Source of the DNA: Verrucomicrobiia bacterium
Lineage (GTDB): Bacteria > Verrucomicrobiota > Verrucomicrobiia > Limisphaerales > UBA1319
Assembly: GCA_963664225.1 (NCBI GenBank)
Contig: OY760937.1
Coordinates: 4,896,001-4,960,000, forward strand
Reading direction: 5' to 3'
DNA: 64,000 nucleotides
In this document: one piece after another, positions 1 through 64,000 of the stretch
How positions within the stretch are numbered: the first letter of the stretch is position 1
Layout of the letters: each line of letters begins with the position of its first letter
Translations under genes and position numbers: made by a program
Notes under the pieces: generated by a model
What the model saw: the letters and a program-made list of their open reading frames with translations, nothing else
Databases searched by the model: none
What the model was told of the DNA's origin: nothing

Positions 1-20
1 CATTCCACAGAGTTAATCAA

Positions 21-1427
21 ATGAAAGCAGGCATTTTTTCGATAGGCTTGGACACGTATTGGGCGCAATTTGACGGGCTGCTCAATAACTTGAACGGATA
101 TCACCGGCAGATCCGCGACAGGATCGGCGCGATGGGCATTGAGGTGATGGATGCGGGGATGGTGGATAATCCGGTGAAGGCGCAGGGGGCGGCCGCGCTT
201 TTCAAGAAAGAGGATGTGGAGGTGATCTTCCTTTTCATTTCCACCTACGCGCTATCCTCGACCGTGCTGCCGGTGGTGCAGAAGGCGAAGGTGCCGGTGG
301 TGATGCTCAATCTGCAGCCGGTGGCGCAGCTCGATTACGCGAAATTCAACGCGCTGGGCGACCGGGGCAGGATGACCGGTGTCTGGCTGGAGCATTGCCA
401 GTCGTGCTCGGTTCCCGAACTGGCGAGCGTGTTTAATCGCGCGGGCATCGACTATCATGTGGTGACCGGGTATTTGCAGGAGGAGGCGGCGTGGCGCGAG
501 ATCCAGGACTGGGTGGAGGCGGCCAAAGTGGTCGCGGGAATGCGGGAAAACCGGGTGGGCGTGCTGGGGCATTATTATTGCGGGATGCTCGATGTGTATA
601 GCGACATGACGCAGCAGTCGGTGGCTTTCGGCAATCATTTCCAGCTCCTCGAAATGTGCGAGCTTTTCGAACTGCGCCAGACGGTGACTCAGGACGAGGT
701 GCAAACCAAGATTGCTGAGTTTCAGACGAAATTCGATGTGTCACCTGAGTGCGAAAAATCAGAGGTGGAACGGGCGGCGAAAACCTCGGTGGCGCTGGAT
801 AAATTGATCGCGAAGCACAATCTGGGTTCCATGGCTTATTATTACGAGGGCACGGGCGAGTATGTAAACATCGTCACCTCAGTGATTGCCGGAAACACGC
901 TGCTTACGGGGCGTCATGTGCCCGTGGCCGGCGAGTGCGAAATCAAGAACGTGCAGGCCATGAAGATCATGGACCTATTTGGGGCGGGCGGTTCGTTTTC
1001 CGAATTCTATCTCTCCGATTTCGTCGATGACGTGGTTTATCTGGGGCATGACGGTCCCGCGCATCTGGCCATTGCGGAAGGCCGGGTCGGATTGGTGCCG
1101 CTGCCGGTTTACCACGGCAAACCTGGCAAAGGGCTTTCGATTCAGATGACCGTCAAGCACGGGCCGGTGACGATTCTATCGGTCGTGCAGCGTCGCGATG
1201 GCACGGTGTTCCTTCAAGTGGCGGAAGGGGAATCGGTCCCGGGCCCGATCCTGCAAATCGGCAATACCAACAGCCGTTACCACTTCAGCATTGGCGCGAA
1301 GGGCTTCATGAACGACTGGTCCAAAGGCGGACCGGCGCATCATTGCGCCATCGGCATTGGACATCTGGCGGACAAGATTGAGAAATTCGGGGCGTTGATC
1401 GGGATGGAGACGCGCAGGATTTGCTGA
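21..1427 (+). CDS. L-fucose/L-arabinose isomerase family protein
   Basis: 468-aa ORF with motifs GECE, SFSEF, GHDGP and C-terminal GPAHHCAIGIGH, typical of the FucI/AraA isomerase fold. Confidence 0.8.
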   Translation: MKAGIFSIGLDTYWAQFDGLLNNLNGYHRQIRDRIGAMGIEVMDAGMVDNPVKAQGAAALFKKEDVEVIFLFISTYALSSTVLPVVQKAKVPVVMLNLQPVAQLDYAKFNALGDRGRMTGVWLEHCQSCSVPELASVFNRAGIDYHVVTGYLQEEAAWREIQDWVEAAKVVAGMRENRVGVLGHYYCGMLDVYSDMTQQSVAFGNHFQLLEMCELFELRQTVTQDEVQTKIAEFQTKFDVSPECEKSEVERAAKTSVALDKLIAKHNLGSMAYYYEGTGEYVNIVTSVIAGNTLLTGRHVPVAGECEIKNVQAMKIMDLFGAGGSFSEFYLSDFVDDVVYLGHDGPAHLAIAEGRVGLVPLPVYHGKPGKGLSIQMTVKHGPVTILSVVQRRDGTVFLQVAEGESVPGPILQIGNTNSRYHFSIGAKGFMNDWSKGGPAHHCAIGIGHLADKIEKFGALIGMETRRIC

Positions 1428-1746
1428 GGAACTGTGGTAGTTGCTGGCGGTGCTTTTTGTGCAGCGTACAAACAACGGATGCATGACAGAATTCACCGGT
1501 GAAAAAGCAGGACTCCTAATGAATCCCCTCTCTCCGGCTCTCTCCCCACTCGTGCCAATTCAGGTTTTGGGGCGAGAGGGACGAATCGCGCAATCGGTTC
1601 TTTAGGCAGGTTATGTTCATGAGCCCTAAATACGCTGATGGCGTTTTAAGGCCTTTTCCCATTCACGGAAGAATTTTGTCCAGTGCCCACAAAAACCACT
1701 CCACATTTTAGCGCTGTGGAGTGGTTGAAGAGAAAGTATATAAAGG

Positions 1747-1774
1747 GGCGGCTCGGCAGGAGCCTCGCCCTACC
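1747..1774 (-). repeat. GTAG-type REP-like palindrome (family A)
   Basis: Reverse complement GGTAGGGCGAGGCTCCTGCCGAGCCGCC; related copies at 16621, 38644 and 38846. Confidence 0.75.
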
Positions 1775-1794
1775 TGGGAGCGCCGCCCTACCGC

Positions 1795-3096
1795 TTAGGC
1801 CTCCGGGAATTTCCAGGGGGCGCGGTAGGCGTAACGCAGAATGCGGCTGGCTTCAGCGTCGCCGACGATTTTCTGTTTTGCGGGGTCCCATTTGATCTTC
1901 CGACCCAGGCGGACGGCCATGTTGCCAAGATGGCACACGGTGGCGGAGCGATGGCCTATTTCGACGTCGCAGATTGGGTTGGTGCGGGATTTGATGCAAT
2001 CGAACCAGTTTTGGTGATGGTTTTTGCTCTCGATGAGGTGAACTTCATCGCTTTTAAGCGGTTGCTTGATGGCATCGGGCACGGTGGACTCCAGTTTGCC
2101 GCGATCCATGTAAACGATGCCGTCCTGACCCTCAAAAGTGCTGCCTATCCGATGGCTTTGGCCGCAGACCACCCTGGCGCCATTGGCGTATTTGTATGTG
2201 ATCTCGAACCAGCAGGGGACTTCATAGCGCTTTTCGGGATCGAATTCCGCGCGCGCCTCGATTTCGACCGGGCCTGAATCGTCCATTCCCAAGGCCCACT
2301 GGGCGATATCCAGATGGTGCGCGCCCCAGTTGGTCATTTGACCGCCGGAGTAATCCCAGAAAAAGCGGAAGTTGTAGTGAACGTGATTTTTGTTGTAGGG
2401 CCGCATGGGAGCGGGGCCCAGCCACAGGTCGTAGTCCAATTCGGCCGGAGGGGCGCTGTCCGGGACGTTGGCGAGGGTGTAATTAACGCCCGGCAAACCG
2501 ACGCGCACCATTTTTACGTCTCCAATCCGGCCGGAGCGGATGACCTCGCAGCCGAAACGGAATTTGGCGTCCGAGCGCTGCATGCTGCCGGTTTGGACGA
2601 CGCGCTTGTTCTGGCGGGCTGCCTGGACCATGGCGAAGCCCTCGGCGACGGTCAGAGTCAGCGGTTTTTCCACAAAAACGTCCTTGCCCGCGCGGCAGGC
2701 ATCGATGGCGGGCAGGGCGTGCCAGTGGTCCGGGGTGGCGATCAGAACGGCGTCGATGTCCTTATTCTCGAGTAACTTACGATAATCAGAATACGTGGCG
2801 ATCGGGCGTCCGGCTTTCTTCTCGAAATCGGCTTTTGAACTGGCGAGGTGGGCGGAATCCACGTCGCAAATGGCCTGCACATGACCGATCATGCCGGGGG
2901 CGAAGAGATGTGAGCGGCCTTGTCCGCCCGTCCCGATGATTCCGACGCGTATGAGGTCGTTGGGGGATTCACCCGTGGCGGCGCGGACCTGGTTTAGGAA
3001 AATGTTGGGTCCGGCGAGCAAGGTTGTTGCGCCCATGGTGGCGGCGCCGGCTCGCCGTAGAAATGTCCGGCGCGGCATTTGCTGTAAGGTGTTCAT
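1795..3096 (-). CDS. Tat-exported Gfo/Idh/MocA family oxidoreductase
   Basis: Twin-arginine signal PRRTFL; VGIIGTGGQG Rossmann motif; ATPDHWH, EKP and NWGAHHLD motifs. Start moved to the ATG at 3096. Confidence 0.9.
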   Translation of the reverse strand: MNTLQQMPRRTFLRRAGAATMGATTLLAGPNIFLNQVRAATGESPNDLIRVGIIGTGGQGRSHLFAPGMIGHVQAICDVDSAHLASSKADFEKKAGRPIATYSDYRKLLENKDIDAVLIATPDHWHALPAIDACRAGKDVFVEKPLTLTVAEGFAMVQAARQNKRVVQTGSMQRSDAKFRFGCEVIRSGRIGDVKMVRVGLPGVNYTLANVPDSAPPAELDYDLWLGPAPMRPYNKNHVHYNFRFFWDYSGGQMTNWGAHHLDIAQWALGMDDSGPVEIEARAEFDPEKRYEVPCWFEITYKYANGARVVCGQSHRIGSTFEGQDGIVYMDRGKLESTVPDAIKQPLKSDEVHLIESKNHHQNWFDCIKSRTNPICDVEIGHRSATVCHLGNMAVRLGRKIKWDPAKQKIVGDAEASRILRYAYRAPWKFPEA

Positions 3097-3194
3097 GGAA
3101 TGATTAATCCTTTCCTGAGGGGTTTGTGTCAAGAGCAGGCGGGGGAAATGGAAATCTTCTTTCACAACGAATCAAAGCATGATAAAGATAGGGT

Positions 3195-4328
3195 ATGAAA
3201 TCTATGACGAATAGGATGATGAGGGGTTTCCTTGTTTGCATGATCGGCTTGGGCGCGTGGGTTTCGGTGTCGGCGGCCCAGGACGCCACAATGAATTTGT
3301 TTTGTCTCTCAGTGAAGTTGGATGCTGCGACGGCCAAAATGCTTTCAATTCCCTATACCATGGAATTCACGTCTGGCTCCATTGCGACCAGCGAGGCGGC
3401 CAATGGGGAGTTGGGGGTGTCGGATGGCGCGGTGGCCACGCATGTCACGCAATTCCGGCTCAGTTCGGATACCGGCGTCGATCCGATCACCGGCATCATG
3501 TATCTGGACGTGCCGCCGACCACCGACACCAATAAAAATGGGTTGAACGATTTCTTCGAACCGAGTCAGGCCGTGGTAGCTGTGGGGACGACAGGGAAGC
3601 TCTATGATGACTTAACCGGTTCGGAAGGAACCGTATCCGCCACATGGAACCGCCCTGCGGGCACCAATCGGGGCACCTGCACCATGATTGTGAATACCAT
3701 TTACCTGCAAGCGACCTTTGTTCACACCTTTGAACTGCTCAATTACACCGGCACTTTGCATTACACCCCCGGGACGAACGTTGTGGCGGGGAGTGTGGAT
3801 CTGCATTTGATTTCGGATCCTTTGACCACGCTCACCGGGCCTGTGTCGATTGACAAAACCAATGTCAATCAACTCCACCTGGAGGCCGGATCGTGGACAA
3901 ACAACGCCATGCTAAGTTTCGACTATCTCGCGACTTTTGGCGGCGAATCCATCAGCCGCACAGGCACCAACTACATGGGATTCTTCGATGCAGTGGATGG
4001 AAATCTCGATACCGCTTATATCGATTATACCCTCTGGGTTCTGCTGGTCAGCGATACCAACGACGCAAACAAGAACGGCGTGCCCGATTTGAGCGACTCC
4101 ACGGATGCACGGTCGCCGTCCCTGAAAATATCCCGTTCCGCGGGGCAGTTGCAGTTGACCATCAGCAGCACAGTGGGGCGGGTGCATCAGATTGAACGAA
4201 TGAGCGCGTTGGGCGGCACAAACCAATGGGCGGCAGTGACAAACATCACGCTTGCCACGGATCCCCAAACGGTGACTCTGGACACGGCAACCAACAAGAC
4301 AAGCTTCTGGCGCGTGGGCATGCAGTAA
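3195..4328 (+). CDS. Secreted hypothetical protein with Ca-binding-like DxNxNGxxD motifs and the shared C-terminal module
   Basis: Signal peptide ending VSA-AQ; DTNKNGLND and DANKNGVPD; C-terminus ...TNQW...SFWRVGMQ. Confidence 0.75.
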   Translation: MKSMTNRMMRGFLVCMIGLGAWVSVSAAQDATMNLFCLSVKLDAATAKMLSIPYTMEFTSGSIATSEAANGELGVSDGAVATHVTQFRLSSDTGVDPITGIMYLDVPPTTDTNKNGLNDFFEPSQAVVAVGTTGKLYDDLTGSEGTVSATWNRPAGTNRGTCTMIVNTIYLQATFVHTFELLNYTGTLHYTPGTNVVAGSVDLHLISDPLTTLTGPVSIDKTNVNQLHLEAGSWTNNAMLSFDYLATFGGESISRTGTNYMGFFDAVDGNLDTAYIDYTLWVLLVSDTNDANKNGVPDLSDSTDARSPSLKISRSAGQLQLTISSTVGRVHQIERMSALGGTNQWAAVTNITLATDPQTVTLDTATNKTSFWRVGMQ

Positions 4329-4472
4329 GGGTTTGGATGACAATTATCAGGGGGTAATTGACAAAAAATGACTAAGACCGCTTCTTGATTTTTAGCGGAT
4401 TGCATTGATTTTAAGAGGTAGAGCAGGCGAACGAAATCGTTCGTAAGTGTTTATCAGCAAAAACAAAACTTT

Positions 4473-4799
4473 ATGAGTTCAGGAAAATTAGATCGTTCAG
4501 GTGTCTTCGATACGAGTGCGGCCCAGGCCAAAGAGTCTGAATTTATTCTGGGGCCGGGCATGGTGCGAATGCATAAAAACGGTATCGAGTTTAAAGTCCT
4601 TAAACCTCTTCCGCTCTGGAAGGAAATGACGGTGGGTATTCAGTCCCAGTCCGACCACAAGCCGACACGGTTTACGGGCGTTGTAGTGGCCTGTGATGGA
4701 AATCGGCATGCCGGATACATGGTTTCCATGGTGATTTTAAATATGACCCGGCAGGCTCAGGAACGTTTGAACACGCTTGCCAGCGGCGCGCGATTATAG
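4473..4799 (+). CDS. Small hypothetical protein, PilZ-like beta-barrel
   Basis: 108 aa; GIEF...GVVVAC...Y.VSMV pattern resembles PilZ; directly upstream of pilT. Confidence 0.55.
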   Translation: MSSGKLDRSGVFDTSAAQAKESEFILGPGMVRMHKNGIEFKVLKPLPLWKEMTVGIQSQSDHKPTRFTGVVVACDGNRHAGYMVSMVILNMTRQAQERLNTLASGARL

Positions 4800-4825
4800 T
4801 AAGACAGTGCCAGTAATTTACTGGC

Positions 4826-5914
4826 ATGGAAATTTTTAATCGAATTCTCAAATTGGCGGTCGATGGCGGGGCTTCTGATATCCATATCAAGGTCGGATCC
4901 CCCGTTATTCTTCGTATTAACCGGCAACTCATCACTGTCGAATCCCCCCTTCCGACGGAGGAATGGGTCAATCAGATTGTTAATGCCGTTGTTCCACCCC
5001 ATGCGTCCACGATTCTGACCAGGGAGCGGGAGGTGGATTTTTCCTATTTTCTTCCCGGGGTTGGACGCTTCCGCACCAACGTTTTCCAGCAACGCGGGCA
5101 GTTTGCGCTGGCCATGCGGTATGTGAAAACCAAGATTCCCACCTTCGAGGAACTTGGATTGCTACCCATCGTCAAACGCATTGCTGAAGCGCCACGTGGC
5201 ATCGTACTTGTGGCCGGCACCACCGGCTGCGGCAAATCGACGACGCTGGCGGCGATGATCGAGCACATCAATACCAATTTCAAGAAGCACATGATCACCC
5301 TCGAGGACCCGATTGAGTACGTCTTCGACGATAATCAATCGGTCATCGAGCAGCGGGAGGTCGGTCTGGACTCGCTTTCCTTCCATAACGGTTTGAAAAA
5401 CGTGCTGCGCCAGGATCCTGACATCATCATGATCGGTGAAATGCGGGACAGCATCAGCTTTTCGGCCGCAATTAGCGCCGCCGATACCGGCCACTTGGTT
5501 CTCTCCACGCTGCACACGACCAATGCCGGGCAATCGGTTACGCGCATTCTGGATTTCTTCCCGGCGGAAGAGCGTGAACAGATCCGGCGCCAATTGGCGG
5601 GCACACTCCAGGCCGTGATCTGCCAGCGCATGGTGGCCACGGTCAACGACAGCATGACTCCCGCCCTGGAAATCATGATCAACACGGGCACGATCAAAAA
5701 GTTGATTGAGGAAAACCGGCTCGACAAACTGGGCGCGGCCATTGAAACGGGCGTTGAAGATGGAATGCAGAATTTCAATCAGGCCCTGTTCCAACTCGTC
5801 AAAGAGCATAAAGTGTCCGAAAAGGAAGCCCTGGCCAAGGCGAGCAATCCTCAGGCCCTGGAAATGAATTTCAAAGGCATCTTCCTCGACGAAGGTCGGC
5901 GCATTCTCAGTTAG
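4826..5914 (+). CDS. pilT: PilT/PilU family type IV pilus retraction ATPase
   Basis: ASDIH, Walker A GTTGCGKST, TLEDPIE, QREVG, LRQDPDIIMIGEMRD, TGHLVLSTLHT. Confidence 0.93.
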   Translation: MEIFNRILKLAVDGGASDIHIKVGSPVILRINRQLITVESPLPTEEWVNQIVNAVVPPHASTILTREREVDFSYFLPGVGRFRTNVFQQRGQFALAMRYVKTKIPTFEELGLLPIVKRIAEAPRGIVLVAGTTGCGKSTTLAAMIEHINTNFKKHMITLEDPIEYVFDDNQSVIEQREVGLDSLSFHNGLKNVLRQDPDIIMIGEMRDSISFSAAISAADTGHLVLSTLHTTNAGQSVTRILDFFPAEEREQIRRQLAGTLQAVICQRMVATVNDSMTPALEIMINTGTIKKLIEENRLDKLGAAIETGVEDGMQNFNQALFQLVKEHKVSEKEALAKASNPQALEMNFKGIFLDEGRRILS

Positions 5915-5948
5915 CGCCGTCGGCCCAAGGGTTTTCGGTGATTTCAAT

Positions 5949-5984
5949 CGGCTCCTGTCCGTCTGGCGGGAGCCGTTTTTTTTT
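5949..5984 (+). terminator. Rho-independent terminator after pilT
   Basis: Hairpin CGGCTCCTGTC-cgtct-GGCGGGAGCCG followed by T9. Confidence 0.85.
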
Positions 5985-6132
5985 GTGCGCTGGGCAGGAG
6001 ATGGTTCCGCGCCAGTTCGGGCGTCCTTCCCTGCTTTCGGATTGGGTCAGTAACCCCGATTTCATTGCAGCGCAAGATTCTGCTTGCGTTCAGTCGTGCT
6101 GGCGTGACTTGATCGTTGCACATACCGCGCTT

Positions 6133-7497
6133 ATGAAATGCAGCAAAACAATCACCATTCGTTTCTTGCTCTTGCTCTTGTTAAATCACGGTTCTCTCCA
6201 GGGCGCCCCGGTTGCCGACGGCAGGGATTGGTCGCCTCCGGCGGATGAGAAACAGTTGCCAGGCAGGATGCGGTCCGCCATGCCGGATATGCCGCTGATC
6301 AAGGTCGGCCTGAGCAACGCCGATCTGCAGGGCACCGACCAGCGGGCGCTCCAGGCGGCGGTGGACTACGTGGCGGCACTGGGCGGGGGAACGGTGGAGA
6401 TTGGTCCCGGCGAATACCTGATGCGTGACTCCCTGCATTTGCGCTCGCATGTCACGGTGCGCGGCACACCGGGGAAAACCGTCCTCCGCAAGGCGGACGG
6501 CGTGGAGTCGCCACTGGCGATCGATGGCGATTTCGGCGAGGAACAGATCACGGTGGTGGACGCGAAGGGCTTCGATGTCGGATGTGGCGTGGCCGTCTGG
6601 ACCAGCAAGGTAGGCGGCTTTCATATCACCGTGGCACGGATCATTGGAAAGAACGGGAATATTCTTGCGCTGGATAAGCCGCTCAATGCGGATTGCATGA
6701 TCGGCGATAGCGCCAGGGCGGCGACGCTCTTTCCCGTGATCAGCGGGTATGATGTTGAAGGGGTGCGGCTTGAAAACCTTGCGATTGAAGGCAATCAGGA
6801 CCACAACCTTCTGATGGATGGCTGTCGCGGCGGCGGTATTTATCTGTATCGCGGTTCTGGAACGGTCATCGACCATTGCACGGTGCGTCATTACAACGGC
6901 GATGGCATCAGCTTCCAACAGTCGAACGATGTGGTGGTGGAGGGTTGCGTGAGCGAGGGCAATTCGGCGCTGGGGCTGCATCCGGGAAGCGGTTCGCAGC
7001 GGCCAACCGTTCGCCAATGCGTCGCCCGGAAGAACGGAAGCGACGGCCTTTTCCTGTGCTGGCGCGTGCGGCACGGACTGTTCGAGGATAACGTGCTTGA
7101 AGGCAATGAACGGAACGGCATCTCCATTGGGCATAAAGACACGGACAATCTGTTGCGCCGGAACACGGTTCGCGAAAACGTCCAGGAAGGTGTGTATTTC
7201 CGCGATGAAACGTTGGGCATGGCCGGTCACAGAAACCGGCTCGAGGAGAATCTGATCGAGAATAATGGCCGGAAGGAGGGCGTGGCTGGAATTCGGATTC
7301 GCGGGGAAACGCGGGATGTCGTACTTAAGAATAACCGCATTCAGGATACACGATCTGGCGCGGACAAAATGCAGACCATCGGAATCCAGCTCGACGAGAA
7401 AACAGGTCCCGTGGTTCTCGAAGACAACACCATCGACGCGAAGACCCCGGTGCTGGACCAGCGTCCCGAATCAACCCGCAAACCATCAAATCCATGA
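6133..7497 (+). CDS. Secreted right-handed parallel beta-helix (pectin-lyase-like) protein
   Basis: ALQAAVD...GGGTVEIGPGEY cap followed by repeated N..xGI beta-helix turns; signal peptide from the ATG at 6133. Confidence 0.8.
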   Translation: MKCSKTITIRFLLLLLLNHGSLQGAPVADGRDWSPPADEKQLPGRMRSAMPDMPLIKVGLSNADLQGTDQRALQAAVDYVAALGGGTVEIGPGEYLMRDSLHLRSHVTVRGTPGKTVLRKADGVESPLAIDGDFGEEQITVVDAKGFDVGCGVAVWTSKVGGFHITVARIIGKNGNILALDKPLNADCMIGDSARAATLFPVISGYDVEGVRLENLAIEGNQDHNLLMDGCRGGGIYLYRGSGTVIDHCTVRHYNGDGISFQQSNDVVVEGCVSEGNSALGLHPGSGSQRPTVRQCVARKNGSDGLFLCWRVRHGLFEDNVLEGNERNGISIGHKDTDNLLRRNTVRENVQEGVYFRDETLGMAGHRNRLEENLIENNGRKEGVAGIRIRGETRDVVLKNNRIQDTRSGADKMQTIGIQLDEKTGPVVLEDNTIDAKTPVLDQRPESTRKPSNP

Positions 7498-8972
7498 AAA
7501 TCAAAAACAACCTGATCCTGCTCCTTGGCATTGGAGTCGGTTTGATGCTTCATCCTGACGCCCAGGCCCGGAACGCTGCGCAAGTGGACCGCAATGCCAC
7601 CCCTTCTGTGGCGCGCCCCGGGGATATCAAGGAGGACCAAACGCCGGACGGTCCCTGGCTTGAGAAGCGGCTCTCGTGGTTCCAGGATCTCAAGTTCGGT
7701 TTCATGATGCACTGGGCGCCCTATAGCCTCTGGGGTTGCGTGGAGTCCTGGCCGCTGGTGCCGGAGGACAAGTTCGGTCGCCCGGACGACTTGAAGGCAT
7801 GGACCGAACGGGGCAGGGACATGCAGCGGTTCACGCGCGACTACTGGGCGCTGCCGAAGGCCTTTAATCCAACGAAGTTCGATCCTCGGAAATGGGCGGC
7901 GACCGCGAAGGGGGCAGGCATGAAATACGTCGTGTTCACCACGAAACATCACGACGGCTTTTGCATGTTCGACACCAAGCTCAGCGACTATCGGATCACC
8001 GCGCCGGATGTGCCGTTCCATTCCAATGTCCGCTCCAATGTCGTCAAGGAGGTGTTTAGCGCCTTTCGAAAGAAAGACTTTGCCATTGGAGCCTACTTCT
8101 CCAAGGCCGATTGGCACTCTGCCGATTATTGGGATCCCGCGCTTCCGGTGCAAACACGCAATCCCAATTACGACACCGCCGCGCAACCGGTGAAATGGAA
8201 GCGGTTCATGGAATACACTCACGGGCAGATCGAGGAGCTGATGACCGGTTACGGCCCGATTGATATTCTGTGGCTGGACGCGGGCCAGGTGCGTCCACCG
8301 CAGCAGGATATCCAAATGCCTCGCCTGGCCGCGATGGCGCGGAGTCATCAGCCGGGGCTGATCGTCGTGGACCGCACGGTAACAGGACCCTACGAGAATT
8401 ACCGCACGCCCGAGCAGGAGGTGCCGGACAAGCCGCTGCCTTACACTTGGGAAACCTGCATGACCATGGGGGATCAATGGTCCTTCAAACCGAACGACAA
8501 TTACAAGTCCACCCATCGGCTCATCCATTTGCTGGTGGATATCGTGGGCAAGGGCGGCAATTTCCTGCTCAATGTAGGCCCCCAACCGGACGGCCAGCTT
8601 CCTGCCGCCGCCGTTCAACGGATGAACGAGATGGGGGACTGGATGCGCGTGAACGGGGAGGCAATCTATGGCACGCGGCCCATTGCGCCCTACAAGGAAG
8701 GCAACGTGGTGTTCACACGCAAAGGTCGGAATGCCTATGCCATTTACCTGACGGCGAAGGAAGGAGAAGGCATGCCCGCGATCATCGCGTTTTCAGGTCT
8801 GCGCCCGGTCCCGGGATCGAAGGTTCAATTACTCGGCGTCAGGAAGCCGCTATTGTGGCAAACCGATGCCACCGGCCTGACCACGGTTGCGGTGCCTGCG
8901 ACGATCATTAAGACCCCGCCGTGCCAGCATGCGTTCGTGCTGAAGTTCGAACTTTCGGGGGAGGAGGAGTAG
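7494..8972 (+). CDS. Alpha-L-fucosidase (GH29)
   Basis: KFGFMMHW, AGMKYVVFTTKHHDGF, ILWLD, WETCMT, GGNFLLNVGP, NGEAIYGTRP; overlaps the upstream stop (ATGA). Confidence 0.93.
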   Translation: MKIKNNLILLLGIGVGLMLHPDAQARNAAQVDRNATPSVARPGDIKEDQTPDGPWLEKRLSWFQDLKFGFMMHWAPYSLWGCVESWPLVPEDKFGRPDDLKAWTERGRDMQRFTRDYWALPKAFNPTKFDPRKWAATAKGAGMKYVVFTTKHHDGFCMFDTKLSDYRITAPDVPFHSNVRSNVVKEVFSAFRKKDFAIGAYFSKADWHSADYWDPALPVQTRNPNYDTAAQPVKWKRFMEYTHGQIEELMTGYGPIDILWLDAGQVRPPQQDIQMPRLAAMARSHQPGLIVVDRTVTGPYENYRTPEQEVPDKPLPYTWETCMTMGDQWSFKPNDNYKSTHRLIHLLVDIVGKGGNFLLNVGPQPDGQLPAAAVQRMNEMGDWMRVNGEAIYGTRPIAPYKEGNVVFTRKGRNAYAIYLTAKEGEGMPAIIAFSGLRPVPGSKVQLLGVRKPLLWQTDATGLTTVAVPATIIKTPPCQHAFVLKFELSGEEE

Positions 8973-8998
8973 GTGCAGGCGTATGTGCCCGTCTTAAC

Positions 8999-9166
8999 AA
9001 AAACCGAGAATTGGTGCTTGCGACTGGGCAACGTGTTAGTCCAGTTAAAGGGAGGATTGCGACGCGCTGCACTGAGTTAGACTCTGTAATGCCATCGCAA
9101 AAGTTGTAACAAAGTTTGATGGATGGATGCGATATAGTCGCAAGTCATTGATAGTCAGGTGGCCGA
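8999..9166 (+). repeat. Diverged copy of the tRNA-Leu upstream/leader region (other copy about 13099-13223)
   Basis: Both copies share AAAAACCGAGAATTGGTGCTTGCGAC, AGGATTGCGA and TTGATA.TCAGGTGGCCGA. Confidence 0.85.
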
Positions 9167-9386
9167 CGCGCGGGGTTCGCAACCATTGGCCTAAAAGGGT
9201 TCCAGAGCCAGATTGGTGGCTGATCGGATCGCTTCGGCGCGCAATGGCGCACCGGAAGTGGATCGGAATTATTAATGCCGAAATAGGATTGAATCAGCAC
9301 CCGCAAATGGATTGTCGAATCACCACAGAAATAAACCGAAGGATAAAAAACCGGAGCGCCAACGTTTTATCCTGTTGAACCATGTC

Positions 9387-10661
9387 CTAATGGTTGGACC
9401 CTACACGATGCAGGGTATTATTGGTTTGCGGCAGCGTGAGGGGGATATCAATGGATGGTGGCTTGTTCCAGAGCGCAACATTGTCGAAGTAGAGCGAGGC
9501 AATTCCACCGTTTTCCAGGTTGACTTCGGCTTCGAGTTTGAAGACGAGGTCGGTTTGGTCGGAGTTTTCTTTGTGCCAGAATAGCATGACTCGTGGGATA
9601 TTATTTGCTACGGGTTTTATAACTTGGGGTTCGAAGTCGAGCATGAGCAGGTTTGTTGGGTAATCGAGCTTTACGACCGCAGCCTTGACGGCCTTGATTG
9701 CGTCTGCTTCTGAGAGTTTTGGCACCCCGGCGAACTCCCTAACGGTGATCGGGCGGGCATCACTATTGAAGAAGTTCACTGGGGCGTAGTAGCCGCAGAT
9801 TCCGGAGTTTCGATAGACAAATCGCCAGCCATTTGTGAGTTCGATTTCCGCGTGAGGCCATCCGCCGTTGTCGGCCAGGGACAGTTTGGCGACGTAGTTC
9901 GTTGTTAACGGCGACGGGACGTTCAATCCAAGTTTCTTCGAGTACGCGTCGATTGCTTTGAGCGCAATTGGAGCCAATTGCAGGGCATATGCCGGGTTGG
10001 TTGGTGGCCAGTTGGCGGTGCCTGGGGCACTCGGTGCTGTTATACCGTTAATTTTGGGGTCGGGTCTGAAAAGGACTAGATTTTGGATGGAAACCCTTGT
10101 TACGCGTTTGTTCTCCCCATCGATGTTGACGGCGGTTTTCGGGAAACCTGATCGCGGGTCCACCCATTCGATTTTATATTGAGGGATGGTGTTGGTTCCG
10201 ACCTGCTCCGGTCCTGTGACCCTGGCTTCCTGATCGGCGAAGACCATTTCCGGGTCAATGCCGAGCTTTCGGATTGTTTCCCGAGCCTTGTTGACGGCTT
10301 CGGTTCTGCTCATGTTGAGCTTTCCAAAGTAGCTGGCGATCTTATCAGGCTCCTGTTCGGTGAAATAGTCGTGCGGACCTTGCACGATGTTCACGTAGCC
10401 TTTGGAGAATGCGAAGAACCAGTTTCCATTTGTGCCAACGGTTCCGATTTCCACGGCCACGGCCCGTTTAGGCAGGATGTTGCAATGTGTCACATGCTCA
10501 ATCGCAAGCGGAAGAGGCACAGGGAGTTCAAGTCGCCGTGCCACGTCACCCACGTAAGGCATGACAGCTACCAACACCGCATTTGAATAATCTGCGGTGA
10601 CCCGGATGAACTCCGCCGACGCTGAAAGGGTCTGTCCCAATTCCAGAATCATTATGGCCAA
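9387..10661 (-). CDS. Hypothetical protein with two internal repeats of about 200 aa (PepSY-like helices)
   Basis: Halves align: RRLELPVPLPL/KKLGLNVPSPL, NGNWFF/TNGWRF, MSRTEAVNKA/LSEADAIKAV. Confidence 0.7.
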   Translation of the reverse strand: MAIMILELGQTLSASAEFIRVTADYSNAVLVAVMPYVGDVARRLELPVPLPLAIEHVTHCNILPKRAVAVEIGTVGTNGNWFFAFSKGYVNIVQGPHDYFTEQEPDKIASYFGKLNMSRTEAVNKARETIRKLGIDPEMVFADQEARVTGPEQVGTNTIPQYKIEWVDPRSGFPKTAVNIDGENKRVTRVSIQNLVLFRPDPKINGITAPSAPGTANWPPTNPAYALQLAPIALKAIDAYSKKLGLNVPSPLTTNYVAKLSLADNGGWPHAEIELTNGWRFVYRNSGICGYYAPVNFFNSDARPITVREFAGVPKLSEADAIKAVKAAVVKLDYPTNLLMLDFEPQVIKPVANNIPRVMLFWHKENSDQTDLVFKLEAEVNLENGGIASLYFDNVALWNKPPSIDIPLTLPQTNNTLHRVGSNH

Positions 10662-12704
10662 TCTGTTCGCTGATTAAACTGGTTCATCCGAAGCTCGCTG
10701 AAGCCATAGACCCGCAAGGCTCCCCAATATTTGCCGGAGTCTATCCAGTTGGAACTCTGTCGCCCGTCTTCAAGGGCGTCCACAAGCGTCTTGGTATTCC
10801 AGTTATAAGACCACTGGGTCATCCATTCACTCCTACAGTTGAAGAATGCTTGAAGGGTCCCCCAGCCGGGACCGCCGACCGTCTGATTCCAGCCAACAAA
10901 AGCGCTCGGCCTGTTGCGGCTCGGATTGGTGGTGATGCTTTGGTACCACGGCAATGAATTTGTTGTCTTGTTGACACCAAAGGCGTTTGGCCAATCCCCG
11001 TTTGCCGTCGAGCAGCCGTCCAGCCATACGAAGCGGTAGGGACGAGCGCCGCCATATTTGTTGAAAGTGATTTGGTCCCGCACGATTTGGGACGAGAGGA
11101 ACGCTTTTGACCCACGTAAGGTGGTGCCGCCAGTCACAACATTGTTGCTGTAGGTGTGAAGGTCGCCACCGATACCATTAGCCCAGCCGTGGCCGTAATA
11201 GTAGAGGTTGCGGGCGTCTGACGCGAACATGTTCGCTTTCAACGTGCCCCAACTGTCGTTACGTTGGGCTTGAGTGTAATCATTGGTGCCGTACTTGAGC
11301 GGTATTACCGAAGTTGGGACTTCGCGGTAAGCCGGTCCTCCTGCGATTCCACTGATGCCTGCGGACATGATGTCGCGCCGCGTGCCCGGCTCATAAAAAG
11401 TGTCGAGATAGGTGACGATCCAGCGGCCGACATTTGGATAAGCAGGCGCGACAATCGGTGTGGGACGGCTTGTTTGAGCGGCGGCAATGAATTGACCCGG
11501 CGCCGTGTCCAGTTCGAAAGTGATATAGGAATCGTAATATGGATCACCCTCCAAGCTGTCACGCGGATTGCCCAACTGGTCAAGCAGATCCCAAGTCCAC
11601 GAGACGTTACCATCTGCGGAATATCCTTCACCTCCCGCGATGTAGTCGCCCCAAGCATCTCCGATGTCAATCCACCAGTAGCCAGGACCTTTCAGTTTGG
11701 CCTTAAAGGTATAGCTTGTGTCATTCACGAGGTCCTTCCATTCAGGGAACGAAACAAGGTTGGTGACGTGAATGGTTTTGACGAGATTCGACAGGACAAG
11801 CGGCGGCGGAGATCCTTCACTGGTGTCTTCCGTGGTTCGGATGTTGGTGACAATTTGAATAGTGTGCAAACCGTTGGATAAGCGATCGGCCCATAGCCCA
11901 ACGCCCCAAATGAGGTTTGCGCCCTGCTGATAGCTCGTGTATTCACCAACGGTACTCGGCTGACCATCCAACAGAACTTCCACATTGTCGACCATGTCGA
12001 GGCTGACGTAATCGGCGATATCGACAGGAATGAATGTCGGGCCGTCAAAGGTGTAAGTTTCGACATCAGCCGAAAAGTTAGGAACATGATAAACGCGGAA
12101 GAAGCCCATATCGGGACAATCGCAGCCCCCGCTTGTCAATCCAAGAGGTTCATTGCCTTCCACGTTGAGTGACGCACGCCCCGAGAATGCCACGACCGGT
12201 TCCAAAAGTTCTGCCGGTGGTTCAAAAAAGAGGAGGCCGTTGGTATCAAATCCGGGAGGGTAAATTACGAATGGAACCGCTGCACCTGAGCCGTCGGCTG
12301 GTATTGCCCAAAGCCCGAGTAGTTGGTTGCTGGCTTCCGTCTCGGCGTTCATCAGCGAGTCACCTTCGATAATTGGGGGTAATTCTCCGCCGCCGCCACC
12401 TCCTCCGCTCCAGCCTCCACCAGAAGGCCATCCCAATGCCGTAAGAGTACAACAGGGTATTGTGTATGTTGAACGACTCGTGCTGTTGGCTGGGTATGCG
12501 TTTGTGAGCACTACCCACGGCGTGCTTGGGTCAAGCGTTGGGCGTCTGGATCATGTATTGTTCGTATCCATTGTTGCTCGGCCACGTTAACACGAGATTT
12601 GATCCTTGAACTTGAAGTGTTTGACCAACAACCCCGAACGAGCTAAATGTAGACGTTAACAAAATCACCAATGCTGCGATTGCTCCTTTTGTAGTGGATT
12701 TCAT
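10652..12704 (-). pseudogene. Secreted protein with C-terminal clan-CD-like (caspase/gingipain fold) cysteine peptidase domain, frameshifted near 12545
   Basis: ATG 12704 gives a signal peptide MKSTTKGAIAALVILL...YMIQ, then a stop. Another frame continues RPTLDPSTPWVVLTNAYP into the 619-aa ORF. YYYGHG and WLDGCST form a His/Cys dyad pattern. Confidence 0.7.
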
Positions 12705-13218
12705 ATTTTCGGCTCAGATTTTATTTGTCCTCAAAGATTTGCTGATATTTCATATGGCGTGCCCGATTATTCACTACGATATAGATGAACTTAGTGCGGT
12801 GTGAAAGTCAATATCAAAAAATCACCATTATAGCGTTGGGTAGAGGAGCCGTTTCGGTGAGGTCCCCGCCGAGTCGCCCTTCAGTAAACCAGAAATAATG
12901 AAATGGCTCGGCGGGTGGCCGACGCGCGGGATTGGCGCAGGAATTAATGAAACTGTTAATCACTGATAAAACAACGGGATGGAGTTGAAGGATCACGCGA
13001 AGGGAAAGGGATATGAACATGGATTGTCAGGATGGTGAAAAGGAAATGTGTGTGTGAAGAAAACATTCGTCGGATGAATAAAGCGCGTTACCCTTCCAAA
13101 AAACCGAGAATTGGTGCTTGCGACGGCGCAACATCCTGGTGTATTTAAGAGCAGGATTGCGATGCGTTGCGCGGGATTAAACCCGACCAGCTTGTTGCAA
13201 ACCGTTGATAATCAGGTG

Positions 13219-13305
13219 GCCGATGTGGCGGAATTGGCAGACGCGCTAGACTCAAAATCTAGTATCCGGAAGGATGTGTGGGTTCGACCCCCTCCGTCGG
13301 CACCA
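13219..13305 (+). tRNA. tRNA-Leu(CAA)
   Basis: Acceptor stem GCCGATG/CGTCGGC; D-arm GGAATTGGCAGAC; anticodon arm CTAGA-CT-CAA-AA-TCTAG; long variable arm; GGTTCGA; encoded CCA. Confidence 0.97.
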
Positions 13306-13394
13306 TCTCTGATTCAGGCGTTTTCCTTCTTTCAAACTCCATTCCAATTTGAATGGAATTTTTCCATCAGCATATCAACCAATGGCCCTTTGGG

Positions 13395-14591
13395 TCAGAG
13401 CTTTACCGCGTTGGCGACGGTGGTGACGTCTTTGTCCCCGCGCCCGGAGAGGTTGATTATGATAATCTGGTCCTTGCTCATTTTCGGCGCGCGTTCGATG
13501 ACCGCCGCGATGGCATGGGAGGATTCGAGCGCCGGGATGATGCCTTCCCAGCGCGCGGTGTTCATGAAGGCGTCCAGCGCCTGCGTATCGGTGGCGTAGG
13601 AATATTCCACGCGTCCCAAATCCCGCAGCCAGGCGTGTTCGGGCCCGACCGCCGCGTAATCCAGTCCAGCGGAAACGCTGTGGGTGAGCTGGACCTGGCC
13701 GTTTTCGTCCTGGAGCACGAACGAGCGCGTGCCCTGCAAGACTCCGAGGCTGCCGCCTTGAAAGCGCGCGGCGTGTTTGTTCGCCTTGATGCCTTCGCCG
13801 CCGGCCTCGACGCCCAGCATGCGGACGCTTTGGTCGTTCAAGAAGGGATAGAAGAGGCCAATGGCATTGGAGCCGCCGCCCACACAAGCGACCAGGAGGT
13901 CCGGCAGGCGTTTTTCCTTTTCCAGAATCTGTCGGCGCGCCTCGTCGCCGATGACGCGTTGGAAATTGCGAACCATCAGGGGATAGGGGTGCGCTCCATA
14001 GGCAGTGCCCAGGATGTAATGGGTGGTGCGGACGTTCGTGACCCAATCCCGCATGGCTTCATTGATCGCCTCTTTGAGCGTTTGCTGGCCGGCATTGACG
14101 GAAACCACCTCGGCGCCGAGCATTTTCATGCGATAGACGTTCAAGGCCTGGCGTTCGCAGTCCACGGCGCCCATATAAACGACGCACTTGAGGCCGAACA
14201 TGGCGCTGACCGTGGCGGTGGCGACTCCGTGTTGACCGGCGCCGGTTTCGGCAATCACGCGGGTTTTACCCATGCGCCGCGCGAGCAGGACCTGGCCGAT
14301 GGCGTTATTGATCTTATGCGCGCCGGTGTGGAGCAAATCCTCGCGCTTCAAGTAAATCTTGGGACCGCCGAGATGCTTTGTGAGGCGTTCGGCAAAGTAG
14401 AGCGGCGTGGGGCGTCCGCAGAACTCGCGCAGGTAATAATCGAGTTCCTTCTGAAACTCCGGGTCCTTCTGCGCCTTGAAATAATTTTCCTCGAGCTCCT
14501 GCAACGGGTGCATGAGCGTTTCGGGCACGAAACGACCGCCATAGGGACCGAAATGTCCCAGGGCGTCTGGAGTCTCCGCATTGGCTGGCAT
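13395..14591 (-). CDS. trpB: Tryptophan synthase beta chain
   Basis: [68 protein letters not shown]; exact start uncertain (14591 or 14597). Confidence 0.97.
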
Positions 14592-14732
14592 GATCATAAT
14601 GGCACTCGCATTACACATAATTAAGCACCGCTTTCAAAGTGGCGGCAACCCGGATGCATGGCAAGGTGAAATCATGCCGGATTTACTTTTGGGCGAATGG
14701 GTGCTAATAGTGCGCGCGTGATCAATGAGACC

Positions 14733-15533
14733 ATGAAGATATGGAAGCAACTGGCGCAGCGGCGGCAACTGAGTTTGATTGCCGGGCCGTGTGTGATTGA
14801 GAGCGAGGCACTCTGCATGAAGGTGGCCGGTTTTATGATAAAAACCTGCGAGCGCCTGGAGATTCCCTACATTTTCAAGGCCAGCTTCGACAAAGCCAAC
14901 CGGACCTCGGGCCATTCCTATCGGGGACCGGGTTTGGATGAGGGATTGAAGATCCTGGGCCGGGTGCGTTCGGAGTTTGGCGTGCCGGTGCTCACCGATG
15001 TGCATACGGAGGAGCAGGCGATTCTGGCGGCTGAATATGTGGATGTCCTCCAAATCCCGGCGTTTTTGTGCCGACAGACCGATTTGATCGCGGCGGCCGT
15101 GAGGACTGGGAAAATTGTCAATTTGAAGAAGGGCCAGTTTTTATCGCCCGTGGACATGGGGCAGGTGGTGGCCAAGGCGGTGGAATCCGGGGGCAAGCTG
15201 CTGATGGTTACGGAGCGCGGGACCACCTTCGGCTACAACAACCTCGTGGCGGACATGCGGTCCATCCCGATTCTTTCGCGTTTGGGCTATCCCGTGATTT
15301 TTGACGCCACCCATTCGGTGCAATTGCCCGGGGGCGGAGGGACGAAATCGGGCGGCCAGAGGGAGTTTGCGCCGGTGCTGGCGCGTTGCGCGGTGGTCGC
15401 CGGTGTGGACGGTTTGTTTTTCGAGACGCATCCGGACCCCGACCAGGCGTTGAGCGACGGACCGAACATGATTCCCTTGAAGGAGATGCCCAAATTGCTT
15501 GCTGGACTGGTACGATTACGGCAGGCATTATAA
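14733..15533 (+). CDS. kdsA: KDO8P synthase
   Basis: [43 protein letters not shown]. Confidence 0.97.
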
Positions 15534-15537
15534 TTTC

Positions 15538-16074
15538 ATGCCACGCAAGGTTAGCAAAGGGTTGTTGTCGCGGTTGGCCCGGGTCCGCTTGTTTCTCAGC
15601 GACGTGGATGGCATATTGACCGATGCCACCGTGTTGATGGGAGGCGACCATGAGGTCAAACGCTTCTGCGTCACCGATGGACTGGGCCTGAAGCTCCTGC
15701 GGGAATCCGGGATCAAGGTGGGTTGGATTTCAGGGCGTCCCTCGTCGGCCACCGAATTGCGGGCTCGTGAATTGGAGATCGATTTCCTGCACCAAAGCCG
15801 GAATAGCAAGGTGGAAGCGGCGGAGGAATTCATGGCAAAAACCGGCTGCAACTGGTCGCAGGTCTGCTACATGGGAGATGACGTCGTGGATTTGGGGATG
15901 CTCAAGCGCGTGGGCCTGGCCGTGGTGGTTCCTGATGCGATTGCCGAAGCCAAGGCGCTGGCGCATTATGAAACCAAGACGCCGGGTGGTCGGGGTGCGG
16001 TGCGTGAGGTGGTCGAGTTGATCTTGAAATCCCAGGGCAAATGGGACGCCGTGATCAAGAGGTATATGGCCTGA
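15538..16074 (+). CDS. kdsC: KDO8P phosphatase (HAD family)
   Basis: DVDGILTD, DGLG, ISGR, MGDDVVD, GGRGAVRE; follows kdsA. Confidence 0.92.
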   Translation: MPRKVSKGLLSRLARVRLFLSDVDGILTDATVLMGGDHEVKRFCVTDGLGLKLLRESGIKVGWISGRPSSATELRARELEIDFLHQSRNSKVEAAEEFMAKTGCNWSQVCYMGDDVVDLGMLKRVGLAVVVPDAIAEAKALAHYETKTPGGRGAVREVVELILKSQGKWDAVIKRYMA

Positions 16075-16076
16075 GA

Positions 16077-16580
16077 ATGAAACCCATGATCTGCAAAACG
16101 AATCGCATGACGCGCGCGGGTTCATGGGCGTGGCAACGGGGTTTGTCGCGAAGGCTGGCGCTGTTATGGCTGGTGCTAATTGCAGGCATTCCGTTGAGCG
16201 CGCAAAACATTTCCTTTGGATCGCCCAAGAATTTCAGCATTCCCGATTATTACGCCGGAAGTAATAAAAAGAGGTCCGTCATGACCGGGCTGCAGGCGAT
16301 TCCCCAATCCGCCAACCAGGTTCTCATCAAGGGATTGCACATAGAAACCTACGATAGGGCCGGAGTCACCAATCTGATTGTGGAGGCGCCGGAATGCCAG
16401 TTCGATTATTCCAGCAAGAACGCCTGGTCCGCCGGACCGCTGCAGGTGCGCGACGCTCTCGGACGGTTTACTCTCACGAATGACGCTGGATTTCTCTGGA
16501 AGCAGACAAACTCCTATTTGAGCGTTTCAAACAAAGTGCGGGTCACGATTCGCAGAGACATGCTAAAACTTCAATTTTGA
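16077..16580 (+). CDS. lptC: LptC-like LPS export periplasmic protein
   Basis: Position between kdsC and lptA; N-terminal hydrophobic segment; beta-rich jellyroll-like sequence. Confidence 0.6.
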   Translation: MKPMICKTNRMTRAGSWAWQRGLSRRLALLWLVLIAGIPLSAQNISFGSPKNFSIPDYYAGSNKKRSVMTGLQAIPQSANQVLIKGLHIETYDRAGVTNLIVEAPECQFDYSSKNAWSAGPLQVRDALGRFTLTNDAGFLWKQTNSYLSVSNKVRVTIRRDMLKLQF

Positions 16581-17257
16581 TGCGTATGAATCGATTATTT
16601 AGAGAGGCTGCATTGACCATGGTAGGGCGAGGCTCCCGCCGAGCCGCCGCTTCATTAATCCTTATCACGAGTTTGTTGCTGACCATGTTCGTCATAAACG
16701 CCTCGGCTCAAACGAACGAGGTCGCAGACACTTCCTCGAAGAATATCGTGATTGAATCCGATGATGGCGCGGAGTGGGATTTCAATACCGGAGTGGCGAT
16801 CTTTCGAAGCAATGTAAGAGTGACGGACGCGCCCAACATGGTCCTGACCTGTGAATTATTGACGGCGCATTTTGGAATCAACACGTCCACCAATTCCTCA
16901 GCCAAAACCAATGCCACTGCCGTTGCCAACACCAGCACCAACGCAAGTTCCAGCAATGGATTGGGCGCCGTGGAGACGATCGAAGCTGAACGCAACGTGG
17001 TGATCGATTTTGCGTCCCCGGAGGGCAAACGACATGCAACAGGGGACAAGCTGGTTTATGAGGCCGCCACCGATATTGTCACGTTGACTGGGAATGTGTA
17101 TTTGAAGGCCGAGCCACAGGGGGACATTACCGCACCCGCCGTCACCTGGGACCGGAAAACCGGTAAATTCAAAGTCCTGGGCAAAGCCAAATTCGAGTCG
17201 TCCATCAAAGTGGGCAGCCAATCCTTCTTTCCATCAAACACCAACAAATTCAAATGA
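16580..17257 (+). CDS. lptA: LptA/OstA family LPS transport protein
   Basis: F..NVRVTD, LTCELL, IEAERNVVI, ATGDKLVY, VTLTGN; upstream of lptB. Confidence 0.8.
   Translation: MRMNRLFREAALTMVGRGSRRAAASLILITSLLLTMFVINASAQTNEVADTSSKNIVIESDDGAEWDFNTGVAIFRSNVRVTDAPNMVLTCELLTAHFGINTSTNSSAKTNATAVANTSTNASSSNGLGAVETIEAERNVVIDFASPEGKRHATGDKLVYEAATDIVTLTGNVYLKAEPQGDITAPAVTWDRKTGKFKVLGKAKFESSIKVGSQSFFPSNTNKFK
16621..16648 (+). repeat. REP family A copy inside the lptA signal-peptide region
   Basis: GGTAGGGCGAGGCTCCCGCCGAGCCGCC, 27/28 identical to the intergenic copy at 1747-1774. Confidence 0.75.
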
Positions 17258-18033
17258 CGGTGACCAACGAAAACGACGCTGCATCTCCGGCACCCTCTGC
17301 AAAAGCGGATGGAAGCCTGATCCGGACCGAGGCGCTGGCCAAACAGTACCGTCATCGTCGCGTGGTGGATGGCATCTCCATCCATGTCCGCGCGGGTGAA
17401 GTTGTTGGGTTGCTGGGGCCGAATGGGGCTGGAAAAACGACCACCTTCAACATGGTGGTGGGCGTGGTGCGGCCGGATGAGGGCGCGGTGATTTTCGAGG
17501 GGGATAACATTACCCTGCTGCCGATGCACCTGCGGGCCCGGCGCGGGATTGGCTATCTGACCCAAGAGCCGTCGGTGTTCCGAAAATTGACGGTGGAACA
17601 GAACATCCTGGCGATTTTGGAGACGTGCAAAATCAATGCCCAGGAACGCCGGGTGCGCCTGAAATATCTTTTGGACGAATTGGACCTGGCGCCTCTGGCC
17701 AAAAGCAAGGCCTACACCCTGAGCGGGGGTGAGAAGCGTCGGCTTGAGATAACGCGCGCCCTGGTGACCAGCCCCAAATTGCTGCTTCTGGACGAGCCGT
17801 TCAGCGGCATCGATCCCATTGCCGTTTACGAAGTGCAAAAAATCGTGCGGCGGTTGAAGGATCGAGGTCTGGGAATTTTGATCACGGATCATAACGTGCG
17901 CGAGACGCTGAAGCTGGTGGATCGGGCGTATTTGATTCACAAAGGCCGGGTGGTATGCGAGGGATCGGCTGAAGTTTTGGAGAGCGACCCCAAGGCCCGC
18001 GAAATTTACCTCGGACCTGAGTTTAGCTTGTAG
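17254..18033 (+). CDS. lptB: LPS export ABC transporter ATPase
   Basis: GPNGAGKTT, GIGYLTQEPSVFRKL, LSGGEKRRLEI, LLDEPFSGIDP, ITDHNVRETL, YLG. Confidence 0.97.
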   Translation: MTVTNENDAASPAPSAKADGSLIRTEALAKQYRHRRVVDGISIHVRAGEVVGLLGPNGAGKTTTFNMVVGVVRPDEGAVIFEGDNITLLPMHLRARRGIGYLTQEPSVFRKLTVEQNILAILETCKINAQERRVRLKYLLDELDLAPLAKSKAYTLSGGEKRRLEITRALVTSPKLLLLDEPFSGIDPIAVYEVQKIVRRLKDRGLGILITDHNVRETLKLVDRAYLIHKGRVVCEGSAEVLESDPKAREIYLGPEFSL

Positions 18034-18103
18034 TGACGGATGTGCGGGCGATGGGGGAGCGGTTATTCCGCACCAACGCGTCGATCTGAAGGAAAGGGAT
18101 ATT

Positions 18104-19051
18104 ATGCAGCGTGATATTGTCACGGTCGAAAAATTCTACACCGAGCACCAGGGTTTGCTGGGCTTGAAGCTGGTGGCTGGCGCGTCGGGGCTCAAACGCT
18201 TTATTCGCGAGCCAACGGTGAATCGGCCAGGCCTGGTGCTGGCTGGATTTACGAAGTATTTTGCCGGGCGCCGGATACAAGTCATCGGCAGCGCGGAGGC
18301 AACCTTCCTGAAGTCATTGACGCCTGAGCAACGGGATAGACGGTATAAAGAACTGTTCTCGTTCCGCATTCCGTGCGTGATCTTTTGCCGGGGCATCAAT
18401 CCCGATAAACAATTGCTCAAGGCGGCGGAAGCGGTGGACACGCCGGTTTTCAAGTGTCCATTGATCACAATGAAATTCATCAACCTGGCCACGCTGGCGC
18501 TGGAGATGATGTTTGCGCCGCACGGCACCGAGATGGGGAGCATGGTGGATATTCTGGGCGTGGGAGTCATCGTTCGCGGGGAAAGCGGCATCGGCAAGAG
18601 CGAGAGTGTGCTTGAGTTGATCGAGCGCGGCTACAGCCTGGTGGCCGACGACATCACCAAAGTGACGCTGGTGGACGGGCGCGAGATCATTGGAACAAGC
18701 CCCGCATTGACTCGCAACCACATGGAAGTCCGGGGCATCGGCATCATCAATGTGGCCGCGATGTTCGGAGTCAAAAGCATTCGCACGGAAAAGCGGGTGG
18801 ACCTCATTGTCACGCTCAAGCCGTGGCAGCAGCTCGCGGACATCGATCGGTTGGGGATGGACGATGATTTTGTAAAAGTCCTCGGGATTAATGTCCCGCA
18901 CGCAACAATTCCCGTGGCGCCGGGGCGGAATGTCGCACGATTGGTCGAGGTTGCGGCCTTCCAAACCAAGCTCAAGATCATCGGTTATAACGCAGCCAAG
19001 GAGTTCAACGAGCGGCTGATACAAAAGATGACCGGCGGCGGGATTCAGTAA
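18104..19051 (+). CDS. hprK: HPr(Ser) kinase/phosphorylase
   Basis: NRPGL, GESGIGKSE, LVADD, MEVRGIGII, PGRN. Confidence 0.95.
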   Translation: MQRDIVTVEKFYTEHQGLLGLKLVAGASGLKRFIREPTVNRPGLVLAGFTKYFAGRRIQVIGSAEATFLKSLTPEQRDRRYKELFSFRIPCVIFCRGINPDKQLLKAAEAVDTPVFKCPLITMKFINLATLALEMMFAPHGTEMGSMVDILGVGVIVRGESGIGKSESVLELIERGYSLVADDITKVTLVDGREIIGTSPALTRNHMEVRGIGIINVAAMFGVKSIRTEKRVDLIVTLKPWQQLADIDRLGMDDDFVKVLGINVPHATIPVAPGRNVARLVEVAAFQTKLKIIGYNAAKEFNERLIQKMTGGGIQ

Positions 19052-19127
19052 TGAAACCGGTTTCAGCGATGTGAAATGATTTGGGCCTTGGCAAAACGGG
19101 CTTTTATCTTCACAATCAGACTTAGCG

Positions 19128-19418
19128 ATGAGCGCTGTTAAGAAAGCAAATTTAGTAGTCAAAGAAGTGGTGGTCTTGAACAAGCTGGGTATTCACGCCC
19201 GGCCGGCCGCCATGTTTGTCAAAGCGGCCAATGCGTTTGCGTCTAAGATTTTTGTGGAAAAAGACGGGGAAACCGTCAATGGCAAGAGCATCATGGGCTT
19301 GATGATGCTGGCCGCCGGCCCGGGAAGCAAAATCCGGATGCAAGCCGACGGGCTTGACGCCCCGCAGGCCATCAATGCGCTCGAAGCCCTGGTGAAACGC
19401 AAGTTCGACGAGGACTGA
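19128..19418 (+). CDS. ptsH: HPr phosphocarrier protein
   Basis: GIHARPAA and NGKSIMGLMML motifs. Confidence 0.95.
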   Translation: MSAVKKANLVVKEVVVLNKLGIHARPAAMFVKAANAFASKIFVEKDGETVNGKSIMGLMMLAAGPGSKIRMQADGLDAPQAINALEALVKRKFDED

Positions 19419-19542
19419 CCCCTCCGCGTTGCGTGTCATTCGAATGGGTCCAGGCCAGGCCAGGGTGCGTGCATTGCCTTGAGTGGCGCTGGCACGCCGT
19501 TTTTTTCATGGGCAACTCTTCACTGTTCATTAGTATCAGATC

Positions 19543-20829
19543 ATGATTTCAAGACAGAAATCCGAGCAAATGTTTGCCGAGGCGCTGAAATTCATTCCCG
19601 GTGGAGTGAATTCGCCGGTGCGGGCGTTTCGTGCCGTGGGCGGCACACCATTTTTTGTCGATCGAGCGCAGGGAGCCCGCGTTTGGGACATCGACGGCAA
19701 TGAGTTGCTCGATTACGTCGGCACATGGGGCCCGGCCATTCTGGGCCACGCCGATCCGCGCATCATCGAGGCCGTAAAGGCCGCCGCAGACCGGGGAACG
19801 AGTTTCGGGATCCCGAATCCTTTGGAAGTCACGATGGCAAAGGTCATCTGTAAACGCGTGCCTTCCGTGGAAAAAGTGCGGATGTGCAACTCTGGAACGG
19901 AATCGACCATGTCGGCGATCCGGCTGGCGCGTGGTTTCACGGGTCGCGAAAAAATCATCAAATTCGAAGGCTGTTATCATGGGCATGTGGACAGCCTGTT
20001 GGTGAAGGCCGGTTCCGGGGCGCTGACCTTCGGCCATCCCGACAGCGCGGGCATTCCAGCTTCCTTCACGCAGCACACGCTGGTGCTGCCATTCAACGAT
20101 CTGGACGCGGTCCGGCAGGCCTTTGACGCGTATCCGGGCCAGATTGCCGCCATCATTGTCGAGCCGGTGCCGGGTAATTCGGGCGTTTATTTGCCGCGAC
20201 CGGGTTATTTGGAAGGCCTTTCCAGTGTCACCCGGCAGAATGGGGCATTGCTCATTTTTGACGAGGTGATGACCGGTTTTCGCCTGGCCCCGGGCGGGGC
20301 GCAGGAACGCTTTTCAATCAAGCCCGATCTGAGTTGTTTTGGGAAAATCATTGGCGGCGGCCTGCCAGTGGGCGCGTTTGGCGGCCGCGCGGAGATCATG
20401 GATTTTCTCGCTCCGCTGGGCCCGGTGTATCAGGCGGGAACGCTCAGCGGGAATCCGCTGGCGATGGCTGCGGGCCTGGCCGCGTTGAACGCGCTGGCGG
20501 ATGGCAGCGTGTATTCGTGTCTGGAGAGCCTGGGGGCTGAATTGGAGCGCGGGATGAAGGCTGCGGCGAAGGCAGCGGGTGTTCCCGTTCAATTCAACCG
20601 GATCGGATCCATGTTTTGCGCCTACTTCACCACAAGGCCGGTGTATAATCTGCAGGACGCGATGGAGAGCGACCGCGCCTTGTTTGCCCGTTATTTTCAC
20701 GGGATGCTGGAGGAGGGCATTTACCTGGCGCCTTCACAATTCGAGGCGGGTTTTATTTCTGCGGCGCACACGGCGGCGGATATGGAACGGACCGTTCAGG
20801 CGGCCAGCCGGGTGCTCAAGAATTTGTAA
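19543..20829 (+). CDS. hemL: Glutamate-1-semialdehyde 2,1-aminomutase
   Basis: PGGVNSPVRAF, NSGTE, FEGCYHGH, FDEVMTGFR, GKIIGGGLP, YQAGTLSGNP, PSQFE. Confidence 0.97.
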   Translation: MISRQKSEQMFAEALKFIPGGVNSPVRAFRAVGGTPFFVDRAQGARVWDIDGNELLDYVGTWGPAILGHADPRIIEAVKAAADRGTSFGIPNPLEVTMAKVICKRVPSVEKVRMCNSGTESTMSAIRLARGFTGREKIIKFEGCYHGHVDSLLVKAGSGALTFGHPDSAGIPASFTQHTLVLPFNDLDAVRQAFDAYPGQIAAIIVEPVPGNSGVYLPRPGYLEGLSSVTRQNGALLIFDEVMTGFRLAPGGAQERFSIKPDLSCFGKIIGGGLPVGAFGGRAEIMDFLAPLGPVYQAGTLSGNPLAMAAGLAALNALADGSVYSCLESLGAELERGMKAAAKAAGVPVQFNRIGSMFCAYFTTRPVYNLQDAMESDRALFARYFHGMLEEGIYLAPSQFEAGFISAAHTAADMERTVQAASRVLKNL

Positions 20830-20837
20830 TCATCATT

Positions 20838-21251
20838 ATGCGCATACTCGCCATCGACCACGGTACCGTACGAATGGGCATTGCCCTGAGCGATGAAATG
20901 CAAATGCTCGCCAAGCCGCTGGAATTCATTCCCGCCGATCCGTTCTCCGTATTTCTGGACCGGCTCAAGGAACTGATCCGGGAATACCAGGTGGAATTGA
21001 TTCTTGTGGGCATGCCGCGCAACATGAATGGGAGTTACGGTCCGGCGGCGTTGAAGGTGAAGGAATTTGTCGCCGTGCTCAATGAGTCGATAGTGATTCC
21101 GATCAAGACCTGGGACGAACGGCTGACCTCGGTCCAGGCGCATCGATTCTTGAGCGAGGGCGGGGTCAAGGCTTCGAAACGCCGCGGAAAAGTGGATCAG
21201 TCCGCCGCCGCCATTTTATTGCAGAGCTATCTGGAATCGCTTTCGCTTTGA
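20838..21251 (+). CDS. ruvX: YqgF/RuvX family nuclease
   Basis: RILAIDHG..RMGIALSD, VGMP, WDERLTS, VDQSAAAILLQ. Confidence 0.93.
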   Translation: MRILAIDHGTVRMGIALSDEMQMLAKPLEFIPADPFSVFLDRLKELIREYQVELILVGMPRNMNGSYGPAALKVKEFVAVLNESIVIPIKTWDERLTSVQAHRFLSEGGVKASKRRGKVDQSAAAILLQSYLESLSL

Positions 21252-21277
21252 GGATTCAGCGGCAAAGCGTTTCAGTC

Positions 21278-22048
21278 ATGGACGATTCCTTCAAGATCAA
21301 GCTCACCATTGCCTACGACGGCACGGCCTATTCAGGCTGGCAGACGCAGCTCACTGGAATTGGCGTGCAGCAAAAGATCGAGGAGGCGCTGCAATCCCTT
21401 TTCGGAATAAAAACAACGCTTTACAGTTCGAGCCGAACCGATACAGGCGTTCACGCGCTGGGAATGGTGGCCCATTGCGAAGTGCCGGAGCGCTGGCGCA
21501 AGTCACCGCCGGACAAGATTGCGCTGGCCATCAACGCGTATCTGCCTGCGGACATTCGGATCATGTCCGCGCGGCGCTGGCCCAAAAACCGCCATGCGCG
21601 CTTCGATGCGAAGGGCAAGCAATACCGCTACTTCGTCTGGAATTCGCCGGGACACAATCCGCTGCTTCGCACACAGGCCTGGCATGTCGCGCGCGCATTG
21701 GATCTGGTGGCCATGCGAAAAGCGGCGGCGGCTCTGGTGGGAAAACACGATTTTCGATCCTTCGCGGCCAACCGGAACTATGTCACCGTCGATACCGTGC
21801 GCACGTTGATGCGTTGCGACGTCAAGCGGGACGGGCCATTGCTGACGTTCATCATCGAGGGGGACGGTTTTCTCTATAAAATGTGCCGGGGCATTGTGGG
21901 GACGCTGGTCCAGATTGGATTGGGCAAGTTTCCGGCGGAGTCCATTGCGGAGATGTTATCCGCGAAAGATCGCCGCCAGGCCGGCATGACCGCCCCCGCG
22001 CACGGATTGGTATTGTGGAAGGTTTTTTATGCACGTCGTACTCGTTGA
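21278..22048 (+). CDS. truA: tRNA pseudouridine(38-40) synthase
   Basis: YDGTAYSGWQ, SRTDTGVHA, HARF, GKHDFRSF, FLYKMCR, APAHGL. Confidence 0.95.
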   Translation: MDDSFKIKLTIAYDGTAYSGWQTQLTGIGVQQKIEEALQSLFGIKTTLYSSSRTDTGVHALGMVAHCEVPERWRKSPPDKIALAINAYLPADIRIMSARRWPKNRHARFDAKGKQYRYFVWNSPGHNPLLRTQAWHVARALDLVAMRKAAAALVGKHDFRSFAANRNYVTVDTVRTLMRCDVKRDGPLLTFIIEGDGFLYKMCRGIVGTLVQIGLGKFPAESIAEMLSAKDRRQAGMTAPAHGLVLWKVFYARRTR

Positions 22049-22496
22049 GCCGGAGATCCCGCCCAATACCGGCAATGCCGCCCGGCTTTGCGCGGCCACC
22101 AGGACCCAGTTGCACTTGGTTGAGCCGTTCGGTTTCAAGCTCGCAGACAAGGATTTGAAACGGGCGGGAATGGATTACTGGCAGCATGTGCAGTGGCATC
22201 GATGGGCCTCGTGGACGAAGTTTCAGGAGAGTTTGCCCGCCGATGCGCGTCTGTGGTTTGTCGAATCGGATGGCAAACAGCGTTACACGGATGTGGCTTA
22301 CGGGCCGGAGGATTATCTGGTGTTTGGCCGCGAAACGGCGGGACTGCCGCAGGCCCTTTTACGCGAGAACTCCGAGCGCTGGCTGCGCATCCCTATGTTC
22401 AATCCCGATGCGCGTTCGCTCAATTTATCCAACTGCGTCGCCCTCGTGCTTTACGAGGCCCTGCGCCAGCAAAACTTCATTGGCGAGACCGAATAA
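22029..22496 (+). CDS. trmL: tRNA (cytidine/uridine-34 2'-O)-methyltransferase (SPOUT)
   Basis: PEIPPNTGN, LKRAGMDYW, FGRETAGL, RSLNLSN, YEALRQ. Confidence 0.95.
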   Translation: MHVVLVEPEIPPNTGNAARLCAATRTQLHLVEPFGFKLADKDLKRAGMDYWQHVQWHRWASWTKFQESLPADARLWFVESDGKQRYTDVAYGPEDYLVFGRETAGLPQALLRENSERWLRIPMFNPDARSLNLSNCVALVLYEALRQQNFIGETE

Positions 22497-22501
22497 ACGA
22501 A

Positions 22502-22529
22502 AAGGGCGTTCCGGTGTCGAAACGCCCTT
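22502..22529. terminator. Hairpin between convergent trmL and PTS IIA genes (probable terminator)
   Basis: AAGGGCGTT-N10-AACGCCCTT; the A-run on its left reads as a U-tract for the minus strand. Confidence 0.7.
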
Positions 22530-22567
22530 CAAGTGGTGTCAGGCAATTCTGAAGATCGGCGGGTTTC

Positions 22568-23059
22568 CTACATCTTGCTTTCGGCGTCCTTGATCAAGGC
22601 TTGAACTTTTTCGGGTTTATCCGCGACAAGAAGGGCCTTGCGTAGTTTGGGATCGCGCAGCAGACGACTGAGCCGGCCCAGAATTTGGAGGTGCTGGCTG
22701 ACGTTGGGCGCGACCAATAGGAAGAACAGGCGTGCCGGGCTGTTATCCACGGAACCAAAGGCGACGCCCTGGTTGTGACGGCCAAAAACGACGACCGGGT
22801 CGTCCACCAAACCGACGAGGGCATTGCGGCAGTGGGGCAGGGCGATGCCGTCCCCGATGCCCGTGCTGCAGAGTTGCTCGCGATCCTGGAGGGCGCGCAA
22901 GAGAGTGTTCTTGGCGCTCGGTTGGTTGGTCAGTTCCGGGATTTTGTTGACCAACTCCTCAAGGACGGCGTCCCGGGAGGCCCCGTGGAGGTCCAGGTCG
23001 ATCCGCTCGGTTTTGAACAAAGGGGTGAGGATGAGTCGCGGTGCTGTTTGAGTTTCCAT
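22568..23059 (-). CDS. PTS IIA (PtsN/fructose-type) protein
   Basis: DREQLCSTGIGDGIALPHCR; HLQILGRLSRLL. Confidence 0.9.
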   Translation of the reverse strand: METQTAPRLILTPLFKTERIDLDLHGASRDAVLEELVNKIPELTNQPSAKNTLLRALQDREQLCSTGIGDGIALPHCRNALVGLVDDPVVVFGRHNQGVAFGSVDNSPARLFFLLVAPNVSQHLQILGRLSRLLRDPKLRKALLVADKPEKVQALIKDAESKM

Positions 23060-23071
23060 AAGCAATCAATA

Positions 23072-24454
23072 TTAATCCAAAAATTTACCGGGATTCAAAA
23101 TACCTTTCGGGTCGAGCGCTTTCTTAATGGTTTTATGAAAGGCATGGACTTCCGGGGCGATGGCCATGTGCCACCACGGTTTTCGCGACAGCCCAATGCC
23201 ATGCTCGCCGGTCAGCACTCCGCCCCAGTCGAGTATCTGACGGAACAGGGCATCGAGGACCTGTCGGCAGCGGGTATCCACATTGGGCAGGTTTTTATCG
23301 ACCATGACGTTGACATGGATGTTGCCATCTCCGGCATGGCCAAAGCAGGCAATTGGAAAGCCGTATTGTTTTTGAAGGCGCGCGGTGAATTTGAACAGAT
23401 CGACCAGGCGTCCGCGGGGCACGGTGATGTCCTCGTTGAGTTTCTGCAGGCCGGTGTCGCGGAGGGCGTAGGAAAACTCCCGGCGGAGTTGCCAGATCTT
23501 TTCGCAGGCTTCTGCGCCATATTCCATGCGCACGAATTTGGGATTGCAGGCGCGAACGATTTTTTCAACAGCCTTGATTTCCTGGCGCACGGAACCTTCC
23601 TGGCCGTCCAACTCCACGATCAGGTGCGCCTTGCATCCGGCGAGCAAATCGCTGCCGGTGCGTTTGTGGGCGGCGGCCAGCGTGAAGGCGTCGGCCACTT
23701 CGAGAGCGGAGGGCAGGAAACCTGCGGCAAAAATCGCGCGGATGGCCTTGGCGTCGTCCGTCATCGAATGGAAACCCACGGACAGACAGGAACGGAACGG
23801 GGGCAGGGGAATCAATTTCAACGTGGCCTCTGTGATCAGGCCAAGCATTCCTTCCGAGCCAACGAACACGCGTGAGAGATCGAAGCCGGTTTTGTTTTTG
23901 TGCGTGCGGCTGCCCAGTTTCAGAATGGTGCCGTCGGCCAGCACGACTTCCAGGCCCAGCACGTAGTCGCGCGTCACGCCATATTTGAGACAACGGGGGC
24001 CGCCCGCATTGGTTGCTATATTGCCCCCGATGAAACATTCACCCCGGCTGGCCGGATCCGGTGGATAGCATAGCCCGCGCTTCTCCACCGCTTTCTGGAG
24101 TTTTTCCGTGATCACGCCCGGCTGCACAACGGCCACAAAATCGTTTCGATCAATCTGTTTGATGCGGCGCATCCCGGCCATGGAAATTACGATGCCGCCC
24201 TCTACGGGGACGCATCCCCCGGCGTAACCGCAACCGGCGCCCCTGGGGGTGACGGGAATGCGATGCTGGTTCGCGAACTTAAGGATTTTTGAAACGGTTT
24301 GGGCGGTTTTGGGAATGGCCACCGCGTCGGGCATGTGTGTGGCAGTCCATTTATCGCCCGCATGCGCCTTGAGTGTTTCGTCATCCAGGAAGAATTCTCC
24401 GGGTGGCAGCTCCTTTTGCAATAATTTGAGCAGCGAAAGATCGGTTTGCTTCAT
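23072..24454 (-). CDS. FAD-linked oxidase (GlcD / D-2-hydroxyacid dehydrogenase family)
   Basis: PRGAG.G..GG, YPPDPAS, GGNIATNAGG, KYGVTRDYV, GSEGMLG, GHAGDGNIH, GEHGIG, DP.GILNPGK. Confidence 0.9.
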   Translation of the reverse strand: MKQTDLSLLKLLQKELPPGEFFLDDETLKAHAGDKWTATHMPDAVAIPKTAQTVSKILKFANQHRIPVTPRGAGCGYAGGCVPVEGGIVISMAGMRRIKQIDRNDFVAVVQPGVITEKLQKAVEKRGLCYPPDPASRGECFIGGNIATNAGGPRCLKYGVTRDYVLGLEVVLADGTILKLGSRTHKNKTGFDLSRVFVGSEGMLGLITEATLKLIPLPPFRSCLSVGFHSMTDDAKAIRAIFAAGFLPSALEVADAFTLAAAHKRTGSDLLAGCKAHLIVELDGQEGSVRQEIKAVEKIVRACNPKFVRMEYGAEACEKIWQLRREFSYALRDTGLQKLNEDITVPRGRLVDLFKFTARLQKQYGFPIACFGHAGDGNIHVNVMVDKNLPNVDTRCRQVLDALFRQILDWGGVLTGEHGIGLSRKPWWHMAIAPEVHAFHKTIKKALDPKGILNPGKFLD

Positions 24455-24462
24455 TGTATTAT

Positions 24463-24675
24463 CTAGTGGTCCGCAGCCAGCAATGCGCGGGCATCCTCAG
24501 CGGATTCCTTTGGAACGCTTATCTTGATGCCGCCGACGGCGTTGGCGCCGCCTGCGGTGCTCAATGCGGGCAATTCGCCCGCGACATCCACAGAAAACCC
24601 CGCCGCCTCCAGACGTGAGCGGACCAAATCCGCATCTCCGGGATTGAGCGCCAAATGCACGCAGACCCAATTCAT
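24463..24675 (-). CDS. DUF2007-type small protein
   Basis: A.LVRSRLEAAG...I.V....AEDARALL pattern. Confidence 0.75.
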   Translation of the reverse strand: MNWVCVHLALNPGDADLVRSRLEAAGFSVDVAGELPALSTAGGANAVGGIKISVPKESAEDARALLAADH

Positions 24676-24764
24676 ATTAAAACGAATATAGGAGCAAACC
24701 GTTCGCTTTCAACTTGAAAACCCCGGGTTTTGCGGTTCATCCCGCGTCCCGGCCGCAACCTGAT

Positions 24765-24945
24765 GGCAGGGCGTGCAAGTCCTCTGCGCGCCGCCTGTCC
24801 ACCCCACGCGGCCGCATTTTACGAATCGCCCAAACTTTCCCGCAACCCCCATGCCGCTCCTTCTCTTGGGGGAAGGCCGGGATGTGGGCGGTTGTCCATT
24901 CATATCTGACTTTTGCCGGACCCTCAATCGGTGCCCGGCCATTCC
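24765..24945. repeat. Composite intergenic repeat: REP family B (24765-24795) plus an element of about 90 bp (24857-24945) also at 50190-50280
   Basis: Shared CTCCTTCTC.TGGGGG..AAGGCCGGGATG.GGGCGG...GACTTTTGCCGGACCCTCAATCGG.GCCCGGCCATTCC. Confidence 0.85.
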
Positions 24946-25203
24946 TAAAACACTTGCTATAATCGTTTGGAATTTATTTCCATGGCTTTTTAACGGTCTT
25001 TTTCACTTGCCGAAAAATTATCTCATGCACCCAAATACAATAATTGGTTCAAAACGATCTTTTCTTTCTGTTTTATTGTGTCATGATCGTCACCAATCCA
25101 ACTGCGAGTTGTTGCGTGTGGGGAACCGCCTGGGACCGTTGTTTGAAACTACTTGAGTCATTGCAATTACTGCGCACAGAATCGTAATGGATGGGAAACC
25201 CAA

Positions 25204-26346
25204 ATGAAAACTGCTGAAACTCTCTTCGTGAGCTGGATGGCCTTCGCGGCTTTGGCGTCCGAATCCCCTGAGGCTTTGGCCCAAACCGTAAGCCTCGAGA
25301 TCGAGGCCATTGACTCATCGCCACACTTGACCATCCACAGCGATCTGGGAGTGACCAATGTGATCGAATATGCGGAAGCGCTGGCGACCAACCAATGGCA
25401 CGTCTTGACCAATCTCATGGTAACCAACAATCCATACGTAGTGGTGGATGTAGGATCGGTCGCTCAGCGGTTTTATCGCGTGCTGATTCCCGGGGATACC
25501 AACACTTCCACGGGGATGGCCCTGATTCCGGCGGGGTCATTTACGATGGGGGACAGTCTGGACGGTGAGAGTTTCGCCTTGCCGACGCACACAGTTCAGG
25601 TGAGCGCGTTTTTCATGGACAAATATGAGGTAACGAAGGCGCTATGGGATTCGGTCTATGTTTGGGCCGTGGCGCATGGGTACAGCTTTGACAAAGCAGG
25701 CTTGGGTAAAGCGTCTAATCACCCGGTGCAGACGGTGAATTGGTATGACGTGGTGAAGTGGTGCAATGCACGGAGCGAAAAAGAGGGGCTGGTTCCTGCG
25801 TATTACACGGATACGGCGCAGACCAAGGTCTATCGCACGGGGCAGGTGAGCGTGCAAAATGATTGGGTGAAGTGGAATGCGGGGTATCGTTTGCCGACGG
25901 AGGCGGAATGGGAGAAGGCGGCCCGTGGCGGAGCCAGCGGGAAGCGGTTTCCATGGGGTGACACGATCACCCACAGCCAGGCCAATTATTACAGCACTAC
26001 TTCTTATGCCTATGACATAAGTCCTACGCGGGGTTGGCATCCGAGCTACGACAGCGATCCTTATCCCTACACAAGTCCTGTGGGATCTTTTTCTCCAAAC
26101 GGGTATGGATTGCATGACATGGCAGGGAACGTGTGGGAGTGGTGCTGGGATTGGGTTGGGTCGTATTCGAGCGGATCGCAGACTGATCCACATGGACCCA
26201 CATCGGGCTCGAGCCGTATGCTTCGCGGTGGCGGTTGGCACGATCCCGCCAACAGATGCGGGGTTGCGTACCGCTACGGCTACTGGCCGGGCGTCGGGCA
26301 CGACCTCATCGGGTTTCGGTCCGTCCTGCCCGCAAGTCAGCCATGA
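25204..26346 (+). CDS. Secreted FGE-sulfatase (SUMF1, C-type lectin fold) domain protein
   Basis: IPAGSFTMG, MDKYEVT, HPV..VNW, YRLPTEAEWEKAARGG, GLHDMAGNVWEWCWD, RGGGW, GFR. Confidence 0.92.
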   Translation: MKTAETLFVSWMAFAALASESPEALAQTVSLEIEAIDSSPHLTIHSDLGVTNVIEYAEALATNQWHVLTNLMVTNNPYVVVDVGSVAQRFYRVLIPGDTNTSTGMALIPAGSFTMGDSLDGESFALPTHTVQVSAFFMDKYEVTKALWDSVYVWAVAHGYSFDKAGLGKASNHPVQTVNWYDVVKWCNARSEKEGLVPAYYTDTAQTKVYRTGQVSVQNDWVKWNAGYRLPTEAEWEKAARGGASGKRFPWGDTITHSQANYYSTTSYAYDISPTRGWHPSYDSDPYPYTSPVGSFSPNGYGLHDMAGNVWEWCWDWVGSYSSGSQTDPHGPTSGSSRMLRGGGWHDPANRCGVAYRYGYWPGVGHDLIGFRSVLPASQP

Positions 26347-26773
26347 GCAGTTTGAAGGGAATTGCCCGGAGCAAAAAATATATAACCGCGATTCTTGATG
26401 CACGAAATGGGCCATCCTGCGCCGCAGCGAAATTTAGTTCGCGTGCCCTCATGCTGGTGTCCCCGGAGCGCCGGTCTCCTGACCGACTTACGACCTTCTC
26501 AACTCCATCGTTTTCAAATGACCGTGAACTCCGCACGCTGGTTCTGCCGTTTCCCCAAAACCGGTTTAAATTCAGCGCACTGCCACGGCTGTTTTCCAAA
26601 CTCCTGAATGTCATGCACCCTCCATCTGGAGGCCGGTTGATGTTGATTTGACGCAGGTTTTTCAATGGAACAGTTGCAGCGACAGCCATCCGGAAAGGCC
26701 GGTGGCCTATTTGACGCGTGAGTGAATTCATGGTAAGTACCTCAAGTATATAATTAACAACCTACGGTTAAAT

Positions 26774-27250
26774 ATGAGACAAAGTTCAATCGTTTTAAGA
26801 ACACGCACCATTGGTAAGATTGCCGTCCTTTCCGCTCTTTGTGTTGGATTCTTGCCGACATTGACATTCGCTGAGGACGCGCCCATTGACGCGAAGGTCG
26901 AAGCCATTCTCAAGGAGGCGGATGCGGCAAAGCTGCCTGCGGTTTCCGACAAGAAAGTGGATTTCACGAAGGATATTCAGCCCATTTTCAAGAAATCCTG
27001 CATGGATTGCCACGACGCGGATGGCGCGATGGGCAAATTCCGGGTGGACAAAAAAGAGACCGCGATGAAAGGCGGCGAAAAGGGTCCGGCCATTGTGGCG
27101 GGCAAAAGCGCGAAAAGCCCCATCGTTTTCTATGTCTCGGGCTTGATCAAGGACATGCAGATGCCGCCCAAGGATCAAGGCGATCCGCTCACCAAAGATC
27201 AAATCGGCTTGCTGCGGGCCTGGATCGATCAAGGCGCAAAGTGGGAATGA
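26774..27250 (+). CDS. Planctomycete-type monoheme cytochrome c domain protein
   Basis: Signal peptide; VDFTKDIQPIF..SCMDCH, GPAIVAG, MPP, WIDQGA. Confidence 0.88.
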   Translation: MRQSSIVLRTRTIGKIAVLSALCVGFLPTLTFAEDAPIDAKVEAILKEADAAKLPAVSDKKVDFTKDIQPIFKKSCMDCHDADGAMGKFRVDKKETAMKGGEKGPAIVAGKSAKSPIVFYVSGLIKDMQMPPKDQGDPLTKDQIGLLRAWIDQGAKWE

Positions 27251-27333
27251 AACTTTGGCGATTAACTGCTTGATAAAACCGCGCAAACCATGGAGTATGC
27301 GCACATCCAACTTACACATTTACCGTTTATTAC

Positions 27334-27675
27334 ATGAGTACGACGAGTGAGCAGAAGTATGTGACCATTGACTCGGGGAATTTTGAATCCGAAGTGTTGA
27401 AATCGAACGTGCCTGTCCTGGTTGATTTTTGGGCGACCTGGTGTGGCCCCTGCCGTATGATCGGCCCGATCCTGGAAGAGATTGCCACCGAATATGCCGG
27501 CAAGGCCAAAGTGGCCAAAGTGGACGTGGATCAAAACCAGGGCCTGGCCGAGCAATTTCAAGTGCGCAGCGTGCCGACCCTTCTGATTTTCAAGAATGGC
27601 GGTGTGGTTGAGCAACTCGTGGGCGCGGTATCCAAAAAGGTGCTCACCACGCGTTTGGACACCCATCTGGTGTAG
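27334..27675 (+). CDS. trxA: Thioredoxin
   Basis: VDFWATWCGPC. Confidence 0.95.
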   Translation: MSTTSEQKYVTIDSGNFESEVLKSNVPVLVDFWATWCGPCRMIGPILEEIATEYAGKAKVAKVDVDQNQGLAEQFQVRSVPTLLIFKNGGVVEQLVGAVSKKVLTTRLDTHLV

Positions 27676-27815
27676 CATTGGCATGGCATTTCAACCTCCG
27701 GCCGTGGAACTTATAAACGGTCGGCATTGGAATTGTCCCTAAATTTGGGCGGGCATATTGGAAGCCCGCCATCCGACAAAAATTGATTGGCAACAAAGGA
27801 AGGCGCAAGCCAGGG

Positions 27816-28778
27816 ATGAAAGCAATTCGTGTTCACCAAACGGGCGGTCCGGAAGTATTGCAGCTTCAGGACATGCCGGAACTTAAACCCGCGCCTGGCC
27901 AGATTCTCATAAAAATTCGCGCCGTCGGCGTGAATCCGGTTGAGACCTACATTCGTTCCGGTTCCTACGCGCGCAAAGTCAACCTTCCCTATACTCCCGG
28001 CACCGACGCCGCCGGTGTCGTCGAGGCGGTGGATGCGTCCGTCGGCTTCATCAAACCTGGCGATCGCGTTTACACTTCCGGCACCATCACCGGCGCTTAC
28101 GCCGAGTATGCCCTGTGCAGCGAGTTTCAAGTGCATCGATTGCCCGCCTCTGTTTCCTTTGCCCAGGGGGCTTCTGTGGGGCTTCCCTATGCCACCGCTT
28201 ATCGCGCGCTTTTCCAGCGGGCCCGCGCGGTTGCCGGTGAAGTGGTCTTTGTCCATGGCGCCAGCGGAGGCGTCGGCATTGCCTCGGTGCAATTGGCGCG
28301 CGCGGCGGGTTTGACAATCATCGGCACGGCCGGAACAGTTCAAGGCCGCCAGCTTGCGGCCGAACAGGGTTGTCATTTCGTGCTCGACCATCGCGATCCC
28401 GATTATCTCGAGCAGGCCAAGGCGCACGCGGGCGGACGGGGCATGGACGTGATCCTGGAAATGCTGGCCAACATGAATTTGGGCAAGGATCTTTCCCTGC
28501 TGACGCGGGGCGGACGGGTGGTGATCATTGGCAGCCGGGGCAATGTCGAAATCAATCCCAGGGATGTCATGAGCCGTGATGCCGAGATCCTGGGCATGAC
28601 GCTTTTCAACGCCTCAGAAATGGCCCTCACCAGCATTCATGCGGCCCTGGTGGCCGGCTTGGAGAATGGCACCTTGAGGCCTGTGATCGGCCAGGAACTG
28701 CCATTGGCCGAAGCCCCTCGCGCGCACACCGCGATCATGGAGCCGGGCGCCCTGGGAAAAATCGTCCTGATTCCCTGA
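27816..28778 (+). CDS. NADPH:quinone reductase (zeta-crystallin-like MDR)
   Basis: MKAIRV...GGPEVL, GVNPVE, PYTPG.D, HGASGGVG, GKIVL. Confidence 0.9.
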   Translation: MKAIRVHQTGGPEVLQLQDMPELKPAPGQILIKIRAVGVNPVETYIRSGSYARKVNLPYTPGTDAAGVVEAVDASVGFIKPGDRVYTSGTITGAYAEYALCSEFQVHRLPASVSFAQGASVGLPYATAYRALFQRARAVAGEVVFVHGASGGVGIASVQLARAAGLTIIGTAGTVQGRQLAAEQGCHFVLDHRDPDYLEQAKAHAGGRGMDVILEMLANMNLGKDLSLLTRGGRVVIIGSRGNVEINPRDVMSRDAEILGMTLFNASEMALTSIHAALVAGLENGTLRPVIGQELPLAEAPRAHTAIMEPGALGKIVLIP

Positions 28779-28793
28779 TCAGCAGCCACCCGG

Positions 28794-29759
28794 CTAAGGC
28801 GAAACGCTTTTCGCCCGGTAGAACAGGTGTCCTTGGTTTTGCGCCACGGAATCGACGATATCCAGAGTCCCGTTGGCTCCCGTCGCCGCCGTTTTCACCG
28901 TGATCCAGTTCGTCATGTTGCCCGAGGATTCAATCGTATAAGTCCGGTTCGTCTCCCCCATGAGTCGCAGCGAAAACTGCCCTTGAGCCGGTGGTGACAA
29001 GGCCTGCAATCGGGGTTGCATCACGATGCTGGGTGGAGGCTGGCTCAATGCGAGCATCTCGAAATTGTCGAAAACCAGGTAATTATCCCCCGGCGCCCCC
29101 GGATTTCGAATCATCCACACCGCATCCATGTCGCTGAAATTCAAGTTGCGTCCCGTGGGGCTGATGGGTTGGCGTGAGACAATGGTGTTTTGATTGAAAA
29201 TGGCGCTCCATAGATTTCTCTTAAAATCCATTTCGATCACCAACTCATATTCCGTCCCCTTGGTGTAGCTGGCTCCTGTGGATGTGAAATTGGTCGCCGC
29301 TTGTAGGAGATAAGAAATGGCCTGGTTCTCGCCGTCGAAATCCAGGCTGAAAAGCCTCTCGTTGCTCATATTATAGACGCTCCAGCGAAAATCGTCCCGT
29401 TGCGCCTTGGTGGAGTCGAAAATCGCCATGAGCACCGAAAACCGCAGGTAAGGGTAGAGATTGGTGGTCGGCACTACCTGCAGCGGATGCCATAGATTGA
29501 GCTGGTCGTTGGTCACCGCGCCATAGCCCAGGAAAGCCTGCTGTCCCAGCCCGGTGAACACGTCGGAGATCAAGCCGTTGCCGCCGTCATAATCGGCCAG
29601 CCAGCCGTTCTGTCCCGCCACGGTGTAGCCCGAAACATAACCATCGGATAATTCAAACCCGGTGCTGTATAAAACAGTGTTTGTGGCGGGTTGCGCCAAT
29701 AGGGTCATTGGACCGGTCAGTGCAAGAATGGCCGATAAAACGGCGATTATATTTTTCAT
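28794..29759 (-). CDS. Secreted hypothetical protein with the shared C-terminal module
   Basis: Signal peptide; GFE...GQNGW; C-terminus YTIESS...TNW...LFYRA. Confidence 0.75.
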   Translation of the reverse strand: MKNIIAVLSAILALTGPMTLLAQPATNTVLYSTGFELSDGYVSGYTVAGQNGWLADYDGGNGLISDVFTGLGQQAFLGYGAVTNDQLNLWHPLQVVPTTNLYPYLRFSVLMAIFDSTKAQRDDFRWSVYNMSNERLFSLDFDGENQAISYLLQAATNFTSTGASYTKGTEYELVIEMDFKRNLWSAIFNQNTIVSRQPISPTGRNLNFSDMDAVWMIRNPGAPGDNYLVFDNFEMLALSQPPPSIVMQPRLQALSPPAQGQFSLRLMGETNRTYTIESSGNMTNWITVKTAATGANGTLDIVDSVAQNQGHLFYRAKSVSP

Positions 29760-29774
29760 TTGAGTTGCGCGGCC

Positions 29775-32066
29775 TTAGGGCCGCTTCCCACTGGTTTGAT
29801 TTCCCCTTCCAGATGAAGACGAGCCTGGCGACGTTGCCGGCCGCGGTGATGGACTTGGCGACATGGACGGCGCCGAAGAACTCCGGGCCGGTGGCGAAAA
29901 GCTGGAAGCCGGCGGCGCCGATGAACGCACCGGCGCCTGCTGGATTTGGCGGACCGGAGCGGACTCCATTCGCCGCACCGCAGGAGCTGAAACGCTTCGG
30001 TTGACGGGCGCCGGAGACGGCGCAGGAGTGTATTGCGGTGTGACCGGGTTATAATGAATCCCTTGCGCCGGGAATGTCGCGGGCGCGCTCATCGGCGTGG
30101 GCGCCGGGTTGTAGGTATTCACGGAGCGGACAGTTTCGGCCGGTTTTGAAACGGCGGGCGAGTTTTGATTGCGCACGGCCGGCATGGGCGCGGACAGGCT
30201 GGGGGAGGCGGCGCTTGCCGGAGTGGTCCATGCAGGGGCGCGTACATTGGACACAGGCATTCTGGGGGATGAATCCACCCGTCCGCCGATCGGCTTTGCA
30301 GTCGTCGCAGTCGTCGCAGGCGTCGTCGGCACTGTTCTGGCCGGTTCCGCAATCGGCTGGGCTGCAGGAGTGCGCTCCGAAAAAAGTTTGCGTTGTTCGA
30401 CCGCTTTGGGCGTCGGTGCAGCCATTGGTGTCGGCGCAGCCATTGGCGTCGGACTGCCGGAGGTCACGTCACGACGGCCCACCGAAGGATTCCCCATGTT
30501 TTGCGGTTGGATCGCCGCCGGTGTTGTGGAAGGACGACCAACAATGGACTTTGACGTGCCGATTTGAGGTTCGGCGGCGCGAGGCGTGGAAATGGGGCGG
30601 CTTGTGCCGGGGTTCGCAATGGATACGGGCGGGCGATTGTTATCCGCGCGTTTTGGTGTCAGCGCAGCCACGGCCGGAGGCGCTTGCTGTGGATTGGGCC
30701 GGTAAATAACGGTGTCCTTGCCGCTTCTTTCCGTGCGGTCCGGACGGACCGCATGAGCCGATCCAGGAGGAGTGTCGCGCACAGAAACCTGCCGGATTTC
30801 GCTATGGGTCGCCGCGCTGATCCGGTCCCGGCCTATGCCTTCGTTAAAGGCGTGGCCACCCGGACCCTTGTGATAATTATTGCCAACGGTGGTCTGCCCG
30901 TAAATGTCCCTTCTGTGATCCCTTCCGACAAAATGCGAATAGGGGTTGTGATCGTAGAAATGACCCAGCGGGATAAAAGTGTAGCATTCGAATCCCAGGC
31001 CAAAATCGAATCCGATTCCCACACTCCGGCCATGATACCTCCAACCACGGCCGCCGTCCCAATAGGCTCCCGGGGGCAGGGGTGCCCAGCCGCAATAACC
31101 CGAGGAATACCGCCAGGAAACCCACGAGGCCCCCCATACGGTATCCGGACACCAGACCCAGCCGTAGCCGCCATGCCGGAACCACCGTCCATAATGGAAC
31201 GGAGCCCAGCCCCATGAGTAATCCGACTGCCAATACCAGCCACAGTCGGTGTAAAGCCACCTTCCTCGATCGCTATAAGGCTGCCAGTTGGAATAGGTGT
31301 TCACCACGGTGGGTTGCCAGCACCAGCCATAATCATCGACCTGCATCCACGTCCCATACGGCGACAGGGAACTGTAGAAATAATTCACCGTCACTTGTTG
31401 TTGCGGCGGCGCCACTTCTGTTCCGGTCACCACCTGGGTTTCGGGAACAACCGGCGGCGGCGCGTTCTGCATCACCTCTGTGGCGGGCGGCGAATTCCCT
31501 GCCATGGCCGGCGCGTTGGCCAATGTGTTCGGAGCGCCAATGACCACGGTATTCGAGGGGGTTGCTGAAGGGGCGGGCCCATCTTCAAGAACAGGGGTCG
31601 CGGGCAGTTGTGTTTGTGTTGGTTGTGTTGGTTGTGTATTGGAGGCGTTTTCCGCCGCCTTGCCGGTCATGTCATGGCCGTGCTTCAACAATGCCGCCAC
31701 CACTTGTGGCGAGATTCCAATGTCATTAAGATAAAGAATTTCCTCCACAGACGGATCGTAAGCGATGGGCGAGCGTTCGATAAACGCCAGAATGACCGAC
31801 TCATCGACGTCGGCCTGGGAAAGCTGGATGATTTCCTCCAATCCCGGCGATGTGACGACTCGCGCAGGCTCGATGCGCACCACCGGTTTTGCAGGAGCGT
31901 TGGTTGCAGGGGAATTGGTGATCGTCGTGCTGGCGCTTACAACGTTGGTGACCAAGGCGTTTTCCGCGGAATTCGTCTTTTCACCGTCGCTGGTGCAGCT
32001 TGTCAGGACAGTCGCAGCGGCAGTCAGAATCGCACATTGGAACCGCATCGAAGATAGATATTTCAT
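29775..32066 (-). CDS. Lipoprotein with DUF6600-like Trp/Gly/Tyr-rich domain and long Pro/Ser/Ala tail
   Basis: Lipobox VLTSC; FY..LSPYG.W, WQPY..GRW, WGWAPFHYGRW, GWAPLPP. Confidence 0.8.
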   Translation of the reverse strand: MKYLSSMRFQCAILTAAATVLTSCTSDGEKTNSAENALVTNVVSASTTITNSPATNAPAKPVVRIEPARVVTSPGLEEIIQLSQADVDESVILAFIERSPIAYDPSVEEILYLNDIGISPQVVAALLKHGHDMTGKAAENASNTQPTQPTQTQLPATPVLEDGPAPSATPSNTVVIGAPNTLANAPAMAGNSPPATEVMQNAPPPVVPETQVVTGTEVAPPQQQVTVNYFYSSLSPYGTWMQVDDYGWCWQPTVVNTYSNWQPYSDRGRWLYTDCGWYWQSDYSWGWAPFHYGRWFRHGGYGWVWCPDTVWGASWVSWRYSSGYCGWAPLPPGAYWDGGRGWRYHGRSVGIGFDFGLGFECYTFIPLGHFYDHNPYSHFVGRDHRRDIYGQTTVGNNYHKGPGGHAFNEGIGRDRISAATHSEIRQVSVRDTPPGSAHAVRPDRTERSGKDTVIYRPNPQQAPPAVAALTPKRADNNRPPVSIANPGTSRPISTPRAAEPQIGTSKSIVGRPSTTPAAIQPQNMGNPSVGRRDVTSGSPTPMAAPTPMAAPTPKAVEQRKLFSERTPAAQPIAEPARTVPTTPATTATTAKPIGGRVDSSPRMPVSNVRAPAWTTPASAASPSLSAPMPAVRNQNSPAVSKPAETVRSVNTYNPAPTPMSAPATFPAQGIHYNPVTPQYTPAPSPAPVNRSVSAPAVRRMESAPVRQIQQAPVRSSAPPASSFSPPARSSSAPSMSPSPSPRPATSPGSSSSGRGNQTSGKRP

Positions 32067-32296
32067 AACAGGCCCCGTCACTTTAACTCACGGACTGTGT
32101 AACTGGAATGTAACAGGGAACACGCGCATTGCCAATCCTTATGACCATCGACTTCGTATTCCAAACAGTACACTCTCATCACAATACTATAGACCCATTC
32201 TTGGGAACGGTTATTCATAAGCCTCGGGCGTCGATGTGCGGCGGCGAGTTACTTTTTTTGTTTCATTAGCATCAGGTTGTTGTAAATCCTTGTGGT

Positions 32297-34723
32297 ATGA
32301 AGCCAATTCTTAAAGGCCTGGCCTGGGTCGTGGTGGCGGTTTTGGGGGCGGGATCCTATGCAACACTGGCGTTGCAGCGGGGAGAACAGGTCAGTTCGGC
32401 CTATATCATCATCGCGGCGGTTTGCACTTACGCCATCGGGTACCGTTTTTACTCCAAGTGGCTTGCGGCCAGTGTGTTAACCCTGAATGACCGCCGCGCA
32501 ACCCCGTGCGAGGCCCATGACGACGGCAAGGATTTCGTCCGCACCAATAAATGGATCGTGTTTGGCCACCATTTTGCGGCCATTTCCGGGCCTGGACCAT
32601 TGGTGGGACCGGTGTTGGCCGCCCAATTCGGTTATTTGCCGGGAATGCTCTGGATTTTGATCGGCGTGGTGCTTGGAGGCGCGGTGCAGGATTTTGTGGT
32701 CTTGTTTTGCTCCATACGCAGGGATGGCAAGTCGTTGGGCCAAATGGTGAAAGAGGAATTGGGCTCCACCGCCGGGGTGGTGGCCCTGACCGCCATTCTC
32801 GCCATTTTAACGATCATCCTCGCCGTGCTGGCCTTGGTGGTCGTCAAGGCGCTCGCGGAAAGCCCCTGGGGCGTGTTCACCGTCGGCGCCACAATCCCGA
32901 TCGCCATGCTCATGGGAGGTTATCTGCGTTACGGTCGGGTGGGCAAGGTCCGGGAAGCGACCGCAATGGGCGTGGTGCTTCTGTTGCTCGCAGTTTGGGG
33001 CGGAAAAATGGTCTATGGCAGTCCCGCCTGGTCCAATATCTTTACGGTCGAGGCGGAACCTCTGGCTTGGGGCATCATCCTGTATGGGCTGGCGGCCAGC
33101 GTTCTCCCAGTCTGGCTTTTGCTCGCGCCCCGCGACTATTTGAGCACGTTCATGAAGTTGGGAACGATTTTTGCCCTGGTCGTTGGAATTCTGCTGGTGC
33201 TTCCCCGGCTTCAGATGCCCGCCTTGAGTCAATTCATCGATGGTTCGGGACCGGTTGTTGCGGGGAAATTATTTCCATTTTGTTTCATCACGATTGCCTG
33301 TGGTGCCATCTCGGGCTTTCACGCGCTGATCGCCAGCGGCACCACGCCCAAGCTCATTACGCGGGAATCCTACGCCCAGCCCGTCGGTTACGGCGCCATG
33401 TGTTTTGAGTCGCTCGTGGCGATCATGGCCCTGATTGCCGCCTGCACATTGGAGCCGGGGATTTACCTCAGCGTGAACATCAAGGGCGCACCCGCCGATA
33501 CCGTGGCCATGGTGAATCAATTTGGATTTCCGGTGACGGTCGCGCAGATGGATCAACTCGCCCACTCGATTGGCGAGAAAACGCTTTTTGGCCGGACGGG
33601 TGGCGCGGCTACGCTGGCGGTGGGCATGGCCAAGGTGTTTTCGCAATTCGTCAGCGGGCGGGGCCTGGATTTGTGGTACCACTTTGCCATCATGTTCGAG
33701 GCCTTGTTTATTTTGACCACGCTGGACGCGGGCACCCGCGTGGGCCGTTATCTGCTCCAGGACGCCCTGGGGCATGTCTGGAAACCTCTGGGCGATACGC
33801 GCAAAATCAGCGCCAATGTCTTTGCGAGCCTCCTGGTCGTTTCAGGCTGGGGCTACTTCCTGATTCAGGGCGTGCGCGATCCTTTGGGCGGCGTCAATTC
33901 GTTATGGCCCCTGTTCGGCATCGCCAATCAATTGCTTTCCGTCGTCGCTCTGGCGCTGGCCACCACCGTTATCCTGAAAATGGAACTGGTCAAAGGCCAG
34001 GGAAACACCGGAGCCAAGTCCAGACCCGCGCTGGCCTGGGTGGTGCTCGCGCCAATGCTCTTTTTGCTGGCCGTCACCACCACCGCCGGTCTGGATAAAA
34101 TCTTCTCCAGCGATCCACGCATCGGTTTCCTGGCCCAGGCCCGCGTGTTGGACCGGCAATTGCCCGCACTGGAAAAAGCGGTCGCCGACCAGCAGGCGTC
34201 CGTGGACAAAACCGGACTCGCCGCAGCGCAGAAAGCCGTCGTGGTCAACCGCAGTTTCCATTTCAATCAAAGTCTGGATGCGGTTGTCGCGGGGATTTTC
34301 CTGGTGTTGGTGGTCCTGATACTGGTGTTGAGCGTGCGCGAATGGATCCTCCTCCTGAGCCGCCGGCGCATGGCTGTTTTGCACGAAGCCCCCATGGTCT
34401 GGCTGCCGGAGGGTGTCCTGGCGAACAGTTCCCGCTCCGGCGCTGCCATGGGCGCCTGCGCGCTTCTGATCGCCCTCTCGCGTGAATTATCCGGTGAGGC
34501 CCAACTCGCGCGCGCCCAACAGGCCGACCAAATGCAAGCCGCCGCGCATGACATGGAATCCGTGCTCGCGCGCGCCCGCTCTTCTGGCGGATCCGCACTC
34601 CTTCCCGGGCCGGTCCGGTTGCTCAACGCGGATACGACCGAACAGCCCCCCCTGAATCAGGATGCGGCAACATACGTCCGGTTGACCGAATCCCGCTTTA
34701 AGGGTATCAACCGGTGCTGTTGA
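32297..34723 (+). CDS. cstA: Carbon starvation protein A (pyruvate/peptide transporter) with fused YbdD/YjiX-like C-terminus
   Basis: GHHFAAISGPGPLVGP, APRDYLS, IACGAISGFH, TTLDAGTR, LWPLFG.ANQLL; ends ...RFKGINRCC. Confidence 0.92.
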   Translation: MKPILKGLAWVVVAVLGAGSYATLALQRGEQVSSAYIIIAAVCTYAIGYRFYSKWLAASVLTLNDRRATPCEAHDDGKDFVRTNKWIVFGHHFAAISGPGPLVGPVLAAQFGYLPGMLWILIGVVLGGAVQDFVVLFCSIRRDGKSLGQMVKEELGSTAGVVALTAILAILTIILAVLALVVVKALAESPWGVFTVGATIPIAMLMGGYLRYGRVGKVREATAMGVVLLLLAVWGGKMVYGSPAWSNIFTVEAEPLAWGIILYGLAASVLPVWLLLAPRDYLSTFMKLGTIFALVVGILLVLPRLQMPALSQFIDGSGPVVAGKLFPFCFITIACGAISGFHALIASGTTPKLITRESYAQPVGYGAMCFESLVAIMALIAACTLEPGIYLSVNIKGAPADTVAMVNQFGFPVTVAQMDQLAHSIGEKTLFGRTGGAATLAVGMAKVFSQFVSGRGLDLWYHFAIMFEALFILTTLDAGTRVGRYLLQDALGHVWKPLGDTRKISANVFASLLVVSGWGYFLIQGVRDPLGGVNSLWPLFGIANQLLSVVALALATTVILKMELVKGQGNTGAKSRPALAWVVLAPMLFLLAVTTTAGLDKIFSSDPRIGFLAQARVLDRQLPALEKAVADQQASVDKTGLAAAQKAVVVNRSFHFNQSLDAVVAGIFLVLVVLILVLSVREWILLLSRRRMAVLHEAPMVWLPEGVLANSSRSGAAMGACALLIALSRELSGEAQLARAQQADQMQAAAHDMESVLARARSSGGSALLPGPVRLLNADTTEQPPLNQDAATYVRLTESRFKGINRCC

Positions 34724-34766
34724 CGTTGCCGGCCATTACTTAGTCACATACATCATTACAAACACT

Positions 34767-35351
34767 GTGCATTCATTCGGTAGAATAGGTTTATACGGAG
34801 GATCGTTTAATCCCGTTCACGCGGGGCACTTGCTCGTGGCCCAGGCGGCCCAGGAAGAGCTGCAATTGGACCGGATATATTTCGTCCCCACCGCCCGCTC
34901 GCCATTCAAGCCGGACCAGCATCCCGCTCCGGACGCCTTCCGGCTGCGCTGGTTGCGTCTCGCCTTGGCGGGCCGCCCGCAATGGGAACTGGACACGCAG
35001 GAAATTTCACGCGGCGGCATTTCCTATACCATCGACACCGTGCGCGACTATCGGGCGCGCTTCCCGGCGGTTGAGTTGTATTACCTGATCGGCGCCGATC
35101 ACCTGGCCCAATTGCCTAAGTGGCGGGACGCGGCCCAACTCGCCCAACTCGCTCAGTTCGTGGTTATTCCGCGCCCCGGTCAGACGGCGGCCCTCCTGCC
35201 GCCACCCTTTCAAGGCAGACTGCTAAAGGGGTTTCCCATCGCCGTCTCCTCGTCCGAAGTGCGGGACCGGGTCAAAGCGGGTTTGCCCATTGATTTGCTG
35301 ACGCCCTATGGGGTGGCCGCCGATATCCGCAACAATGGGCTTTATCTTTGA
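34767..35351 (+). CDS. nadD: Nicotinate-nucleotide adenylyltransferase
   Basis: GGSFNPVHAGH, SYTIDT, IGAD, SSSEVR; GTG start. Confidence 0.93.
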   Translation: MHSFGRIGLYGGSFNPVHAGHLLVAQAAQEELQLDRIYFVPTARSPFKPDQHPAPDAFRLRWLRLALAGRPQWELDTQEISRGGISYTIDTVRDYRARFPAVELYYLIGADHLAQLPKWRDAAQLAQLAQFVVIPRPGQTAALLPPPFQGRLLKGFPIAVSSSEVRDRVKAGLPIDLLTPYGVAADIRNNGLYL

Positions 35352-35376
35352 CGGCCAATGCTCCACTATGGGGGCG

Positions 35377-35817
35377 ATGGATTCAAGAACACTCGCCCGG
35401 CTATGCCGGGAATTTGCTGAGAATAAGAAGGCGGAAAACGTCGTCGTGCTGGACGTTCGCAAACTGACTCAGATGACGGACTACTTCGTCTTTGCCACCG
35501 GAAGCAGCGTTCCTCATGTGCGCGCCATTGTGGATGAAATCACCGAAAAGCTGCGTGACGTGCATCATACGCGCGCCCGCGCGGTGGATGGGATCATCAG
35601 CAGTTCATGGATTGTGATCGATCTTTCCGACGTGATTGTCCACGTCATGCGCGAGGAAACCCGTCAGCACTATGACATCGAGGGTCTCTGGAGCGATGCC
35701 CCCAAAGTGAAACCCGCGCCTGCAGGCCTTCCCCCGGCTCTGAAAGAGGCCGCGACTCCCAAGAAGCCGACCGCAAAGAAAAAGAAGACCGCGGCAAAGA
35801 AATCCCCGGCCAAGTGA
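35377..35817 (+). CDS. rsfS: Ribosome silencing factor RsfS/Iojap
   Basis: KKAENVVVLD, DYFVFATG, W.VID..DVIVHVM, Y.IE.LW; follows nadD. Confidence 0.93.
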   Translation: MDSRTLARLCREFAENKKAENVVVLDVRKLTQMTDYFVFATGSSVPHVRAIVDEITEKLRDVHHTRARAVDGIISSSWIVIDLSDVIVHVMREETRQHYDIEGLWSDAPKVKPAPAGLPPALKEAATPKKPTAKKKKTAAKKSPAK

Positions 35818-35979
35818 TCGGGCCGATTACGGTTTGACGCCAGATCGACGAAGACGGACGCCCTGTTTTTGGTTCTTGGGACTCAAGACCAAACAGGCGC
35901 TCCGCAGAGAGGCCTTCCGCAGAGGTTGGAGGAGTTGAATTCGAATTGGATTTCGCAACAGAATGCTGTTCCGGCGCGC

Positions 35980-36276
35980 TTACTCGATCTCGGGTTTGGG
36001 CGGATTTTCTTCCGACGTTTTGATCATCCCTTCAAGCGTCGTTTTGAAATCCTGCAACCCTGTTGCGGGAACAATAATGGCATCCCGACGCCCGTTGACA
36101 TCCTCAGTGATGCGCAGGAACCGTCCGCGCGGGTTTTCCTTCAGGGTGAATACAAAGGTCTTTCGTTCGATTTGAACCTTTTCCGTCTTCAGCGTCTCTT
36201 CGGCCACAGCGGGCTTTGGCCCCGGTGTGGAGAACGGACGATTCCCATACGGCGATGGACGTTCATTCGAAATCAT
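35980..36276 (-). CDS. Single-repeat PUR-alpha-like (PurA family) ssDNA/RNA-binding protein
   Basis: KTF.F.LKEN.RGRFLRITE...RRDAIIVP. Confidence 0.8.
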   Translation of the reverse strand: MISNERPSPYGNRPFSTPGPKPAVAEETLKTEKVQIERKTFVFTLKENPRGRFLRITEDVNGRRDAIIVPATGLQDFKTTLEGMIKTSEENPPKPEIE

Positions 36277-36354
36277 ATTTTGCCACTCAGTTAACCATAT
36301 TCCCTTACCTCCTACACTTGTTCGGCACGCCTGCCGGTTTGTCAAATTTCTATT

Positions 36355-36912
36355 TCAAGGGTTGCTGTATTTTGAGCGGGGAACGAACCGCGGACCTGAT
36401 TCGCCGGGCAGCATTTTGTAGAGATGGAACAAAGTGCCGCCCATCACCAGGAGGTTCATCACCATGGAAATACCGTGCAAAACGCGAAAGGAATGCCGGG
36501 CCTGCTCGACTTGCTGAACGGTCACCCGTCCGCCGGCGCCGTATTGAATGCGGTGGTATTTATGCAGCTTCGGCTGGATGACCATCCCTCCGATCAACAC
36601 CAGCGCACAGAGACCGAAAACCACATACTTCTGAACGCTCTGTCCTCTCATTCCCGTGTAGAGCCAGTCCGCCAATAGATGCAGCAGCGCAATTCCCCCG
36701 CAAATGTATTGAACGACGAAATAACGCTCGAGAACGATCTGCGCCATGGAACCCGTGTAAAACCGCGCCACACTCTCGTTTTGGGCCGCGCCAAATAACC
36801 CCAGGGCTTCCGGGGTAAAAAAAGCCGGTCCCACCGCGAATGTAAAAAAAACGGTGGCGCCAAACCAAAGTGCGGCGTTCAGGCTGCCAACAAGTTTTAT
36901 TATGGAGGCCAC
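36355..36912 (-). CDS. DUF4149/TMEM205-like membrane protein
   Basis: W.G...FF.F.V.P..F; four TM helices; F..LHG.S...N. Confidence 0.75.
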   Translation of the reverse strand: MASIIKLVGSLNAALWFGATVFFTFAVGPAFFTPEALGLFGAAQNESVARFYTGSMAQIVLERYFVVQYICGGIALLHLLADWLYTGMRGQSVQKYVVFGLCALVLIGGMVIQPKLHKYHRIQYGAGGRVTVQQVEQARHSFRVLHGISMVMNLLVMGGTLFHLYKMLPGESGPRFVPRSKYSNP

Positions 36913-37024
36913 GCCGTTACTTTAGAAAAAATCACAAACAATGCCAAGCGCATATTTGGTGAGGGCCGCATGATAAAACTCACCGGGGGAAACCCACAAG
37001 CCTCGAATAAACGCGGACCCTCGT

Positions 37025-37054
37025 GGTAGGGCGTGCAGTCCTCTGCGCGCCGCC
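37025..37054 (+). repeat. REP family B palindrome
   Basis: GGTAGGGCGTGCAGTCCTCTGCGCGCCGCC; copies at 24765, 38585 and 38786. Confidence 0.8.
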
Positions 37055-37145
37055 TTGGATCTTTCCACACAACCGTCCTTCCGCGCATTCTGCGGACAAA
37101 CCTTTTCCCCATCCTGTCAATGATCTCCGAAGCATTTCCCATTCA

Positions 37146-37336
37146 GCGCCAGATCCTCCGCCATCGCACAAAATTCCCGAGCCAAAACACTATTTTCTTG
37201 CCTTTTAAGCAATACCGGGTTAATCTCTGCAAAAGGCCACCGGTAATCCGGTTTGTTTTCGCTGTCTGAGTTTGAGATGATAAATACTGGGGGGGCGGCA
37301 CATGATGAGCGCAAAAGTTACCATTCAACGTTGGGT
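37146..37336 (+). promoter_or_regulatory. Array leader copy 1: sigma70-like promoter plus attI-like core
   Basis: TTGCCT-17-TAATCT (37198-37226); ends AAAAGTTACCATTCAAC-GTTGGGT (GTTRRRY); homologous to 39224-39424. Confidence 0.6.
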
Positions 37337-37422
37337 TGCATCTGTTGGATTCCGCATGTGCGTTTGTTTCCCGTATTCTTCCGGCACGCTGCTTTTGTCG
37401 CATCGGGATGGGTATGGCAAAA

Positions 37423-37492
37423 TTGGCCCTGTCCGTTCCGCTGTCGCGGTTCACATCGCAAGTCCGCGGTCGTTCAGATTTCTGCATTAGTC
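37423..37492 (+). repeat. Degenerate attC-like site 1 (left end lost)
   Basis: TTGGCCCTGTCCGTTCCGCTGTCGCGGTTCAC...CAG...ATTAGTC. Confidence 0.6.
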
Positions 37493-37545
37493 GCCGCCAC
37501 ATATCCTTTTCAACCACAAACAAACAACCACAAACAAAGAAACAT

Positions 37546-37881
37546 ATGAGTGGATATTACGAACTCAAAACAACTGCGACCGGCAAGCACATGTTCAACC
37601 TCAAGGCCGGAAACCACGAAGTCATACTGACCAGCGAAATCTACGAGTCCAAAGAGGCCGCCCTGAATGGCATCGCTTCCGTCCGAACCAACGGTCCCCA
37701 CGAAGCTTCATATGAGAAGAAGGTGTCCGTCAAGGGCGAGCCCTACTTCGCCCTAAAGGCCGCCAATGGCCAGACCATTGGCAAGAGCGAGATGTACACT
37801 TCAGAGGCGGGGCGGGACAATGGCATTGCGTCCGTCAGGAATAACAGCCCCTCCGAAAAGGTGGTCGAAGTGAAGGCCTGA
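37546..37881 (+). CDS. YegP/DUF1508 family protein (cassette)
   Basis: Two repeats of F.LKA.N...I..SE.Y......NGIASVR.N. Confidence 0.9.
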   Translation: MSGYYELKTTATGKHMFNLKAGNHEVILTSEIYESKEAALNGIASVRTNGPHEASYEKKVSVKGEPYFALKAANGQTIGKSEMYTSEAGRDNGIASVRNNSPSEKVVEVKA

Positions 37882-37974
37882 CCCGTCGGCGGAACCAGCC
37901 GCCCTTGGCCCTGTCCGTTCGGTTGTCCCCGTTCACGTCTCGATTCGGCGTTGACTCAGCTTTTTACGTTAGTC
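37876..37974 (+). repeat. attC-like site 2
   Basis: GCCTGAC...GTTAGTC, 99 bp, overlapping the YegP stop codon. Confidence 0.75.
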
Positions 37975-38016
37975 CCCGGAACCAACCGGCGAGTGCGGTG
38001 TTCTTAATCACGTAAT

Positions 38017-38403
38017 ATGCTGAAAATTTTAACATTCGCCTTCGCGAGCATCCTGTTTCTGGCGGCATGCGACCGGGACCGCGGCACTGCCAGGCAAAGC
38101 GATTCCACCAATTTGGTGGACTGGGGTGTGGTCGAACTTTCGGTGAGCACTCCGAAGCGTTTGAGTCTTGGCGAAGGGAAGGACTGCACCATCACGGCAG
38201 TATCTGCCACGAATGGACATCTGGAAATCAGGATTGAAACAAAGGAAAAAATCGCAGGTGGGGATTTGCCGCCAGGCGTTCCCCTTGGAACCTCCTTGGA
38301 GAGCACCAAGACGATGACAATGACGGTCCCGTCTGGGGGCCAGCTTATGACGAGCATCGGGCTAAGGCCGGTTCGATTCACGCCCATACTTAAGGGGCCG
38401 TGA
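38017..38403 (+). CDS. Hypothetical lipoprotein (cassette)
   Basis: Lipobox FLAAC; starts about 40 bp after attC-like site 2. Confidence 0.7.
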   Translation: MLKILTFAFASILFLAACDRDRGTARQSDSTNLVDWGVVELSVSTPKRLSLGEGKDCTITAVSATNGHLEIRIETKEKIAGGDLPPGVPLGTSLESTKTMTMTVPSGGQLMTSIGLRPVRFTPILKGP

Positions 38404-38410
38404 TATCAGC

Positions 38411-38490
38411 GGCAACCAACAAACCTGCTGGTGGCGACGCCGCAATTCTGGTGCGGTTTCAAATGCGCCGCGATGCCTGAACGCTTGATC
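38411..38490 (+). repeat. Possible eroded attC-like site 3
   Basis: AACCAAC just after the stop, then GC-rich arms; right core not recognisable. Confidence 0.35.
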
Positions 38491-38553
38491 TGCCGTACCG
38501 CATAAACGATCCTGAAATCAGCGCACCGTCATGGGTGTTTTCCACACTCCTGA

Positions 38554-39200
38554 ATCCTCTCTTCGCGACCACCATGACATGCGTGGTAAGGCGTGCAGTC
38601 CTCTGCGCGCCGCCCGTCCAACCCACGCCCCCGATATTCAATTGGTAGGGCGAGGCTGCCGAGCCATCTCTGCACCCTTGCATCCCATCTGCCTCTACAG
38701 GGGCCAAATATTTCCCCCATCCTGTCCATCCTGATATCCATGTTAATAGCCCATATCCTCTCTTCGCGGCCATCATGACACTCGCGGTAGGGCGTGCAGT
38801 CCTCTGCGCGCCGCTCATCCAACCCACCCCCCCCAATGTTCAATTGGTAGCGCGAGGCTCCCGCCGAGCCCTCTCATTCGTCGTCCTTGTCGAAGGATTT
38901 CTCGGCATCCTCCTTGTGGTTGGGAATTTCAGGGGCAATTACTCCGGGCAGCATCCCGGCAGGGATGCCAGCGATTAGCCGGGGGTCGAGGTCGTCCGCG
39001 ACCGACACCCCCGGACACGCACCACAAACGAACACGATCCCGGCAGGGATCGCAGCCCCTTTTCAATGAGGGCGTGTGTACTCGCCTGCGGGTTATCCGG
39101 TCGTCCCCGTCCGGTGAATCGCATCAAAAGCTCCATAGGAGCGCCACGTTTATAGAAATCGACCAACCACGAAATTCAAGCTCCAGAGGAGCGGCATTCT
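38554..39200. repeat. Cluster of several REP-like/palindromic repeat families, including a tandem duplication with a 200-bp period
   Basis: Units start at 38554 and 38754 (each REP-B then REP-A); ATCCCGGCAGGGAT x2; AAGCTCCA.AGGAGCG x2. Confidence 0.8.
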
Positions 39201-39223
39201 TAAATCAATCCCCTTCGTGACCT

Positions 39224-39424
39224 GCGCCACATCATCCGAAATAACACAACAAATTTCCCCGCGCCCAACCACTATTATCTTGCTTTACAAGGCAATACAG
39301 GATTAATCTTACCGAAAGGGCACCGGCAACCCAATATGCTTCCGGTAGCTGAGTTTGAGACACTAAATACTGTTGGCCTGCATCACACGTCTTGTGAAAA
39401 CCCAAAAGCCATCCATTGTCGGAC
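39224..39424 (+). promoter_or_regulatory. Array leader copy 2
   Basis: GCGCCACATCATCCG, CACTATTATCTTGC, TTGCTT-18-TAATCT, CTGAGTTTGAGA...TAAATACTG and CAAAAG...CCATT all match copy 1. Confidence 0.6.
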
Positions 39425-39436
39425 TTCGCGACACCT

Positions 39437-39502
39437 GCACTTGCTGTTCCGCTGTCGCGGTTCGCGCCGCGAGTCGGCAGCGGCCCAGTTCTGGCGTTAG
39501 GC
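39437..39502 (+). repeat. attC-like site 4 (left end lost)
   Basis: GTTCCGCTGTCGCGGTTCGCGCCGCGAGTCGG...CAG...GTTAGGC. Confidence 0.65.
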
Positions 39503-39515
39503 CACTCGGCATTTT

Positions 39516-39764
39516 ATGACTATTCCGACTTTCAAGATTGGCGATAGGGTGCGAGTTGTCCGCGTTCCGCCGTCCGTCGAGCAGGAGATGCCATCCGAGA
39601 CAGTTGAACTTTTCAGGCGTTGCGTCGGTCAATCATTTCGCATAGATGGTTTTGGGGAGTATGGTCATCTGGAGCTGAATGTTTCCGATGATGGTTCGCA
39701 GGCACCGGATTATTCTAAGAACACCGTCTGGATTGAGCCTGAATTTGTGGAGTCAGTGTTATGA
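39516..39764 (+). CDS. Small hypothetical protein, SH3/KOW-like (cassette)
   Basis: FKIGDRVRVV...WIEPEFVE; bounded by attC-like sites. Confidence 0.7.
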   Translation: MTIPTFKIGDRVRVVRVPPSVEQEMPSETVELFRRCVGQSFRIDGFGEYGHLELNVSDDGSQAPDYSKNTVWIEPEFVESVL

Positions 39765-39774
39765 CTAAGCCGTG

Positions 39775-39872
39775 GCTTAACAATTCCCCGCCGCCAGCCG
39801 CCCTTGGCGCGGTCCGGTCCGTTGCGCGGTCCACGTCGCGAATCGACAGCGGCCCAGCTTTCTACGTTAGGC
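39775..39872 (+). repeat. attC-like site 5 (canonical ends)
   Basis: GCTTAAC (RYYYAAC)...GTTAGGC (GTTRRRY), 98 bp. Confidence 0.8.
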
Positions 39873-39893
39873 CACATTGACATCACACCATTT

Positions 39894-40055
39894 ATGAAAA
39901 CAATCAGCGCATCCATCATCGTTCTTGCCGCCGCCGTTATCATGGTTGGCGGTTCTCATTTCGCCGGAGACACTCAAACGTTTGTTTTGGCTGTCGGCTG
40001 CGGAGTTTGTGCCTTTGGTTTGTTGGGCTGGTTCGTCAGTTTGAAAGAAAAATAA
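39894..40055 (+). CDS. 53-aa two-TM membrane protein (cassette)
   Basis: MKTISASIIVLAAAVIMVGG...GLLGWFVSLKEK, between attC-like sites. Confidence 0.65.
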   Translation: MKTISASIIVLAAAVIMVGGSHFAGDTQTFVLAVGCGVCAFGLLGWFVSLKEK

Positions 40056-40097
40056 GCACGTTTTTTTGACCGGAGAATTTTAGATGAGACGCGAGCC

Positions 40098-40196
40098 GCC
40101 TGACCAGTCCCCGCCGCCAGCCGCCCTTGGACCTGTCCGTTCGGTTGCCCCGGTTCACGTCGCGAGCAGCCGGTGGCTCAGTCTTTTACGTGGGCC
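40098..40196 (+). repeat. attC-like site 6
   Basis: GCCTGAC...GGTTCACGTCGCGAG...GGTGGCTCAG...GTGGGCC. Confidence 0.7.
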
Positions 40197-40203
40197 TGAA
40201 AAG

Positions 40204-40860
40204 ATGCATTTCGTTATAGCAATCTTGTGCATGCTGCTGACCGCCGCCGCGGCTAACGCTGTGGATTCGGAAGAATCCGTTGGCGTCTGGTCATCCGAAC
40301 ACCAGCAGCTTCGCGCCCGCTTCATCGTCCGGCATGCATCCACGTTTCTGGACGGGAAGCCTGGCGGTCCTTACTCTGAGCTTCTCGTCTATCTTGAGTT
40401 GCAAAATACCAGCCCGGGTCTTGGCAGTATGCAACTTAAGCTCGATATTGACCCTACGACAAACATTGTATACCGGGTCGCTGATGAGCGAGGCTCCTTG
40501 ATCGAGCCGGAGCCTTTTGCATTCCGCAGCACCGTCGGCCCGGGTGTGTATAATCTGGTCCTCCCTCCTGATGGCAACCTCCGTTTCCCTGTTTCCATAA
40601 GCGGCGGCGGGGTCTTCGAAGACAAAGTGAAGCTCGATCTCAGCCCCAGCCAGGGCATTTGGTATTTTAAAAAGAGCGATGGGGGCGAATACAAACTGTC
40701 CGGCACGTTGCGGGTTCCGGCACTTCGCGAGCGGATTGGCCCGCTGTGGTGGCGAGGCGAGTTGGAGATCCCGCCGGTTAAACTCAGGTTCCCCGGTCCC
40801 AATACCCAAAACGCCGCTACAACGAAAGCGGCAGAACCGCGTCGGGGAACTGAACGTTAG
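40204..40860 (+). CDS. Secreted hypothetical protein (cassette)
   Basis: Signal peptide MHFVIAILCMLLTAAAANA; reads through a shortened attC and stops at its TAG. Confidence 0.7.
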   Translation: MHFVIAILCMLLTAAAANAVDSEESVGVWSSEHQQLRARFIVRHASTFLDGKPGGPYSELLVYLELQNTSPGLGSMQLKLDIDPTTNIVYRVADERGSLIEPEPFAFRSTVGPGVYNLVLPPDGNLRFPVSISGGGVFEDKVKLDLSPSQGIWYFKKSDGGEYKLSGTLRVPALRERIGPLWWRGELEIPPVKLRFPGPNTQNAATTKAAEPRRGTER

Positions 40861-40862
40861 TG
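40831..40862 (+). repeat. Internally deleted mini attC-like site 7
   Basis: GCAGAAC-CGCGTCGGGGAACTGAAC-GTTAGTG, 32 bp. Confidence 0.45.
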
Positions 40863-40870
40863 GCACCTTT

Positions 40871-41272
40871 ATGGCACGCGCGCTTTTATTGCTCACGTCG
40901 TTGCTGCTCCTTGGAGGCTGTGCCCACCTGAGCGATGCGGGCATTCGCAAGAATCTTCCCGGGGCCTGGCAAGTGGTTCTGCCATCCTTGGAGGAGCAGG
41001 GCATGAAGATTATTTACATGATCGCTCCAAACGGCGATTTTACACGCGAAACTCTGATGACCACCGCAGGCGTCCACGGTGTTGATATGACGGGCACATT
41101 TCAGGTTCAGGACGGCTATCTGATTGAAACGATCACCTACATGAGAGTCAGGAGAAATGCACCGCTCCCGCAAGTTTCACGCGCAAAAATCATTCACGCC
41201 GATGCCAGAAAGTTGGTGGTCGTCTTTGACGGGATGACTGAAAAGGCCACTTTCAGAAAGGACACGCGATGA
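40871..41272 (+). CDS. Hypothetical lipoprotein, lipocalin-like beta-barrel (cassette)
   Basis: Lipobox LLGGC; L.G.W motif; NG.F and G.F turns. Confidence 0.7.
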   Translation: MARALLLLTSLLLLGGCAHLSDAGIRKNLPGAWQVVLPSLEEQGMKIIYMIAPNGDFTRETLMTTAGVHGVDMTGTFQVQDGYLIETITYMRVRRNAPLPQVSRAKIIHADARKLVVVFDGMTEKATFRKDTR

Positions 41273-41273
41273 G

Positions 41274-41372
41274 GCCTGACCCGTCGCTGGAAACTACCGC
41301 CCTTGGCGCTTGCTTTTCCGCTGTCCCGGTTCACGTTGCATATCGGCGGCGGCTTAGCTGTCTGCGTTAGAC
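41274..41372 (+). repeat. attC-like site 8
   Basis: GCCTGAC...CCGCC...GGCGG...GTTAGAC, 99 bp. Confidence 0.75.
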
Positions 41373-41384
41373 CGATTGAACACG

Positions 41385-41852
41385 ATGCACTACAACATCA
41401 CATTAGCGAACTCCGAAGCGACTCCAACAGCAGTGGTGCGCGGTCGCGTGGAACCGAAGGATCTTTCCAAGTTCGTTCCCGCCGCGTGCGGCGAGGTCTG
41501 GTCGTTCATTCGTTCCGCTGGTCTCCCGCGCCCAGGCCGTCACGTCGCTTTGTATTTGGATGTGGGAGGGACAGTTGAGGTCGGAGCGGAGGTATCGGAG
41601 CCGTTTATCGGCAACGACCGGATTCATTGCTCTCAGTTGCCCGTTGGACGGGTGGTGACCGCCACCCACTTCGGCCCTTACCCGCGCCTTTCCGAGGCGC
41701 ATGCCGCCATTCGCCAGTGGTGCGCCGCGCACGGACATCGCCTTGCTGGCATTTCCTGGGAGGTCTATGGGCACTGGGAAGAGAGTTGGAACGCCGATCC
41801 ATCAAAAATACGCACAGATGTTTTCTACCTGCTGCAAAAACAAACGGCCTGA
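41385..41852 (+). CDS. GyrI-like small-molecule-binding domain protein (cassette)
   Basis: LP.G.V....H.GPY..L..AH.AI..W, WEVY, RTDVFY. Confidence 0.85.
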   Translation: MHYNITLANSEATPTAVVRGRVEPKDLSKFVPAACGEVWSFIRSAGLPRPGRHVALYLDVGGTVEVGAEVSEPFIGNDRIHCSQLPVGRVVTATHFGPYPRLSEAHAAIRQWCAAHGHRLAGISWEVYGHWEESWNADPSKIRTDVFYLLQKQTA

Positions 41853-41879
41853 CCAGTCGCACAGTGTTCAGCGTTAAGC
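41847..41879 (+). repeat. Internally deleted mini attC-like site 9
   Basis: GCCTGAC-CAGTCGCACAGTGTTCAGC-GTTAAGC, 33 bp. Confidence 0.5.
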
Positions 41880-41998
41880 AGCAGCTTAATGAAGCCACAT
41901 GGCAGCAAATCATAAACGGCTCCTTGAAATACTGGAATCAAGGCCTTTCGAACTCCACCCCGTCTTCGCCCACCACTTTCTATATGATCTTCTGGTTC

Positions 41999-42088
41999 TT
42001 TGAGATCTTTGAGATCTTTGAGATCTTTGAGATCTTTGAGATCTTTGAGATCTTTGAGATCTTTGAGATCTTTGAGATCTTTGAGATC
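41999..42088. repeat. Perfect tandem repeat (TTTGAGATC)x10
   Basis: Read directly from the sequence. Confidence 0.97.
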
Positions 42089-42342
42089 TTCCAAGTAACA
42101 GATCTATAACAATTTGCCTCACAGGAATTTATAAAACCATAAAAAATCACAAAAACGGCCACTTATTCAGGTAAGTTATTTCCACCAAACAGGCCCCCTT
42201 CCAAGGCCAGACTTGCTATGCGGTTAACTCTTTGTTCCCCCATCCGTGCCATCTGAGAAATCCGTGGTCAAAAATCCTGTTCATCCTGACCATCCATGTT
42301 TATTTCTCTTCGCCAGGGCTTCGCCCAATCTTGTTTCGTGTC

Positions 42343-45300
42343 TCAGGACCGGGCTGTCACCAGTTTCCCTTGAACCGCATGTCCCGGTCCATTCGGTCTG
42401 GCCAGATTCAGCTCGCGCTCGCGCAGCCAGGTGAACAAAACCGGAGTGACGATCATGATGTGAATGAAGCTGCTGATCATCCCGCCAAGCACTGGCGTGG
42501 CCAGCGGGCGCATCACTTCGGACCCCGTGCTCGTGCTCCACATGATCGGAATCAGGCCCACAACGACCGTCGCGACTGTCATGGCCTTGGGCCGCAAGCG
42601 CAGTTTGGCGCCCGCCTTGACGGCCTGGATCAGGTCCGCATGGTTGAAGTTCGCGCCCCGCTGCGCTTGTTTCTTGTGCAGCGCCTCCTCGAGATAAACC
42701 ACCATGATGATGCCTGTTTCAATCGCGGTGCCAAACAGTGCGATATAGCCCACCCAGACGGCCACGCTGAAGTTATAGCCCAGGAGATACTGGAGGTAAA
42801 CGCCGCCAGTCAGCGCGAACGGTACGGCCAGTATGATGTGCGCCGCCTCCTTCGCCGAGCGATACACAATGAAGAGCAGTAGAAATATGATCCCGAGCAC
42901 CGTTGGAACGATGATGCGCAGGGTGCGCTGGGCCCGGAGCTGGTTCTCGTATTGCCCGCTCCATTCAATGGTCATTCCCTCGGCCAGTTGGATTTCCTTT
43001 GAAATGCGTTCCCGGGCTTCCTTCACGAACCCGCCCAGATCGCGTCCCTGGACGTTGGCCTGCACGAATACGCGCAGTCGTCCATTCTCGCTGGTGATTT
43101 CGCTCGGACCCTCCACGCGGGTGATTCGTGCGACCTGTCCCAGTGGAATGACTTTGCCCGAGGGGGTGAATACGAGTGTGTCGCCGATCCGGCTGATCTC
43201 ATCCCGGTCGTCCTTTTGGAAACGGACCTGTATGGGAAAGCGTTGACGGCCCTCGATCGCGGTGGAAACGTTTTTGCCGCCAAGGCCCGCTTCCACGACG
43301 TCCATTACGGTTTTGGCGCGCAGTCCATAGCGGGCCATCGCCACTCGATCCACCGCGATGTTCAGATAGGGTTTGCCCTGGAGTCGGGAGGGGGCGACCC
43401 CTGCCGCGCCGGGAATGGTGCGCATGACTTTCTCGACCTCGAAAGCCTTTTTCTGCAAAGCGTTCAGGTTGTCCCCGAGAATCTTGACCCCGACCTGGGC
43501 CCGGATCCCCGTGCTCAGCATTAATATGCGGCCTTCAATGGGATGGAGAAAACCCGGAACGTAACCCGGCGCCTGGCTGAGTTTGTCGGTCAGTTCGGCG
43601 ATCAATTTTTCCTGGGTCATGCCTGGTCGCCATTCGGATTGGGGCTTCAGCTCAATGGTGGTTTCGATCATCTCCACCGGCGCGGGATCGGTCGCCGTCT
43701 CCGAGCGCCCCAGCTTGCCCGCGGCCGACTGGACTTCGGGAAATTGTTTCATCACCTTGTCCTGCCAGGAGATGAGCCGCTTGATTTCAGTAAGCGAAGT
43801 GCTCGGGAGCAGCACGGGCATGAACAGCAGGCTGCCTTCGTTGAGCGTGGGCATGAATTCGCTGCCCATGCCTTGCGCCACTTTTCCAACGACAGGCCAG
43901 CTCGCCACGCTTTGAGCGATGGGACGCGGCAGGCCGAACGCCAGGATCAGCGCAATCGTCAACAGCGTCGCCGCGCCTCCGATGACGCTGCGGCGATGTC
44001 CCAACGCCCAGTCGAGCACCGGTTCGTAAAGGCGCAGCAGCCGTTTCATCAGCCAGTTCTCGGACTCGGGACGGAAGGGCCCGCGCACAAGGAACGTGCA
44101 GAGCGCCGGAACGATGGTGACCGCCAGGAGCGTGGCCCCGATCATGGCGAACGTTTTCGTGTACGCCAGCGGATGGAACAGTTTGCCCTCCTCACCCAGC
44201 AAGGTGAATACTGGAATGAACGCCAGGATGATGATGAGCATCGCGAAGAAAATCGGACGGCCAACCTGTTGGGAAGCTTCCAGCGTGCATTCCCAGGTCT
44301 CCGCAGCGGTGAGCCGCGTCTTGCCGCCTTTCAATTCCTCGCGCCGTTCGCAATGCCGGATCACATTCTCGGTCATCACGATCCCCGCGTCCACCAGCAC
44401 GCCGATGGCGATGGCGATGCCGCTCAGGGACATGATGTTCGAGGTGATGCCAAACTGCCGCATCAGGATGAACGAAATCAGGATCGAGACGGGCAGGGGA
44501 ATGGTCACAATCAGGATGCTGCGAAAGTGCCAGAGGAAGACGATGTGGGCCAGCGCCACAAGTATAATCTCCTCCATCAAGGTCGATTTCAAGGTGGCGA
44601 TGCTCCGGTCGATGAGCGTGCTCCGGTCATAAAACGGCTTGATGCTGACCCCGGGCGGAAGGCTCGGGGCAAGTTGGGCGATCTTCTCCTTCACCTGGCG
44701 GATGACCGCCAGACCATTCTGGCCATTGCGCATGACCACCACGCCGCCCACCACTTCCTGGCCGTCCACATCGAGGGCCCCGCGTCGGAAATCGCCCCCG
44801 AGTTGAACCGTGGCAATGTCGCGCAAATAAACCGGCGTGCCGCCGCTTTCCTTGATGACAATGTTCTCCAGGTCCGCAGTCGATTCCACCAGTCCAACGC
44901 CTCGCACGACAAACTCCATGCCGTTTTCCTCGATCGCCTTCCCGCCCACATTCAGGTTGCTCTGCTCGACGGCCTCGAGGACATCCTGCAGGGACACCTG
45001 CACGTTCCGCATTCGTGTGGGTGAGACCTCGATCTGATACTGGCGCACGAAGCCGCCGATGCTGCCCACCTCCGCCACGCCGGACACGGCGTTGAGTTGA
45101 TAACGGATGAACCAGTCCTGCACTGAGCGCAATTGGGAGAGATCGTAGCCGCCTTTCGGGGCCTTCGCCGGGTCCACAGCCAGATAATACTGGTAAACCC
45201 ACCCAAGCCCGGTGGCGTCGGGACCCAGTTTGGGGATGACCCCCTCGGGGAGCCTGTCCTCAAGGTAGTTCAGCCGCTCGAGCACCCGTGAACGGGCGAA

Positions 45301-45612
45301 ATAGTTATCGATGTCCTCCTCGAATATGACCGTGATGAACGTGAAGCCGAACATCGACGAAGCGCGGATGTCCTTGACCCCCGCCAGACCCTGAAGATTC
45401 ACCGAAAGCGGATAGGTCACCTGGTCCTCGACTTCTTGCGGGCTCCGGCCCGGCCAGTCGGCGAACACAATCACCTGATTCTCGCTCAAGTCGGGAATCG
45501 CGTCCACCGGTGTGTAGTAAAGGGAACGGACCCCCCAACCAACCATGAGCAAGGCAACGCAAAGTACAATAAATCGATTCCGCAGCGACCATTCGATTAT
45601 GCGATTGATCAT
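42343..45612 (-). CDS. cusA: CusA-type heavy-metal RND permease
   Basis: DAIPDLSENQVIV, GPDATGLGWVYQY, NIMSLSGIAIAIG.LVDA, GSEFMP.LNEG, TDPAP.EM.ET, R.RPKAMT. Confidence 0.93.
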   Translation of the reverse strand: MINRIIEWSLRNRFIVLCVALLMVGWGVRSLYYTPVDAIPDLSENQVIVFADWPGRSPQEVEDQVTYPLSVNLQGLAGVKDIRASSMFGFTFITVIFEEDIDNYFARSRVLERLNYLEDRLPEGVIPKLGPDATGLGWVYQYYLAVDPAKAPKGGYDLSQLRSVQDWFIRYQLNAVSGVAEVGSIGGFVRQYQIEVSPTRMRNVQVSLQDVLEAVEQSNLNVGGKAIEENGMEFVVRGVGLVESTADLENIVIKESGGTPVYLRDIATVQLGGDFRRGALDVDGQEVVGGVVVMRNGQNGLAVIRQVKEKIAQLAPSLPPGVSIKPFYDRSTLIDRSIATLKSTLMEEIILVALAHIVFLWHFRSILIVTIPLPVSILISFILMRQFGITSNIMSLSGIAIAIGVLVDAGIVMTENVIRHCERREELKGGKTRLTAAETWECTLEASQQVGRPIFFAMLIIILAFIPVFTLLGEEGKLFHPLAYTKTFAMIGATLLAVTIVPALCTFLVRGPFRPESENWLMKRLLRLYEPVLDWALGHRRSVIGGAATLLTIALILAFGLPRPIAQSVASWPVVGKVAQGMGSEFMPTLNEGSLLFMPVLLPSTSLTEIKRLISWQDKVMKQFPEVQSAAGKLGRSETATDPAPVEMIETTIELKPQSEWRPGMTQEKLIAELTDKLSQAPGYVPGFLHPIEGRILMLSTGIRAQVGVKILGDNLNALQKKAFEVEKVMRTIPGAAGVAPSRLQGKPYLNIAVDRVAMARYGLRAKTVMDVVEAGLGGKNVSTAIEGRQRFPIQVRFQKDDRDEISRIGDTLVFTPSGKVIPLGQVARITRVEGPSEITSENGRLRVFVQANVQGRDLGGFVKEARERISKEIQLAEGMTIEWSGQYENQLRAQRTLRIIVPTVLGIIFLLLFIVYRSAKEAAHIILAVPFALTGGVYLQYLLGYNFSVAVWVGYIALFGTAIETGIIMVVYLEEALHKKQAQRGANFNHADLIQAVKAGAKLRLRPKAMTVATVVVGLIPIMWSTSTGSEVMRPLATPVLGGMISSFIHIMIVTPVLFTWLRERELNLARPNGPGHAVQGKLVTARS

Positions 45613-45660
45613 AGAATTTTCCTCAAAGCAGAACCGTCAGGTTGAAGTGGGCTGGATTTG

Positions 45661-47766
45661 TCACTTCTTCACCTCCTCGCCGCAAGTCAGCATTTTCGAA
45701 CCATAGAATGGATTTTGCAGCGGACCTTTGGCTTGCATCCACAAACCCGGCTTGGGCGCCATCGGACAGTGATAGATCTTAAGGTCGCCGAACGCGGCGT
45801 CTTCCTTCCTCAACTGTTTCGTCAATTCCGCCATTGCGGTGCTGAACGGCAGGAATTGCTTGCGCGCGCCATCCAGGTCCGCAGCCGGAGGGGCTTTGGC
45901 GGCGGCTGTAAGGGGTTCAATGAGCTTGCCCCAGCGATGGTCCGCGCCAAACTCCTGCGGCAATGCCAGCAGGGCGTTTGGTTCATTTGTGAGCAACTGG
46001 TTGAATTTGGCAAAATCGTCCGCAGCCAGAGCCTGGCTGATACCGTCACTGGTTGCCATCAATGCATTGAGCGCCTGACGCTGGCCCGGCGTGAGTGCGG
46101 ATGAATCGGCGGCATCGGCTTTTTTCGCCTCTGCGGGCGCGGATGCCGGTGCTGTGGTTTCGCCCGCCTGCAGGGTCGCGTCTGGCATTGCAGCCTCCTG
46201 AGGCGGAGGCTGGTTTTCCGCCATGGCCATCGGTTGCGCGGTTTGCTCGGCAGCGTTCTGGGATCCGTTCGTGGGTTTCTGCGCCAGTTCAGCCAGAATT
46301 GCGTTTCTACGAACCCACTGCAATTCCGACCCGGGAGACATGATGGCCGCCATCCTTTCAGTTCGGCCAGCGCTCGCCTGCTTGCCGTAGGATGGAGCCT
46401 TGTTCGTCGAAGAAGTCGTTTGGGACGAATCTTTTTCAGATTCCATGTCGGGTTGAATCGTGGAATTAAGCGCTTCTCCAGCGAGGCTTGGTGTCGTGGG
46501 CGCCTGTGCATCCGCCGGGGGGGGCGTCACTATTTCGTTTGTTGCTGGCATCGGCATGGGCTCGCTCATTGGCGCTTCGTCCGCAACCTCGACTTCCGAT
46601 TGTGAGGTCGCATTGAATTGGGCCTGGGAATCCATGAGCACGTTTCCGGAGGTCACCACACTCTCGCCTTCCTCCACTCCTTTGAGCACCTCCCAATAAT
46701 CGTCGCCCTCGCGCCCCAGTTTAAGACGCCGCCGCTCATACGCTCCGCCTCCCTTGTCAACATACGCATAAGCAATGCTGCCCGGCAAAAGCACTGCCGA
46801 GCGCGGCACCGTCATGACACTGGACACCGTGGCGCGCGCAAGTCCCTCCGCATACATCCCAAAACGCAACGCCCGTTGCGGATGCCCTTGATGGGTCAGC
46901 ACGGGATTGGGGATATCCGCGCGCACCTTGACGGCGCGGGTGGCCTCGTTGAGCGCGGGTTCGATAAACGAAATGACCGCCGCGAACACCTTGCCGGGCG
47001 CCGCCTGAACCGTCACATCGAGCTTCTGGCCCACGTTGAACCATTGCAACTGCCGCTCATAGACGTCGAACCGAAACCAAAGCGAGGACGCGTCCGCGAT
47101 CGCCAGCAGGCGATCTCCCTCCGTCACATATTGTCCAAGGTAAACATTTCTCTCGAGCACCACTCCCGACTGTGGCGCCAGAATGTCCCCCGTATAAAGT
47201 TGGTTGTCGGGATTGGCCTTCAAACCGGGATACATGCCATCGCTGCCTGTAACCTGCCGCACCGCCAGTAGCGTTTTGCGCAATTGCACCAGTTCGGGGC
47301 TGAACATGGTCATCAGCTTTTGTCCCCGCTCCACCTCCACGCCCACATAATCCACATTCAGCGCGTCGATGCGGCCTCGCGCCGGCGCCGAAACAATGGA
47401 CTTGCGCGTTTCGTTTGCATCCAGGGTTCCCGCGATTCGGAAGCTGCGTGAGAGAGGCCTTCGTTTCACCTCCTCGGTCTGCACGTTCAACACGGTGATG
47501 TTGTTCGAGTTCAAAACGATTGTGCCTGGCGCCACCGCGAAGCCCTTGTCTCCCTCGTAAATGGCCGTCAGGTCCATGCCGCAGATGGTGCACTTGCCGG
47601 GCCGGTCGGATTTAACCGAGGGATGCATCGAGTCCTGGTAATACAAAACCTTGCGCCCGGCGGTTTCCGCGGCCAGTCCGGCGGCGTGATTTCTGAAGAC
47701 GCTCCCCAGCGTCACAATCACTCCAATGGCGAGCAGAAGAGTAAGGGCCTTGTTTGTTGTCTTCAT
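45661..47766 (-). CDS. cusB: CusB-type RND periplasmic adaptor with N-terminal metal-binding domain and C-terminal DUF3347-like domain
   Basis: YYQDSMHP...PGKCTICGMDL; membrane fusion protein core; YHCPM...W.Q....NPFYG.KML.CG. Confidence 0.9.
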   Translation of the reverse strand: MKTTNKALTLLLAIGVIVTLGSVFRNHAAGLAAETAGRKVLYYQDSMHPSVKSDRPGKCTICGMDLTAIYEGDKGFAVAPGTIVLNSNNITVLNVQTEEVKRRPLSRSFRIAGTLDANETRKSIVSAPARGRIDALNVDYVGVEVERGQKLMTMFSPELVQLRKTLLAVRQVTGSDGMYPGLKANPDNQLYTGDILAPQSGVVLERNVYLGQYVTEGDRLLAIADASSLWFRFDVYERQLQWFNVGQKLDVTVQAAPGKVFAAVISFIEPALNEATRAVKVRADIPNPVLTHQGHPQRALRFGMYAEGLARATVSSVMTVPRSAVLLPGSIAYAYVDKGGGAYERRRLKLGREGDDYWEVLKGVEEGESVVTSGNVLMDSQAQFNATSQSEVEVADEAPMSEPMPMPATNEIVTPPPADAQAPTTPSLAGEALNSTIQPDMESEKDSSQTTSSTNKAPSYGKQASAGRTERMAAIMSPGSELQWVRRNAILAELAQKPTNGSQNAAEQTAQPMAMAENQPPPQEAAMPDATLQAGETTAPASAPAEAKKADAADSSALTPGQRQALNALMATSDGISQALAADDFAKFNQLLTNEPNALLALPQEFGADHRWGKLIEPLTAAAKAPPAADLDGARKQFLPFSTAMAELTKQLRKEDAAFGDLKIYHCPMAPKPGLWMQAKGPLQNPFYGSKMLTCGEEVKK

Positions 47767-47821
47767 GGTAATTACGGTCTCAATAATAGTTCAATGATGC
47801 GGGATTGTGCAAGCCGCATGG

Positions 47822-48535
47822 TCAACGTGCCGTGGCCGGATTCCAGGAATCCAATTGGCGCGGCGGGTCAAAAGTGTTTTTCAGCTCCAACGATTGGGCA
47901 TGTCCGTCCACAAACGTGTAATTGGCGCGGCCCGAATGGCGCCGGGAGTCCACCTCCGCCGCATCCGCCGCCGAGGTCCAGAAATGCGGCATGATATGAT
48001 CCGCGCTGGTCGCGTTTTCCGCATAAATTACCGTCGCGCACGGTTTGGGTATGCTCGTCATGCGCCGCCAGCTCGCCGGTTTGCCGGAGTAATCGTCGTC
48101 GGTTCCCAATTCGAAATAAACATTTTGTCCGTAGCTCCATGGCGTCGGCCGCCTGTCTGTCGGGCAATGGTAGAGCCCCTGGAGCAGATTCGTCCAGGAC
48201 GCCCCGCGCACACCTAATTGAGGCGCCATGGCGCGCCCCCAGGTCAGTTGACCGTGCGCAAAAGCCGAGTGCTGGCTCCGTGGAAACTCGTCCGCATTAT
48301 CGTCGGCGTAGAGACACACCGCCAGGCCAATCTGGCGCATCTGGTTGTTGCACCCCGTGGCGCGGGCCTTTTCCTTGGCCCGGGCCAGTGCTGGCAGCAG
48401 CATGCCTGCAAGCACCGCGATGATGGCGATCACCACCAGCAATTCGATGAGTGTAAAGGCGCGCCGCGCCGTCGGATCGGGAAGCGTTGTTCCCAAACCG
48501 CACGGCGCGCTCGCGTTGTAATGTATTGTTTTCAT
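47822..48535 (-). CDS. Prepilin-type N-terminal cleavage/methylation protein with H-X9-DG motif (DUF1559-like)
   Basis: [29 protein letters not shown]...[17 protein letters not shown]. Confidence 0.9.
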
Positions 48536-48552
48536 GCGCCACCTCCGGCAGC

Positions 48553-49374
48553 TTAAGGAAGCTTTCTCATGCGGAAGATCTTGCGACCCTCGCCGGCTTC
48601 CATGATCACCGTCGGCTTGCCATCCACCATCGCCGGTGAATTCGTCACGCCGGTCCAATTGTTGGCCGCCTCATTGTCCGCCGCCTCCAACACCCAATTC
48701 CCCGTGGATTCAGGCCAGGCGATCACAATTTTATTCCCGATCGCCAATTGGGGACGCCCATCGGACACGTTGGTCCAATTCAGCTCGAATGGCCCCGTGC
48801 CTGAGTCCGCCACTTCTTCGCCCGTTACCGTGTTCACCAGATAAGCTTCGAACTGCGCCGAGAATCCGTTTGTGCCCGGCGGCGCTGTGACGCAGGGATG
48901 AAACATGGTTGCGCTCCAATACAGGGCGTTCGTCGTGCCTTCCGTGCCAAAGATCGGTTCCCATTTATACGGAAGAGACATCGCGTGAGCCCGATAAAAA
49001 CCGAGTCCCGGCGAACCGGACAATTTACGAATCCAGATCGCTGCATCGGCCGGCATGGGATCGGTCGTGGGCCCCATGACGAATCCATAGCGTTTGCTAA
49101 ACGAGAGACCCTGGCGGCTCGGATCCAGCGCCGCAAACCAAGGATCGGACGGGTTGAATCCGTCGTTGGGATTGCTCACCAGTAGAGGTGTTAGCTGCGG
49201 GATGGTTGGATCCACCTTCACATGCAAAGCTCCGTCCGCCTCGCTGTAGGTGATCTCCGGCATCACCATGGTTCCCTGCATGGGAACGTTTGTGAGAACC
49301 GCTCCAAAACTTGATTCATGACCGCCCAATAGCAAGGCGGCGCCGATCAGAACAACTCGAAATGTTTTTTTCAT
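48553..49374 (-). CDS. Secreted Met/His-containing hypothetical protein with the shared C-terminal module
   Basis: Signal peptide; [18 protein letters not shown]; tail IAWP...VLEAAD...NW...IFRM. Confidence 0.75.
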
Positions 49375-49586
49375 GACTGATTCCAGAAAAGGTTGACTGC
49401 TTTTAATCTCCGGCAATGGATTGGAGGCGAAACGATCGTTGCCAATCGGTCTGAATTGAGGAAAACGCCGCTCTCCCGGCATGGAGACCGCAATTCAGAG
49501 CCTGTCGGGGCCGGTTTTGCATGGTTTTCGCGCTTTGGCGTGGCCACGCTGTATGACGACAGGACAACGAAGAGCGGCGTCTGGAA

Positions 49587-49988
49587 TCAGCCCATCCTTG
49601 GCGGCGGAGTAAGCGGGGACTCGAGAAAGTCACTATGCCAGTTGGGTACAAACGGCACGACTTCCCTGTCAACCAAGGATGGAAGAAGTAATGTCGAAGA
49701 CGCTGGATCGAACATCAGCGTGTTCTCCTCGTGAGGCTGGAACAAGGGAATCGTTTTATTGGCGGTCTGCTCTTGTTGGCGGCCTTCCTGGATGGAAACG
49801 CAGATGGCGCAAGGGTGTTTCCCATCGAACGTTCGGCTCACAGCCCAGTTCAGGCTGCCGTGCTGCGCATTATTCACAATCATGGTCGCCCACGCAATGG
49901 ACTGGAATACCAGCCAGTGCCCCCCCATGGTTGCCAGCAAGGCAACCAGGGACGCAGTGCAGCCCATGATTCTGAATAGTCTTTTCAC
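49587..49988 (-). CDS. DUF2946-like protein
   Basis: GGHW...Q..AW..M, TFDGKHPCAIC, C-terminal PLTPPPR; GTG start. Confidence 0.7.
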   Translation of the reverse strand: MKRLFRIMGCTASLVALLATMGGHWLVFQSIAWATMIVNNAQHGSLNWAVSRTFDGKHPCAICVSIQEGRQQEQTANKTIPLFQPHEENTLMFDPASSTLLLPSLVDREVVPFVPNWHSDFLESPLTPPPRMG

Positions 49989-50024
49989 GAGGATTGCATT
50001 CGACTCATTGGATCATTCAAGCTC

Positions 50025-50374
50025 ATATTGCCAGCGCCTATTCGACGGGGTGGAAGACAAAACTCAGGAAGCTGGTAAAAGTCTAAACCGTACGAACCCA
50101 GCCAGGACGCCAGTCGGCGGTGTGGGCCATGTAATCCGGCGCGGCGGCATCCTCCAAACCGTGCAACAAACCCAGGGCTCGCAATACTCCTCCTTCTCCT
50201 GGGGGAGAAGGCCGGGATGAGGGCGGTCGTCCTTTCAAATCCGACTTTTGCCGGACCCTCAATCGGCGCCCGGCCATTCCCGAAACTCATGCTATATTTG
50301 TTTCGCATATACTTGCATGCCCTTTTTAAGGACTTTTTTGCCCGCCGAAGAATATTGCCAGCGCCTATTCGACG
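50025..50374. repeat. 23-bp perfect direct repeat (50025-50047 and 50352-50374) enclosing a dispersed repeat element
   Basis: ATATTGCCAGCGCCTATTCGACG twice; the second copy contains the stop codon of the 50365-50997 gene. Confidence 0.85.
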
Positions 50375-50997
50375 ATGAGATTGTCCACACGAGATGTGCC
50401 TATGACGAGGGACATCACACTGCCGCTTTTAACGGTGCCCGATGGATTGGGCAAAAGCGCCGAGTAGGTTTTCCCGGGAACGATCCTTCCTGCGGGTGGT
50501 GGAAACTCTCCCGCCAGTCGCAAGGCCAGCGCCCGGCTCCGGGCCCGCACGGTCCCGGACACCACCTGATCCTGTGGGGCAGAGGTCAACTGGTATTCCG
50601 TTCCCGTGGCAGTGTCGATGAGATAGGCCGTATTGGTTCCGCTCCCCACCAATCCCGCTTTTTCGGCGGACGCAATTTGATATTGCAGGTCGATGGCCGA
50701 ACCCTGCCTGGCGAGCGCAAGTTTCACGACCCGGACGCCCCAATCCTTTTCCACGGCAGTCGGTGCTGCAGGCGCTGCGGGCGCGGGCGCGACGGCTGTC
50801 GGTGATTTCACCACTGCCATGGGTCGCGCCGGTTCCGCAGTCGGAACGGGCAGTGGGATATTCTCTTTTGGAGCCGGCTTGTTCGGAGAGAGCAGGAACA
50901 TCCCCACCAGGATGACAGCGATTGCCAAAACCGTCAGAATGATCATCCGCGGTCTGACACCATCGTTGATGACTTCATCATTCATGACGTTGTTCAT
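50365..50997 (-). CDS. Membrane-anchored hypothetical protein
   Basis: N-terminal TM, Pro/Ala linker, WGV...IDLQY...YLID..TG...GKTY..L.PNP...VK.G. Confidence 0.75.
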   Translation of the reverse strand: MNNVMNDEVINDGVRPRMIILTVLAIAVILVGMFLLSPNKPAPKENIPLPVPTAEPARPMAVVKSPTAVAPAPAAPAAPTAVEKDWGVRVVKLALARQGSAIDLQYQIASAEKAGLVGSGTNTAYLIDTATGTEYQLTSAPQDQVVSGTVRARSRALALRLAGEFPPPAGRIVPGKTYSALLPNPSGTVKSGSVMSLVIGTSRVDNLIVE

Positions 50998-51123
50998 GGA
51001 ATTGTCTTTTGTTCAAAATGTCTTGTTTCCGCCTGACTTGCCCGCGGGTGATTTCCGCGCGTCGGTCAGTCGTGTTTCCGGTTTGTTTCATTATAGCGGT
51101 CGCCTGTGTCGCGGTTCGGTTAT

Positions 51124-54100
51124 TCAAGGATGTATCAGGCGACACACATGGGCGCCGGTGGTCGGCGTCAGTGTGACTTGGTTTCGACCCTGTACTGTCT
51201 CCACAAGGTTGGTGGCGGCGACCCAATCAGTGCCGTTGAGGGTCCGCGTTTCCTGCAGGGTGAACCCTGTTGCGGCCGCATTCCAGGAGACCAGCGCCGT
51301 GTTGGTGGCGGTCATCGTGATTTGCAGTTTCGGGCTGAAGGTGGCCACCAGGGTCCGATTGGCGCTTGCGGTAAAAGTATAACTGGCCGAGGTGCTCGTC
51401 ACCACGCCACCCTCCGTCCAATGGACGAATGCACACTCCGCCGCTGGTGTGGCTGTTAAAGTAACCGCCGCCCCATTGGTGTAGGTTCCGCTTCCGCTCG
51501 TGGTCCCGCCGCCGCTCGAGCTGACGCTCGCCGTGATGTCCCAAGATTGAACGGTCGGAACGAAGTTGGCCACCAGTGTGCGATTGGCGCTGGCGGTAAA
51601 GCTGTAGCTGGCCGAGGTGCTGACCGCCGCTCCGGATTCCGTCCAGTTGACGAATGTGTAGCCCGCGTTGGCCGTGGCGCTCAGGGTCACGCTCGCCCCG
51701 TTGGTGACGCTGCCCGCGCCCGTCACCGTTCCACCGACCGTGGGATTGGCGCTGGCGCCGATGGTCCAGTTTTGAACGACCGGAACGAAGTTGGCGACCA
51801 GGGTGCGATTGGCGCTGGCAGTAAAGCTGTAGCTGGCCGAGGTGCTGACCGCGGCTCCGGCTTCAGTCCAGTTGACGAATGTGTAGCCCGCGTTGGCCGT
51901 CGCGCTCAGGGTCACGCTCGCCCCGTTGGTGACACTGCCCGCGCCCGTCACCGTTCCACCGACCGTGGGATTGGCGCTGGCGCCGATGGTCCAGTTTTGA
52001 ACGACCGGAACGAAGTTGGCGACCAGGGTGCGATTGGCGCTGGCAGTAAAGCTGTAGCTGGCCGAGGTGCTGACCGCCGCTCCGGCTTCAGTCCAGTTGA
52101 CGAACGTGTAGCCCGTATTGGCCGTGGCGTTTAGAGTCACGCTCGCCCCGTTGGTGACGCTGCCCGCGCCCGTCACCGTTCCACCGGCCGTGGGATTGGC
52201 GCTGGCGCCGATGGTCCAGTTTTGAACGAAGTTGGCCACCAGGGTGCGATTGGCGCTGGCGGTAAAGGTGTAGCTGGCCGAGGTGCTGACCGCCGCTCCG
52301 GCTTCAGTCCAGTTAACGAACGTGTAGCCCGCGTTGGCCGTCGCGCTCAGGGTCACGCTCGCCCCGTTGGTGACGCTGCCTGCGCCCGTCACGGTGCCAC
52401 CGGCCGTGGGATTGGCGCTGGCGCCGATGGTCCAGTTTTGAACGAAGTTGGCGACCAGGGTGCGATTGGCGCTGGCGGTAAAGCTGTAGCTGGCCGAGGT
52501 GCTGACCGCGGCTCCGGCTTCAGTCCAGTTGACGAATGTGTAACCCGCGTTGGCCGTGGCGCTCAGGGTCACGCTCGCCCCGTTGGTGACGCTGCCCGCG
52601 CCCGTCACGGTGCCACCGGCCGTGGGATTGGCGCTGGCGCCGATGGTCCAGTTTTGAACGAAGTTGGCCACCAGGGTGCGATTGGCGCTGGCGGTAAAGC
52701 TGTAGCTGGCCGAGGTGCTGACTGTGGCTCCGGCTTCAGTCCAGTTGACGAATGTGTAGCCCGTATTGGCCGTCGCGCTCAGGGTCACGCTCGCCCCGTT
52801 GGTGACGCTGCCCGCGCCCGTCACGGTGCCACCGGCCGTGGGATTGGCGCTGGCGCCGATGGTCCAGTTTTGAACGAAGTTGGCCACCAGGGTGCGATTG
52901 GCGCTGGCGGTAAAGCTGTAGCTGGCCGAGGTGCTGACCGCCGCTCCGGCTTCAGTCCAGTTAACGAACGTGTAGCCCGCGTTGGCCGTCGCGCTCAGGG
53001 TCACGCTCGCCCCGTTGGTGACGCTGCCCGCGCCCGTCACGGTGCCACCGGCCGTGGGATTGGCGCTGGCGCCGATGGTCCAGTTTTGAACGAAGTTGGC
53101 CACCAGGGTGCGATTGGCGCTGGCGGTAAAGCTGTAGCTGGCCGAGGTGCTGACCGCGGCTCCGGCTTCAGTCCAGTTAACGAACGTGTAGCCCGCGTTG
53201 GCCGTCGCGCTCAGGGTCACGCTCGCCCCGTTGGTGACGCTGCCCGCGCCCGTCACCGTTCCACCGGCCGTGGGATTGGCGCTGGCGCCGATGGTCCAGT
53301 TTTGAACGAAGTTGGCCACCAGGGTGCGATTGGCGCTGGCGGTAAAGCTGTAGCTGGCCGAGGTGCTGACCGCCGCTCCGGCTTCAGTCCAGTTGACGAA
53401 CGTGTAGCCCGCGTTGGCCGTCGCGCTCAGGGTCACGCTCGCTCCGTTGGTGACACTGCCCGCGCCCGTCACGGTGCCACCGGCGGTGGGATTGGCGCTG
53501 GCGCCGATGGTCCAGTTTTGAACGACCGGAGCGAAATTGGCGACCAGGGTGCGATTCGCGCTGGCGGTAAAGGTGTAACTGGCCGAGGTGCTGACCGCCG
53601 CTCCGGCTTCCGTCCAGTTGACGAACGTGTAGCCCGCGTTGGCCGTCGCGCTCAGGGTCACGCTCGCTCCGTTGGTGACGCTGCCCGCGCCCGTCACGGT
53701 GCCACCGGCGGTGGGCGATGCGGATGCGGTGATCTTGTATGAGATTAATGGTGAACGATCGATCACAATATTATCGAACAGAATACCCGTCGGGGTATTT
53801 CCCGGGAGCACCAACGCAATCTTCACGGTGTTGAACGGCGCGCCACCGGCATTGAACGAAAGTGTTCCCATGGGGAAAGTATCGAGGCCATAAACCGCGG
53901 CCGCCTGCACCGGTGTCCCAACCTGCGTTGAATTGTTATAAGCGGTCAATTGGATGGTGTTGGGTATCTCAATGGGCGGATGATCGGTGGTCCCGAAAGC
54001 CAGCGAAATATTGGTGGCCAACTGGTCAAACTGTATGGTCAGGGTTTCCGCAGTGGCATGATTCGGATACAAAAAATTCCCAAAAAACTGCGACAGGGTG

Positions 54101-54501
54101 TATCCGGTGCTGCCATCGCTCTGGACTGAAAAGGCGCCGCTCTGCGGAGAGGTGAAGCTTGCCGTAACCCCATCCGCTGTCTGGTCAAACGGGTCGTTGC
54201 GTCCTGTGGCCAGCGCCGGGGTTCCTGTGTCGAAATCGAACACCACGCTTTGGGCCATGGCGGAGAACGTGAGGCAAAGTGCCATCAGGACCATCAGCAT
54301 GCCCCCGCATTTTAAGGCCGGCCGGCATGTGTTGCTGGCTTTAAACTTCCGCCCGTGCAGAAACCATCGCTGGACCGGATTGTTCGACCGTGGCGCATTC
54401 ACACAGATGGGCACGGTCCCCTCCGCGCATTCGCCATGGGTGAGGAACTGGATTGCGACTTTCTTGACCCCGTTTTTTTCTACTATTGCAGAATTTTTCA
54501 T
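51124..54501 (-). CDS. Surface protein with 11 tandem InlB B-repeat-like domains of about 71-74 aa and the shared C-terminal module
   Basis: Repeat GG.V.GAG....GASVTL.AT...GYTFVNWTE.G..VSTSASY.F....NRTLVANF; DNA repeats of 213/222 bp, near-identical; true start may be internal. Confidence 0.88.
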   Translation of the reverse strand: MKNSAIVEKNGVKKVAIQFLTHGECAEGTVPICVNAPRSNNPVQRWFLHGRKFKASNTCRPALKCGGMLMVLMALCLTFSAMAQSVVFDFDTGTPALATGRNDPFDQTADGVTASFTSPQSGAFSVQSDGSTGYTLSQFFGNFLYPNHATAETLTIQFDQLATNISLAFGTTDHPPIEIPNTIQLTAYNNSTQVGTPVQAAAVYGLDTFPMGTLSFNAGGAPFNTVKIALVLPGNTPTGILFDNIVIDRSPLISYKITASASPTAGGTVTGAGSVTNGASVTLSATANAGYTFVNWTEAGAAVSTSASYTFTASANRTLVANFAPVVQNWTIGASANPTAGGTVTGAGSVTNGASVTLSATANAGYTFVNWTEAGAAVSTSASYSFTASANRTLVANFVQNWTIGASANPTAGGTVTGAGSVTNGASVTLSATANAGYTFVNWTEAGAAVSTSASYSFTASANRTLVANFVQNWTIGASANPTAGGTVTGAGSVTNGASVTLSATANAGYTFVNWTEAGAAVSTSASYSFTASANRTLVANFVQNWTIGASANPTAGGTVTGAGSVTNGASVTLSATANTGYTFVNWTEAGATVSTSASYSFTASANRTLVANFVQNWTIGASANPTAGGTVTGAGSVTNGASVTLSATANAGYTFVNWTEAGAAVSTSASYSFTASANRTLVANFVQNWTIGASANPTAGGTVTGAGSVTNGASVTLSATANAGYTFVNWTEAGAAVSTSASYTFTASANRTLVANFVQNWTIGASANPTAGGTVTGAGSVTNGASVTLNATANTGYTFVNWTEAGAAVSTSASYSFTASANRTLVANFVPVVQNWTIGASANPTVGGTVTGAGSVTNGASVTLSATANAGYTFVNWTEAGAAVSTSASYSFTASANRTLVANFVPVVQNWTIGASANPTVGGTVTGAGSVTNGASVTLSATANAGYTFVNWTESGAAVSTSASYSFTASANRTLVANFVPTVQSWDITASVSSSGGGTTSGSGTYTNGAAVTLTATPAAECAFVHWTEGGVVTSTSASYTFTASANRTLVATFSPKLQITMTATNTALVSWNAAATGFTLQETRTLNGTDWVAATNLVETVQGRNQVTLTPTTGAHVCRLIHP

Positions 54502-54556
54502 ATGTCTTCAGTTTCGAATTTTAACAGGAGAGGATTAATGGCCTGTTCTGCAACCC

Positions 54557-54571
54557 GCATAATTTATGCCA
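54557..54571 (-). promoter_or_regulatory. Putative sigma-54 (-24/-12) promoter
   Basis: Minus strand TGGCATAAATTATGC (GG-N10-GC), 56 bp upstream of the ATG at 54501. Confidence 0.5.
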
Positions 54572-54650
54572 TTGTTTTATAGATTAAATCGCTCTCCATT
54601 CCCTGTCGCTAATTTCGGCCCGTTTTATGTTTAAAATTGCTTCCTGCGCA

Positions 54651-55376
54651 TCATTTGACCCCCAAAAGTTCTATCTCAAAAATAAGCATTGAATTTGGCG
54701 GAATCTGGTAGCGTGCTCTGGCGCCCATTACTCCTTTTTCCCCGTAGGCTAACTGCGATGGCACGAATAATTGGAACTTCGTGCCGACAGGCATCAGGGA
54801 CCACACTTCCTTCCACCCCGCCACCACATCGTTCATCTTGAAGATCGCCGGTTTCCCCGCGCGTTGGGAGCTGTTAAACTCAGTCCCATCGATGAAGGAA
54901 CCTTTGAAATTGCACTCGATCGCGTTGGCCGCCCCCGGTTTGGGGCCGTTGCCCTCCTTTAAAATCTTGTATTGCAGTCCGCTCGCAAGGCTCACAACTC
55001 CCGGTTTGCCTTTGTTCTCCGCCAGGAATGCGACTTCCTTGCTCCGGTTTTCATCCATGATCGCCCCCGTGCCTCCCCGGGCTTGAATTCGCTTCTTCTT
55101 TATATCCTCTTGATAGGTGCTCAGCGTGGTTCGGATTTGCTCGTCGCTCATCAGCAGTTTCTGGCCCGAAAGCGCGTCCTGCATTCCTCGAACCATCGAC
55201 TCGGAGTTGAGCTGGATGCCCTGGCGCTTGAAGTTTCGGATCAGGTCCACCCCCACCGCATAGCTCTGCTGATCCAGTTGAGTCTTTAACACCGCAGGCT
55301 CCACCGCGTTCGTCCGCGCCATGGAAACCAGTGTGACCGCGATTGCGACCCATGTGGTTTTATTATTTGTTCTCAT
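54651..55376 (-). CDS. FKBP-type peptidyl-prolyl isomerase (FkpA/Mip family)
   Basis: SYAVG, FLAEN, SGLQYK....G.G.KP, G..IDG.EF.SS, LAYG..G, IPPNS.L.FEIELL. Confidence 0.92.
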   Translation of the reverse strand: MRTNNKTTWVAIAVTLVSMARTNAVEPAVLKTQLDQQSYAVGVDLIRNFKRQGIQLNSESMVRGMQDALSGQKLLMSDEQIRTTLSTYQEDIKKKRIQARGGTGAIMDENRSKEVAFLAENKGKPGVVSLASGLQYKILKEGNGPKPGAANAIECNFKGSFIDGTEFNSSQRAGKPAIFKMNDVVAGWKEVWSLMPVGTKFQLFVPSQLAYGEKGVMGARARYQIPPNSMLIFEIELLGVK

Positions 55377-55478
55377 CGACTATTCAAATTAGTAAAAAGG
55401 AAACCCTCATTATCCATGCCTCCGGGGCGCTCCGCACATCCCCGGGAGGCGAAAGGGGATGCCGTTTGAAAGACGCCT

Positions 55479-55507
55479 GCCGGCGTCAGGATTTTCCTGA
55501 CGCCGGC
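55479..55507. terminator. Perfect 13-bp-stem hairpin downstream of the multicopper oxidase gene
   Basis: GCCGGCGTCAGGA-TTT-TCCTGACGCCGGC; no strong U-tract, so it may be an mRNA stabiliser or attenuator. Confidence 0.55.
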
Positions 55508-55522
55508 GGCGGTGCATGCGGC

Positions 55523-58500
55523 TTATAGAGCCGTTATCGTGCGAGTATTCGACCAGGCCGAATTACCGGCGGCGTTGGTCGCGCGAACACGGTAGTAGTA
55601 GGTGCCCGGACGCGGCACGTTCTGATTGAACGTCGTCACATTGGCCCCCACGGTGAACGTGGTCGTGTTGGTGAAGGTCGAAGTCGTGGACCTTTGGATT
55701 TGGAATCCCGTCTCGTTGTTCGAGTTGTCAGTCCAGGTCAGCGTGACCAGGTCCTGCAACGAGTTTCCAGTGATACGAACCGCGCTTCCGGCCAGGTTGG
55801 TCGGGGCCGCGGGTGTTGCTGCCGCTGTGATCGTCACGGTCACGGGACCGGCGAAGGCCGACACTCCCGCTCCGTTGATCGACTGCACCTGATAGGAGTA
55901 ACTATTGCCCGAGGCGACTCCCGTATCCGTGTAGGTGACTGTATTCGCCCCGACGGTGGTCAGGAGCGAGAAGGCGCCGCCGTTAATGGCCCGGAAGATT
56001 TGGAATCCGGTTTCATTATTGGCGTTGTCGGTCCAGTTAAGCCGGACCGATGGCCCTGTCTGCACCGTTGCGGACAAGCTGCTTGGCGCCGCGGGAGGCG
56101 TCGGGGCATTGCCGATGGCTGTGTTCGAGAACAGCGAGTTGGCCGACGCGCTGGGATATCCCGCCACGCCGCTGCCGACCTTGTTCACCGCAAACACCCG
56201 GTAGTAATAAACCTGGGTTGTATTGCCGATTTGATCCGAGTAGGACGTCACCTTGCCCAGTTGCGTCGTGACCAATCCCGTCGTGAATGTGGGCGCCGTT
56301 GAACGCTGCACGGTTATGGCCGTGGCATTAAGCATCGAGTTGTTGGCCCAGGTCAGGTTCACTCGTTTGCTCGAGAATGTGCCAGTCGTTGTCGCCACCA
56401 GATTCGTGGGCGCTTGCGGCACGGTGGCCACCATCATCGCGCGCATCATGTCGTTCTCTTCATGGCCGAGCAGATGGCAGTGCCACACATACTCCGCGCC
56501 AAAGTTGGCGACCACGTTGCTGACGACCAGCGGCAGTCCATTGGGGTCAACCCCGGTGAACTGATTCGTCGTGCCCAGCGGACTGGTCGGATCCAGCGGA
56601 CGAACGCTATTCGTCACCGCGAACGGGAACGTCGGAGTCTTGGCCTTCAAGGCGACAATAATGTCTTCCAACGGGTGCATCTTCACCGTCTCTTTCCAGC
56701 CCATCTCTTCCGGCCACGGCGGCTTGATCGCCCCGTCCCAGCCGACGCGATTGACCACCTGCACGTTGAACAAGTGGAAATGTATGGCGTGTGTGTCCAC
56801 ACCATTGTGAGTGATCTTCCAGAGTTGTGTCACCCCGTCAGGGAACACTTCGGTCGGCGGATCGGCAAATCCGTAGGGGATCGTCGTCTGGATGGTCGCC
56901 GTGGTGAAGGGCAGTTCAACTCCCAATATGGAGTTCATGCGGCCCAGTGGGTCGAACAGTTCCTGAATGGTCTTGGGTTGCAACGGGGTCGTTGCGCCAC
57001 CGAAGGTCATGGAGGTGTCCGAGATCCGGCCATAAACGCCTGCCGGAACCACGTTGGTCGGCTGTGTGGCGGCAAAAACTCCCGCCACGGCCGTATTAAT
57101 TGTGGACAACACCAATGGGGTGTTCGTTCCTGCCGCTACGTTGATCTGCATGATCGTCCGGGTATTGGGGCCGAAGCCAGCCACGGTCGAAGGCGCGCCG
57201 CCTTGGTCCTGGGTATCCGGGTTGCAGGTATAGAAGTCATTGCGGGGATCGCCGGCCGGCACGGGCGCGGGAGAATCGTTATACACAATGAGCGTCTTGC
57301 CACCGAACTTCGCGAAATCCACAATGACATCCGCGCGTTCGGCAGGCCCGAGGAACAGCGTGTGTTCATACGTGTTCAACACCGTCACGCTGCGCTTGTT
57401 CTGCTCATAACCGATCGGTGTGGTCTTCAGTTCGACCGCTTGGGGCGAAATGCCGCCCTCGGTGCCGATTGAGATGAACGACGGACCAATCTTATTGGGA
57501 TCGGGCACGCCACCCATTCTGCCGTCCAGAATGTTGGGGATCATGCCGGGGGTGTCGTTCGCACTCCACCAGGGAGGCCAGAGCGCGGGCGATCCCTTGA
57601 TCGCGGGCACCATGCCCACTTCCGTCAGGTTCGTGTAGAGCGTCGCTGTGGCTACCGCGCCAGAGCCTGTGGTATCGCCAAAGGCCGGCGTAAGGGTCAC
57701 GGTGGGCGGAAGCGTATAGCTGCTTCCCACACTCGTCACCACGATGTTGGTCACAACACCGTTGACATCGATCATGGAATCGGCGGTCGCACCTTTGCCC
57801 GTCGTATCGCCCGCTGCCGGAGTAATGGTGACCATCGGAGGCGTCGCATAGCCGCTGCCCCCGCTGGTGACTGTAATCGCGCTGATGATGGGGCTGGCGA
57901 CATAAAACTGCAGGTTCACATACCGGTCGTTGCACGCATTCAAGATGCGGAACCGGTAGGCCGTCGGATTCACGTTCAATTTCGGATACGCAATGCCGTT
58001 AACCAATGGCGTGTCCATGAAGGCTTCCGGCACAGAGGAGACCTGCGGAGGGACGCCTGAAGGGAAGATGGGCCAGAACCAGGCGCCGTAGTCCCAACGG
58101 CCAAAAGGATTGGCGCCGCTGATATCGTTCGGGTTTTGGTTGGGCATGTAAACGTGCGGGAACCAAAGATCTCCAGCCGTCTGACCCCAACTCGGGTTGT
58201 TGGTCCACAACGGATCCAAAACCGCTGTCGGCAGGGGAGCCGCCGCGCCGGCAGGGAATCCAGTGGGAAGCGCCCCGGCGTTCACGAAGGTCTTGTCCTG
58301 AATGACCAGGGGGACTTCCCCCGCCAGACCCAGAGTCGTGTTTAGCGCCGTCTCGGTCGGATCCGAGAGCAGGTAACCGGCGGCTTCGCCCGCATAGACA
58401 TCGAGACGGGTCATGCCCATGGCATGGTCATGATAGAACATGAGGCGGCCGCTTTGTCCGTTGGGAAAATAGAACGTCGCCGAACCAAGCGGAGGCACCG

Positions 58501-59284
58501 GCATGTCCGGCACGTTTTGCTGGCTCGCTCCTTTGAGCAGCGAACCCGCTTCACCTGCGGGCGTGATCCATTGATGGGCTGTGCCATCGCTGATCCACGG
58601 ATTGTCGCCGCCATGCAGATGGATGGTCGCCCGGTTCTCGGAGTAATTGGCCCCGTTCGGTCCCATGCCCGCGCCCATGAGAGTCATGTCGGTGGGGATG
58701 AACAGGCTGCCTCCATTGGCGGTCGTCGCAAGCAGGTTATAGAACTTGATGCGGGTCGGCGTGCCTTTGTTGGAGCTGATCACAGGCCCCAGATACCGGG
58801 GTCGATCGTAACCATAGACCTGCGTCGGAGTGCCACCCACGGTAACCATGATGGGCGTTGTGCCATTCGCATAGAACAGCGGCACATGGAGACTCCCTGG
58901 GGGTGTTGGCGCGCCCGGGGGCTCGATCTGCACATAGCCGCGCAGCTTCGTCGGCAGCAATTCGCTGTGCATCTGCTGTGTATAATCCACAACCGCGATT
59001 TCATAATAATCGCCGTCACGGGGCACTCCGGCGGGCGTATTGACACCCATCGGTTGAGCCACGGGGATATATTGCCCCAAATTGTTTATGCCTGTGGGAC
59101 CCAGACCCGGCAACGAATCCACAAACTTCGTCAGCGGTTGGGTGTAGGCATAATTGGGCACATTGTAATCGACTCCAGGCACGAGCTGGGGAGGAGGTAC
59201 ATATTGCGCCATACTCTGGTTGACTCCCCAGAGCAGGGCAGCTCCGGCCAGGAGCTGGTGAATCGGAATCTTCAGTTTGTTCAT
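55523..59284 (-). CDS. Large secreted multicopper oxidase with three C-terminal fibronectin type III domains
   Basis: All four copper motifs: IHLHG, FYHDH, HAIHFH, WHCHLLGHEENDM; Fn3 repeats P.AP..L...L.W.DN..NE.GF.I.R. Confidence 0.93.
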   Translation of the reverse strand: MNKLKIPIHQLLAGAALLWGVNQSMAQYVPPPQLVPGVDYNVPNYAYTQPLTKFVDSLPGLGPTGINNLGQYIPVAQPMGVNTPAGVPRDGDYYEIAVVDYTQQMHSELLPTKLRGYVQIEPPGAPTPPGSLHVPLFYANGTTPIMVTVGGTPTQVYGYDRPRYLGPVISSNKGTPTRIKFYNLLATTANGGSLFIPTDMTLMGAGMGPNGANYSENRATIHLHGGDNPWISDGTAHQWITPAGEAGSLLKGASQQNVPDMPVPPLGSATFYFPNGQSGRLMFYHDHAMGMTRLDVYAGEAAGYLLSDPTETALNTTLGLAGEVPLVIQDKTFVNAGALPTGFPAGAAAPLPTAVLDPLWTNNPSWGQTAGDLWFPHVYMPNQNPNDISGANPFGRWDYGAWFWPIFPSGVPPQVSSVPEAFMDTPLVNGIAYPKLNVNPTAYRFRILNACNDRYVNLQFYVASPIISAITVTSGGSGYATPPMVTITPAAGDTTGKGATADSMIDVNGVVTNIVVTSVGSSYTLPPTVTLTPAFGDTTGSGAVATATLYTNLTEVGMVPAIKGSPALWPPWWSANDTPGMIPNILDGRMGGVPDPNKIGPSFISIGTEGGISPQAVELKTTPIGYEQNKRSVTVLNTYEHTLFLGPAERADVIVDFAKFGGKTLIVYNDSPAPVPAGDPRNDFYTCNPDTQDQGGAPSTVAGFGPNTRTIMQINVAAGTNTPLVLSTINTAVAGVFAATQPTNVVPAGVYGRISDTSMTFGGATTPLQPKTIQELFDPLGRMNSILGVELPFTTATIQTTIPYGFADPPTEVFPDGVTQLWKITHNGVDTHAIHFHLFNVQVVNRVGWDGAIKPPWPEEMGWKETVKMHPLEDIIVALKAKTPTFPFAVTNSVRPLDPTSPLGTTNQFTGVDPNGLPLVVSNVVANFGAEYVWHCHLLGHEENDMMRAMMVATVPQAPTNLVATTTGTFSSKRVNLTWANNSMLNATAITVQRSTAPTFTTGLVTTQLGKVTSYSDQIGNTTQVYYYRVFAVNKVGSGVAGYPSASANSLFSNTAIGNAPTPPAAPSSLSATVQTGPSVRLNWTDNANNETGFQIFRAINGGAFSLLTTVGANTVTYTDTGVASGNSYSYQVQSINGAGVSAFAGPVTVTITAAATPAAPTNLAGSAVRITGNSLQDLVTLTWTDNSNNETGFQIQRSTTSTFTNTTTFTVGANVTTFNQNVPRPGTYYYRVRATNAAGNSAWSNTRTITAL

Positions 59285-59595
59285 TTTTTGTCCTTGGTTT
59301 CTTGCGGCTTCACGCATTTTGAACGGGATGCTTCCTCATGCCCGCGCTATCCTTCAAACAGCTTCCTGCCTCCACTGCTTCGAAATCCTCCACGCCATCG
59401 GCACATGCCGACGATACCCGCGAGTTGTTTTTCAGCATGACTATGGAAACAGGGTTTGCTGCCATGCTTTCAAAAATGGCCGGGCGCGCCATTTTCCACA
59501 ATCGGGACGTACCCTATCGTGGGATAGGGAGGCTCCCTATTCTCAACAGAGGAATCGAACGCTAGCTTTCACTTGTGAAACTAGGGATGCCTTTT

Positions 59596-59643
59596 CGCAG
59601 TCAACCGCAGTCAACCGCAGTCAACCCAGGGTCAACCGGTTGA
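59596..59643. promoter_or_regulatory. Phased direct repeats (CGCAGTCAAC)x3 plus a fourth GTCAAC and a palindrome in the divergent promoter region
   Basis: CGCAGTCAAC CGCAGTCAAC CGCAGTCAAC CCAGGGTCAACCGGTTGA. Confidence 0.6.
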
Positions 59644-59724
59644 ACGCTCGGAACAGACTCTTGAATGAGACGGCTTATCCGCTTATAAAGGCCTGATAAA
59701 TCGGCCAGCAATGAAAGTACGACC

Positions 59725-62529
59725 ATGACAAATACCAAAGATTCTGCCTTGGTCAGCTACACTAAAACCGTTTCAACCATAACGGCTTACGGTGTTATTA
59801 CGATCTCGATTCTCGTTTTGGCCGGATGGATTTTCCGCCTTTCGTTCCTGAAGAACTTCGGCCTCGGCATGGCGTCCATGGACCCATTCACGGCTATAAC
59901 GTTCCTTCTGACAGGTACTTCCATTTTGTTTTCCCAGCAGTCCAGGACCCGGAATCGACCCGGTCGTTTTATCGCGCTGATCCTTGCCTTTATCGTTGTA
60001 GTAATGGGCCTTTTCGCCCTGATCGACCATCTTTCAGGCTGGAATCGCGGTTTTTTCCAATGGTTTCAATGGGAACCCTCCGCAATCGCTTCCCTTCATG
60101 AATCCAGCCGCATGGGCCCCAACTCCGCTTCGATATTGCTCCTGGCAGGCATTTCGCTCGTCCTGATTGACACGCGCACCCGTGGTGGCCGCCATCCAGC
60201 GCTTTTTTTTACCGCTTTGGGCGGCGTCCTAACTTCCGTGGCGTTAGCGGGTTATGTTTATGGTGCCCCCCAGCTTTACGCGCCACTGGCATACTCCCAG
60301 GCGATTTCGTTCCCGGCGGTCATTGCGGGCATGCTGACTTTCCTTGGAATCTGGCTGGCGCGCCCCGGGTCGCTCTGGTTGTCCCTCCTGGCCGGGGACA
60401 AGGCAGGCAGCGTCATGGCCCGGAATTTTATTCTGCCGGTTCTCTTGGTGCCCATCTCGATCGATGTCGTCCTCATGTTGGGGCAATACGCCGGATTTTA
60501 CGATTATCATCTGGAGTCCGCAGCCCATGTCGTGCTCACCGAGCTGGTTTTTATTTTTTTCGTGATCATGGCGGCCCGTTCACTCAACGCCGCCGAGGCG
60601 CGACGATTTCAAGCTGAGGCTGAAAATGCGAGACTGGCGGCCATCGTTGCAACTTCGCAAGACGCAATCATTTCCAAAAATCTGGATGGCGCCATACAAA
60701 GCTGGAATCCGGCGGCCGAGCGGATGTTCGGCTATCGCGCCGAGGAGGTTCTCGGCAAATCCATAACCCTGATTCTGCCGCCCGAATTCATCCGTGAGGA
60801 AGAAAAAACTCTCCAGAAACTGGCCCTCGGCCAGCGCATTGAGCATTTCGAGACGGAGCGTCTGGGCCGGGATGGCCGTCGGCTTGAAGTCTCAGTCACC
60901 ATCTCGCCCTTGATGAACGCCGAAGGGCGAGTGGTTGGAGCCTCGAAAATCATCAGGGACATCAGCCAGCGCAAAAATGCGGAGGCTCGAATGCGTTTGC
61001 TCGCCGCGGCGCTTCAGGCGGCGGCCAATGCAATTTCCATTTCCGGGAGCGATGGGAGTATCCAATGGGTCAACGAGGCTTTTACACGATTGACCGGTTA
61101 CAGCGCTGAGGAATCCGCAGGCCTTAATCCAAGTGTGTTCAAGTCGGGACACCACGACGCGCAGTATTACCAGAAGATGTGGGAGACGGTTCTGGATAAA
61201 CGTGTTTGGCAGGGCGAATTGGTCAACAGGCGCAAGGACGGAAGTCTTTACCACGAGGAAATGACCGTCACGCCTGTAGTCGGTAGAGATGGGGCCATTA
61301 CCCATTTCATCGCGGTCAAACAGGACGTGACCGAGCGCAAACGCACGGAAGCCCGGATGCTGCGGCAGAACGCGCTTTTGGAGGGGATCAACCGCATTTT
61401 TGAGAAAGCCATTAGCGTCGGCACGGAGGTGGATCTGGGCCGGACTTGTCTTGAGGTGGCCGAGAAGGTGACTGGAAGCAAATTCGGATTCATCGGTAAA
61501 ACCAATGATCATGGCCTTGAAGAAATAGCCATAAGCGATCCTGGCTGGGCTGCCTCCAAAATGGCGGACAAGGACGGAAAAAGCAGTCCGTTTGGAGACT
61601 TTCCAATTCATGGTATTTACGGACGCGTGATTCTGGAGGGGAAGGGCTTCTTCACGAACGACCCAGCACATCAGCCTGATCGCATTGGGCTTCCGGATGG
61701 CCATCCTCCCCTGGAGGCATTTCTGGGCGTTCCGCTGATTCAGGAAGGCCGCGTGACCGGAATGATTGCGGTGGGGAATCGGGACGGCGGCTACACCGCC
61801 GACGAGTTGGAGGCGCTGGAGGCGCTGGCGCCTGTTTTGGTGGAAGTTTTCTCGCACAAAGGCAGCGAGACGGCACTGAAAAAGGCCCATGACGATTTGG
61901 AAGCCCGGGTGCAGGAACGCACTGCGGCTTTAAAGAAAGCCAATGAAACAGTGGAAGCTGAGAGGCGTCGGTTCAAAGATGTGTTGGATCAGTTACCGGC
62001 TTACCTGATATTGCTGGCGCCGGATTATCATGTGCCGTTTGCCAACCGTTTTTTCGAGGAACGTTTTGGCAAGGCCAATGGACGGAAGTGTTATGAATAC
62101 ATCTTTAACCGCACCGAGCCATGCGAGAGTTGCGAAACCAAGACTGTGCTGAAAACCAATGCCCCTCATCATTGGGGGTGGATAGGGCCGGATGGACGCG
62201 ATTACGATATCTTCGACTTCCCGTTCACCGATGCGGACGGTTCGCCGCTCATCATGGAGGTCGGACTGGACATCACCGAGCGCAAACGTGCGGATGCGGC
62301 ACTTAAGGCGCTGACTGAAACACTGGAGCGGCGGGTTACGGAACGGACCGCGGAACTGGTGGCAAGCAACGAGGAAGCCATGCATCTGAACCGCGCCATG
62401 GTGGGGCGCGAACTGCGCATGATCGAGTTGAAAAAGGAAGTCAATGCGCTATGCGTCCTTGTTTGCCAGCCGAAGCGTTACACCATCGATTTTGAGCAGA
62501 AATTGCCTGGAGTCTCCGGCAACCCATGA
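59725..62529 (+). CDS. Membrane multi-sensor protein (TM domain, PAS-PAS-GAF-PAS) without a catalytic output domain
   Basis: About 8 TM helices; DAII...DG.I.SWN.AAE; VNEAF..LTGY; FLGVPL; ends NRAMVGRELRMIELKKEVN. Confidence 0.85.
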   Translation: MTNTKDSALVSYTKTVSTITAYGVITISILVLAGWIFRLSFLKNFGLGMASMDPFTAITFLLTGTSILFSQQSRTRNRPGRFIALILAFIVVVMGLFALIDHLSGWNRGFFQWFQWEPSAIASLHESSRMGPNSASILLLAGISLVLIDTRTRGGRHPALFFTALGGVLTSVALAGYVYGAPQLYAPLAYSQAISFPAVIAGMLTFLGIWLARPGSLWLSLLAGDKAGSVMARNFILPVLLVPISIDVVLMLGQYAGFYDYHLESAAHVVLTELVFIFFVIMAARSLNAAEARRFQAEAENARLAAIVATSQDAIISKNLDGAIQSWNPAAERMFGYRAEEVLGKSITLILPPEFIREEEKTLQKLALGQRIEHFETERLGRDGRRLEVSVTISPLMNAEGRVVGASKIIRDISQRKNAEARMRLLAAALQAAANAISISGSDGSIQWVNEAFTRLTGYSAEESAGLNPSVFKSGHHDAQYYQKMWETVLDKRVWQGELVNRRKDGSLYHEEMTVTPVVGRDGAITHFIAVKQDVTERKRTEARMLRQNALLEGINRIFEKAISVGTEVDLGRTCLEVAEKVTGSKFGFIGKTNDHGLEEIAISDPGWAASKMADKDGKSSPFGDFPIHGIYGRVILEGKGFFTNDPAHQPDRIGLPDGHPPLEAFLGVPLIQEGRVTGMIAVGNRDGGYTADELEALEALAPVLVEVFSHKGSETALKKAHDDLEARVQERTAALKKANETVEAERRRFKDVLDQLPAYLILLAPDYHVPFANRFFEERFGKANGRKCYEYIFNRTEPCESCETKTVLKTNAPHHWGWIGPDGRDYDIFDFPFTDADGSPLIMEVGLDITERKRADAALKALTETLERRVTERTAELVASNEEAMHLNRAMVGRELRMIELKKEVNALCVLVCQPKRYTIDFEQKLPGVSGNP

Positions 62530-64000
62530 CAACGCCTCTTAAATTCCACCCGCCTCTTTGGGCCTGGATGCCTGCCCCAATCTTATTATTGGGGATGATT
62601 GGGCTGTGGATGGGGGATTTGCGAACCTCCCACGAGTCATCGGGGTTGCTCCTTGGCCTGAATTTCACGTTCTCAACGCTGGCGTCCCTGGTTGTTGCAT
62701 TTTTGGCCGCGCGAAATTATCTGGCCCGCGCCGATGCAAGGATGCTGCTGATGGGAAGCGGGGTCTTGATCTGGGGCTTGGGCAGCCTGGTGGCGAGTTT
62801 TCTTGGACAAGGGAATCCAAATACGGTTGTGACGATCCACAATGTCAGCGTTTGGATTGCGGCATGCGTCCTATTGTCTTGCTCTAGTCTTTCGCGCGCG
62901 CAGCGGGGGATCGCAGGCGCGTCCATTTGGCGGATTGGCGCGGCATATGCCGTGGCACTGGGTCTGGTCTGGCTGGTCGCGCAAGCCGTGAGATCCGATT
63001 GGCTGCCGGTATTTTTCGTTCAGGGCGAGGGGGGGACACTGGTCCGGCAGTTTGTGCTTTGTTCGGCAATTTCCTTGCTGATCCTCAGTGCAGCGCTGAT
63101 GCGGCCGGTAATGGGGGGGGGCTGGACCGCGTTCGCATTTTGGTATGCCATGGCGCTGTTGTTGCTGGCGGCCGGGTTGTTTGGCGCCTTGATACAGTCG
63201 GTTGTCGGCAGTCTGTTGGGATGGACTGGCCGCGTGGCGCAATTTCTCGGAGGCGCTTATTTGCTGGCTGCGGCTTATGTATCGGCGCGGGAAGTCGGCG
63301 ATCCGGATTTATTGCCGCACGAGGGCCGGGGCGGGCCGTGGCAAAAGTATCTGGTGACGATTGCAATTGTCGTCGTCGCCGCCACCGTGCGACTGGTATT
63401 TTTCCATTCGTTTGAGACGCGCCCCCCATACATTACGTTCTATCCGGCGGTGATGTTCGCCGCGCTCAACGGCGGGTTGCGTCCGGGCCTTGTGGCCACA
63501 GTTCTATCGGCCTTGCTGCTCAACTTCCTCGTGACCGAGCAGGGAGAGAAACATGCTTTTCCCGATGCGGCCAATTTACTGGCCACGGCGATCTTCGTCG
63601 TAAGCGGCGTGATGCTCTCCTGGATCACTGAGGCAATGCACCGTGCCAGGGAGAGCCTGAGCAAATCGAACGAAGTACTGGAACAGCGTGTTATCGAACG
63701 GACTGAGAAGTTCGAAACCGCCAACCAAGTACTGCGCGCGGAAATTGAGCAACGCAGGCAGGTTGAGGAGGCGTTGCGGGGGAGCGAGGAACGGCAGCGG
63801 CTTCTTTCGGAAACGATGTTGCAGGGGGTGGTTCACCAGGATGCCAGCGGAAGGATCCTTGCGATGAATCCGGCTGCCGAACAGATTCTGGGCAAGAGCC
63901 GCGACGAGTATCTGGGCAGCAGTTTGGAACCGGAGTCCGAGCACACGATCCGCGAGGACGGTTCACCATTCCCCGGCGGCGCGCACCCAGCGATGGAAGC
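62526..64000 (+). CDS. Membrane sensor protein (multi-TM, DUF4118-like, PAS), probable histidine kinase; truncated by the window end
   Basis: Not in the ORF track. ATG 62526 overlaps the previous stop; the frame reads MTTPLKFHPPLWAW...PYITFYPAVMFAAL.GG...LQGVVHQDASGRILAMNPAAEQILG. Confidence 0.8.
   Translation, partial: MTTPLKFHPPLWAWMPAPILLLGMIGLWMGDLRTSHESSGLLLGLNFTFSTLASLVVAFLAARNYLARADARMLLMGSGVLIWGLGSLVASFLGQGNPNTVVTIHNVSVWIAACVLLSCSSLSRAQRGIAGASIWRIGAAYAVALGLVWLVAQAVRSDWLPVFFVQGEGGTLVRQFVLCSAISLLILSAALMRPVMGGGWTAFAFWYAMALLLLAAGLFGALIQSVVGSLLGWTGRVAQFLGGAYLLAAAYVSAREVGDPDLLPHEGRGGPWQKYLVTIAIVVVAATVRLVFFHSFETRPPYITFYPAVMFAALNGGLRPGLVATVLSALLLNFLVTEQGEKHAFPDAANLLATAIFVVSGVMLSWITEAMHRARESLSKSNEVLEQRVIERTEKFETANQVLRAEIEQRRQVEEALRGSEERQRLLSETMLQGVVHQDASGRILAMNPAAEQILGKSRDEYLGSSLEPESEHTIREDGSPFPGGAHPAME

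Follow-up and report, generated by a model that had tools for sequence, protein, structure and literature searches.

Probable orphan Pc-attI modules of a long-IntI integron clade head cassette arrays in a Verrucomicrobiia chromosome

The window analysed here, a 64,000-nucleotide stretch of a Verrucomicrobiia chromosome, holds two neighbouring groups of gene cassettes. Each group is headed by a similar non-coding block with a predicted promoter and a conserved box. What are these blocks, and how did they come to stand before cassettes where no integrase gene is found? The initial annotation proposed a promoter plus attI module that had spread without intI and captured cassettes in trans, and named a protein-binding site or a structured 5′ RNA as alternatives for the box.

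Two modules and their cassettes in the window

Module A (37146..37289, + strand, with a ragged 5′ end possibly starting at 37117) aligned with 39224-39372 of module B with 111 identities over 144 and 149 nt, respectively, compared with a mean of 83.5 and a maximum of 91 in 200 shuffles. BLAST detected the same homology with an E-value of 1.3e-18. Module B is annotated from further upstream (39205..39372, + strand), since its homology to another copy of this genome, copy C, runs from -167; negative positions here count nucleotides upstream of the crossover. The two blocks had been drawn to 37336 and 39424, ending at the core-like words GTTGGGT and GTCGGAC. The homology was confirmed but not this extent: similarity stops after the conserved box CTGAGTTTGAGA-N3-TAAATACTG, which is present in both modules as annotated (37266-37289 in A and 39349-39372 in B), and 3′ of the box it falls to shuffle level (30 identities versus a mean of 26.3, with 33/500 shuffles as high). 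Measured from the last G of the box, all pairwise alignments of copies A-E end at 0 to +6 nt, and three contigs of a peat metagenome cease to match the window at 37286-37289. The module length is about 145–170 bp, not 190 bp. As GTTRRRY with one mismatch is present in 67% of random 100-nt windows and the homology ends at the box, GTTGGGT and GTCGGAC are chance words inside the first cassettes.

Because the homology ends right after the box, the insertion points are placed at 37289/37290 and 39372/39373, and the crossover position first proposed was wrong. The attI core of B (39349..39378, + strand) has an intact R box, GTTGGCC. In that of A (37266..37295, + strand) the R box is mutated, with G|GG for G|TT, and the crossover is followed by G|GGGGGC. 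The G|TT crossover lies where platform homology stops and the cassette starts in copies B, D and E, which keep G|TTGG after the box, a start codon usually following within 15–35 nt. GTT is gone from copies A and C, and A is regarded as a mutated member. Contigs of three other sequencing runs, which may include the campaign of the source sample, span the G-run of copy A with 0 differences; thus, the module sequence is not an assembly artefact and the R box of copy A is truly mutated.

The promoter hexamers noted earlier are present in both modules, as the predicted cassette promoters (Pc) TTGCCT-17-TAATCT in A (37198..37226, + strand) and TTGCTT-18-TAATCT of the same shape in B (39280..39309, + strand), but a generic sigma-70 promoter scan called neither, the -10 matching at 3/6 positions only. 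The shape TTG-nnn-16..18-TA-nnn-T precedes 15/50 tRNA genes of this genome, against 2.7% of random windows; of the 13 module copies described below, 10 have it at -90 to -95. It fits the tRNA promoters of this genome and is taken as a putative cassette promoter. Six key promoter columns are 0.92 conserved over the 13 copies versus 0.69 around them, at positions chosen after inspection; promoter and direct-repeat positions were picked after alignment, so that their P values are optimistic.

As described at the outset, REP-like multicopy repeats and no integrase gene lie upstream of both modules. The repeats at 37016..37121 (no strand assigned) abut the 5′ end of module A; by BLAST, 37016-37053 has 45 matches in 29 1-kb bins genome-wide and 37101-37121 matches several loci. 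Between the sub-arrays lies a further cluster at 38554..39200 (no strand assigned), with 17–44 BLAST matches per piece.

All cassettes are on the + strand. In the first cassette of A (37290..37492), the start of a gene runs straight into an attC of which the right two-thirds are present (37423-37492). This cassette is followed by one with a DUF1508 (YegP-like) gene (37546..37972; gene 37546-37881, Pfam PF07411 with E 4e-42; attC 37876-37972) and by one with an open reading frame for a 128-aa lipoprotein-like product (38017..38500; gene 38017-38403, no Pfam match), whose degenerate attC-like stretch was seen by eye only and is unmatched by either attC profile. The DUF1508 cassette had low coverage in the peat run. 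In the first cassette of B (39373..39502), about 60 nt precede an attC that is likewise represented by its right two-thirds (39437-39502). Five further cassettes (39516..41879) were delimited by open reading frames, the attC profile and Pfam. They contain genes at 39516-39764, 39894-40055, 40204-40860, 40871-41272 and 41385-41852 (the last GyrI-like), attC sites at 39775-39870, 40098-40191 and 41274-41370, and, by eye, two short attC-like remnants with deletions, near 40835-40866 and 41846-41879. The left truncation of the first attC in each half was correctly recognized: profile positions 30-97 align at 37423-37490 in A and 33-96 at 39437-39499 in B. Both first cassettes look internally deleted. 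Overall, the window is two tandem mini-arrays, each with its own module, rather than one array with an internal leader.

The attC sites of the window appear to be eroded, decayed members of their kind. The four full sites keep 17–19/25 consensus pairs, 17/18 scored copies in the genome keep only 15–21/25, and the bottom strands of nine window attC stretches are no more stably folded than shuffled sequence (z -1.9 to +1.3). Outside the window, the attC at C1:5221620-5221713 is well folded. A detector that combined motif and folding missed every known site and was dropped; a second version gave 3 sites, used only as seeds. In each of nine genomes of the family, the 1.5 kb preceding the flanking DUF4149 gene contain neither module nor attC, which indicates that the window locus is a lineage-specific insertion. 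One peat contig of 1603 nt, about 92% identical, has 40424-41275 followed by 37945-38417, so that sub-array B cassettes precede one of A. This single contig, from an organism that possibly bears intI, shows an undated cassette-level reordering among close relatives.

Identity of the modules

The assembly under study (G000) is one contig, 96% complete, and encodes 11 tyrosine recombinases. We detected no IntI among them, the best TIGR02249 score being 82 bits versus a cut-off of 265; this result covers the single contig, and an unassembled replicon could still carry an intI. Searching G000 by tblastn with the IntI of 19 relatives revealed no remnant near any of the 13 module copies, and the best match, at 38%, was to an XerD-like protein. 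The two nearest G000 proteins are XerD-like and XerC-like, with the IntI insertion absent from both. A family-II-like match beside xerC was considered as an atypical resident integrase and rejected, the protein being XerC-like and without the insertion.

IntI above the cut-off is found in 22 of 60 relatives. The box was first met divergent from a long IntI (373 bits to TIGR02249) at the locus G007:C7. As a blind test, 401 genomes of the order were screened with this IntI, which gave 17 loci in 16 genomes; two of the loci had no upstream DNA. The motif [AT]CTG|TT was present 201–305 nt upstream of intI, and divergent from it, at 11 of the 15 scorable loci (background 4.9%, P 4e-12, with kin that are not independent), compared with 0/15 in the downstream controls of the same loci. 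At these 11 loci, TTG also occurs at -90 to -98, and what follows the motif resembles the start of a cassette. The exact motif is missing at 4/15 loci, and a twelfth locus reads AATG|TTAGGCC. Of the long-intI upstream regions, a profile built from 10 G000 copies alone matched two at E≤0.004 and one more at E 0.37; it matched no downstream region. In the same genus, a complete module stands at G001:C39 next to a long intI with a frameshift, about 190 nt separating that gene from the crossover; at G381:C55 a close homologue (E 4.9e-22; 73% over 159 nt to copy D) lies beside a 5′ intI fragment. The 11 loci, together with G001:C39 and G381:C55, indicate that the module is the intI-attI spacer of the long-IntI clade; homologues upstream of and divergent from intI also occur at G007:C7 and G301:C30.

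GTT-like words are found at -16..-23 in 9/11 intI-linked and 9/13 G000 sites, and at -35..-44 in 6/11 and 9/13, respectively (background 9–10%, with the motif picked after inspection). The module would consist of attI, with a G|TT crossover after the box and GTT-like repeats at about -19 and -38, and of a promoter of sigma-70 type that precedes attI by about 92 nt. That the conserved box is the attI core of one clade of IntI with a long N-terminus, found in this Verrucomicrobiota order, is well supported by these comparisons, as is the earlier proposal of a promoter plus attI module without intI, and we have little doubt that both blocks are orphan Pc-attI modules. Binding of a protein to the box is no rival to attI, as the protein would most likely be IntI itself.

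Relatives were searched in several ways. BLAST with one copy matched 3 of 60 relatives, one by chance, and an RNA-model search of 150 genomes of the order added G012 alone. The exact pattern, a narrow query, gave 4 matches in genome contigs and 3 in metagenome contigs. Three of the 4 are titled Verrucomicrobia/Verrucomicrobiota, and one of the 4 fell by chance within a coding gene; the 3 are all of the G006:C277 locus and have no intI within 2.5 kb. A pattern search of 400 other genomes identified 14 sites in 8 genomes, including 5 of 9 of the same family. Two of these sites are beside an intact intI (G007:C7 and G301:C30), three are beside remnants and six have no IntI match within 1.5 kb. 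The other three, G009:C34, G138:C4 (73 nt upstream) and G004:C420 (314 nt upstream, weak IntI match on the cassette side), were counted as neither lone nor intI-linked. The palindrome of the relatives' intI start was not enriched in G000 (7 sites versus 11 in the control).

Copies in the chromosome, their spread and loading

An iterated profile identified 13 module copies in G000 (E 6e-31 to 1.2e-13; best E 0.89 in the reversed genome), and a further search returned the same 13. They precede 13 different first genes, and the first 300 nt after the crossover are unrelated in all copy pairs, except for an attC piece common to A and B. An attC match on the same strand within 1.5 kb was found for 6/13 copies versus 0.4% of random positions, a lower bound as both attC profiles miss some sites. 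Among the 19 attC clusters of G000, all three with at least 4 attC matches are headed by this module family. The remaining 7/13 copies have no attC match nearby, the core is largely lost in copies I, L and M, and copy L heads its gene via a Shine-Dalgarno-like stretch. Given the seven copies without attC and the two or three without a core, some copies may be plain promoters. On the genome-wide check suggested earlier, whether copies always precede attC arrays and whether one abuts intI, attC was found near some copies only, and intI beside some copies in relatives and beside none in G000. A second, unrelated head family with 15 matches at E<1e-3 and no cross-match to this one was also observed in G000.

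The surroundings of the copies bear on how they spread. REP-like repeats lie within 600 nt upstream of 5/13 copies versus 1% background, and G000 has 9 genes for Y1 transposases (Y1_Tnp). Copies B, C, D and probably A begin at -167 to -172, where they immediately adjoin REP-like repeats that differ from copy to copy. A tree of the 110-nt copies was poorly resolved, and the G000 copies do not form one clade. In relatives, intI remnants comprise the 5′ fragment at G381:C55, residues 1-52 fused to 423-443 at G007:C3 and a 21-codon stub at G007:C103, and the lone copies of G007 and G301 group with the platform of the resident integron (support 98/97 and 100/99). This grouping and the stubs and pieces at lone copies indicate that whole integrons were duplicated there and then lost intI; the relatives appear to present a decay series from intact intI through stubs to none. 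The proposed spread without intI is partly supported, by the common 5′ end of A-D against REP-like repeats but not by the several lone copies of relatives that keep pieces of intI.

The sequences themselves show that the modules correspond to a cognate attI, that a chromosome free of intI bears 13 of them, that their first genes differ but are attached at one and the same base, and that intI decays in relatives. The explanation that we consider quite likely as a whole is that the modules are orphan copies of the intI-attI spacer of the long-IntI class, which multiplied, were loaded and then eroded. The platform would have multiplied partly as whole integrons that later lost intI, and copies A-D may derive from a module that no longer had intI, lay against REP-like repeats and was multiplied through repeat-mediated rearrangement. 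A once-resident or visiting IntI would have loaded cassettes at each copy independently. After its loss the recombination signals would have eroded while the promoter was kept, and today the modules may serve as promoters for small fixed cassette operons. As the promoter columns are better kept than the recombination signals, the modules are now most likely promoters of frozen mini-arrays.

Independent loading at each copy would imply at least some loading in trans, and the simplest reading for G000, a single intI-less module that was copied and then given different cassettes, would need IntI in trans. Past loading was probably, if not securely, at least partly in trans; of the capture in trans first proposed, only this past form can be inferred, as the genome has no resident IntI that could act now. 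Independent deletions that end at the same place (-167 to -172), instead of one copied intI-less module, are a possible alternative for copies A-D.

The reading that survives best beside ours accepts the identity of the modules and dispenses with trans loading altogether. Each copy would once have been a complete integron that loaded itself and then lost intI, and the module never moved alone. Such decay is what the relatives display, from intact (G007:C7, G301:C30) through frameshifted (G001:C39) and fragmentary (G381:C55) to deleted (G007:C3) and stub (G007:C103) forms, and intI is often inactivated in Xanthomonas (10.1101/2025.06.18.660453). However, none of the 13 G000 copies has an intI remnant, B, C, D and probably A share a beginning against different REP-like repeats yet have different cassettes, and Cury et al. 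(PMC4889954) report pseudogenes near only 15/279 CALINs. We regard decay in cis alone as rather unlikely.

It is considerably less probable that the intact copies B, D and E gain cassettes now, through a visiting IntI or another recombinase. They keep GTT, the peat contig has the cassettes of the two sub-arrays in changed order, and G007 and G301 combine an intact intI with lone copies bearing other cassettes. Against current activity, G000 has no IntI, GTT is lost in A and C, the attC copies of the genome are worn as described, contigs of the three other runs match the array without a difference wherever they cover it, and the organism of the peat contig may have its own intI. Since each IntI acts specifically on its cognate attI (PMC2095811), any visiting IntI must be of the long-IntI clade.

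A further alternative is a structured 5′ leader RNA, in which a hairpin at -51 to -26 would regulate the downstream genes. Copy A has an imperfect inverted repeat at 37238..37263 (+ strand), whose right half is the GTTTG repeat at -38 and which could be an accessory IntI site. RNAalifold predicts an imperfect stem of 9 pairs with 85% of cells paired, and the stem region is 0.84 conserved over the 13 copies, including those without a core. But the covariation term is unfavourable (+0.42), both-side changes number 2 versus 1.6 in shuffles (253/500 as high), several intI-linked platforms lack the stem, and an Rfam search of the window at gathering thresholds matched tRNA only. The RNA alternative, put to the proposed check for covariation, thus failed it and is very improbable. 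Finally, a host promoter family with a repressor palindrome, at which cassettes landed at chance attG sites, hardly deserves credence: copies L and I do head ordinary-looking genes without GTT and attG insertion near promoters has been demonstrated experimentally (10.1101/2022.09.11.507474), but the reading is largely refuted by the same end motif and -35 spacing beside intI at 11/15 loci, and by itself the palindrome shows no enrichment elsewhere (37 matches outside the copies versus 98 in the reversed control) and no module stands at the DUF4149 locus in the nine family genomes.

Relation to known integrons

With 6 attC profile matches in the window (from our own profile, not the model of IntegronFinder) and no intI nearby, the arrays are CALINs by definition. 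As intI stands beside attI neither in the window nor elsewhere in the genome, they are integron-platform-like and not a complete integron. They resemble the CALINs of Cury et al. (2016, PMC4889954) in having at least 2 attC without intI nearby, in small arrays of an IntI-free genome and with no intI pseudogene, and differ in keeping a cognate attI and promoter in many copies. That paper describes attI as unknown for most integrons and searched only in classes 1-3, and it regards split-off CALINs as severed from Pc. For the still open origin of CALINs, the same paper gives four routes, repeated in PMC8618304.

The integron platform intI-Pint-Pc-attI (PMC3146285, PMC9024848) shares with the modules a promoter, GTT-like repeats, G|TT and a first cassette, and the layout of the modules is identical to that beside long IntI in relatives. 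The GTT-like words at about -19 and -38 recall DR1 and DR2 of attI1, which consists of a simple site plus DR1/DR2 (Elsaied et al., 2011, PMC3146285). In contrast to that platform, here there is no intI, the copies number 13 instead of "typically one", Pc is in the spacer and not inside intI, and the R box is dead in A and C. According to Neron et al. (2022, PMC9024848), attI is typically single, poorly known outside class 1 and not searched outside it; archaeal attI have been reported beside intI (10.1101/2022.02.06.479319).

The nearest published mechanisms are attG insertion and intI decay in Xanthomonas. In the Xanthomonas integrons with inactivated intI (10.1101/2025.06.18.660453), intI loss likewise freezes arrays and extra CALINs occur at other loci, but the platform is at one locus (ilvD) and the accessible text reports no attI copies heading other CALINs. 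Insertions at attG and SALINs (Loot et al., 10.1101/2022.09.11.507474) similarly place cassettes outside an integron and express them from a nearby promoter; attG, however, is unrelated genomic sequence, whereas here a repeated attI homologue brings its own promoter. In the literature searched, whose coverage was limited and did not include supplements, we found no description of multi-copy orphan attI platforms, and, within similarly limited coverage, none of the long IntI of this clade.

All parts are thus known singly, and the system looks inert in this genome, with attC eroded and GTT lost from copy A. A wider model, which we put forward tentatively, is an integron distributed over the chromosome. 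A promoter-attI module would multiply without its integrase, be maintained under selection as a promoter ready for use, and be loaded in trans by a cognate IntI at each copy. This genome would then hold two unrelated networks (13 copies, and about 15 of the second family), and many CALINs and single cassettes elsewhere would be loaded orphan platforms instead of debris or chance insertions. The attI of a whole IntI clade is now defined, and it heads integrase-less arrays in many copies. This suggests that CALIN cassettes can be expressed from a Pc of their own and could be reloaded.

Surroundings and attC sites of the window array

Module A, one of the two intI-less promoter + attI platforms that head the cassette arrays in the window, lies about 800 nt downstream of a gene for a bacterial PurA-family ssDNA/RNA-binding protein (window 35983-36345, minus strand; Pfam PF04845, E 2e-10), which probably has no connection to the module. 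Immediately past the array, at 42006-42090, we observed a microsatellite with about nine copies of the nine-base unit GAGATCTTT.

The attC profile search revealed three sites in which the entire left arm is missing, at window positions 37423 and 39437 and at 358346 on contig C1 of the window's own genome. All three are cut at nearly the same point (profile positions 28–33), and two of them follow a platform as its first attC. The textbook spacer preceding the R' box of attC is shorter than 7 nt. In most attC sites of the window (37466-41373) it measures 7 nt, the same distance that separates AAT from GTT in the attI core.

By eye, two further arrangements were seen in relatives. At L060 (G009:C34:190552) an attI core appears to be fused to an attC-like left arm within an array, and the same first cassette follows lone platforms of differing sequence in two genera, at L098 (G006:C24:101313) and L068 (G007:C103).

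A second family of heads

Contig C1 also carries a second family of promoter + attI-like heads, unrelated to that of modules A and B, with 15 matches at E<1e-3. They lie at ~222 kb, 338-340 kb, 846-848 kb, 1.68 Mb, 1.737-1.757 Mb, 1.958-1.962 Mb, 4.12 Mb, 4.88 Mb and 5.336 Mb. One degenerate head of this family is located 240 nt behind xerC. Among the relatives' intI loci examined, no integrase for these heads was found.

The cognate integrase and a candidate operator

The long IntI clade cognate to modules A and B is present in 16 of 401 genomes of the order (E<=1e-120). Its members possess an N-terminal extension of about 113 amino acids (L024:1159-2433 and L116-L130), for which the Pfam search returned no match. 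Close to and upstream of the long intI start, a CAAAC-N3-GTTTG palindrome occurs at 8 of 15 loci (e.g. L096, L097, L116, L118 and L120), and it is gone or eroded in the lone platform copies of the window's genome. The palindrome is a candidate operator for intI.
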